This document shows positions 1 through 38,539 of a stretch of DNA of 38,539 nucleotides, one piece after another. The first letter of the stretch is position 1; every line of letters begins with the position of its first letter. The stretch spans positions 1 to 38,539 of IMG/VR virus record IMGVR_UViG_3300017747_002751; one strand, given 5' to 3'. Origin of the DNA: a virus (Duplodnaviria > Caudoviricetes). The notes under the pieces are model-generated. The model had not been told where the DNA came from and searched no databases. It saw only the letters and a list, made by a program, of their open reading frames with translations. The position numbers were made by a program, and so were the translations under genes.

Positions 1-123
1 CAACCCGTGGCCTTCTGGGCGGCATCCTTGGCGGCGTGGTAGGCGGCGGATTGCTTGGTCCTCTTGGCGCTATGGCTGGTGGCTACGTCGGCAAGCAGAC
101 AGGCCTCAAGAGCTACTATCCAG
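1..123. repeat. Terminal direct repeat, left copy (circular assembly overlap)
   Basis: Bases 1-123 are identical to 38417-38539, and the reading frame of the 37300 gene continues across the join. Confidence 0.97.
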
Positions 124-251
124 ATGCGCCAAAGACCGCGAAGACAGAGAAAGCGTCGAAAGACAGCCTCAACGAACGCGGGCGCGACACATACAGCAAA
201 TCAGGTCAATTTCGCGATGCCGTATCGAGCGGCAAGGGCGGGCTTTGGTAA
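1..251 (+). CDS. C-terminal part of the GH73-domain ejection/virion protein that starts at 37300
   Basis: ORF 36..251 is in frame with 37300 after circularisation (36 corresponds to 38452). Gly-rich GILGGVVGGGLLG segment; ends GKGGLW*. Confidence 0.88.
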   Translation, partial: TRGLLGGILGGVVGGGLLGPLGAMAGGYVGKQTGLKSYYPDAPKTAKTEKASKDSLNERGRDTYSKSGQFRDAVSSGKGGLW

Positions 252-260
252 GGAACCACA

Positions 261-1856
261 ATGGCACTCACAACCTTTAACGACTTCAGCACGACGCCGG
301 CGAGCAACATCGACGTTAACGGCACGTCCATTCAAGGAACCGCGCCAGTCTCGAACTTCGATAATGCTTTGCGTGAGCTTATGGCTATCCTTCGCCGTGA
401 TCTTGATAACGGCATGGTTTACACGACCAAGGCCGCTAACTACACGGCTGTCGCGAACGACAATAACGCCTATCTCCGTTTCAGCGCTGTCGCTACTTTG
501 ACCTTGACCGCTGCCGCTACACTTGGCGCGGACTGGCACATTTTGGTCAGCGCCGATGGCGGGGCCGTTATCATTGATCCAAACGCCGCCGAGACGATCA
601 ACGGCCTCACGACCATCAACCTAAAGGATGGGGAGGCGGCATACGTCATTTGCGATGGAACAAATTTCCGCGCATACCGCTTCTCCTCCCCTGCGTCCTA
701 TGTCGTGAAGACTGCTAACTACACCGCGCTTGACACGGACTATAATGCGTCCATCCGGTTTACGTCGGCGGCGACATTGGCTTTTGATGTAACGGCCAAT
801 CTTCGAGCCAATTGGCGTATCGAGGTTTGGAACGACTCCACCGGCCTTGTCCAAATTGACCCTGACAGCACCGATACTATCAACGGTGCTACTGCTCTTG
901 TTTTGCAGCCAGGGCAGCGTGTCGAGGTCTTCAAGACAGCAGCCACGACATTTCAGGCGAATGTATTTGGCGATCCGCAATCAGGGCCGCAGTTGCAGGG
1001 GTATATTTACGGGCTCACGACAACCACCAACAGCGGGACCCCTTCGACAAATATTGATGTCGCATCCGGTGCAGTTGCTTCGTCAGCAAGCCCATATTAT
1101 CTGATCCAGCTTCTTTCTTCGATCACGAAAAACACTAACAACGCGTGGTCTGTAGGCACAGGTAACGGCTCTCTCGACACTGGCGCTATCGCCAACTCCA
1201 CATACTACGGCTACCTTATCCAGCGCTCCGATACTGGCGTTGTGGATGTGCTTACATCGCTTTCCTCTACGTCTCCCACGATGCCAGCGAACTATGATCG
1301 TCGATCTCCTGCGCTGTTTACGTTCACTCGGACTGCAGGCGTAAATAGCGCACCAGCCGCCCTGGGTCGTTATGGAATCAACTATTCAAACTCTGTAGCT
1401 AACCCTAATACCGCTTCCGTCCTATTTGCGGGAATTCCTTCGGGCGTGAAGCGCATCACGGCTCATTTCTATTCTCTTAACCCTTCTGCATCGGCTTTGC
1501 CCGTTATACGAATGGGTGTCGCTGGAAGCGTCGTTAGTTCCGGTTATCTTTCGAATGTCTCTCAATCATCCGGTGGCTCAGCCATAGCAAATGCTACCGA
1601 TGCTACAGGTCTAATTATTGCTACGGGTAACATTACGAGTACAAATCCAGCTTTTGGACGAGTTATCTTTGATCGTCTTAGTCCGTCCCTTAATCTCTGG
1701 ACGTACAATTTATATGACGTATTTTCGTCATCAACAATTACCGGGTGGGGATCTGGCGTTATCGCCCTTGCTGGAGACCCCGACCGTATTCAGTTTACTA
1801 CGTTGGTTGGAACAGCCCTTCTCAACGGCACGATGAACATTTCTTGGGAGTTTTAA
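261..1856 (+). CDS. Tail fibre / receptor-binding protein
   Basis: 531 aa, Ser/Thr/Ala/Gly-rich. N-terminal anchor-like segment (NFDNALRELMA), an internal tandem domain duplication, SD AAGGA, and located last in the structural module. Confidence 0.8.
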   Translation: MALTTFNDFSTTPASNIDVNGTSIQGTAPVSNFDNALRELMAILRRDLDNGMVYTTKAANYTAVANDNNAYLRFSAVATLTLTAAATLGADWHILVSADGGAVIIDPNAAETINGLTTINLKDGEAAYVICDGTNFRAYRFSSPASYVVKTANYTALDTDYNASIRFTSAATLAFDVTANLRANWRIEVWNDSTGLVQIDPDSTDTINGATALVLQPGQRVEVFKTAATTFQANVFGDPQSGPQLQGYIYGLTTTTNSGTPSTNIDVASGAVASSASPYYLIQLLSSITKNTNNAWSVGTGNGSLDTGAIANSTYYGYLIQRSDTGVVDVLTSLSSTSPTMPANYDRRSPALFTFTRTAGVNSAPAALGRYGINYSNSVANPNTASVLFAGIPSGVKRITAHFYSLNPSASALPVIRMGVAGSVVSSGYLSNVSQSSGGSAIANATDATGLIIATGNITSTNPAFGRVIFDRLSPSLNLWTYNLYDVFSSSTITGWGSGVIALAGDPDRIQFTTLVGTALLNGTMNISWEF

Positions 1857-2255
1857 ATGTCTTCACAATATGTAGTAGACGTGTCTACTGGGGAGTCTTC
1901 TACTGAAGATTGGACGCCTCCAGATATTTATGTCTCGACAGTTACCTTCCCAAAAACGCCCGCTACTTTCGCTTCTGCAAAGCTCTCAATCTCGGAAGGA
2001 AATGTAGAGGGAATTGGCGTAGACAGCGCATTCGCAGGCGTATTCCAGCTCGATACCGGGTATTTTTGGGTAGCGTTCATGACCGCTCAAGAGGATACAA
2101 ACTATATCGTAAACGCATTCGATGGCGGCCTATTCCGCTGCTATGTGAGGCCGGAAGACTATCAGCAAGACGGGTTTGCCATCTCGACAACGGACCTTTC
2201 AGGGGTTCCGGCAGACCCACAGACAATATCAGTCATCGTAACAAGAGCAATTTAA
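1857..2255 (+). CDS. Tail-fibre-associated protein (putative)
   Basis: 132 aa, acidic and beta-rich; abuts the fibre stop codon. Confidence 0.6.
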   Translation: MSSQYVVDVSTGESSTEDWTPPDIYVSTVTFPKTPATFASAKLSISEGNVEGIGVDSAFAGVFQLDTGYFWVAFMTAQEDTNYIVNAFDGGLFRCYVRPEDYQQDGFAISTTDLSGVPADPQTISVIVTRAI

Positions 2256-2537
2256 ATGGGAAAAGAACCTATGCGCCTCGTATTCATGAAGAACGTCAAC
2301 GGCGTTGACAAGCTAATCCTGGCCGTAACTGCTACGGGAAATCAGGGATCTTTCGTCAAAATTCTAGCGGGTGTCGGTACCGCCTATTGGATTTGGCCAG
2401 CCATCCCGTCTGGTAAGGTCATCGCCTGTGACTTCACAGATGCGCCGATTGTGGATGCTGATATTGCGGTCAACAACGCAAACATTGCAGCCATCACTAC
2501 AACACCAGAGGAAGTCCTAACTTACGACACGCCATGA
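2256..2537 (+). CDS. Hypothetical protein
   Basis: 93 aa ORF; abuts the previous gene and overlaps the next by ATGA. Confidence 0.7.
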   Translation: MGKEPMRLVFMKNVNGVDKLILAVTATGNQGSFVKILAGVGTAYWIWPAIPSGKVIACDFTDAPIVDADIAVNNANIAAITTTPEEVLTYDTP

Positions 2538-3037
2538 TCATCAAAGCAATCAAACTGGCTCCATGGTCATTCATTATTTACCCTCTCGGCTTCGTTGCTG
2601 CGGGGATAATGACCATTCTGACGTGGGTGCTGATGTGCTGGATTATCGCTACCATCTCCATGATCACAGGCAGCAATCAGGTTCTTTGGCTCCGTTGGTT
2701 CTACACCCATGATGCCAGCCTGGATGGCGGAATAGAACAGAATAAGGAAGGCTACGACCCAAACGCCAAGGGCTTCAAACTCTGGTGGCAGCGTGTCCGG
2801 TGGATCTGCCGAAACCCCGCATATCGGTTCAACGCTTACGTTCTCGGCTTTGCGGCCGAAGGCTCGGTGCTGATTTTCGAAGCCGGCGATCAGTGGCCAA
2901 ACTTCCGATACTGGACTGTCATGCGTTCTGCTGGTGGTTGGCACTTCTTCGGATATCGCGGCAAGAACGACCGTTGGTTCGGCTGGAATTACATGGCATA
3001 TGCCGGAAGGCATCAGATCAAGAGTAAACCTTTTTGA
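2534..3037 (+). CDS. Phage membrane protein (Trp-rich, WWQRVRWICRNPAY motif)
   Basis: 167 aa with an N-terminal hydrophobic segment; ATGA overlap; lies between tail and lysis genes. Confidence 0.7.
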   Translation: MIIKAIKLAPWSFIIYPLGFVAAGIMTILTWVLMCWIIATISMITGSNQVLWLRWFYTHDASLDGGIEQNKEGYDPNAKGFKLWWQRVRWICRNPAYRFNAYVLGFAAEGSVLIFEAGDQWPNFRYWTVMRSAGGWHFFGYRGKNDRWFGWNYMAYAGRHQIKSKPF

Positions 3038-3047
3038 GGGCGACAGA

Positions 3048-3566
3048 ATGAAAGAGAACTTTCCGCAGTCGAATAAGCTAGTCTTGGCCCACGAAGGCGG
3101 GTTCATAAATCATCCTCGCGACCCTGGCGGCGCAACGAACAAGGGGATCACGATTGCCACGTTCCGCCAGTTCATCAACCCGAACGGAACGGTTGATGAT
3201 CTCAAGCGCCTGACAACCGAACAGGCCGGGAAGGTCTACAAGGCTCAATATTGGGACAAGGTGCGCGGCGATGAACTGCCTAGCGGCCTTGACTACGCAG
3301 CCTTTGACTTCTGCGTCAACAGTGGCACTGGGCGGGCGTCTAAGTATCTCCAGATGGTGGCCGGCGTTACCGCAGACGGGCAACTTGGCCCTAAGTCAAT
3401 GGAAGCGATTAGCCGGCTTAATGTTCGCGATGCAATTCACGACCTGTCCGACAGACGCATGGCCTTCCTGCGCAATCTCCCGACATGGAACACGTTCGGC
3501 AATGGCTGGAAGCGCCGCGTCGAGGAAGTGCGGATGAAAGCTCTATCAATGGCTGGTGGAGAATGA
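3048..3566 (+). CDS. Endolysin, glycoside hydrolase family 108 with C-terminal peptidoglycan-binding domain
   Basis: HEGGF..HPRDPGGATNKGIT catalytic motif; FDFCVNSG; DGQLGPKS; FGNGWKRRV. Start set at ATG 3048 behind SD GAGG. Confidence 0.95.
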   Translation: MKENFPQSNKLVLAHEGGFINHPRDPGGATNKGITIATFRQFINPNGTVDDLKRLTTEQAGKVYKAQYWDKVRGDELPSGLDYAAFDFCVNSGTGRASKYLQMVAGVTADGQLGPKSMEAISRLNVRDAIHDLSDRRMAFLRNLPTWNTFGNGWKRRVEEVRMKALSMAGGE

Positions 3567-3811
3567 ATAAGCCATCCTGGCGCGTTCGTCGCCGCATCGT
3601 GGTTGCAACGCTTCTCTTCTGCGCATTCTGCGTCCTATGGATCATGTTGCGCGGGGATAGCCGTAGCGTCCATGAAGTGATTGTGATGTGTTCGTTTGGC
3701 TTGGCTGCATCAACCATTGGGGCTTATGTCTTCGGCAGCGTGTTCGATGACAAGAACGTGATGCGAGAGCTTGGCTCAAAACCATACGACGATACGGAGC
3801 CTACGCCGTGA
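3563..3811 (+). CDS. Holin (two TM segments, putative)
   Basis: 82 aa from ATG 3563 (ATGA overlap). Basic N-terminus, two hydrophobic segments, charged C-terminus; between endolysin and spanins. Confidence 0.75.
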   Translation: MNKPSWRVRRRIVVATLLFCAFCVLWIMLRGDSRSVHEVIVMCSFGLAASTIGAYVFGSVFDDKNVMRELGSKPYDDTEPTP

Positions 3812-4182
3812 CGTTCCTACTAGCCATCTGGAAGCTGATCGGTTGGCGCGGCGTCATCGTTGCCGCCCTGATCGCTGTCGGCTCGTGGTGGCACCTCTCC
3901 GCAGTCTCCAAGGCCTATGACCGTGGCCAGCTATCCGAACGCCTCGTATGGCAAGAGAAAGAGCGCCGCGCTATACTGAAGGCAGAGAAAGAGCGAGACA
4001 TTGCACAAGCCAAGATCAACACAGCAGAGGCCGAACTGATCACGGCACAACAGCAGGCGTCAATGCGCCGTAGAGCCATGGAGAACGCGCTTGAGGCAGA
4101 AAGGAACAATGATGGCAAACCCGCTGTGGATCGCCGCGCTTGTGATCTCCCTGACAGGGTGCGCGAAGCTCTCAAGTATTGA
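3808..4182 (+). CDS. i-spanin (Rz-like)
   Basis: N-terminal TM helix, coiled-coil periplasmic domain, C-terminal Cys; overlapped by a lipoprotein gene. Confidence 0.8.
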   Translation: MTFLLAIWKLIGWRGVIVAALIAVGSWWHLSAVSKAYDRGQLSERLVWQEKERRAILKAEKERDIAQAKINTAEAELITAQQQASMRRRAMENALEAERNNDGKPAVDRRACDLPDRVREALKY

Positions 4183-4366
4183 GACTAGGCACCCTACCGT
4201 TTCCGCCTCCGTTATGGCACTATGCCCGGACTTGATTGACCCTCCACAACGCGCCGCACTGGAAAAGCAGTGGGCAGTCTGGGGAGATGACCGAGACGCC
4301 TACAAGGTTTGCCAAGGCCTCAACAAAGCCAAGGCCGATACTATCAATGCCCTACTTAACCGATAA
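4109..4366 (+). CDS. o-spanin lipoprotein (Rz1-like)
   Basis: MMANPLWIAALVISLTGC signal with lipobox, Pro/Cys-containing mature part, SD AAGGA; starts inside the i-spanin in another frame. Confidence 0.85.
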   Translation: MMANPLWIAALVISLTGCAKLSSIETRHPTVSASVMALCPDLIDPPQRAALEKQWAVWGDDRDAYKVCQGLNKAKADTINALLNR

Positions 4367-4375
4367 GGATTTCCA

Positions 4376-4726
4376 ATGACAGAAACCGCCACACCTTCCG
4401 ATATCGTCGCTAGCTTTGTCGAAAATCACGCTCTGGCCGACAAATATCTTGCCAAAGCCTACCGCGCCGCAATGCGCATGGCTGTCGAGGTCGAAGCTGG
4501 CCTTGAGATCGGCATGGTTACGAATGGACTGGAAGCCAAGGAATTCCTTGCCGGCCATCGTACCGCACCCGGCAAGATCGCGGAAGTCGCGCTTTTCCTA
4601 GCGGCGCTTCATTCGCACGGTACGGAACTTGCTAAAGCCAACGGCGTTGACCTCGGCAAGATCAAATCGGTTGGCGGCGTCGATCTGCCTCAGCCTGATT
4701 TCGAAACCATGGATGGAGGCCGATAA
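4376..4726 (+). CDS. Hypothetical helical protein with C-terminal PQPDFETMDGGR tail
   Basis: 116 aa, SD AAGGA, coherent with operon spacing. Confidence 0.8.
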   Translation: MTETATPSDIVASFVENHALADKYLAKAYRAAMRMAVEVEAGLEIGMVTNGLEAKEFLAGHRTAPGKIAEVALFLAALHSHGTELAKANGVDLGKIKSVGGVDLPQPDFETMDGGR

Positions 4727-4728
4727 GA

Positions 4729-5217
4729 ATGTCTTGGTATCACGAAGCGCTGATCGTCTTGGCGGTTGCCGCCGTGATCTCTGCATGGAAGGTTCCGAAC
4801 GCGGCACTATTCGTCGCGCTCGGTTTCTGCTCATACGTTAGCTCGGCATTCTGGCACAGCGCTGGCTTTCCATATGCAACACTTTACGGTGCCGCGACAA
4901 ACCTCGTCATTTGCTATGCCATATACCGATACGGGCAGAACGTTCGGTGGGAGTCGAAACTAATGGGCTGCTTCGTCCTGATGCTCTTGATTGACATGCT
5001 GTATGTCTTCGGCGTCATCAAAAGCCAATACAATTTTGCAGTTTCGCTTGAGCTTGTAAACGCTTATGCTCTTCTACTGATAGGTGTAACCGGCATAGCT
5101 CAAAGGATGGGAAATGGACGTCGTTTCAGCCATCCTTACCGCAGTCTTCTGGCTTCTCTCAATCGCGCTGTATTCGCGGAAAGAAAGCAATATCCGCAAT
5201 GGTGGCGGCACCCATAA
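4729..5217 (+). CDS. Polytopic membrane protein (~5 TM)
   Basis: 162 aa with about five hydrophobic segments and a basic C-terminal tail; SD GGAGG. Confidence 0.8.
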   Translation: MSWYHEALIVLAVAAVISAWKVPNAALFVALGFCSYVSSAFWHSAGFPYATLYGAATNLVICYAIYRYGQNVRWESKLMGCFVLMLLIDMLYVFGVIKSQYNFAVSLELVNAYALLLIGVTGIAQRMGNGRRFSHPYRSLLASLNRAVFAERKQYPQWWRHP

Positions 5218-5510
5218 TGCCGATCCCGGAAACAGTGGCGACAATAGCAGCTAAGCTTCTTTGGCCCTTTATCGGGTCCGTCCTTGCCCTGATTGTTATA
5301 CCACCAAAGACTAGAACTGAAGCCTACCGCAGGGGCGCTGTTTCCCTTGCGGGCGGCTTCATTGGCGGACCTCCTCTGCATGAGTGGCTGGAGATCGCCA
5401 GCACAGACCAGAACTCAGGTTTTGCCATAGCCATAGCCGCTTTCATTTCCTGGTGGGTTCTCGGTGCGCTTCCGAAGGTCGCCGGCCGTCTTTCATCCAA
5501 GGAAGACTAG
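5217..5510 (+). CDS. Small ~3-TM membrane protein, holin/antiholin-like
   Basis: 97 aa from ATG 5217 (TAATG overlap); three hydrophobic segments and a charged C-terminus. Confidence 0.6.
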   Translation: MPIPETVATIAAKLLWPFIGSVLALIVIPPKTRTEAYRRGAVSLAGGFIGGPPLHEWLEIASTDQNSGFAIAIAAFISWWVLGALPKVAGRLSSKED

Positions 5511-5592
5511 AACGCCCATTCCACCACCTCCGCAATAGCAACCCATGCTATAATACATAGGCAACATACGGCCCATAGAGTAGCGGATCGGG

Positions 5593-6054
5593 TCATGTCT
5601 TCACCCCCAACCTGTCGCGAAGAGCGCGGGCGGCTCGGAGATGGGCGTGGGTAAACTCAGTGATCGGCTTGACGCTTCCCTTCGGAACCTCTTCACCAAG
5701 TGATCTGCACGCGTCATCAAAACGTTTTGACTTATCAGCAAACGGTTCCAGCACCCTCTTCGCCTCCTCCACCAATGCCCGCAGGCGTTTGGCTTCTGCT
5801 GTGGTGGCGCTAGCGGCTTCAAACGCCAGTTTCCGAGCGTGGCTTGTCCTTTGCCCCACTTCAAGTGCTCGCCGCAATTGCTGTAACTCGGAAATGATAG
5901 CGTCGGCTTCTGAAGGTCGGATCGTGCATGGCTCCCGCCACTCGGAACATCGTTGCAACTTCTGTAGCCACGCCACCGGCTCGCGCTCTACTGTCATGTG
6001 CGGGGTTCCTCCGTGGTGGTGGGGCGATGGGGTGTCAGAATTTGTCATGGTCAT
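5593..6054 (-). CDS. Hypothetical protein (last gene of the early-left operon)
   Basis: C-terminal part of ORF 5593..6279. Start is either 6054 (TGATG coupling) or 5997 (SD GGAGG). EPVAW and HLRAARAL phage-type motifs. Confidence 0.7.
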   Translation of the reverse strand: MTMTNSDTPSPHHHGGTPHMTVEREPVAWLQKLQRCSEWREPCTIRPSEADAIISELQQLRRALEVGQRTSHARKLAFEAASATTAEAKRLRALVEEAKRVLEPFADKSKRFDDACRSLGEEVPKGSVKPITEFTHAHLRAARALRDRLGVKT

Positions 6055-6329
6055 CACCCTGCCGTTGAATGGACGTTGGATGGAAAAACCAACGAAACGT
6101 CGATCTCTGCTCCGACTGCAAGAACCGCTTGGCAAAAGTCGCCTCCGCGATCCTGTGCATCGTTGATCTGCTTCTCCTTTCGCAGGTCGTAAATGGAGAC
6201 GGTCGGATCCCCGATGGTGTAGAAGCCGAGACGCTTGGATGGGCATGCGTCCAGGACGGCTTGCAAGTCGGCAATCCATTTCTTTTCGGCAGCGTTAAGC
6301 TTCACGGCCAGCATCCTTTCGAAAGTCAT
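6054..6329 (-). CDS. Hypothetical protein
   Basis: 91 aa ORF in operon order. Confidence 0.7.
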   Translation of the reverse strand: MTFERMLAVKLNAAEKKWIADLQAVLDACPSKRLGFYTIGDPTVSIYDLRKEKQINDAQDRGGDFCQAVLAVGAEIDVSLVFPSNVHSTAG

Positions 6330-6879
6330 GGAGGGTGCATTCGATGCAGTCGATCAGGTCGCGATAGCTGCGCCAGTTAGGAAACAGCGTCTCGATCTGG
6401 CTGATGATCTGATCGGCCGGCGTTGCCACAAGAGCCACGGGCGCTGGCGTCTCCACCTCTCCCGTTAGGGTGGGGGCGGGCGCTTGCGTGAGGGCGGAGA
6501 GAATGCGTGCCTCGTAGTCGGCTTGCGCTGCGGCTTTGGCTTCCTCGACGCTCTGAAAGTCTTCGCCCAAATACTCGCGCGAATTCTGGCCGGGCTCGCC
6601 CCATGTAACAAAGCAAGTAAAAGGTGGGTCTCCATGCCCATGCACAGGTTTATGAGGCTGGATCGAATACCAAAATCCGAGACCTCCCGGCTTTGAGAAA
6701 GCCTCTACCCAGCCGCTGCGCTTCCACTCCAGCGCCTTCACCTTCACACCCCCATAGTCCGCATGGGACAGGGCGGCGGTGATGAACGGCATGAGAGCTT
6801 CGGAAAGTGCGCCTGCTCCTTTGTCGTGGTTGCCGTCAACGCGGCGGATCTCTTGGGCTAGTTTGTCAACGTCAATCAT
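6295..6879 (-). CDS. Hypothetical protein with KVKALEW...EAKAAAQADYEARILSAL module
   Basis: Start trimmed to ATG 6879 (TGATG overlap); paralogous module at 16985-17311. Confidence 0.75.
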   Translation of the reverse strand: MIDVDKLAQEIRRVDGNHDKGAGALSEALMPFITAALSHADYGGVKVKALEWKRSGWVEAFSKPGGLGFWYSIQPHKPVHGHGDPPFTCFVTWGEPGQNSREYLGEDFQSVEEAKAAAQADYEARILSALTQAPAPTLTGEVETPAPVALVATPADQIISQIETLFPNWRSYRDLIDCIECTLHDFRKDAGREA

Positions 6880-7010
6880 CACAGCTTTTCCACCACCGAA
6901 AGATACAGCCACATATCCTCTCCGGGAGGCTGGTATCCAGCGCAGCCGATGAGGATAACAAGCATCACAATGGATGCGACGATGAGGAAAATTCCAAGGT
7001 ACTTTTCCAT
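6879..7010 (-). CDS. Small membrane protein / possible lipoprotein (43 aa)
   Basis: Hand-translated as MEKYLGIFLIVASIVMLVILIGCAGYQPPGEDMWLYLSVVEKL; stop/start overlaps on both sides. Not in the ORF track. Confidence 0.7.
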   Translation of the reverse strand: MEKYLGIFLIVASIVMLVILIGCAGYQPPGEDMWLYLSVVEKL

Positions 7011-7360
7011 TATTCGGCGTCCTTCCTGTCTTGGCGACTGTCCCGTTCGTACTGGAAATCGCGACCGCAGTGCTCGGATATCGCCTGAATTGCCTCGGCA
7101 TCGTCCGTTTCGTCCTCAGGCAAAACTTCACCATCAACGTCAAGAGCGACATACGGGCCATAGGCATAAAAACTGCAGCGGCCTTCATTTGTGGCTGGCC
7201 AGTTATCGGAAACAAGATCCCTTCTCCAGTCGTAAGGCTCACTCTTGGGTAGAGAAGTATTGGCCGACTTCGCGCAATCGACAATGGTGTCTTCCCACGT
7301 GTAGTTGGAATACCCCTCCCCTGCCGAATAAAGAAATTTACAACCCCAACAGCTTGCCAT
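7010..7360 (-). CDS. Hypothetical Cys-containing acidic protein
   Basis: 116 aa, N-terminal CxxC, SD AAGGGG. Confidence 0.75.
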   Translation of the reverse strand: MASCWGCKFLYSAGEGYSNYTWEDTIVDCAKSANTSLPKSEPYDWRRDLVSDNWPATNEGRCSFYAYGPYVALDVDGEVLPEDETDDAEAIQAISEHCGRDFQYERDSRQDRKDAE

Positions 7361-7361
7361 C

Positions 7362-7496
7362 TCATTTCCCCTTGTAATGTGCGTCTATGATCCGCCGCAA
7401 AAGCTCTGCGACAGTCATGTCAAGTTTCGTGGCCTCTGCGCTCAAAAGCGCGATTTGCCGATCTGAGAAAAATACGGTTGTTCTTCGTTTTGCCAT
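7362..7496 (-). CDS. Ribbon-helix-helix (CopG/Arc-like) regulator, 44 aa
   Basis: Hand-translated as MAKRRTTVFFSDRQIALLSAEATKLDMTVAELLRRIIDAHYKGK, the typical RHH pattern. Not in the ORF track. Confidence 0.85.
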   Translation of the reverse strand: MAKRRTTVFFSDRQIALLSAEATKLDMTVAELLRRIIDAHYKGK

Positions 7497-7531
7497 GCGC
7501 ATACTATATGCGCAACGTATGCACTTGGCAA
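7496..7531 (-). promoter_or_regulatory. Sigma70 promoter (leaderless) for the RHH gene with a palindromic operator
   Basis: TTGCCA-N17-TATAGT followed by ATG 6 nt later; perfect inverted repeat TGCGCATA-cta-TATGCGCA (7496-7514) over the -10. Confidence 0.7.
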
Positions 7532-7534
7532 GCG

Positions 7535-7915
7535 CTATTTATACAGCGACCGTGGCGGCAATACCGGTTTCTTCGGGCGCCCTGGACGCTCTCGCTTTTG
7601 AAACGGAGCGCTGGCTATTTTGGCTTTCGGAGCTTTGATGCCCAGGTGGTTCTGCTTCACTCGCTTGGCCTTTGCGGCTCTGTGGTGGTCGTCAGCGTCC
7701 TTCACGGCTTTGCATGTGATCGTATGGGCAGGGCCGCAATTATCGTCTGTGTCGTCTCCTCCAAGCTCTAGCGCCCGGATATGTTCTATGAACCACCTGT
7801 CACCGGCCTTGATCGGAAGCTTGCATGTAACACAGACGCCGGAATGGGTTTCCCAGATCCGAAGCCGACGTGCTGGCGTCATGGCCTTACGCTTGGTAGT
7901 GCCTACGTCGGTCAT
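7535..7915 (-). CDS. HNH endonuclease
   Basis: CVTC...EHIRALELGGDDTDDNCGPAH...C motif with a basic C-terminal tail; start ATG 7915 with SD GAGGAAGG. Confidence 0.85.
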   Translation of the reverse strand: MTDVGTTKRKAMTPARRLRIWETHSGVCVTCKLPIKAGDRWFIEHIRALELGGDDTDDNCGPAHTITCKAVKDADDHHRAAKAKRVKQNHLGIKAPKAKIASAPFQKRERPGRPKKPVLPPRSLYK

Positions 7916-8106
7916 TGAACCTTCCTCTTGATCGCTTCGAAGATCTTCTCTGTGCAATATGCGACATTTCCCTTAGTGACGAACGTGTCGTCTGTGACTT
8001 CGAACTCTTTGCCGCTGCGCTCATCCTTGATCACGGTCCCGGCGTCCACTTGCATAATGTGCAGCCCTCCAAATGGGACCGTCGTGTATTCGCGTGGGTG
8101 TTTCAT
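7912..8106 (-). CDS. Hypothetical protein
   Basis: 64 aa; ATGA overlaps on both sides. Confidence 0.75.
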   Translation of the reverse strand: MKHPREYTTVPFGGLHIMQVDAGTVIKDERSGKEFEVTDDTFVTKGNVAYCTEKIFEAIKRKVQ

Positions 8107-8348
8107 CTTGCCCGACCCATAATCCGTTCCCAGAACGATTGCTTGCTCTTCTCGTCAACGACTGCCTGCAATGGCCGTTTGTGGCCTTGATCGACGTTTG
8201 CACTCAGCGGCGTGTTAATCCTGTCGCGCTCCTCTCGCAGTTCCTCCACCTTCTTACGCTTCTCCAGCATGTGTAGTAGAGCGCCTATTCTCATGTGTGG
8301 AGATGTTCCGGCTATGGCGCGGAGTTCTTCAAGGTCTATGTGGGTCAT
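8103..8348 (-). CDS. Hypothetical protein
   Basis: 81 aa from ATG 8348 (ATGA overlap). Confidence 0.7.
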   Translation of the reverse strand: MTHIDLEELRAIAGTSPHMRIGALLHMLEKRKKVEELREERDRINTPLSANVDQGHKRPLQAVVDEKSKQSFWERIMGRAR

Positions 8349-8980
8349 TTTGCACCCGCTGGGTCGTTTCTCTCTTCTAGGCGTTCGACGTATTCCCAAC
8401 CCAATCCTAGGCCGTGATTGACCGAATTTCCGATGAGGTTGTAGCGAGACTTCGACACAGAGATTTTGACGAACGATCTCATGCCGGCCTTCGAAACATC
8501 GGCCACGCGATGGATAACCCGCTGGTCGAGCAACAGAAGATGCTTGTCAGGATAGACGATGTGGTGTTCCCGGTCTTCTTCCACCGCCGCCATCTCGGAA
8601 AGAGAAATTCTGTGATCTTGCGAAAAGCTCACGGGGGCATCAGGCACCCAAAATAACGTCCCGTTGGTGTCGGACCAAACAAAATTCAGATCATTAGTCA
8701 TGAAGCCGTCAGAGTGCCAGCCTGGGCGATTTCCGGGGTTTTCTGGATTGACCCAGAGCGTCTTGGCTGTGATGTAAATATAGCTTTCAAACCATCGGTC
8801 GGACGAAAGAGCCGTTCTTACTTCGTCGATGATTGGCCTGAATTGCAAAAGATTGTCTGGGATAACACACGGCTCTCTCCTCGCTGCTTTGATAGGGCAG
8901 TAAAGCCAAGACATCATTTCGCGTGGGCTGATATCAACCAATCCAAGGTCCGCAGGCTTGGCACCATAAATCTTATTCAT
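8345..8980 (-). CDS. 2OG-Fe(II) oxygenase-like protein
   Basis: NRPGWHSDGF (HxD), distal VIHRV (H) and RSFVKISVS (Arg strand) fit a double-stranded beta-helix dioxygenase. Start ATG 8980. Confidence 0.65.
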   Translation of the reverse strand: MNKIYGAKPADLGLVDISPREMMSWLYCPIKAARREPCVIPDNLLQFRPIIDEVRTALSSDRWFESYIYITAKTLWVNPENPGNRPGWHSDGFMTNDLNFVWSDTNGTLFWVPDAPVSFSQDHRISLSEMAAVEEDREHHIVYPDKHLLLLDQRVIHRVADVSKAGMRSFVKISVSKSRYNLIGNSVNHGLGLGWEYVERLEERNDPAGAK

Positions 8981-9341
8981 TCCCGATTTCCTCAAAAATA
9001 TAGAGACCTAGCTCCATCTGAACAAACACTGCGCAAAATCCGACGTACTTGATATTCAAATCATCGGGAATTTTGCCTCCGCATTTGAAGGCCCAGAAAT
9101 GGCGCTCTTCGTCTGGAACGTCAGTTCGGACTATTGCCCAAAGCCAGAACATGCCGTCTTGGTCTGTCATGCGGATGATTTCGGCACCCGTAGGCAGGCG
9201 CATAGTGAAGCGCTCAAGAACCGGCATCTGATATTTGAAAATTACCCGGCCCGTTGCGTCGGACATCTTCTTGCCTCGCAACGCTTCATCCCACTGGTCT
9301 GCTTGGGTATCGATCCAAGATCCGTCTACTTCTCCACTCAT
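8973..9341 (-). CDS. Conserved phage hypothetical protein (IFKY...LWAIV...YVG...YIFE type)
   Basis: 122 aa, SD GGAG. Confidence 0.75.
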   Translation of the reverse strand: MSGEVDGSWIDTQADQWDEALRGKKMSDATGRVIFKYQMPVLERFTMRLPTGAEIIRMTDQDGMFWLWAIVRTDVPDEERHFWAFKCGGKIPDDLNIKYVGFCAVFVQMELGLYIFEEIGNE

Positions 9342-9359
9342 GCTCTCTCTCCAATTTGT

Positions 9360-9427
9360 TGCGGCCCGATGCCAAGGGGGATAGACACCGGGCCGCGCCC
9401 AGCGCTTTAGGTCCGCCCGCGCTGGGA
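9360..9427 (-). other. Two intergenic RNA hairpins
   Basis: On the minus strand: CCCAGCGC/GCGCUGGG and GCGGCCCGGUGUC/GGCAUCGGGCCGC (G-U pairs favour this strand), the second with loop UAUCCCCCUU. Confidence 0.6.
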
Positions 9428-9431
9428 ATGG

Positions 9432-9857
9432 TTAATTCTCATTGATGAACTGCAGCGGGTCATAGCCTACCGCTTCTGCAATTAATGCCATGCCCCTATC
9501 CATGAAGTTGCGGAACTCTTCCGGGTCCATCTGGTCGAGGGCTATGCTATCGGTATCAAGGCCGATTTGGCCGGTGAAGGCGTTCACGGTCTTGGTATAA
9601 TAGCCGAGAGACACTTTCAGGTCCCGGCTAAGGTTCTCTGCGCTGGCCCACTTGTCGGTTGACTTAACGACCATACCTAGGCAGGCCCAGTAAAGTCTCA
9701 ACTGTCTATTCGAGCGCTTCGACGTTGGCACAAGCTGGAACGTCTTTCCTGGCGCTGACATAGCCAGTTGCTCGGCGTCGTACATCGTGAGACCCTTTAG
9801 CCCTTTCGGGGTTAGGATGACTTCGATGTGTGGCGCTTTCTCGCGCTTCTTGGCCAT
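9432..9857 (-). CDS. NinB/DUF1367-like recombination-associated protein
   Basis: KRSNRQLRLYWA...DSIALDQMDPEEFRNFMD pattern; directly downstream of ssb. Confidence 0.65.
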   Translation of the reverse strand: MAKKREKAPHIEVILTPKGLKGLTMYDAEQLAMSAPGKTFQLVPTSKRSNRQLRLYWACLGMVVKSTDKWASAENLSRDLKVSLGYYTKTVNAFTGQIGLDTDSIALDQMDPEEFRNFMDRGMALIAEAVGYDPLQFINEN

Positions 9858-9859
9858 GG

Positions 9860-10243
9860 CTAAAACATTAAGTCGTCATCAAGATCGTCCGCAAACGATC
9901 CGCGCTCGGCAACACGCTGTTTCACGGCATCAGCGCTTCGTTCCTTTCGCTCACCACCTCCCTGAATGGTGATGTCAGAAGCTCGGCATGTGAAATACGT
10001 TTTCCCCTCATGCGCTCTTGAGCCGAAGTCGCCGGAAACCGTGACGCGCGTTCCCTTGACAAGGATAGGCTCCAGCTTCTCGCCGCGCTTGCCCCACAGG
10101 GACACGTCAAACCACATCGTCTGCTTGTTCTCGCCATAGCCATCATCGACAGCAACCGAGAAGCCCAAAACAGGCTCTCCACCTTGAGTTCGGCGGAACA
10201 CAGCATCACGGCCAATAGTGCCGGCGATTACGATTGTCTTCAT
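9860..10243 (-). CDS. ssb: Single-stranded DNA-binding protein
   Basis: IAGTIGRDA, FSVAV, WFDVSLWGKRGE, KGTRVTVSG; acidic tail DDLDDDLMF. Confidence 0.95.
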   Translation of the reverse strand: MKTIVIAGTIGRDAVFRRTQGGEPVLGFSVAVDDGYGENKQTMWFDVSLWGKRGEKLEPILVKGTRVTVSGDFGSRAHEGKTYFTCRASDITIQGGGERKERSADAVKQRVAERGSFADDLDDDLMF

Positions 10244-10244
10244 G

Positions 10245-11012
10245 TCAAAATCCTTCCATTGGGTGCACTTCGCGCCCGTCTACGTTGGTGATGCGTTCGT
10301 CGCGGACCTCTGATCCTGGAAACTCTTCCTTGATCGCGCCAACCGTGTCTTTCTTGGCCGTCTCTTTGGCCTTGAGGGCTTTCCCTATGGCAGTCATTTC
10401 AGTGTGCAACTGCTGCTGCTGCTCTTCCGGCATTTCCTTCCGAAGTTTGACGAACTCGGCATCTTTCCACATGCGAGCGATGTCATCAGACATCAAGCCC
10501 TTGTTCAATTCACCCATAAGAATAGCGTAGTTCTTGTGCTTCACGGAGCGCTCTTGCTCTCGGTACTCTTGGTTGACCTCGGCGACGTATTTCTGGTCAT
10601 CCCACCGGCCGAGGAAAATATTTGCCGCCACGCCGATATGCGATGCGCCTTTGATGATCGCGTCGGTTAGGCTCTTCTTAGGTGCGTCTTCATCGACCTT
10701 GTGCTTGCCGGTGGAGGTCATGTACGCAGCCTTTGTCTGCCCATACTCTTCAACGCCGTGTTCGCCGCCGCCGTCCTTCCACCAGAACCTAATTCGGCAC
10801 CAATGAAGGTGAGTGTCGCCAAGCTGTTTGAATTCCTCTGCCAGCACTGACCATCCGAACCCTTTGCCGACAGGCCCAAACATTTCTGTTAAGCACCTGA
10901 TGACGTATTGCGGGTTTGGCGATGTGCCGCCGTAGTCACGGCCAGATATAGCCTTGGTATATTTTGGGTCAATGTCCGCGAAACGGTCCCAAATCTCGAG
11001 ATTATTTGTCAT
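10245..11012 (-). CDS. Single-strand annealing protein (Rad52/Sak-like recombinase)
   Basis: YVIRCLTEMFGPVG.GFGW and DAPKKSLTDAIIKGASHIGVAANIFLG motifs; directly upstream of ssb. Confidence 0.75.
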   Translation of the reverse strand: MTNNLEIWDRFADIDPKYTKAISGRDYGGTSPNPQYVIRCLTEMFGPVGKGFGWSVLAEEFKQLGDTHLHWCRIRFWWKDGGGEHGVEEYGQTKAAYMTSTGKHKVDEDAPKKSLTDAIIKGASHIGVAANIFLGRWDDQKYVAEVNQEYREQERSVKHKNYAILMGELNKGLMSDDIARMWKDAEFVKLRKEMPEEQQQQLHTEMTAIGKALKAKETAKKDTVGAIKEEFPGSEVRDERITNVDGREVHPMEGF

Positions 11013-11740
11013 AGCACTTTCTCCCCTTCGACGTTAAAGCCCTTGATCGTTCTCGCGCCGCCACGAACGGCTTTGTCAGCCAGATCTTGAGCAAAGACCA
11101 TAAGGGCGTCACGATGTTCTTGCCAGACCCATGCAGCCGCCTCGCGCTCATCCACCATAACGGCACGGTATACCGTACGGAGGCCCGTAGCGCGCCCGTC
11201 GCCCTTTGCGTGGGCCTTCGCGCCTTCTGCCTTGCGAGCGGCTTCCTCGGCCTTCTTTGCCTCTTCTACGAGGCGTTCGGCGTCTTCTCGGCTTTCGAGA
11301 TTGGCGGCGTCACGCTGGCGCATGGCCACCATAGCCTCGGCCTGTTTCTTCGCAGCTTCTTCGCGGGCGATCCTCGCAGCTTCCTGCTGCTGCCTATCAA
11401 GCTCCAGAAGGTACGGCTTCAGAGCGGCGTTAACGGCTTCCTCTGCCTTGATGGCCAGCCCGGTGACGCTCTTGTTCTTGCCGATCAGGGTATTGTAGAG
11501 CGCCTGGATCGTGTCAACCTCGTCTTGGTGAGGTTTGATTTCCGTCTTGCGGTTTTCTTCCGCAGCCTTGGCCGCTTTCTTGATGCGGTCCTTCAGCGTG
11601 TTGAGCGCGTCGGCCTGCTGCTGGGTAGTGACCGGCTCGCCTGTTAACCAAAGCTTGGCTTCGTTGTACAGATCCTCGATAGCCTCTTTCGACATTTCGA
11701 ACGGCGGCTTATTATGCCCCATCGTTGCTACTGTGTTCAT
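11009..11740 (-). CDS. Coiled-coil phage protein of the recombination module
   Basis: 243 aa, MGHNKPP start, long Ala/Glu/Lys coiled coil, C-terminal IKGF motif. Confidence 0.8.
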   Translation of the reverse strand: MNTVATMGHNKPPFEMSKEAIEDLYNEAKLWLTGEPVTTQQQADALNTLKDRIKKAAKAAEENRKTEIKPHQDEVDTIQALYNTLIGKNKSVTGLAIKAEEAVNAALKPYLLELDRQQQEAARIAREEAAKKQAEAMVAMRQRDAANLESREDAERLVEEAKKAEEAARKAEGAKAHAKGDGRATGLRTVYRAVMVDEREAAAWVWQEHRDALMVFAQDLADKAVRGGARTIKGFNVEGEKVL

Positions 11741-11937
11741 TGCGTCATCCCCTTCGCGTGTTCATAGTGTGATTTATACCAGTCGGCCCGCTCTGAATGC
11801 CTATCAGCTTCCGACAGCAGATAATCCCGACGTGCAAGATCTCCGATAGCCTCAGCCTTTACCGCATCCATCAGGCAGTCTTTCCAGAGAGCGCGGGCCA
11901 TACGTTCGCCGTCTAGGAATTCATGGCCGGGAAGCAT
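11737..11937 (-). CDS. Hypothetical protein
   Basis: 66 aa, SD AGGAG, ATGA overlap with the next gene. Confidence 0.7.
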   Translation of the reverse strand: MLPGHEFLDGERMARALWKDCLMDAVKAEAIGDLARRDYLLSEADRHSERADWYKSHYEHAKGMTQ

Positions 11938-12100
11938 CGAACATCTCCTGCATCTGAACCGCTTCCGTCTTATACGCTTCCTCCATCATGCCAGCCGATA
12001 CCGTCAGAATGAAACCAAGCAGCAGAGCGGCAATGATTGCATCCGTTGTGGTGAGCGTGAAGATGGGAGGCTGCTTGCGGAATGTGCCAAGGTCTTTCAT
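11921..12100 (-). CDS. Small single-TM protein (59 aa)
   Basis: Hand-translated as MKDLGTFRKQPPIFTLTTTDAIIAALLLGFILTVSAGMMEE...; SD AAGGGGA. Not in the ORF track. Confidence 0.7.
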   Translation of the reverse strand: MKDLGTFRKQPPIFTLTTTDAIIAALLLGFILTVSAGMMEEAYKTEAVQMQEMFDASRP

Positions 12101-12145
12101 GTGTATTCCCCTTTGGTTGGATAGGCTTATGATGGAGTGGAAACG

Positions 12146-12457
12146 TTAAGATTTTGTTTCCAGCGCGGCGGCGGCGTGGCGCGCAAAGATGCTCACGATT
12201 TCGCTCCGTGAACTCCTGTCGGCTGCTTCGTACAGCTCTGGAAATTCATCTCTCCAATCTCCAGAGCGCATCGTGGAATACCCGGCCACGCCTTTCAGCG
12301 CCTTCCGAAGGCGATCATTCTCAGCCTCGATCGCCGCAATATGGTCGAACGTTCCCCACATCTGACAGCAACCGCAGTCCTGATCGAAGTCTGAGCAGCG
12401 CTCACCCCAATCACGGGTGATTTCTTCTGCGGTCGGAAATTTGAATGTCTCGCTCAT
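12146..12457 (-). CDS. Hypothetical protein (WGERC...CGCC motif)
   Basis: Start ATG 12457 with SD GGAGG and ATGA overlap. Confidence 0.75.
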   Translation of the reverse strand: MSETFKFPTAEEITRDWGERCSDFDQDCGCCQMWGTFDHIAAIEAENDRLRKALKGVAGYSTMRSGDWRDEFPELYEAADRSSRSEIVSIFARHAAAALETKS

Positions 12458-12765
12458 TTCCCTGCCTCCAGCGCTGCCAGGATCTTCGCCTCGACCATTG
12501 CGAGACTGTACGGGGTGGGTTTCAGATTGCCGGCGACATCGGCTTGCCAGTGGCGAACCCATCCAAGGGTCTCGCGCATGAGGGCTTCGCGCTGGCCAAT
12601 GACTACCTTGCGGGCATCAGCAGTGCGCCCAGCCTCATCAAGCTTCTGCGCAAGCTCGGACATGTCGGCTTTGACATCTTCCACGAACCAAAACGCCTGA
12701 GCCTCAGAGCCGCCAAAGACTGCGGAGGCTTCGACCTTCTCGTAAGTCAACAGGGACCGCCTCAT
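12454..12765 (-). CDS. Hypothetical protein
   Basis: Start ATG 12765 (ATGA overlap); helical. Confidence 0.75.
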   Translation of the reverse strand: MRRSLLTYEKVEASAVFGGSEAQAFWFVEDVKADMSELAQKLDEAGRTADARKVVIGQREALMRETLGWVRHWQADVAGNLKPTPYSLAMVEAKILAALEAGK

Positions 12766-13091
12766 GCCACGCTCCCGTTCATGGTGCTGTAAGTCCCGTA
12801 CTGCCTCACCAGATCGATCTTGCGTTCGCCGGCGTCTTCCGCCTCGACAACGTCCTGAAACGCGCAGTCGATGCTCTGGAGAACTGTGGGAAGGTCGTAG
12901 GCGACATAGGCCGCATCTGCCCCGTCCTGCGCTGCCAGATCGGCAACAGCTTCGAAGGTTGCCGACATGAAATTCTTGATCTGGGCGCACCGATTGGCGG
13001 CACCACCCGGCGTCTTGTAGGCAGTCGTCAGCACGGACAGCGCCCGCTCAAGTTCTGCCAGGGAGAGGGTTTCGCGAAGGGTGGCGGTCAT
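12762..13091 (-). CDS. Hypothetical protein
   Basis: 109 aa, SD GGAGG. Confidence 0.8.
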   Translation of the reverse strand: MTATLRETLSLAELERALSVLTTAYKTPGGAANRCAQIKNFMSATFEAVADLAAQDGADAAYVAYDLPTVLQSIDCAFQDVVEAEDAGERKIDLVRQYGTYSTMNGSVA

Positions 13092-13384
13092 GTGCGTGCC
13101 TCCGCTTTGGCGATAACGACACGGGATTTTTTGCGTGCAAGCCTGATCAGTTCTTCGTCTGTCGCATCAGAAACCCAATGGGCAAATTCAAGAGCGTCAG
13201 GAGCGGCGGCGAATATGTGCGGCCCGTAGCTGCCGAAATATCCGGAGAAGCTCACATTGGTGTCTCTCCACCCGTATCCCTCGGACTTTCCCTCAACCCA
13301 ATACTGGTCAGGATCCAGATTGGAGGCCTTCACCTCCATCGGCTTGGCGGGGAGGAGAGTAACGAACTGATGCACTTCGGTCAT
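13088..13384 (-). CDS. Hypothetical protein (AAAPD...IAKAE motif)
   Basis: Common phage early-gene C-terminal motif; SD AGGAG. Confidence 0.75.
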   Translation of the reverse strand: MTEVHQFVTLLPAKPMEVKASNLDPDQYWVEGKSEGYGWRDTNVSFSGYFGSYGPHIFAAAPDALEFAHWVSDATDEELIRLARKKSRVVIAKAEART

Positions 13385-13410
13385 TGTCTGCACTCCTGTG
13401 GGTGGGTGGT

Positions 13411-13689
13411 TTAGTGCGCCGAATTGGGTGCGCCACGGTCAAACTTGATCTGAGCGATGACTTGCTGGCGGCTTTGCTCAAGGAAAGAGTCAACGCTTTC
13501 AATGGAAAGGCCGCAGTCTACGAGACCTTCACAGGTCGAAAACATCACGGCATAGAGGGCCGCAGAAACGCCTTCGAGTGGGTCTTTGTGTTTGCGTGAA
13601 CGCTTCTGGACAAAGCGAAATGCCGCATCCAAATCCGCCGATGTAATCGTTGTGCTTACGTGCAGTTCTCTGTCGGACATGCTGGTCAT
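13411..13689 (-). CDS. Hypothetical protein
   Basis: 92 aa, SD AAGGGG. Confidence 0.7.
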   Translation of the reverse strand: MTSMSDRELHVSTTITSADLDAAFRFVQKRSRKHKDPLEGVSAALYAVMFSTCEGLVDCGLSIESVDSFLEQSRQQVIAQIKFDRGAPNSAH

Positions 13690-13751
13690 TCCCCTTCGCT
13701 ATCGCCGCCCCGTTCCCCCTTGGGAGATGTTCGTGGGTGGCTGGTGTGTGG

Positions 13752-13943
13752 TTAGGCAGCAGTGAAGTACTCAACGTATTTGTCTTGCTCGCACCACGGA
13801 GCCTCACCTCGAAGCTCGCTCATCAGTCGGTCTCCGCTCTCCAGAAGCCTATGACGGTCTGTCTTGGAAGGCTCGATAGCCGCACGGTTGTATGCCCATG
13901 TTGCGACGTATGCTTTTGTCCACTCGGGTGTTGCTCTGGTCAT
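13752..13943 (-). CDS. Hypothetical protein
   Basis: 63 aa from ATG 13943 with upstream GAGGATAAGGA. Confidence 0.65.
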   Translation of the reverse strand: MTRATPEWTKAYVATWAYNRAAIEPSKTDRHRLLESGDRLMSELRGEAPWCEQDKYVEYFTAA

Positions 13944-14066
13944 CGTCCTTATCCTCATCCTCTGTTGCGCAGCATATCGGCTTAGCGTCGTGCTGCTGTG
14001 GTGTTGGATGTAGTGTTCCACACTGGAACCAGCATTGCAAGAGAAATAATGACAGACGCCGCCAAA

Positions 14067-14270
14067 TTATCTGTCTGCTTTGAAATAGCCGTCGTCATGG
14101 ACTTCAGTGATAAGAACGGATTTCCACTTGTCATTCTCGCATTCCTGAACGCGAACCCATCCGCCAATGGTGACTTTATCTTTGCCGTGAACGCGGACCA
14201 CGGCCGGAATGGTTCCGAGTTTGCATGGCTTGCCGTATTTTTCGAGCCATGTCTTATTTCCTCTTGGCAT
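14067..14270 (-). CDS. Hypothetical protein
   Basis: 67 aa, SD AAGGG. Confidence 0.65.
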   Translation of the reverse strand: MPRGNKTWLEKYGKPCKLGTIPAVVRVHGKDKVTIGGWVRVQECENDKWKSVLITEVHDDGYFKADR

Positions 14271-14484
14271 ATTTCACACCCTTTCTTTTGAAGTTCATTT
14301 TCTTTCGTTCGAACGTCCTGTGGGCTACACTCTCATTATCCATATGAAGCCAGATGTAGAGCTTTGTTGCTCGCTCACGCTCCTCTCTCAGCCAGCCATC
14401 TGGCGAAATTTTTTCTAGCCGCTCGACTAGCTCAATTTGACTATGGCTCATCCTGTTTTTCTGTGACTGTAGGTAAGTTATCAT
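14254..14484 (-). CDS. Hypothetical basic protein (first ORF after the long leader)
   Basis: 76 aa; start uncertain (14484 or the internal MSHSQ). Confidence 0.55.
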   Translation of the reverse strand: MITYLQSQKNRMSHSQIELVERLEKISPDGWLREERERATKLYIWLHMDNESVAHRTFERKKMNFKRKGVKYAKRK

Positions 14485-14924
14485 GTGCTTTAACCTATCT
14501 GCTCAATGGTGAGATCGTTGTGACTTCCGATACCAAGAACCACCGCATCCAAAAGGAAACGGCTCTCCCTGGATCGGAAGGGGTAATCTGCTCAATGGAG
14601 CCGACCGCCGCTTATTCCGAAACATGCCAGACAAATGATGCCGCACATCTTGGTCACTTTTTCAGGATCATTCCCTGACGTATTAGGGCCGACCACCAGC
14701 TTTCGCCGCCAGAACCCTTTGAGCCGTATACGCAACCCATTCTTGCTCATGCCATTAACGCACACGACGAACCGGTCCGCGAAAGATCGCGTGCGCTCGT
14801 CAGGTCTAAATTTCGGTGGGGTTGAAAAAGCGATGGGAGAGTGCTAATTCTCTTCTCGCAGGTTTCCGCTTTCCAAACGAATTTAGCCTGCCGCGCCCCG
14901 GTCCTCTTGCAAAGGATGCGGGGT
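14485..14924 (-). ncRNA. Putative long structured non-coding leader / origin RNA
   Basis: No minus-strand ORF of 60 aa or more. Stems 14759-14767/14787-14795 (complete only on the minus strand through a G-U pair), 14674-14680/14798-14804 and 14524-14535/14570-14580; driven by the promoter at 14931-14959. Confidence 0.45.
14822..14850 (+). promoter_or_regulatory. Promoter for the counter-transcribed small RNA
   Basis: TTGAAA-N17-TAATTC with an extended -10 TG. Confidence 0.55.
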
Positions 14925-14928
14925 TTTT
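14857..14928 (+). ncRNA. Putative ~72 nt antisense (ctRNA-like) RNA
   Basis: Promoter, hairpin GCAGGUU/AGCCUGC, terminator hairpin and U-tract; fully complementary to the 5' end of the leftward transcript. Confidence 0.55.
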
Positions 14929-14935
14929 CGTTTTT
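14896..14935 (+). terminator. Rho-independent terminator
   Basis: CCCCGGUCCU-loop-AGGAUGCGGGG followed by TTTTTCGTTTTT. Confidence 0.75.
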
Positions 14936-14959
14936 ACGCCCTTATTCTCTACAGCGCAA
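14931..14959 (-). promoter_or_regulatory. Leftward early promoter
   Basis: TTGCGC-N17-TAAAAA on the minus strand. Confidence 0.55.
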
Positions 14960-14991
14960 GTCCCTTAATATTTTTCAGCGCGGCCAAATTA

Positions 14992-15023
14992 GTTCTTGCT
15001 AGGAACCAAGCTTCATGCATAAT
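14992..15023 (+). promoter_or_regulatory. Rightward early promoter (leaderless cro-like mRNA) with a GTTC-N7-GAAC operator
   Basis: TTGCTA-N16-CATAAT with ATG at 15030; palindrome at 14992-15006 has a similar copy at 14015-14029. Confidence 0.55.
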
Positions 15024-15029
15024 GAGGCC

Positions 15030-15248
15030 ATGAAAACAAACCCACTCCAGGAACGAATTGACACCATGCGCATCACGGACGCCGAACTGGCGTTCCGGGT
15101 TGGCTGCACGCGGTCTACAATCACAAGAATTCGCCTTGGCATTTCCCGGCCTTCGTTGGCCCTTGCCAAGCGGTTAGGCGAACACACTGGATTGGCTGTT
15201 GAGCGCTTCGATGAGATCGAACGCCGCCCTTCCAAGCCAAAGGATTAA
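15030..15248 (+). CDS. Cro/XRE-family helix-turn-helix regulator
   Basis: ITDAELAFRVGCTRSTITRIRLGISRPSLALAKRL matches the HTH_3 pattern; first gene of the rightward operon. Confidence 0.88.
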   Translation: MKTNPLQERIDTMRITDAELAFRVGCTRSTITRIRLGISRPSLALAKRLGEHTGLAVERFDEIERRPSKPKD

Positions 15249-15253
15249 CGGCA

Positions 15254-15430
15254 ATGGCAAGTGTTAGACACACAGAAGTCTATCTAAACGACGGTTCAGG
15301 CTGTGAGAAGTGTAACTTTACCGGCCGGTTCGGTGGATGGCTTGGCGACAAGTGGTGCGGGTATCCGCAGATCTCATGCTCGCATTGCAAGCCTTCGGAA
15401 TACAAGAAACCGAAGGAAGTCGCGCAATGA
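15254..15430 (+). CDS. Small zinc-finger-like protein (58 aa)
   Basis: Hand-translated; CEKC...CSHC; SD AAGGA; ATGA overlap with the next gene. Not in the ORF track. Confidence 0.7.
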   Translation: MASVRHTEVYLNDGSGCEKCNFTGRFGGWLGDKWCGYPQISCSHCKPSEYKKPKEVAQ

Positions 15431-15747
15431 CCTTCTGGAAAACCGCCACCAAAGACCAGCGCCTGGCCCAGATAGACGGCGGCATTGAATGCGGACTATC
15501 CGCTGCCGACATAGCCGTGATGATGGGAACGAACTCGGATAACATCCGCCACTTCGCGCTGTATCACGGTCGCAGTCTCCGCAAGGATTACGATGCGGCA
15601 AAGAGGAGTGGCCACAAGGGCGGGATTGTCGGTGGCATCGTCAACGCACGACGGATGAAGAAGCCGGAAACGTCGCAGCCTAGCGCATTCTCCATCTTCG
15701 AAAGCCCATCTGATCCCGGCCTATTCGACAGACACCCGAACGACTAA
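15427..15747 (+). CDS. HTH-like protein
   Basis: GLSAADIAVMMGTNSDNIRHF helix-turn-helix pattern; start ATG 15427. Confidence 0.65.
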   Translation: MTFWKTATKDQRLAQIDGGIECGLSAADIAVMMGTNSDNIRHFALYHGRSLRKDYDAAKRSGHKGGIVGGIVNARRMKKPETSQPSAFSIFESPSDPGLFDRHPND

Positions 15748-15776
15748 GCCCGCCATCAAGGACAAAGGGGAATAAC

Positions 15777-16148
15777 ATGACCGACCACATCGAAGAAACA
15801 AAAGCCAAGATCGCCGTCATGCAAGCCTATGTGGATGGTGCGCCGATTGAGTGCGCCGTGCGCGGGTCTGCCTTTTACCCAATGAAATCGGCCCCGTCAT
15901 GGATGTGGTATGAATACGATTACCGCATAGCTACCACTCCAGACACCATCGACTGGGGCCATGTATCGGCAAAGTTCAAGTTCATGGCGCGCGATGAGAG
16001 GAGGGATGCTTTCTTATTCTCGCACAGGCCCATACGCGAAGATGACGAATGGTGCTGCGGTGGAGAATGCTGCGAAGCTTCTGTTCTTGCCTCATATAAA
16101 GCGGGCACTTGTGACTGGAAAGACAGCCTTGTGGAGCGTCCAGTATGA
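15777..16148 (+). CDS. Hypothetical phage protein
   Basis: 123 aa, SD AAGGGGA; IAVMQAYVDG...YRI and WKDSLVERP motifs. Confidence 0.8.
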   Translation: MTDHIEETKAKIAVMQAYVDGAPIECAVRGSAFYPMKSAPSWMWYEYDYRIATTPDTIDWGHVSAKFKFMARDERRDAFLFSHRPIREDDEWCCGGECCEASVLASYKAGTCDWKDSLVERPV

Positions 16149-16321
16149 TGGACCCCACCCTCTACACCCGCCGCATTATCCCGGCCTCTCCCAAGTCTTT
16201 CAAAAGCATCATTGCTGAACAGAGAGCCGCCATTACCGAAGCTTTCGACACTCAGGCTCGTGAGGCCGTCGAAAATAATCACAACCGCGTCGATGTAGCG
16301 CGACACAGCAAGGGAGAGTAG
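16145..16321 (+). CDS. Hypothetical protein (58 aa)
   Basis: Hand-translated; ATGA overlap, SD GGAG. Confidence 0.6.
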   Translation: MMDPTLYTRRIIPASPKSFKSIIAEQRAAITEAFDTQAREAVENNHNRVDVARHSKGE

Positions 16322-16322
16322 C

Positions 16323-16436
16323 ATGACCGCTTGGCTTTACTTCATCATGCTCACAATGGGCGCGGCTCTATCCGTTGGCATCATTGCCGCAATGCTTCTC
16401 CACTATTTCTTTGACGAGGACGGGCTAGGCCGATGA
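16323..16436 (+). CDS. Small single-TM protein (37 aa)
   Basis: MTAWLYFIMLTMGAALSVGIIAAMLLHYFLDEDGLGR; SD GGAG; ATGA overlap with the next gene. Confidence 0.6.
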   Translation: MTAWLYFIMLTMGAALSVGIIAAMLLHYFFDEDGLGR

Positions 16437-16627
16437 CCGAAGAATGGATTGAGCACGACGGGAAAGGGATCCCGGTGGACTTTAAGACAAAAGTAGAGGT
16501 GGAATACAAACCAGCTTTACACGAAACACGTCCTGTGTACGGTTCGATAAAGCGCGCAAGTAAATACCGTTGGACGCACGATAACGATGTTTCGGATATT
16601 ATCGCTTACCGCGTGGTGAAGCCATGA
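16433..16627 (+). CDS. Hypothetical phage protein (WIEHDG...DIIAYRVV)
   Basis: 64 aa with a recurrent phage motif. Confidence 0.8.
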   Translation: MTEEWIEHDGKGIPVDFKTKVEVEYKPALHETRPVYGSIKRASKYRWTHDNDVSDIIAYRVVKP

Positions 16628-16691
16628 CCGAAGAACACCTTTCCAATCTCATAGCCCAATGGCTGGAAGAAGCTTTAGCGGAGTTCTGGCA

Positions 16692-16886
16692 ATGACCGAG
16701 TGGATGCCTATCGATCTTCTAAAGCCAAAAGATAACATGATCGTTATCGGCTATGGAGAATACAGGGAGCGCGATGGATTTTCACCTGCCTTCATGAGGT
16801 GGAGCGAGTGGGTCGGCGGTTGGGCTGTGAACGGGATGCCGTTTTACCCTACCCACTGGATGCCTATCCCAAAAGATCCCGTCTGA
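16692..16886 (+). CDS. DUF551-like protein
   Basis: MTEWMPI...PTHWMPIP signature. Confidence 0.8.
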   Translation: MTEWMPIDLLKPKDNMIVIGYGEYRERDGFSPAFMRWSEWVGGWAVNGMPFYPTHWMPIPKDPV

Positions 16887-16895
16887 CAGTCAATC

Positions 16896-16958
16896 GTCGT
16901 GACCCGCCTCCCAGGTTCACGACTAGCCGGTCGGGGAGATCCTCCATTCCCGACCGGC
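16896..16958 (+). ncRNA. Tandem hairpins with CCUCC loops (cuckoo / alpha-r14-like element)
   Basis: Two adjacent stems with loops GCCUCCCA and GAUCCUCCA in an intergenic gap. Confidence 0.5.
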
Positions 16959-16984
16959 ACCCCATCAATCGATACAGGTGAAAC

Positions 16985-17311
16985 ATGACAGACGAAAGCG
17001 AAATTAACAGGAACAGCCCATCGCCCATAACTCATTTGCGGGCGAAGCCGCTCGAATGGAAAGGTTCAAACGAAGGTTTCGGTCACGGGAGAATGTACTA
17101 CGGAACTGGCGCTTTCGGGCACTGGTATGGTGTTAAGCGGGAAAAGGCTGGCATGTGGTCTTGCGTCCACCATGTCGGCGCAACCCCTGTTTATCTTCCT
17201 CATCAAGCTAGCTTGGATGAAGCGAAATCGGCGGCACAAGCAGATTACGACGAGCGTGTTCGCGCCGCCCTCGACACCCCATCACCCGTAACGAGGGATA
17301 CAGCCGAATGA
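16985..17311 (+). CDS. Hypothetical protein with KPLEW...EAKSAAQADYDERVRAAL module
   Basis: 108 aa; paralogous to 6295-6879. Confidence 0.8.
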   Translation: MTDESEINRNSPSPITHLRAKPLEWKGSNEGFGHGRMYYGTGAFGHWYGVKREKAGMWSCVHHVGATPVYLPHQASLDEAKSAAQADYDERVRAALDTPSPVTRDTAE

Positions 17312-17610
17312 TCCGCACCCTCACACTCCTAGCCCTAATGGCAACGCCAGCAGCGGCACAACAGAGCGACATGCTCCGTGTAGCGGCAGAGGCCATCATT
17401 GCCTTACAGAACTGCCACAAGGCGGTATTTGACGAGGCACAGGTTATCACGTTCTTGTACTCTGGAGCCGTACAGCGCAACATGACGAGGGAGCAGGCTG
17501 TTGCCGAGACACAGTCAATCGTCAATGCTATCCTGTCGCAAATCACTACACGCCAGAAAATGCAGCAGTTCTGCGCCGCCATGTATACCGTGCAAGGCCA
17601 GCCGCTCTAA
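17308..17610 (+). CDS. Secreted/periplasmic protein
   Basis: Signal peptide MIRTLTLLALMATPAAA; two Cys. Confidence 0.75.
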   Translation: MIRTLTLLALMATPAAAQQSDMLRVAAEAIIALQNCHKAVFDEAQVITFLYSGAVQRNMTREQAVAETQSIVNAILSQITTRQKMQQFCAAMYTVQGQPL

Positions 17611-17813
17611 TGCCCCTCTACGTTGAAGAAAAGATAGCCGCCCTAGACGCTCAAATCGCCAGCAAGCGTCAATGGCTGGAAGACCACGGCACCCATGCCA
17701 AGCGTCCTAGACCTGAGTGGGAGATTACCGTGAAAGAAGACGCGCTCAAGTGGCTTGAGGCCATTGCATCTGATTACCGAATGAGCTTGGATAGAGCGAG
17801 GAAGACGGAATGA
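17610..17813 (+). CDS. Hypothetical protein
   Basis: 67 aa; coupled on both sides. Confidence 0.75.
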   Translation: MPLYVEEKIAALDAQIASKRQWLEDHGTHAKRPRPEWEITVKEDALKWLEAIASDYRMSLDRARKTE

Positions 17814-18139
17814 GTATCCCGAAATACGCAGCCAAGCGTGACAAGTCCGAACCTGGAATAGTCAAGGTGCTTCGCCAGTGCGGCTTTAGCGTCGAGCTAA
17901 CAGACAGGCCAACGGATGCTCTTCTTGGCTTTCGCGGGGTAATGTGGGCGGCGGAATTTAAAACGGGCCGCAAGGGCTACGGCAAGAGCCTCAACGCTAA
18001 TCAGCAGGCCTTCGCTGATGGATGGAGAGGCCCGCCTGTTGTGGTTCTCCATGACGAACAAGAGGCGCTTGAATGGGCAATGTCCATCGCCAGTCAATCG
18101 AACAAACCAGCAGAACAGCTAGCAAAGGGGAATGTATGA
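17810..18139 (+). CDS. PD-(D/E)xK nuclease, VRR-NUC / junction-resolvase-like
   Basis: YAAKRDKSE...PTDALLG...AAEFK...LNANQQAF...W motif order. Confidence 0.8.
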   Translation: MSIPKYAAKRDKSEPGIVKVLRQCGFSVELTDRPTDALLGFRGVMWAAEFKTGRKGYGKSLNANQQAFADGWRGPPVVVLHDEQEALEWAMSIASQSNKPAEQLAKGNV

Positions 18140-18393
18140 ACGGGATACCGGAAGACATCATGAAGATGGCATATGATGCCATCAAAGGCTCACTGCCATT
18201 CTTCCCAAGCGATCAAGACAGATTGCGGGATAGTGTCGCAGATATTCTTCTAGCCGAGCGTCTGCGCTGCCTTAACATCTGCGCAGCCGAGCGTGAATAT
18301 GGCGACTTTCATCCAGACGACGTAATGACGCGCATTGAAACAGGTAGCGAACCACGGCAGATTGAAGGCTGGAATTGCGAGTTCTCCGAATGA
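18136..18393 (+). CDS. Hypothetical protein
   Basis: MNGIPEDIM...ILLAERLRC; SD AAGGGG. Confidence 0.75.
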   Translation: MNGIPEDIMKMAYDAIKGSLPFFPSDQDRLRDSVADILLAERLRCLNICAAEREYGDFHPDDVMTRIETGSEPRQIEGWNCEFSE

Positions 18394-18764
18394 CAAAGCC
18401 GCAAAAGACACTCCCAGGCTTTGAGCGCTTCTGGTCCGCATACGCCTATAAGATCTGCCGAGCAGATGCTTACAAGGCGTGGGTAAAGAACAAGTGTGAG
18501 GACATCGCAGACGAGATCTGCGCGGCCATCCCGGCTTATGATGAGTTTCTGTCGCAGAACCCATGGCGGCACAAGGCTCACGCCTCGACATGGCTTAACG
18601 GAAACCGATGGCTGGATGAATATGGCCCTCCAAAGCCCGCCTATACGCCGCATCCCAACCAGCGATCCGGCCCCGTCACATACACCACACCAGCCATTAA
18701 CCACCAATCCCGCGAAGAATACCTAAGGGCAGAGATAGCCCGTTCAGAGCGCACATTCAGATAG
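18390..18764 (+). CDS. Stand-alone C-terminal domain of a phage replication initiator / replisome organiser
   Basis: FERFWSAY..K..+ADAYKAW...HASTWLNGNRWLDE motif; no N-terminal HTH domain present. Confidence 0.7.
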   Translation: MTKPQKTLPGFERFWSAYAYKICRADAYKAWVKNKCEDIADEICAAIPAYDEFLSQNPWRHKAHASTWLNGNRWLDEYGPPKPAYTPHPNQRSGPVTYTTPAINHQSREEYLRAEIARSERTFR

Positions 18765-18772
18765 GAAGAGAT

Positions 18773-19375
18773 ATGACGAACGAAGAGAAGAAACCACCAG
18801 CGCCCGTAACCAATTTGATGGGTGGGCCGGTCGTAGACATCGCCCCTGGTATGCCCGAGCTGCGGATTTCTCTCATTGCCCGAGCCGTTCGGCAGTCTCT
18901 TCGCAACTACGGGCACAAGGTCGCTGAGAGCACTTTGCCAGAGTGCATCGCTGGTGATGTAGAGCGGACGCTGGCCGCCCATGATAAGGCGTGGCCCGCT
19001 CATGCTCAGAATGTCGCGGTGAAGGCGGTTGAGCAGGAAATCAACCGGCTTTCTTTGTCGCTGGACGGAGAAGTCACCGAAGATATGCTCAACGAGGGGC
19101 AAGAGCGTATGTGCCAGATGGCATCTCGCACGGTGTTTGAGGATCATATTCAGGCTGAAATCTATAAGGCGATGCGCTCCGTCGATCCGGCGTTTCGCAC
19201 GACAGAGAAGGATGAGTTGCGGTTATTTGGCCACTGGTCGAAGCACAGGTTCGCTGATGGCGTATTTCTTCCGCTGGTCTGCTACGTGCCGACGGGGGAA
19301 GACTATACGACCGTGCCACTCTACGCGCCCGCCACCCCACCGCCCCAACCGAGAGCAGAAGCCAAGCAACAATAA
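18773..19375 (+). CDS. Hypothetical modular phage protein
   Basis: 200 aa; VTEDML...IYKAM and TVPLYA motifs; SD AGGA. Confidence 0.75.
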   Translation: MTNEEKKPPAPVTNLMGGPVVDIAPGMPELRISLIARAVRQSLRNYGHKVAESTLPECIAGDVERTLAAHDKAWPAHAQNVAVKAVEQEINRLSLSLDGEVTEDMLNEGQERMCQMASRTVFEDHIQAEIYKAMRSVDPAFRTTEKDELRLFGHWSKHRFADGVFLPLVCYVPTGEDYTTVPLYAPATPPPQPRAEAKQQ

Positions 19376-19390
19376 CCAAAGGTAACGAGT

Positions 19391-20026
19391 ATGTTTGTAT
19401 CCCACAGAGAATTCACCACGGCGGCAGAGATTCATGCTAACCATGTCCTTCTGCGCAACAAGTTCTTTCCTCCCATGCCAAAGGCTCAATCCAAGGCAGA
19501 CCCCCGCCGTATAGACCCAGAGAAGCGCGGCAAGCGTCCGCTTTGGTCACTGCTCAAGATGCACTTCGACGCTCATGTGAAGCTGCGCAAGGCCGTCCTA
19601 GAGCGTGAAGCCCCGGCCGCGCCTGTGGAGCCGAAAGAAAAGCCTCTCTGGACGACGAACACAATCAGTTTCAATAGCCATGTGGTCGAATACCGCCGCT
19701 ATCTTCTCGTTTGCGAGGAAGGCGACACGCCGGTCTTTCTGCCGAAGAAGCCAATGGATGAGATTGTCGGGGAGGTTTTACGGTTCTTTCCACAATACGG
19801 CCTAGCATCGATCAAGGGGCGCTGTCGGAACAAGGGCGTAATTCTCCCGCGCCATCTGGCCGTCTACGAGGTGCACAGACAGCGTCCTGACCAGTCGTAC
19901 CCGCAGCTTGCCAAGTATTTCTGCCGCAATGACCACTCGGGCTTGATCTACGCCGTCAATAAGATCCACGCGATGAAAGAGGCGGGCGATCTTTCATGGT
20001 TTTATGGGGGTGGAAAGCGCGACTAA
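19391..20026 (+). CDS. DnaA C-terminal (domain IV) HTH protein
   Basis: R.KGVILPRHLAVYE...SYPQLAKYF.RNDHSGLIYAVNKI resembles the DnaA signature; no AAA+ domain. Confidence 0.8.
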   Translation: MFVSHREFTTAAEIHANHVLLRNKFFPPMPKAQSKADPRRIDPEKRGKRPLWSLLKMHFDAHVKLRKAVLEREAPAAPVEPKEKPLWTTNTISFNSHVVEYRRYLLVCEEGDTPVFLPKKPMDEIVGEVLRFFPQYGLASIKGRCRNKGVILPRHLAVYEVHRQRPDQSYPQLAKYFCRNDHSGLIYAVNKIHAMKEAGDLSWFYGGGKRD

Positions 20027-20030
20027 CCGC

Positions 20031-20059
20031 TTGCCGCATGATGGCGGACGCTGTATTAT
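20031..20059 (+). promoter_or_regulatory. Promoter for ncRNA-1
   Basis: TTGCCG-N17-TATTAT. Confidence 0.65.
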
Positions 20060-20065
20060 TAGGCA

Positions 20066-20158
20066 TCGAGAAGTGGGCTAAGTCTAGAGCGTCAAAGCAT
20101 CACCATTAGCCTAGAGTTTGGTGGTGGCCTGAGCCGGTAAGTTATCCGGGCTTCCCGA
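20066..20158 (+). ncRNA. Putative tRNA-like / pseudoknotted RNA (ncRNA-1)
   Basis: Closing stem UCGAGAAG/CUUCCCGA, D-like arm GCU...AGC, 8-bp stem CAUCACCA/UGGUGGUG and T-like arm CCGG-UAAGUUAU-CCGG; begins at the predicted transcription start. Confidence 0.5.
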
Positions 20159-20166
20159 CTAACCGC

Positions 20167-20194
20167 TTGCTTTCACACCAATACCACATATCAT
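20167..20194 (+). promoter_or_regulatory. Promoter for ncRNA-2
   Basis: TTGCTT-N16-TATCAT. Confidence 0.55.
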
Positions 20195-20204
20195 AAGCTT
20201 TAGA

Positions 20205-20333
20205 TGAAGGGCCAACACCTTTCAGGGGAGGGTTAGACCATACCGCTCCGAGTTCTTCTCACACAAGGCGTCTCTCATGGCTAAGAACCACTGTTGGTTG
20301 GCCCCCAAACCGATCAGGGGTTGGCATACTTCA
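20205..20333 (+). ncRNA. Putative multi-arm structured RNA (ncRNA-2)
   Basis: Closing stems UGAAG/CUUCA and GCCAACACCU/AGGGGUUGGC enclose arms GGAG/CUCC, GUUCUU/AAGAAC and UUGGUU/AACCGA; no ORF in the track. Confidence 0.5.
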
Positions 20334-20398
20334 GCAGAAAGAACGCAAGGTCTCCTTTCCACGGCATATTACAGCAGGATGAGCGCAAGTTAAACTAA

Positions 20399-20456
20399 TC
20401 TAACATTGTCTAACATAATCGTTGACTGCCCTCCATTCTCGTCGTAGTGTTAGACA
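20399..20456 (+). promoter_or_regulatory. Promoter of the methyltransferase operon with flanking TCTAAC boxes
   Basis: TTGACT-N17-TAGTGT (20422-20450); TCTAAC at 20399 and 20409; inverted TGTTAGACA at 20448-20456. Confidence 0.65.
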
Positions 20457-20483
20457 TCGAAACACACACAACGGGGAACGGTT

Positions 20484-20636
20484 ATGAAGCTCATTGAAAA
20501 GACGGCACGTTACGAAATCTGGGCAGTCAAGGAAGACTACGGCTTTGATTTCTACGTCTACGGCGTCTATCACTCTGGTGATCCGCGTGTATGTGCTTCT
20601 ATCGGCATGGCTCGCGAAGTGGCGGCTGGTCTGTGA
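20484..20636 (+). CDS. Hypothetical protein (50 aa)
   Basis: Hand-translated as MKLIEKTARYEIWAVKEDYGFDFYVYG...; SD GGGGA; TGATG coupling to the methyltransferase. Confidence 0.75.
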   Translation: MKLIEKTARYEIWAVKEDYGFDFYVYGVYHSGDPRVCASIGMAREVAAGL

Positions 20637-21397
20637 TGACGGCATACTACAACGAAATTGACCCGTATGCAGCACAATGGCTGCGCAATCTCATTTCCGC
20701 CGGCCAAATCGCCGATGGCGACGTTGATGAAAGAAGTATCCATGACGTGCAGCCAGAAGACCTTAAGGGCTATAAGCAGTGTCACTTCTTCGCCGGAATT
20801 GGCGGATGGTCGCAAGCTTTGCGTCTATCCGGTTGGGCAGACGATAGACATGTTTGGACCGGATCTTGCCCCTGCCAGCCATTCTCAGTCGGAAGCGTTG
20901 CCCATGGAGGAGCGAAAGGCCAAAGCGATGAGCGCCATCTGTGGCCGATTTTCTTCGACCTCATCCGCGAGCTTAAGCCTCCAGTTGTCTTTGGAGAGCA
21001 AGTTGCAAGCGCGATTAACTGGGGGTGGTACGACGAACTTTGTGGGGACATGGAAAGTGTTGACTACGCCTGCGCGGCGACGGTTATCCCAGCTCTTGCC
21101 GTCCAAGCGCAACACGTCAGAAAGCGTCTCGTCTGGTTGGCCGACACCGGTAGCGAGGGACGGGAAAGACATAAGTCGATCCAACTCATTCCTCAGCCAG
21201 AGGCTCAGACACAGCCCATCAATGGCGACCCGCTTATTGACGCAAGGCGCGCCTTGGGAGGTGATTACGGCAATCTATTGTTTGGCGATGGGGTATCCGT
21301 TGCAGTGGAACGATGCGCGGCCAAGGGATACGGCAACGCAATTGTCCCGCAAGTTGCTGCAGAAGTGATTTCTGCATATATGGAGATCGCCGCATGA
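20636..21397 (+). CDS. C5 DNA cytosine methyltransferase (main / alpha polypeptide)
   Basis: FFAGIGG (motif I), GSCPCQPFS (IV), FGEQV (VI), HVRKRL (VIII), GYGNAIVPQVA (X); the AYYNEID segment precedes motif I. Confidence 0.92.
   Translation: MTAYYNEIDPYAAQWLRNLISAGQIADGDVDERSIHDVQPEDLKGYKQCHFFAGIGGWSQALRLSGWADDRHVWTGSCPCQPFSVGSVAHGGAKGQSDERHLWPIFFDLIRELKPPVVFGEQVASAINWGWYDELCGDMESVDYACAATVIPALAVQAQHVRKRLVWLADTGSEGRERHKSIQLIPQPEAQTQPINGDPLIDARRALGGDYGNLLFGDGVSVAVERCAAKGYGNAIVPQVAAEVISAYMEIAA
20850..21368 (+). CDS. Overlapping-frame beta polypeptide of the methyltransferase (putative)
   Basis: A 236-codon open frame lies inside the methyltransferase gene and carries GWPTP and a motif-IX-like CLAMGYPLQW. 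Start uncertain (ATG 20850, 20904 or 20928). Confidence 0.65.
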   Translation: MFGPDLAPASHSQSEALPMEERKAKAMSAICGRFSSTSSASLSLQLSLESKLQARLTGGGTTNFVGTWKVLTTPARRRLSQLLPSKRNTSESVSSGWPTPVARDGKDISRSNSFLSQRLRHSPSMATRLLTQGAPWEVITAIYCLAMGYPLQWNDARPRDTATQLSRKLLQK

Positions 21398-21828
21398 AAC
21401 TCATCAAGTGCAAGATATGCGGTAAAGAACATCAAGGAAGGGTTTGCTCTTCCTTTGCGAGATCGACGGCACGACAAAAGCAGCAACGTATAATCGGCCC
21501 CATAGGCGTGAGTGGGTTAGAGCCTGAAGATAGCGCTTCAGGCGTGGTGCGCACCGTCGATACTGAAAACGGCCACATCTGGCACGAGAAGATATTTTCA
21601 TCCATGGCCATCAAGTGCTGCATGAACTGCGGGTTCATCAAGAACGAAAATCAACCTAACGCGCCATGCCCCGGCCCGATAGGTGTTGAAGTTCGCAGCA
21701 TCACCCCTCCTAAGCCCAAATTCAACAAAACCGCATATCAACGTCTTTACATGTCCGACCTCAGAGCCGCCAAGAAGATTGGCATAACCATCAGGGAATA
21801 CAGAGAGAGGACCAAGCCCCATGACTAG
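21394..21828 (+). CDS. Hypothetical Cys/His-rich protein
   Basis: CKICGKEH, CCMNCG and FNKTAYQRLYM; start ATG 21394. Confidence 0.75.
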   Translation: MKLIKCKICGKEHQGRVCSSFARSTARQKQQRIIGPIGVSGLEPEDSASGVVRTVDTENGHIWHEKIFSSMAIKCCMNCGFIKNENQPNAPCPGPIGVEVRSITPPKPKFNKTAYQRLYMSDLRAAKKIGITIREYRERTKPHD

Positions 21829-22078
21829 CATGGTAGAGAAGGTAGCGCGGGCTATCTATGAAGAAATGGACCTTTCAGACAGTTTGGCATTACCAGAGGC
21901 CGAACGGTACGCCCGTGCCGCTATCCAGGCAATGCGGGAAATGACACCAGGGATGATTGACGCCTCCTCCTATGCGACCACTATAGGTGATGAAGGCGTT
22001 TATCGCATCGGTATCGATAAGCAGGGCGCTCTAGAAGTGTGGGAGGCCGCCATCGACGCAGCCCTAAAGGAGGAATGA
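21821..22078 (+). CDS. Hypothetical phage protein (MVEKVARAI...ARAAIQAMRE...IDAAL)
   Basis: 85 aa with a recurrent alphaproteobacterial phage motif; SD GAGG. Confidence 0.8.
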   Translation: MTSMVEKVARAIYEEMDLSDSLALPEAERYARAAIQAMREMTPGMIDASSYATTIGDEGVYRIGIDKQGALEVWEAAIDAALKEE

Positions 22079-22278
22079 CAGTGGCATTCACGATTGAACT
22101 GGGTTGGTGGATAGCCCCTGTGGTCGTCACCATCGCCACATTCGGTTCTGCTGCATTCGTAAGCAGAGATATGGGGAACGACCAGTACGGGGCCGGGGCT
22201 ATAGTCGCTTTTGGCTTTTACATGGCCGCTGCTGTGGGTTCACTGATATCATGGCTACTCTGGGCATTGTTATCTTGA
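22075..22278 (+). CDS. Small 2-TM membrane protein
   Basis: LGWWIAPVVVT...SLISWLLWALLS; SD AAGGAGG. Confidence 0.75.
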   Translation: MTVAFTIELGWWIAPVVVTIATFGSAAFVSRDMGNDQYGAGAIVAFGFYMAAAVGSLISWLLWALLS

Positions 22279-22292
22279 CGCCTGAGCCGCCA

Positions 22293-22347
22293 TTTACATT
22301 CCCCCTTCACCCCAATATAATCAAACACAGTCTAACGAGGTCTAACG
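22293..22347 (+). promoter_or_regulatory. Late-operon promoter with downstream GTCTAACG tandem boxes
   Basis: TTTACA-N17-TATAAT (22293-22321); GTCTAACG at 22330 and 22340. Confidence 0.7.
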
Positions 22348-22349
22348 CA

Positions 22350-22736
22350 ATGCCAGCCGGAAGGCCAACAATGTACAGAGAGACGTATTGCGACCAAGTC
22401 ATAGAGCATATGACCGAGGGCGCTAGTCTAACATCGTTCGCTGCTGAGATTGGTGTCTCCCGCGCAACTCTCAACGTCTGGATGGAGGCCCACCCTGAAT
22501 TTTTAGATGCCGCACACACGGGGAAGGCAAAATGCGCCGCGTGGTGGGAGCGTGTAGCTCGTGCTAATGCCAAGGAAGGCACAGGAAACGCCACCATAAC
22601 TGTCTTCGGCCTCAAGAACATGTCGCCAGACGATTGGCGCGATAAGCAGGAAGTTGAGCAATCAGGTTCGGTAACTGTCATCAACAGAGTTGAGCGCGAG
22701 ATTGTCAGACCGAACACGCAAGAGCCGTCCGCTTAA
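22350..22736 (+). CDS. terS: Terminase small subunit
   Basis: MPAGRPT.Y, HTH (SLTSFAAEIGVSRATLNVW..HPEF), FGLKN...WRDKQEVE; directly upstream of terL. Confidence 0.88.
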   Translation: MPAGRPTMYRETYCDQVIEHMTEGASLTSFAAEIGVSRATLNVWMEAHPEFLDAAHTGKAKCAAWWERVARANAKEGTGNATITVFGLKNMSPDDWRDKQEVEQSGSVTVINRVEREIVRPNTQEPSA

Positions 22737-24053
22737 TGTCCAGAACTCTAAGAATACCCACTGCTGAGGTGTTCGAGCCCTTGTTAGCGGAAGCCCGCGA
22801 CAAGGGAGCCTGGGGGGGCCGAAGGCAGCGGAAAATCACACTTCTTCGGTGGTCTGCTTGTCGAGGACAGTCTAGCAGAGCCCGGCATTAGCGGCGAAGG
22901 CCTGCGATCGGTCTGCATCCGCGAAGTCCAGAAGGATCTAGCCCAATCATCCAAAGCCCTCATTGAAGCCAAGGTGCGCGACTTCGGTCTAACTGAGGCT
23001 GACGGCTTCAAGATCTTCGAAGACTGCATCACCACGCCGAAGGATGGTCTAATCATCTTCAAGGGCATGAATAATTACACGGCTGAGAGCATCAAGTCAC
23101 TTGAGGGCTTCAAGCGTGCGTGGTGGGAAGAGGCCCAGTCCGCGTCTTCCAAATCAATCCAGATGCTTCGCCCGACCATGCGAGCGCCAGGAGCGCAGAT
23201 GTGGTGGAGCTGGAACGCTCGCCGCAAGATCGATCCGGTTGACGTGATGCTTCGTGGGGCTGAGAAGCCGACCGGCGCAATCATCGTCAATGCCAATTGG
23301 CGTGATAACCCTTGGTTCAGCGCTGAGTTAGAGCAAGAGCGCGTTGACTGCCTGCGCATGACACCAGACGACTACGATCATGTATGGGAGGGTGGCTATG
23401 TGACTGTTGCATCCGGGGCTTACTTCGCCAAGCATCTGGCTAACGCCAAGAACGAAAACCGCATTAGCCGGGTAGCGGCCGATCCGCTCATGACGCTGCG
23501 TTTGTTTGTCGACATTGGCGGCACTGGTGCAAAGGCCGACAACTTCGTGATATGGGTTGCACAGTTCATTGGCAGGGAGATCAGAGTACTTGACCATTAC
23601 GAGGCGCAGGGACAGCCGTTGGCTTCGCATCTCAACTGGTGCAGGGAGAAAGGATATTCGCCAGACAAGGCGCAGTTCTGGCTTCCTCACGACGGCAGCA
23701 CACAAGATAAGGTCTTCGATGTCTCATATGAAAGCGCATTGAGAGATGCAGGTTACTCTGTTACAGTCATCCCCAATCAGGGCAAGGGCGCTGCGTCGGC
23801 TCGCGTTGAGGCTGCACGGCGTCTTTTCCCGTCCATGTGGTTCAATGCCGAAACAACAGAAGGTGGGCGCGATGCTCTTGGCTGGTATCATGAGAAGCGC
23901 GACGACGTGCGCGGAATAGGCCTTGGCCCCGATCACGATTGGGCATCACACAGCGCAGACGCCTTCGGGCTCATGTGCGTTGCGTATGAAGAGCCTAGCT
24001 TGAAGAAGAAAAAAGATCCCCGCGCTGGCGGGTCCATGGCGTGGTTGAGGTAA
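22736..24053 (+). CDS. terL: Terminase large subunit (PBSX-family ATPase N-terminus), interrupted by a +1 frameshift at ~22822
   Basis: ATG 22736 reads MSRTLRIPTAEVFEPLLAEARDKGAWGGR; the +1 frame continues GSGKSHFF...CIREVQ...WWEEAQ (Walker B)...DIGG...SHSADAFG. The span is 1318 nt (3n+1). Confidence 0.9.
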
Positions 24054-24056
24054 TCA

Positions 24057-26105
24057 ATGGCACGATACGAAAAGAACACGTCTTCCGGCGACAAGGACAG
24101 CAAGCACGCTGACGGCATGAAGGCGTTTGAGCGCGTCAAGAGCGCCGAACAAGATAACCGCCACACGTTCATTGAAGATAAGCGCTTTGGCCGTCTTGAG
24201 GAGCAGTGGCCGGAAGAGATTGCTAAGCAGCGCGCCGATGAGGGCCGACCGTGCCTGACCATCAGCAAAATGAACGCCTTCATCCGACAGGTGGTAAATG
24301 ACTGCCGACAGAACAAGCCATCGATCAAGGTGCACCCCGTCGATAGCGGAGCCGATCCAAAAACGGCTGACGTGATCAACGGCATCATTCGCAACATCGA
24401 ATATACGTCTAATGCTGACATTGCCTATGACACCGCAGTTGAAGAGAGCGTTTGCGGCGGTTGGGGCTATTGGCGCGTTGGCATGGACTACGCCTATGAC
24501 GACAGCTTCGACCTAGATCTTTCCATTGAGCGTATCTCAAACACGCTTTCCGTATACGGAGACCCAAATAGCACTGCCGCTGATAGCTCAGACTGGAACG
24601 AGGCTTTCATCGTTGGGCCTATTTCCAAGCGCGAATACAAGAAGAAATACGGCGGCAAGAAGAATTCGGACGGCGACGACGTTTGCACCGATTTCGATGA
24701 TGACGCATGGAGCGATGCCGGTGAATGGCTGGAAGATGAAAACGTCCTGCTTGCAGAATGGTGGCAGCGTGAGGAAGTAGAGCGCGAAATCATCAAGCTA
24801 TCTAACGGCCATGTGTATTCCCGCGAAGAGATCGAGGCCGACAGCGATATCAGCACGCTGCTTGATGTTGGTATCCTGACCGTTGTCGGCTCGCGCATGA
24901 CGATGACGCACAAGGTCACACAGACAATCATGTCAGGCGCTGATATCCTTGAGGTCAATGAATGGCCGGGGCGCTACATCCCGATTGTGCTTGTGATCGG
25001 TGATGAGATTGTGCTTGAGGGCAAGCGCCGTTTCCGCTCGCTGATCCACTCGGCCAAAGACGCGCAGCGCATGTTCAATTACTGGCGCTCCACCTCGACA
25101 GAGCTTGTGGCTCTAGCTCCGCGTGTCCCGTTCATTGGCCGGAAAGGCTCGTTTGATCATGACGCAGAACGCTGGGCAACGGTTAACACGAAGAGCCATG
25201 CTTATCTTGAATACGAGGGAGAAGCTCCAGTTCGTCAGCCGCTTGATGTTGGTCCTGCTGCTGGCGCTCTTCAGGAAGCTCTAAACGCCTCAGATGACAT
25301 GAAGTCCATCATCGGTATCTATGACGCATCTCTAGGCGCTCGGTCTAACGAAACATCCGGCAAGGCCATCATGGCCCGTCAGCGTGAGGGCGATGTTGCG
25401 ACGTTCCACTTCATCGACAATCTATCTCGCGCAATCCGCCACACCGGCCGCATTCTGATCGACCTCATCCCGCACGTCTACAACAGCGAGCGCATCGTGC
25501 GTATCATGGGCGAAGATGGCGTGCCGAAGTCCGTCAAGGTCAATGCCCAGCAGGAGGAGCCGGTTATTGGCCCAGATGGCAAGCCTGAGGTTGATCAGCA
25601 GGGCGAAGTCATCGCGGCTATCTACAGCCTGACATCTGGCAAGTATGACCTGACCGTCACAAGCGGGCCAAGCTTCACGACACGGCGTGAGGAAGCCGCC
25701 GCACAGATGACTGAACTTGTCCGCGCATTCCCGCAGGCCGCGCCGTTTATTGCCGATATCATGGCCAAGAATTTCGACTGGCCTGGAGCTGACGAGATCG
25801 CCAAGCGTTTTGAGGCGATGAACCCTGCCAAGCAGCAACAGCAGATCCCGCCCGAAATGCAACAGATGATCCAACAGGGCCAGCAGGCTATTCAGGAGCT
25901 AACGCAGAAGGTTCAGGCGCTTGAAGCTGATAAGTCCATTGATCAGTTCAACGCCGAAACCAAGCGCATGCAGGTCGAGGAAGACACGCGGACGGATCGC
26001 ATGAAGATCGCGGCCGACGCTGAAACCAAGATCGCCACGAACGCAATGAACGCCCGCAGCAAGGCGATGCAGAATAGTCAGCGGGAATGGGGCCGGGGCG
26101 ACTAG
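24057..26105 (+). CDS. Portal protein (P22-like)
   Basis: 682 aa; RPCLTI.K, KDAQRMFNYW, NETSGKAIMARQREG, GKYDLTV..GPSFTTRR; Gln-rich C-terminal barrel. Confidence 0.93.
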   Translation: MARYEKNTSSGDKDSKHADGMKAFERVKSAEQDNRHTFIEDKRFGRLEEQWPEEIAKQRADEGRPCLTISKMNAFIRQVVNDCRQNKPSIKVHPVDSGADPKTADVINGIIRNIEYTSNADIAYDTAVEESVCGGWGYWRVGMDYAYDDSFDLDLSIERISNTLSVYGDPNSTAADSSDWNEAFIVGPISKREYKKKYGGKKNSDGDDVCTDFDDDAWSDAGEWLEDENVLLAEWWQREEVEREIIKLSNGHVYSREEIEADSDISTLLDVGILTVVGSRMTMTHKVTQTIMSGADILEVNEWPGRYIPIVLVIGDEIVLEGKRRFRSLIHSAKDAQRMFNYWRSTSTELVALAPRVPFIGRKGSFDHDAERWATVNTKSHAYLEYEGEAPVRQPLDVGPAAGALQEALNASDDMKSIIGIYDASLGARSNETSGKAIMARQREGDVATFHFIDNLSRAIRHTGRILIDLIPHVYNSERIVRIMGEDGVPKSVKVNAQQEEPVIGPDGKPEVDQQGEVIAAIYSLTSGKYDLTVTSGPSFTTRREEAAAQMTELVRAFPQAAPFIADIMAKNFDWPGADEIAKRFEAMNPAKQQQQIPPEMQQMIQQGQQAIQELTQKVQALEADKSIDQFNAETKRMQVEEDTRTDRMKIAADAETKIATNAMNARSKAMQNSQREWGRGD

Positions 26106-26181
26106 CCAAATCGCATTTGTTACGTTATTACATACACTCGTAATCACCAACCAACAGCCTACGGGCAACGGAGTGAACTTC

Positions 26182-27093
26182 ATGATTGACGGAACGACGG
26201 CTCAGGCAACAGAACTGGCAACGCCAGCAATCGAAAAGCCTGTTGCGGAGACTGTAGTTGACGATAACGAAGGCTTCCTGCCCCAGGTCGGAGACGAGGA
26301 ACCCGAAACCGACGAGACGGAAGAGATTGAAGGGGAAGGCGACGAAGAGACCGAAGAGGGTGAAGGTGAGACTGACACCGCAGAGGTCGAGCTAAACGGG
26401 GAGAAATACAAGGTTCCCTCCGCGCTCAAAGACGCTTTCCTTATGCAGGCCGACTACACGCGCAAGACGCAGGAAGTCGCAGAAGTCCGCAAGACGGCAG
26501 AGGCCAAGCTAGCCGAAGCTGAACAGATCTTCAGCGTCTCCAATGAGGTCTTGGAAGCAAGAGCAGCGCTGCTGAACGTAAGCCACGGCTTGGGACAGTT
26601 CAAGGATATGGATTGGGCCAAGCTGGAAGCGGAAGACCCCATCGGGGCCATGTCCGCATGGCGGCAGTATCAGCAGCTTGAGAAGGCACGGGGAGAAATC
26701 ACCGGCTTTCTTGATCAGGAGCAATCAAAGCGGGCCGCTACAGCGGAGCAGGAAACTGCCAACCGACTGCGGGAAACAGCAGAGTTTGCCAAAACGAAAA
26801 TTCCAGGCTGGACGCCTGATGTCGACGCGAAGGTTACGGCATTTGCCGAAGCTGAACTTGGTTTCACACGGGATACGCTCAAAAGCGCGTACAGCCCGTC
26901 TGTCTACAAGGCTCTGCACCTCGCTTGGCTCGGACACCAGTCATTGCAAAAACAGAACGCGCAGCCAAAGCCCACGCAGGTCGCCGCTCCGTTGAAGAAG
27001 GTCTCTCCGAAAGGAAACCCGGTTGCGGGTCTTGATGACAGACTGTCTATTGACGAGTGGATGAAGCAGCGGGAAGCCAAGGCACGGCGCTAA
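26182..27093 (+). CDS. Capsid scaffolding protein
   Basis: Acidic N-terminus, MQADYTRKTQEVAE motif, helical; between portal and coat. ATG 26182 with SD GGAG. Confidence 0.88.
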   Translation: MIDGTTAQATELATPAIEKPVAETVVDDNEGFLPQVGDEEPETDETEEIEGEGDEETEEGEGETDTAEVELNGEKYKVPSALKDAFLMQADYTRKTQEVAEVRKTAEAKLAEAEQIFSVSNEVLEARAALLNVSHGLGQFKDMDWAKLEAEDPIGAMSAWRQYQQLEKARGEITGFLDQEQSKRAATAEQETANRLRETAEFAKTKIPGWTPDVDAKVTAFAEAELGFTRDTLKSAYSPSVYKALHLAWLGHQSLQKQNAQPKPTQVAAPLKKVSPKGNPVAGLDDRLSIDEWMKQREAKARR

Positions 27094-27129
27094 CGCAATC
27101 CTATTGGCTGAGGCCAAGGAGTTATCTAA

Positions 27130-28320
27130 ATGGTACAAACTCTGCTTACCCCCACCGCAGTGACCCGCGAGGCGCTGCGAATTCTGCACCAGAAGCTGAA
27201 TTTCATTGGCTCCATCAACCGCCAGTACGATGACAGCTTCGCCAAGTCCGGCGCAAAGATCGGTGACAGCCTCAAGATCCGTATGCCCAATCGCTACACG
27301 GTTCGGACCGGCAAGACCATCGACACGCAGGACACCCAGGAAGAAAGCCAGACGCTCACGGTCGCAACACAGAAGGGCGTTGATACCAACTTCTCGTCTG
27401 CTGAGCTGACCCTGTCGCTTGACGACTTCTCCAAGCGCATTCTTGACCCGGCTATGTCGGTTCTTGCCGCCAACATCGAATATGATGCCATGTCGATGTA
27501 CAAGGATGTCTACAACGCGATCTGGACCTCTGGTTCCGCGATCACGTACAATGACGTTCTGTCCGGTCGTGCGCCAATGCAGCGCGGTCTTGCCCCGATG
27601 GGTGACCGCTCGGCGAATATGAACTCCACCGACATGCCGAACCTCGTCAAGGATACCAAGACGCTGTTCAATGATCAGGCGCAGCTTTCCAAGCAGTACA
27701 AGGAAGGCTACATGGGTCGGGCCGCTGGTTACGACTTCATGGAAAACACGCTCTGGCCCGGTCATACCCGTGGCGCTGGCGATGCAAACTACGTCGTCAA
27801 CACCTCGACTGGCATCACGTCCGGTTCCGCTGTCATCGCGGTAACGGCTGGCACTGGCACTCTCGCGCTTGGTGACGTGTTCACCATCGTCGGCGTGAAC
27901 AGCGTTCATCCTGAAACCAAGGTCGATACCGGAATTCTGCAGCAGTTCGTTGTTGCTGTCGCCTACGCTGGCGGCGCTGGTAACGTCACTGTCTCGCCAA
28001 CCCCGGTCACTTCGGGCGCGAAGCAGAACGTCGTTATCAACTCGGCAGGATCCGGCAAGGCTGTCGTCATCGCCGGCACTGCGTCGGGCGCGGACACCAC
28101 GTCCATGCTCTACCAGAAGGACGCATTCACATTCTGCACGGCTGACTTGATCATGCCGGGTGGTGTTGATTTCGCCCGCCGTGAGGTGCTGGACGGCATC
28201 TCCATGCGTATCGTGCGCCAGTACGATATCAACAACGACAACCTGCCTTGCAGAATAGATGTTTTGTACGGCTACCGCACGTTGCGTCCAGAGTGGGCTA
28301 CACGTCTGCATTTCAACTGA
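27130..28320 (+). CDS. Major capsid protein (P22 coat-like)
   Basis: 396 aa; NRQYDDSF...KIGDSLKIRMP; RIDVLYGY..LRPEWA; strong codon bias; SD AAGGAG. Confidence 0.93.
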   Translation: MVQTLLTPTAVTREALRILHQKLNFIGSINRQYDDSFAKSGAKIGDSLKIRMPNRYTVRTGKTIDTQDTQEESQTLTVATQKGVDTNFSSAELTLSLDDFSKRILDPAMSVLAANIEYDAMSMYKDVYNAIWTSGSAITYNDVLSGRAPMQRGLAPMGDRSANMNSTDMPNLVKDTKTLFNDQAQLSKQYKEGYMGRAAGYDFMENTLWPGHTRGAGDANYVVNTSTGITSGSAVIAVTAGTGTLALGDVFTIVGVNSVHPETKVDTGILQQFVVAVAYAGGAGNVTVSPTPVTSGAKQNVVINSAGSGKAVVIAGTASGADTTSMLYQKDAFTFCTADLIMPGGVDFARREVLDGISMRIVRQYDINNDNLPCRIDVLYGYRTLRPEWATRLHFN

Positions 28321-28336
28321 TAAGGAGCAAGCCCAA

Positions 28337-28555
28337 ATGGCTGTTGAATATCTTGGTTCCGGGTCCGATGATGGCACCCTTCTTGGCCGTAGCTCGACTG
28401 ACAAGGTCGGCTTTTACGGCACATCGACACCAGTCGCGAAGCAGACATGCACGCTCGCGGCTGCACTGACGGCAGGCACAACCACGCCGGCCAATATCGC
28501 GGCGGCAGTGGATGAACTCCACGCTGCTCTTGCTGCGGCTGGTATCATCGCCTGA
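28337..28555 (+). CDS. Small virion / head-decoration-like protein (72 aa)
   Basis: DG..LG.S.TDKVGFYG.TPV motif; Ala/Thr-rich; ends AAGIIA; SD AAGGAG; directly after the coat gene. Confidence 0.7.
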   Translation: MAVEYLGSGSDDGTLLGRSSTDKVGFYGTSTPVAKQTCTLAAALTAGTTTPANIAAAVDELHAALAAAGIIA

Positions 28556-29199
28556 TGCTAGTCTGCGTGGGCATCCCGACAATAGACGGGAAGCCTTGCG
28601 CGCAAACTGTGGACGCCCTTCTTGCTGAAACCGTTCTTGGTTATGCAAAGGGCGTCCATTTTTATGTCATGTGGGAGATTGGTTGCTCCCTCATCGGCGT
28701 GGCGCGCAACAGGCTTGCACGTAAGTTTCTCGACATGAAGCAGGCGGACTGCCTTGTCTTCGTGGACAGCGATATCTCATGGAAGGGCGGAGAACTCGCC
28801 CGCTTGGCTCAGCAGCCCCATGACGTGATCGGCGGCACATACCGCACAAAACAGGATGAGGTGAAATTCCACGTTCGCGGCTCGCCTGAGAAGATTGGCG
28901 ATTTGTGGAGGGTTGACGGCCTCCCTGGTGGGTTCATCAAGATCAGCCGCAAGGCATTCGAGCAGATAGAGGCGAACCCATACGAAGACGAGAACGGGCG
29001 CGAGATGCGCGACTATTTCCCGACCGGATACATGGATGGCAAGATCTGGGGCGAAGACTACGGCTTTTGCAGGCAATATCGTGCTTCGGGTGGTGAAATC
29101 TGGCTAGATCCGACGATCCGACTTCGTCACCACGACGGGAATAGATTTTATGACGGTGATTTCGAGCCGTGGATTGAAAAGGTATTGGCCGGTGACTGA
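28555..29199 (+). CDS. Glycosyltransferase, GT-A fold (GT2-like)
   Basis: VCVGIP first strand, ARNRL, FVDSDI (DxD), GGFIKISRKAFE, GEDYGFC, IWLDPTIRLRH. Confidence 0.85.
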   Translation: MLVCVGIPTIDGKPCAQTVDALLAETVLGYAKGVHFYVMWEIGCSLIGVARNRLARKFLDMKQADCLVFVDSDISWKGGELARLAQQPHDVIGGTYRTKQDEVKFHVRGSPEKIGDLWRVDGLPGGFIKISRKAFEQIEANPYEDENGREMRDYFPTGYMDGKIWGEDYGFCRQYRASGGEIWLDPTIRLRHHDGNRFYDGDFEPWIEKVLAGD

Positions 29200-29722
29200 A
29201 ATCCTACTTGGCTGCGGGTCTTCACGGCTCAAGAAGCTCTACATTCCCGGCAATGAGGAGTGGAACGGCCTGATAACGGTCGATTTTTCCGATGCTCATA
29301 AGCCTGACGTGGTGCATGATATCGCTGTTCTGCCGTTGCCGTTTCCGAGCGACTACGCGGACGGAATTTATGCATTCGACGTTATGGAGCATGTCGGGCA
29401 ACAGGGTGATTTCCGCTTTTTCTTTGAGCAGTGGTCCGACATCTGGCGAATTCTCAAGGATGGCGGCATGTTCTTCGGGATTTCGCCGCATTGGTCATCG
29501 CCTTGGGCCTTCGGAGATCCTGGCCACACTCGTATAGTGGGCCTTGAGCAACTGATGTACCTCACGCAGCCCAATTACGATCAGGTGGGCGTTACACCCA
29601 TGACCGATTACCGCTTCTGCTATGAAGCCGACTTCGACCTTGTCCACTCGCGAAAAACCGATTTGGGACAGTATGAATATGTGCTAAAAGCAGTGAAACC
29701 GTCGCGCATCAAGAGGGCTTAA
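29192..29722 (+). CDS. Class I SAM-dependent methyltransferase (non-DNA type)
   Basis: LLGCGS motif I, PDVVHDI, LPFP, AFDVMEH, WRILKDGG, DPGH; GTG start overlaps the glycosyltransferase stop. Confidence 0.85.
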   Translation: MTEILLGCGSSRLKKLYIPGNEEWNGLITVDFSDAHKPDVVHDIAVLPLPFPSDYADGIYAFDVMEHVGQQGDFRFFFEQWSDIWRILKDGGMFFGISPHWSSPWAFGDPGHTRIVGLEQLMYLTQPNYDQVGVTPMTDYRFCYEADFDLVHSRKTDLGQYEYVLKAVKPSRIKRA

Positions 29723-29723
29723 C

Positions 29724-30365
29724 GTGGCAATCTCGACATATTCCGAGCTTCAGACTGCCGTTGCCGACTGGATGGCGCGTTCTGACATCTCCGCAAAGGC
29801 CGCTGACTGCATCACGCTTGGAGAGGCACGACTTAACCGCCTGCTCGGCAAGGTGGCGACAGAAACCACGCTATCGGCTGTTGCTGGCGATACGTCAGTG
29901 TCCACGGCTGCACTGTCCATCGTTGAGCCTATCTCGATGTACATCATTGAGGATGGCGGCGACGACGTGTTCATGACGCCTCGCGCTCTTGGCTCATTCA
30001 CCATGTCGGAAGCACAGGGACAGCCGACAATCTGGGCACCATCGGCAAGCGCTATCCAGTTCGATCGGCCATGTGACCGCGCCTATGATTTCCGCTTCTT
30101 CTATCAGGGCCGTTTTGCCTTGTCTGATGCTGCTCCGACAAACGACTTCCTGACCAACAACCCCGATCTGTATCTCGCCGCCTCCATTGCTTGGGGGTCT
30201 GTGTACGTGAAGGATGATGCGTCAATCTCAATGTGGACTTCGATGCTGGAGGCCTTCACGGCGGAGGTGCGGAACAATGAGGCGCAGAAGAAACGAAGCT
30301 TGTTGATTGTTGACCCTGCCATCGCCATGCAGCGCCGCTACTCCATCAATACGGATATTGGCTGA
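29724..30365 (+). CDS. Head-to-tail adaptor protein
   Basis: MAISTYSELQTAVADW..R.D...I.L.EARLNR...TN.FL...PDLYL pattern and position. Confidence 0.75.
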   Translation: MAISTYSELQTAVADWMARSDISAKAADCITLGEARLNRLLGKVATETTLSAVAGDTSVSTAALSIVEPISMYIIEDGGDDVFMTPRALGSFTMSEAQGQPTIWAPSASAIQFDRPCDRAYDFRFFYQGRFALSDAAPTNDFLTNNPDLYLAASIAWGSVYVKDDASISMWTSMLEAFTAEVRNNEAQKKRSLLIVDPAIAMQRRYSINTDIG

Positions 30366-31819
30366 TGCTGGTCCCGCTTCCATACTTCGAACCTGACAAG
30401 TCGGTGTTTGACCCTGCCTCATCCGGTAGCGTGTTGAATGCGCTGCCGTCTGCGAGTGGATGGAAGCCGTTCCCAAGCCTGTCGGAGATTAGCCAGGATC
30501 TAGGCGCGGAGTGCAAGGGAGGCGGCTATGTGCGCACGTCAACCGGCACCTTTCGCCTGCTCGCCGCAACGCAAACGCAAATCTTCGAACTCGATACCAC
30601 AGATTATTCGTGGGACGACGTGACAGGGCCGTCAGGGCCGTACACAGGGCCATCGCCGGGGGATGCGTGGACGTTCACTGTCTTTGGCGACAAGCTGCTT
30701 ATCCATAACCTCAACGATCCTATTCAGGACTATGATATAGAGGCGGGCGGCGTGGTGGCTGATCTGGCCGGGTCGCCTCCAAACGCAAAATATTCGTGCG
30801 TGGCTGGTGACTATGTCGTGCTTGGTCACTTGGCCGGCGCTGTTGGCACTCGTCAGGTGCAGTGGTGCGAACTGAATAACGCTGAGGGCTGGACGATTGG
30901 CGAGAACGGCGCGGACTTCCAGGAACTCCCCGAAGGCAACGAAGTGCAGGGCGTCCTAAACGAGACTGGCGGATTTACCGTCATTCAGCGCAACGGAATG
31001 CAATATTTCCCGTTTGCGCCCTCGTCTGGCTTCACCTTCACGCGAACCGTCATCAACCCGAAGCAAGGAACGGTAGCGCCTCGCTCTATCGTCGGTATCG
31101 GGCCGGGGATGTTCTTCTATCTATCGGAAGATGGGTTCTTCGGTGGCAAGGATCGCCAGCCTATCGGAGCCGAGAAGGTCGATAGCTGGTTTCTGTCTCA
31201 GATCGACCAGACGTATTTGCAGGACGTGCAGGGCGTTGCGGACCCGTTCGAAAAGATCGTCTGGTGGAAATATCAGACGCCTACCGCAGAGTTTCGACTG
31301 CTTGGCTACGACTGGCAGCTTCAGCGCTGGTGCACGTCAGACCTTGCGGTCGGTGAAATGCTCGCCATGGTCACGCCTGCAACGTCGTGGGATGGCCTCG
31401 ACGCGCTATACGCCTCCATTGATGCGGTGACGGAAGCGTTCGATAGCCGCCTATTCTCCGGTGGACGGCCGACGTTCGCGACCTTCACCACAGATAACAA
31501 GCTTGCTTACTTCACCGGAGCCAACCAGGAGGCTGTCTTTGAGACGGCACAAGTGCAGCCTGACCCGGTTCGGCGCGCTCTTTGCAATGGCGTGCGCGTG
31601 ATTACGGACGCTGTCGGCGTGACGGTCGAACATGGCATTTCCGATTATCACGGCGCAACGATCACATATGCAGCTCCAGCCTCACAGAACCGAGCAGGCC
31701 TTATTCCGCTTCGGGGCGATGGGCGCTTGCACAAATTCCGGTCTACTATCCCTGCCGGCACTGCATGGAGCGTTGCAACGGCTCTAGAAGCCAACTTCAC
31801 AGCGACGGGGTCACAATGA
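30365..31819 (+). CDS. Tail hub / nozzle (P22 gp10-like stabilisation protein)
   Basis: 484 aa with beta-propeller-like composition; YLSEDGF...PIGAEKVDSWF; follows the adaptor. Confidence 0.75.
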   Translation: MLVPLPYFEPDKSVFDPASSGSVLNALPSASGWKPFPSLSEISQDLGAECKGGGYVRTSTGTFRLLAATQTQIFELDTTDYSWDDVTGPSGPYTGPSPGDAWTFTVFGDKLLIHNLNDPIQDYDIEAGGVVADLAGSPPNAKYSCVAGDYVVLGHLAGAVGTRQVQWCELNNAEGWTIGENGADFQELPEGNEVQGVLNETGGFTVIQRNGMQYFPFAPSSGFTFTRTVINPKQGTVAPRSIVGIGPGMFFYLSEDGFFGGKDRQPIGAEKVDSWFLSQIDQTYLQDVQGVADPFEKIVWWKYQTPTAEFRLLGYDWQLQRWCTSDLAVGEMLAMVTPATSWDGLDALYASIDAVTEAFDSRLFSGGRPTFATFTTDNKLAYFTGANQEAVFETAQVQPDPVRRALCNGVRVITDAVGVTVEHGISDYHGATITYAAPASQNRAGLIPLRGDGRLHKFRSTIPAGTAWSVATALEANFTATGSQ

Positions 31820-32163
31820 GCGGTATTGTCGCAAACTACATCGGGAGCCTTGCCGAGCCGGTTATCTTCCCGCTTGTCGCAGGCACGAAGACAACGATTT
31901 ACACGGTCGAGGCCAAAGGCCGCACGCTGGCAACGGCAACCTTCATCAATGACACGGGCGGAGCGGTCCAATGCAAATTGCATTTCGAGGACGCTTCCAA
32001 GGCGGTCGAATACGTTGTCTGGACAAAGAATGTCGCCGCCAACTCGACGGAAACCGCAGAGGTTCACATCAGGACCGCAGACGGCGACATTATCAAGGCG
32101 ACGGGTGCCTCTGGCGTTAACGTGATGCTGGAAATGGTTGTGCAGTTGGAGAATAGCCGATGA
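31816..32163 (+). CDS. Small beta-rich virion protein (putative)
   Basis: 115 aa from ATG 31816; ATGA overlaps on both sides. Confidence 0.7.
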   Translation: MSGIVANYIGSLAEPVIFPLVAGTKTTIYTVEAKGRTLATATFINDTGGAVQCKLHFEDASKAVEYVVWTKNVAANSTETAEVHIRTADGDIIKATGASGVNVMLEMVVQLENSR

Positions 32164-32582
32164 TTGTCGGCATCGCTCGGCAGTGGGAGATTGATGACAA
32201 CTGGAGCGTGATAGCTCCGATGTTGCAGCGCGCCATTGATCAGACGGAAAACGACCTGACGACGGGGGATCTTTGGACTATGTGCCGCTCCGGTAATGCG
32301 TTCTTAGTGTTCGCGGCTGGAGAGGCTGGCGTCGTCATGGCGAGCGTATGGAAGTTCGAAAGATGGAACAAAGGCCAAGTCTTTCGATGCCTTTGCCTTG
32401 GTGGGTCTAAAATGAAAGATTGGCTAGAGCCTTTCATATCCAAAATCAAAGAGATGATGGAGGAAGGCGGGGCAACGCGCATGGTCTATTCAGGGCGCGA
32501 AGGATGGGATAGAGTGCTGTCGAGAAACATGCCGACGCGCAAGCTTTACACAACATATGAGGTAGATCATGCCAGGAGGTAG
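32160..32582 (+). CDS. GNAT-fold-like assembly protein (position of P22 gp14)
   Basis: LGGSKMKDWL...G..RM...GREGWDRVL pattern; precedes the ejection genes. Confidence 0.6.
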   Translation: MIVGIARQWEIDDNWSVIAPMLQRAIDQTENDLTTGDLWTMCRSGNAFLVFAAGEAGVVMASVWKFERWNKGQVFRCLCLGGSKMKDWLEPFISKIKEMMEEGGATRMVYSGREGWDRVLSRNMPTRKLYTTYEVDHARR

Positions 32583-33402
32583 CAGCAAGCAACAGACTAC
32601 CCAGACCACGAATTCCGCGCCTTGGTCGGCTTCACAGCCGTATTTGGCCGACACGATGAGGTCTGCCGCTAACCTTGTCGGGAATGGCGTTGGTGCTGGC
32701 GTCTACACGGGTAGCACAGTAATCCCGTGGTCGCAAAGCACCATGACCGGCAAGAATGCCATGGAAGGCGGCGCGCTCGCAAACCTCAATGGCAACGGCC
32801 TGTCAGGTCAAGCACAGGGCATTATCGACAGCGGCGGCTTCACGACTGACCAGTCCGGTGTTATGGATCGTTTGCGCCAGACCGCGACAGGATCTTTCAA
32901 TATCAACGAAGATCCCGGCTTCCAGCAGGTTCTTGACCAGACCAAGCAGGGTGTCAATGAAATGGCGTCAACGGCAGGCCGATATGGCGGCGGCGCTCAT
33001 CAAGGCGTCATTGTCGATAAGGTCGGTGATCTCGGCGCAAGGCAATACCAGAATTGGCAGTCACGGCGCGATGCGGCAGACCAGAACCTGTTCAGCATGG
33101 GGCAGCAGGGCCAATCGAACCTCGGCAGCGCATACGGCCTGTTGCAGCAGCCGGCCGAAACCATGATGAAGACTGGCGCGATGGACGAAGATCTTGCCAC
33201 ACGGCAGATGAACGACCAGCTTCGCATCTTCAACGAGCAGCAAAACAAGCCGTGGGAGCAGCTTTCCCGCGCTAACGCCATCTATTCCGGTATCGGCGGC
33301 ATGGGTGGCACGACGACGCAGGCGCAGCCGGGGCAAAATCCATGGCTCACGGCGGCGGGTTACGGCCTTAGCGCGGGCGGTCTCTTGGGCGGCTTCATGT
33401 AG
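32569..33402 (+). CDS. Ejection / DNA-transfer protein 1 (gp7-like position)
   Basis: Gly/Gln/Thr-rich, GGSSKQQTTQTT start, hydrophobic Gly-rich C-terminus. Confidence 0.7.
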   Translation: MPGGSSKQQTTQTTNSAPWSASQPYLADTMRSAANLVGNGVGAGVYTGSTVIPWSQSTMTGKNAMEGGALANLNGNGLSGQAQGIIDSGGFTTDQSGVMDRLRQTATGSFNINEDPGFQQVLDQTKQGVNEMASTAGRYGGGAHQGVIVDKVGDLGARQYQNWQSRRDAADQNLFSMGQQGQSNLGSAYGLLQQPAETMMKTGAMDEDLATRQMNDQLRIFNEQQNKPWEQLSRANAIYSGIGGMGGTTTQAQPGQNPWLTAAGYGLSAGGLLGGFM

Positions 33403-33937
33403 TCCTTCCATGGTTCTCGTGATAGCCGTTTCTTTCCTCAGCTAGCTTGCGGACGGAGACGGCCTCATCGAAATCAGAGAAAAGTCCAAGATGGACGTTT
33501 TTGCCAAGTTCTCGGATGTAAGGTTGCCATTTCTGGGAAGCCTTATTCCAGCAAACTCCTCTAAACCCGCTAGAGTTTATCGTCGGAGTTTTCTTGTTTT
33601 TCATGTTTTCGGCAACGGTTACATCACGAAGGTTAGATATCCTATTATCTGATCGAACCCCGTTAATGTGGTCTATCGTATTCTTCGGCCAATCCATGTA
33701 GTGCATCATCCATGCAACTCTATGAGCTAGTAAGTGCCGGCTCATTACGGCTCCCTTGAGGTACCCTTCTTTGTTTATCGTTGCCAGAGCCTCCCTCCCC
33801 GCGAACCTTGAGTTCCATCGCAACGCCTCTCTTTCTGATGGGCACATTTCTACGGGTCTGACTAGCCAAAGAAGCCTACCTGTCTCTGGTTCATACTTGA
33901 GAAGTTTGGAGATTTCTGCGAATGTTAATTCAGCCAT
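33395..33937 (-). CDS. Free-standing HNH-AP2 homing endonuclease
   Basis: LKYEPETG; AHRVAW...IDHINGVRSDNRISNLR (HNH_3); NSSGFRGVCW...HLGLF...AVSVRK.AE (AP2); ATG 33937 with SD GGAGG. Confidence 0.92.
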   Translation of the reverse strand: MAELTFAEISKLLKYEPETGRLLWLVRPVEMCPSEREALRWNSRFAGREALATINKEGYLKGAVMSRHLLAHRVAWMMHYMDWPKNTIDHINGVRSDNRISNLRDVTVAENMKNKKTPTINSSGFRGVCWNKASQKWQPYIRELGKNVHLGLFSDFDEAVSVRKLAEERNGYHENHGRTT

Positions 33938-33967
33938 TTTGACACCTCCTAAGTGTTGGTTTGGCAA

Positions 33968-34033
33968 GAGCGAGCCAAGATGGTACAAACATCTGGCTCG
34001 CTCGAATGTAGCACTTGCGCCGCATCGATCCAA
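33968..34033 (-). promoter_or_regulatory. HNH promoter and upstream hairpin
   Basis: TTGGAT-N17-TACATT (34033-34005); 14-bp inverted repeat at 33968-34003. Confidence 0.55.
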
Positions 34034-34083
34034 GGAGGTCTTTAGATGAAATTCAACTTTGGTTCCTGTGGGGGAAAACGATA

Positions 34084-35052
34084 ATGGCACCATGGCAAGA
34101 CTTCCTTCGCAACAATTCTCAGGCCATGACGCAGACGGGACTTGGTCTCTTGAGCGGAAAGACTGGCCCAGAGCAAGCCGCTATGGGCGCTCAAGGCCTC
34201 ATGCAGGCACAGCAACAGAACAAGACGCTGAAGTTTCTTGAACAGCAGAACCCGGAATTGGCGCAGGCCGTCAAGGCTGGTGGCATCTCTGCACAAGACG
34301 CTGTCGGCATGATGTGGAAGCAGAAGCTTGAGGCTCAAAAGCCGAAGACCTATGATTTCCAAGTTCTGCCTGATGGCACATACGGCACCTTTGACCAAGA
34401 GGCAGGCCAGTTCAGTCCGCTCGGCCAAGCTCCACGCGAGACGAAGCAGGACGATTACACCATTCGCCAGCAGCAAGCGCAGCAGCTTGGCATGGGGCCG
34501 GATGATCCGCGCTATCAGAATTTTGTCTTAACCGGCAAGATGCCGCGTGAGGATACACAGGCTTTGACGGCGACAGACAAGAAGGCGCTCTGGTCGGCAG
34601 AAGACGAAATTCCAATGCTGGATAACACGCTGGCATCGCTCAAGCAGGCTAGAGACCTCAACCGGAAAACATATTCTGGGACGGGCGCAGGCCTTCTTGG
34701 GACCATCGGGACGAATGTTCCTGGCGCTGGTATGGTGCTTGACCGTGAGAAGGCCGTGGCAACGTCGGAGTTTAACAAACTGATGTCCATGGAGGCCATC
34801 CAGTCGATGGCGCAAAGCCTCAAGGGAGCTACCACGGACGCCGAACTGGCGCGGTTCGTTGATATCCTTGCGGACCCATCAACAGACCCAGATATCCGGG
34901 AGCGCACGATTGACCGCATGGTTTCGCTTGCGGAGCGGGTCAAAGAGGTGAAGGCATCCCGCATCAACGAATTGCGCGGCCTTTCCACGCCTGCCGGTTC
35001 GATGAAGGGTAACCGCACGACTAGCGGCGTCAACTGGAGCGTGGAGCCTTAA
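34084..35052 (+). CDS. Ejection / DNA-transfer protein 2 (gp20-like position)
   Basis: 322 aa, Gln/Ala-rich and helical; LKGATTDAEL motif. Confidence 0.7.
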   Translation: MAPWQDFLRNNSQAMTQTGLGLLSGKTGPEQAAMGAQGLMQAQQQNKTLKFLEQQNPELAQAVKAGGISAQDAVGMMWKQKLEAQKPKTYDFQVLPDGTYGTFDQEAGQFSPLGQAPRETKQDDYTIRQQQAQQLGMGPDDPRYQNFVLTGKMPREDTQALTATDKKALWSAEDEIPMLDNTLASLKQARDLNRKTYSGTGAGLLGTIGTNVPGAGMVLDREKAVATSEFNKLMSMEAIQSMAQSLKGATTDAELARFVDILADPSTDPDIRERTIDRMVSLAERVKEVKASRINELRGLSTPAGSMKGNRTTSGVNWSVEP

Positions 35053-37113
35053 ATGCCGACACTCAACATTGAGGGGCGAAAGGTCAAGGTGGACGACGCC
35101 TTCCTTTCCATGTCTCCCGAAGAGCAGAACAAGACCGTTGAAGAGATCGCTGCCAGCCTTGGTCAACAGCCGGCGTCGGAAGCCGAAGCGCCTGCGGAAG
35201 CAAAGCCAGTCGAGCAACCGGGAAATGATGGCTTATCCATGGCCCGCACGGCGTCTGGTGGCTTGATCGAAGGCATCCCCGTTCTTGGCCCTCTTATCCG
35301 TCGAGGAACGGAGATGGCAGCGGCTGGAACGCTTGCTGCTCTCGACCCTGAGGCGGACTATGCCGAGTATATGCGGCGCGTCGATAAGGCGAACGCCGAA
35401 GAAAAGTCGGTAAACCCCGTCCTTGACGTTGGGTCGCAGATCGCAGGCGGCATTGCTGCAACGGCTCCGGTGGCGGCTACTGCTCTTGGCGCACGCGCTC
35501 TTGGCATGACAGGTCCGTCACTCATGGGCCGCGCCGGTATGGCTGCTGCGTCCGGTGGCGCATTGTCGGCCGCTGACACTGCAGCACGTGGCGGAAGCCC
35601 GACAGAGGCGCTAGGTAGCGGGGCTATTGGCGCTGGCATCGGTGGGGCTATCCCTATCGTAGGCGCTGGCCTGTCCGCTGTAGGCCGCGCCGTTGGTGAA
35701 AAGGCCGCACCATTGATCGGCGCGCTTCGCACTCCAGACAAGGAAGCGGCGCGGCGCGTTGGTGTTGCGCTGCAGCGTGATTTTTCGGCCGGCGCTTCTG
35801 GAATGCTTTCGAAGGCTGATGAAGCTGTTGCCGCTGCGAACAATATCCCGGTCCTCAACGTTGACCGTGGCGGCGAAACAACCCGCGCGCTTGCCCGGTC
35901 GGTTGCAAACCAGTCTCCAGAAGCTCGCCAGACGATTGAAAATGTCGCATCTGATCGCTTCGCCACGCAGGGGAACCGCGCCGTTGATTTTGTCAAAGGC
36001 CTTGTGGGTGGCCGTGCTGATGATCTCGCCTATCAAGAGACGCTGAAGAAGAATGCGCGCCTCCAGAACCGGCCCGCTTACAACGCTGCATTCAAATCTC
36101 CGCAGGCTGCGCAAGTCTACACGCCTCGCATCCAGGAGCTTATGCAGTCTCCATCGTTTCGGCAGGCCGTTGACGCTGTCCCGCGTCGCTCGGCAGACCG
36201 TGGCGCTGTCGAAGGCTTCAAGCAGATCGGCAACCCCTTCACACAGAACAGTCAAGGCGCTTACGTGCTGACCAAGACGGCAGATGGCACGATTGTTACG
36301 CCTTCGCTGGAGTTCTGGAACCAAGTCAAGATCAATCTGGATGACCGTATAAGCACGGCTCGCAGGGCTGGAAAGAACGCTCTCGCTGCTGACATGACCG
36401 CGTTAAAGACTGCACTCACGGATGAGCTTGACTTCATTGTGCCATCATACAAGACGGCACGCGCCGGGGCTGCTGCATTCTTCGGGGCTGAAGATGCTAT
36501 AGAGGCAGGCCGTAAGTTCGCCGGGACACCTCGCGCTGTTCCTGAGGCCGCGCGCGCATTCAAGACATTCAAGCCAGCAGAAAAGGAAGCTTTCGCGACT
36601 GGCTACGCCTCGGAGCTTGTGGACCGCATCAAAGCGGCGGGCGATAGAACAAACGTCATCAATTCCATTTTCAAGAACCAAGCCGCACGCGAAAGCATGG
36701 AGCTTGTCTTTGGCCCTCAGAAGCTCAAGGAGATTGAAGCTTACGTGCGCGTTGAGGATCTGGTTGACAGAATTCGCGGCTCCCTCGGCAACTCCACCAC
36801 GGCGCGGCAGCTTGTAGAACTTGGCCTAGGCGCGGGTGGTGGGGCTTATCTCACTGGTGATTGGCAGGGAGCTACAGCGGGCGCCCTTGTCGCTGGAGGC
36901 GGGCGCTACATTGGCCAGCGTGCGGATGCAAAGGTCATGGAGCAAATGGCCAAGATCCTCACAAGCCCAAATCGCGGGGCGCTCACTCTTGCCGTGAAGC
37001 AGGCAGCGGCGCGTCCTGAATACATGATCGCTCTAGAAAAGCTTGGCGCGGCTCTCGCTCTTCCTGCAAGGGCTGCGGGCATGTCGGCAGGTCAAGGGAT
37101 GATGGCTCAGTAA
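35053..37113 (+). CDS. Ejection / DNA-transfer protein 3 (gp16-like position)
   Basis: 686 aa, Ala/Gly-rich with glycine-zipper membrane-insertion-like segments. Confidence 0.75.
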   Translation: MPTLNIEGRKVKVDDAFLSMSPEEQNKTVEEIAASLGQQPASEAEAPAEAKPVEQPGNDGLSMARTASGGLIEGIPVLGPLIRRGTEMAAAGTLAALDPEADYAEYMRRVDKANAEEKSVNPVLDVGSQIAGGIAATAPVAATALGARALGMTGPSLMGRAGMAAASGGALSAADTAARGGSPTEALGSGAIGAGIGGAIPIVGAGLSAVGRAVGEKAAPLIGALRTPDKEAARRVGVALQRDFSAGASGMLSKADEAVAAANNIPVLNVDRGGETTRALARSVANQSPEARQTIENVASDRFATQGNRAVDFVKGLVGGRADDLAYQETLKKNARLQNRPAYNAAFKSPQAAQVYTPRIQELMQSPSFRQAVDAVPRRSADRGAVEGFKQIGNPFTQNSQGAYVLTKTADGTIVTPSLEFWNQVKINLDDRISTARRAGKNALAADMTALKTALTDELDFIVPSYKTARAGAAAFFGAEDAIEAGRKFAGTPRAVPEAARAFKTFKPAEKEAFATGYASELVDRIKAAGDRTNVINSIFKNQAARESMELVFGPQKLKEIEAYVRVEDLVDRIRGSLGNSTTARQLVELGLGAGGGAYLTGDWQGATAGALVAGGGRYIGQRADAKVMEQMAKILTSPNRGALTLAVKQAAARPEYMIALEKLGAALALPARAAGMSAGQGMMAQ

Positions 37114-37250
37114 AAAAAACCACCACCTGACAGGATGAATTCGCCAACCTGTAATGAGTAGTTCGATTTGAGATAAATCCCGACTGGAATTAGGATCGAA
37201 GCGGACAGGAAGTAGCAGAAAAGCGTCACTTTATCGACCAAGACAATCAT
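37107..37250 (-). CDS. Small membrane protein moron (possible superinfection exclusion)
   Basis: Hand-translated as MIVLVDKVTLFCYFLSASILIPVGIYLKSNYSLQVGEFILSGGGFFY; frame open from 37271; own promoter TTTAAA-N17-TATGTT (37300-37272); AT-rich. Confidence 0.55.
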   Translation of the reverse strand: MIVLVDKVTLFCYFLSASILIPVGIYLKSNYSLQVGEFILSGGGFFY

Positions 37251-37299
37251 CCTCTTGTCTGTTAATGTCATAACATAACACACGTCTCCGGGGCTTTAA

Positions 37300-38539
37300 A
37301 TGGCGACCACGAAACAGCAGAAGTTCTACTCAGAAACGTACGCAGGTGCGCGTGAACGTGGACTTTCCGACGTGCAGGCTAGGCTTGCGGCTGCGCAGGC
37401 GGCGCTTGAGACTGGCTATGGCCGATCTGTTCCCGGTGGCAACCTCTTTGGTATCAAGGCCGGTGCATCGTGGTCCGGCCCTTCCACAGCCCAACGCACA
37501 TGGGAAGACACAAACGAAGGCCCGGTATCGATTGTGGATAAGTTCCGCAGTTATGCCAATCCCTTCGACAGCATCGGGGATTGGGCTAGCACTGTCGGCC
37601 GTCGCTGGGGTGGCGCGATGGAAGCGCAGGACTTCCCAAGCGCGGCGAATGCCCTGAACGCTGGCCAGCCTGGAGGCTACGCGACGGATCGCGCCTACAA
37701 CAGCAAGCTCGGCTATATCGATCGCAACTTTTCAGACGCAGCCGTGCAGGACTATGGCTTACTTGGCCGTGAGGTTCCTACGCCTCAGGCAGCGCCGCGC
37801 GGTATCCTCGACGCTATCGGCAGGCCAGAAGCACAGGCCGTCAACATGGCTGTTCGAGAGCCAACCTATTCGAACATGGCCGCAAGCGTGCAACGTGGGC
37901 CGACGCTATCGGAGCCAAAAGCCTTTGACAGTGCACGCTTCGGAGACGCGCCAGCAACCGAGAATTTCGATAGCACCCGCTTTGGCACGGCAACCACGCC
38001 TAATGATGTTGCTGGCCTTCGTGACGCAATGCAGCGCCAGCAGGCCGAACTATCGCAGCAGGGCGGCATTCTAGGGGTTGCCAACGCAGCTAGTCAGACG
38101 CCGTCCATGTCTTCGCTCGCCGAGCAATACGGACAGTATGGCATGGGCCAATCCGCCATGCAGTCGGCGCTTGCAAACAAAAACCTCGCGATGGACATTG
38201 CCGACACGCGCAAGAAACAGGGCTTGGCCCCTCTTGACCCTCCCGGCTATGTGGACCCGCAAGTGACCACGGCACAGCCAACGCCAGAGGTTTACACACC
38301 CGTTGCCAATCCATCGCCAGTCAGTACGGCAGCGCCACGTCAGGCAGGCTTGCTTTCGCCCGCAGCAGCACCGTCAATGACGCAGGCCGATGCTCTGCGC
38401 ATGGAGAGAGCGCTTTCAACCCGTGGCCTTCTGGGCGGCATCCTTGGCGGCGTGGTAGGCGGCGGATTGCTTGGTCCTCTTGGCGCTATGGCTGGTGGCT
38501 ACGTCGGCAAGCAGACAGGCCTCAAGAGCTACTATCCAG
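37300..38539 (+). CDS. Virion / ejection protein with N-terminal GH73 (FlgJ-like) peptidoglycan hydrolase; continues to base 251 (~455 aa)
   Basis: Hand-translated: AQAALETGYG, NLFGIKA, FRSY and GGYATDRAYNSKL are GH73 motifs. Missed by the ORF track because it runs off the window end. Confidence 0.88.
   Translation, partial: MATTKQQKFYSETYAGARERGLSDVQARLAAAQAALETGYGRSVPGGNLFGIKAGASWSGPSTAQRTWEDTNEGPVSIVDKFRSYANPFDSIGDWASTVGRRWGGAMEAQDFPSAANALNAGQPGGYATDRAYNSKLGYIDRNFSDAAVQDYGLLGREVPTPQAAPRGILDAIGRPEAQAVNMAVREPTYSNMAASVQRGPTLSEPKAFDSARFGDAPATENFDSTRFGTATTPNDVAGLRDAMQRQQAELSQQGGILGVANAASQTPSMSSLAEQYGQYGMGQSAMQSALANKNLAMDIADTRKKQGLAPLDPPGYVDPQVTTAQPTPEVYTPVANPSPVSTAAPRQAGLLSPAAAPSMTQADALRMERALSTRGLLGGILGGVVGGGLLGPLGAMAGGYVGKQTGLKSYYP
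38417..38539. repeat. Terminal direct repeat, right copy
   Basis: Identical to bases 1-123. Confidence 0.97.

What the first reader, a model, noticed from the sequence alone, without database searches (positions are those of the whole stretch)
14485..14959. Long structured non-coding transcript with a counter-transcribed RNA where a repressor gene would sit: candidate RNA-controlled origin or switch
Seen: a leftward promoter (14959-14931), then ~440 nt without an ORF but with nested stems (one complete only on the minus strand through G-U). An opposing promoter (14822-14850) would make a ~72-nt two-hairpin terminated RNA complementary to the 5' end of that transcript. Known: this geometry defines ColE1 RNA II / RNA I and the ctRNA of repABC plasmids. 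Also seen: no recognisable CI, integrase, primase, helicase or full-length initiator in the complete genome. Inference: replication initiation or the early-gene decision is controlled by an RNA pair, for example an R-loop primer or an attenuator, in place of a protein repressor.
Basis: partly seen in the sequence, partly recalled or inferred. Interest (0 to 1): 0.78.

Follow-up and report, generated by a model that had tools for sequence, protein, structure and literature searches.

The report
RNA-based replication origin in rhizobial phages
This gene-free stretch is a conserved, folded ~425-base RNA gene with a small antisense partner; it sits where related phages keep their origin-binding protein and its DNA repeats, so it is likely an RNA-based start site for copying the phage genome.

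Summary
Window 14924→14500 (minus strand) belongs to a family of 17 distinct sequences from rhizobial phages and prophages, with no Rfam match. The family shows strong covariation and at least one pseudoknot. The opposing promoter (14822-14850) is the best antisense site in 16 of 17 members and predicts a ~70-nt two-hairpin RNA, the layout of MRB/ColE1 RNA I and RNA II.

The RNA does not replace cI: temperate members keep a repressor. It occupies the slot behind oL, where other relatives carry a stand-alone initiator winged helix plus repeats. None of 16 RNA-slot phages has an initiator N-terminal domain, while all 6 classifiable RNA-less ones do.

An internal copy of the RNA's 3' end differs from it one way only (95 G/A, 0 A/G). 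That fits pairing with the template strand of the 3' end, which would seed an R-loop.

Best reading (0.68): an antisense-controlled RNA origin for lytic replication. Transcription and origin activity are untested. It is not a sequence member of ColE1. Interest 0.8.

The parts
14931..14959 (-). Promoter of the long RNA (TTGCGC-17-TAAAAA). In temperate homologues it lies back-to-back with pL, with operator-like repeats at its -35.
14500..14924 (-). Long structured RNA (RNA II-like, ~425 nt); start predicted, no intrinsic terminator seen at the 3' end
14895..14924 (-). P1 hairpin; on the plus strand it is the terminator of the antisense RNA
14858..14891 (-). P2 stem with variable loop; complement of the first hairpin of the antisense RNA
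   Evidence: (3 of 6 pairs change on both sides)
14822..14850 (+). Antisense promoter TTGAAA-17-TAATTC, conserved in position across the family
   Evidence: 16 of 17
14857..14930 (+). Predicted antisense RNA (RNA I-like), two hairpins and a U tail
14757..14797 (-). P3 hairpin with a conserved ~18-nt loop; the loop can pair with 14742-14737
14720..14749 (-). Covarying helix 14749-14745 with 14724-14720, crossing helix 14732-14728/14684-14680 (pseudoknot)
14651..14695 (-). Pseudoknot helix 14695-14690 with 14656-14651; 6 of 6 pairs covary, paired in all 17
14589..14621 (-). Upstream, G-rich copy of the internal repeat (candidate guide); its 4 variable bases sit in a hairpin loop
14500..14531 (-). 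Terminal, A-rich copy of the repeat (candidate DNA target / R-loop site), followed by more AT-rich DNA
14332..14349 (-). pL-like site sharing CTTCAT..ATAAT with the pR-like site at 15011-15023 (inverted repeat)
15030..15248 (+). Cro-like HTH gene
18390..18764 (+). C-terminal half only of an O-like replication initiator (phrog_270 positions 171-299)

Best explanation
The region is a conserved, covarying structured RNA gene with a conserved antisense promoter, and it is likely the phage's RNA-based origin for lytic DNA replication. Proposed mechanism (inferred): host RNA polymerase makes the ~425-nt RNA from a promoter behind oL. The RNA folds so that its upstream repeat copy pairs with the DNA template strand of its own 3' end as that strand leaves the polymerase, which seeds a persistent R-loop. 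The R-loop opens the DNA and either primes synthesis or lets the stand-alone initiator C-terminal half (or, in 70-kb relatives, a phage primase and DnaB) load a helicase. The ~70-nt antisense RNA would bind the nascent 5' hairpins and block firing. In temperate members the repressor at oL would silence the origin in the prophage. Shown here: conservation, covariation, both promoter motifs, the repeat asymmetry and the gene-content pattern. Not shown: transcription, the R-loop, origin activity and repressor control.
For: (1) Slot exclusivity. No initiator N-terminal domain (PF13730, phrog_270, phrog_678, PF07120) in 16 of 16 RNA-slot phages, and one in 6 of 6 classifiable RNA-less phages. Five of the six carry it as a stand-alone winged helix in the same slot, followed by direct repeats. 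That winged helix matches the N-half of intact initiators whose C-half is the family of 18390. The closest relative (G001, 96% portal identity) has winged helix plus repeats here instead of the RNA. (2) RNA I/RNA II layout in 16 of 17, matching the ~68-nt two-stem RNA I and ≥465-nt RNA II of MRB origins (PMC3035462). (3) Repeat copies over 425 cells: 319 identical, 95 G upstream/A downstream, 0 A/G, 0 C/T, 0 T/C, 11 other. The upstream copy is the best partner of the terminal copy's complement in 17 of 17, with 0 of 100 shuffles as good, while the terminal copy has no better-than-shuffled partner inside the RNA. (4) 55 pairs: 98.4% paired, 23 change on both sides against 9.9±1.7 shuffled and at most 6 when slid. 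(5) No ParA or reverse transcriptase in 20 of 20 genomes, and a tyrosine integrase in 6 of 9 temperate family-A carriers, which argues against plasmid-prophage maintenance or a retroelement.
Against: No transcript data. The phages are related, so the 16 versus 6 split is not 22 independent events, and exclusivity within one slot is partly trivial; the informative part is genome-wide absence of the domain. G001 has both a slot winged helix and a full-length DUF1376 protein. Types B-D share no detectable core sequence with this family and were not tested for covariation. The G/A pattern fits an antisense RNA partner as well as DNA, and cells are not independent events. Cognate guide-target pairs were best or within 0.5 kcal/mol in only 8 of 17 rows. 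C-half-only initiators also occur in non-rhizobial phages with neither these RNAs nor the winged helix (L381, L387, L392). The structure was derived from the alignment it was counted on. Weak PF13730 hits below cut-off in G431, G439 and G009 fall in other genes (a small HTH, a DnaA_C protein).
Confidence: 0.68

Rival explanations
1. A trans-acting early RNA (anti-defence decoy, or an ornate GOLLD/ROOL-like RNA) carried as cargo in the slot that holds rexAB in lambda, with the antisense RNA tuning its level.
For: Size and pseudoknots; patchy distribution (2 of 401 Rhizobiaceae genomes had any hit, 1 of them a full copy); no protein of the window is shared by all 9 carriers examined.
Against: Does not explain the absence of an initiator N-domain from all 16 RNA-slot phages, the swap with winged helix plus repeats, the one-way G/A repeat or the missing terminator.
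Confidence: 0.12
2. A lysis-lysogeny switch: the transcript runs antisense into cI, or its guide pairs with cI read-through RNA, lowering repressor.
For: In temperate members the 3' end faces the 3' end of the repressor operon, within about 30 nt in L125 and L092. A read-through RNA would satisfy the G/A rule equally well.
Against: The window has no cI and keeps the whole structure. The neighbouring repressors are of at least three unrelated types. A wobble copy is pointless if a perfect complement lies in the same RNA.
Confidence: 0.09
3. An antisense-gated attenuator or put-like antiterminator for the leftward early operon.
For: In the window the RNA points into the left operon; antisense RNAs of this size gate attenuators in pT181-type plasmids (recalled).
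Against: In the temperate homologues examined the RNA points away from the left operon, towards a convergent gene. The window has a separate pL-like site at 14349-14332. No conserved terminator follows the RNA.
Confidence: 0.07
4. A decayed coding region or chance folding.
For: Folding z of the window copy alone is modest (-2.4, or -1.95 with other bounds).
Against: Compensatory changes, non-triplet indels across members, and no family match for any overlapping ORF.
Confidence: 0.02

Closest known systems
MRB (marine RNA-based) plasmid origins, pB1067 (PMC3035462; parts 2-4 of 6 of the text read)
   Same: ~490-bp ORF-free element; ~68-nt two-stem-loop RNA I with its own consensus promoter and a terminator flanked by A and T runs; ≥465-nt opposite RNA II covering RNA I.
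   Different: Vibrionaceae plasmids. Here the element is in phages, behind oL, beside half an initiator. No full-length match in 72,556 plasmids; the pB1067 record itself was not in the collection.
ColE1 RNA II / RNA I (PMC5043065 and PMC11012335, passages read)
   Same: Long structured RNA plus a small antisense RNA over its 5' end. An upstream segment pairing with the template strand near the origin parallels the G-stretch/C-stretch model (recalled; Masukata and Tomizawa 1990 seen only as a reference entry).
   Different: No sequence similarity (no Rfam hit). Two stems rather than three, ~425 rather than ~550 nt, a ~30-nt mixed-sequence repeat. Pol I and RNase H dependence untested.
RNA-based origins of cluster A mycobacteriophage prophages (PMC7157519, passages read)
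   Same: A phage slot that holds either a RepA protein or a non-coding RNA.
   Different: Those sit beside parABS, maintain a plasmid prophage and are dispensable for lytic growth. Here there is no ParA, most carriers integrate, and a cI-less, integrase-less phage keeps the RNA.
Lambda-type O initiator with iterons (recalled; PMC5043065 passages)
   Same: Transcription-dependent origin under repressor control; the O-like C-terminal domain is kept.
   Different: The N-terminal domain and iterons are absent, or moved as a separate gene to the slot behind oL in relatives.
GOLLD and ROOL ornate phage RNAs (PMC12286853, search listing only)
   Same: Large pseudoknotted RNA in prophages.
   Different: No Rfam match; no antisense partner or initiator swap known for them (recalled).

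Membership tests
ColE1-type origin | Sequence or Rfam similarity to RNA I / RNA II | tested here: not met
ColE1-type origin | Antisense RNA with three stem-loops (~110 nt) | tested here: not met
   two hairpins, 63-86 nt
ColE1-type origin | RNase H / Pol I-dependent priming | not testable with these tools
   needs mutant hosts
MRB origin | ~70-nt two-stem antisense RNA with its own promoter, inside an ORF-free ~490-bp element | tested here: met
   (motif level only)
MRB origin | Sequence homology to the 110-bp pB1067 core | tested here: inconclusive
   no plasmid hit; pB1067 record not held
RNA-based origin (functional class) | No origin-binding Rep/initiator domain in the replicon | tested here: met
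   16 of 16 RNA-slot phages, four profile families; other folds not excluded
RNA-based origin (functional class) | Both RNAs transcribed; fragment replicates autonomously | not testable with these tools
   no RNA holder listed
repABC ctRNA | Lies between repB and repC and controls repC | tested here: not met
   no repABC genes or ParA; no Rfam hit
Mycobacteriophage RNA prophage origin | Adjacent parABS, no integrase | tested here: not met
tRNA, tmRNA, RNase P, introns, GOLLD, ROOL and other Rfam families | Covariance-model or ARAGORN match | tested here: not met
Retron / DGR / DRT RNA | Reverse transcriptase in the element | tested here: not met
   PF00078 in 0 of 20 genomes
Helicase-loader fold (for the 18390 family) | Structural match to a known loader | tested here: inconclusive
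   best Z 4.8; SPP1 G39P Z 3.9, rmsd 2.9, 58 aligned

The most novel reading that the evidence does not exclude
The RNA is a guide-bearing 'RNA initiator'. It has replaced the DNA-binding half of the O protein, finds its own origin by base pairing through a variable loop, and binds the freed C-terminal half as a ribonucleoprotein to load the helicase. At least four unrelated RNA folds (A-D) have been recruited to this job in rhizobial phages.
Probability: 0.3. Interest if true: 0.93.

Novelty: new variant of a known kind. Interest (0 to 1): 0.8.

Why it matters
RNA-based origins are known from ColE1 and MRB plasmids and from plasmid prophages of mycobacteriophages. My ten searches found none described for lytic replication of a lambda-like phage. 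Here nature supplies matched pairs, such as cultured Rhizobium phages RHph_N2 (RNA type B) and RHph_Y25 (winged helix plus repeats), in which a protein-iteron origin and an RNA swap in one slot. That makes it directly testable how an RNA can stand in for an origin-binding domain. The covarying guide and target give a genetic handle on R-loop nucleation. The element could also yield small replicons for rhizobia, and the antisense RNA might give phage-specific superinfection exclusion.

Tried and rejected
Homologue searches that found nothing: cultured phages and plasmids with family A; related-loci searches with Cro and 15777. The six hits of the first pattern scan were chance. Of 257 sequences then held, 39 were true members; one of these has the window's own sequence and was dropped.

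No RNA holder was listed, which is no evidence on expression. GC and purine skew turning points (17713, 15167) follow gene direction and say nothing about the origin. No cI remnant was found by tblastn. The fold and PDB searches for the initiator C-half were uninformative.

G004 could not be classified (an IS in the region, no cI found) and is left out of the 16-versus-6 count; partial records G010, G011, G014 and G017 were not classified. My notes said the antisense promoter was not conserved; one search overturned that. Resemblances to tmRNA, RNase P and 23S rRNA motifs were recalled by eye; only the Rfam and ARAGORN scans tested them, with no match. No covariance model was built. Supplements were not read.

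Full report
Setting. The window is a complete 38.5-kb P22-like phage record with direct terminal repeats. It has a lambdoid layout: a leftward recombination operon, a Cro-like gene at 15030, and a rightward operon. Its relatives are prophages of Rhizobium, Pseudochrobactrum and Brucella-genus (former Ochrobactrum, recalled) strains, so a rhizobial host is inferred. No cI, tyrosine integrase, ParA, primase, helicase or reverse transcriptase was found. Gene 18390-18764 matches only the C-terminal half of O-like initiators.

The family. A portal search led to a provirus with a 65-71% identical copy of 14500-14947. Pattern scans of viral, genome and metagenome collections followed by nhmmer gave 39 member sequences among 257 held, or 17 at under 97% identity, with pairwise identity 49-94%. 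There is no Rfam or ARAGORN match and no hit in cultured phages or plasmids.

Strand and structure. The promoter-side strand has the better folding z-score in 15 of 17 and shows many G-C/G-U changes. For 55 named pairs, 98.4% of 935 cells pair and 23 pairs change on both sides, against 9.9±1.7 in shuffles (0 of 500) and at most 6 when slid. The structure was derived from this alignment and the sequences are related, so this is not a p-value. One helix (14695-14690 with 14656-14651) covaries at 6 of 6 pairs and crosses two others, which makes it a pseudoknot. Further hairpins that the aligner misplaces pair in every sequence.

The antisense RNA. Even so, a TTG..-16-18-TATAAT-like site 5-10 nt before the complement of P2 is the best or tied site out of about 1,150 candidates in 16 of 17 members, and ranks second in the other. 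It predicts a 63-86-nt RNA of two hairpins ending in a U tail, with loops that differ between phages. This is the anatomy reported for MRB plasmid origins (PMC3035462).

Context. In temperate members the order is: left operon, pL with operator-like repeats, the RNA promoter back-to-back with pL, the RNA, then the convergent 3' end of the repressor operon. The RNA therefore coexists with cI and leads no gene. In the window the cassette is inverted and cI is gone. The shared CTTCAT..ATAAT inverted repeat at pL and pR may have mediated the inversion (inference).

What else occupies the slot. In 20 records fetched plus three annotated cultured Rhizobium phages, the slot holds one of three things. 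The first is this RNA (9 records plus the window). The second is another gene-free conserved element: type B in G003, G016 and RHph_N2; type C in G005, G006 and G009; type D in G015. The third is a stand-alone winged helix followed by direct repeats and AT-rich DNA, in G001, G007, G013, RHph_Y25 and RHph_N3_2. G012 has a full-length initiator after cro and only a ~70-bp slot; G004 could not be classified. The slot winged helix matches the N-half of initiators whose C-half is the 18390 family, and many of the 80 other phage loci have the two halves fused. Four profile families find an N-half in none of the 16 RNA-slot genomes and in all 4 RNA-less G records; the two cultured phages were scored with a local profile. 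Small RNA carriers keep a C-half of 110-140 aa. The three 70-kb carriers scanned have a DnaG-like primase and DnaB instead, and G009 has DnaB. G001, 96% identical to the window in the portal, has the winged-helix cassette, but it also has a full-length DUF1376 protein and its far end looks chimeric. The Fisher p of 7e-5 ignores relatedness.

The internal repeat. The RNA ends in a ~30-nt unit that is repeated 84-91 nt upstream. Over 25 aligned positions in 17 sequences, 319 cells are identical, 95 are G upstream and A downstream, none is the reverse, none is C/T or T/C, and 11 are other. The four loop bases change together between lineages (CAUU/CAUU, CGAA/CAAA, CGUA/CAUA, GGUC/AAUC, GGUU/AAUU). 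A shared third strand or a protein would allow A/G as well as G/A. Pairing of the upstream copy with the complement of the terminal copy allows only G/A. That duplex is the best one available in 17 of 17 (0 of 100 shuffles each), and the terminal copy has no good partner within the RNA. With no reverse transcriptase present, the complement is either template DNA or an antisense transcript. Template DNA parallels ColE1 hybrid formation (persistent hybrid: PMC5043065; G/C-stretch detail recalled). The upstream G's are also held by an internal helix, which contributes to the bias. Downstream DNA is 59% AT against 43% in the RNA body, and has no run of five T in 17 of 17. Type C shows a similar upstream/terminal repeat in 2 of 4 sequences by the automated scan.

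Mechanism and comparison. Taken together, the evidence favours an antisense-controlled, R-loop-forming origin for lytic replication (0.68). It works like MRB and ColE1 origins, but it is not a ColE1 member by sequence and MRB homology could not be tested directly. The phage precedent is the RepA-or-RNA swap in mycobacteriophage plasmid prophages, whose RNA is dispensable for lytic growth (PMC7157519). Here ParA is absent in 20 of 20 genomes and 6 of 9 temperate family-A carriers have a tyrosine integrase. Ten literature searches found no description of this RNA or of the split initiator; subscription journals and supplements were not covered. An earlier scan note (e1-10027020) reports a similar element in another genome. 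I did not test it and it is not independent support.

Noticed in passing
L310:11240-11740; L291:19020-19520; L319:9000-9500: Type-B slot element (~480 nt) with a similar 5' hairpin and a strong antisense promoter; present in cultured Rhizobium phages RHph_N2, Y1_10, RHEph18 and I3_18. No Rfam hit at gathering score.
   Followed up: partly
L299:10980-11250; L302:10330-10620; L294:13250-13520; L321:8990-9270: Type-C slot element (~270 nt); a terminal GGTTCA/CCTTCA motif changes together with an upstream copy.
   Followed up: partly
L308:9665-10210; L320:8890-9450: Type-D slot element, shared with phage BiPBO1.
   Followed up: partly
L318:16217-16555; L297:18445-18825; L306:2836-3180; L402:5319-5624; L403:5198-5611: Split initiator: stand-alone winged helix plus repeats behind oL, with the C-half several kb away in the right operon (G001 has a full-length DUF1376 protein there instead).
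   Followed up: yes
window 14254-14484 (-): ORF directly after the RNA; one low-depth contig has a 13-nt deletion in it, so it may be non-functional.
   Followed up: no
window 19391-20026 (+): DnaA C-terminal HTH protein, found in phages with either slot type.
   Followed up: no
window 20024-20460: Gene-poor stretch with several sigma70-like promoters and a repeated CTAACCGCTTGC motif.
   Followed up: no
window 15074-15092 and 34833-34851: 19-nt exact repeat between cro and a virion gene, probably chance.
   Followed up: no
L381, L387, L392, L325, L363: Non-rhizobial phages with C-half-only initiators and none of the RNA types A-D; their origin element is unidentified.
   Followed up: partly
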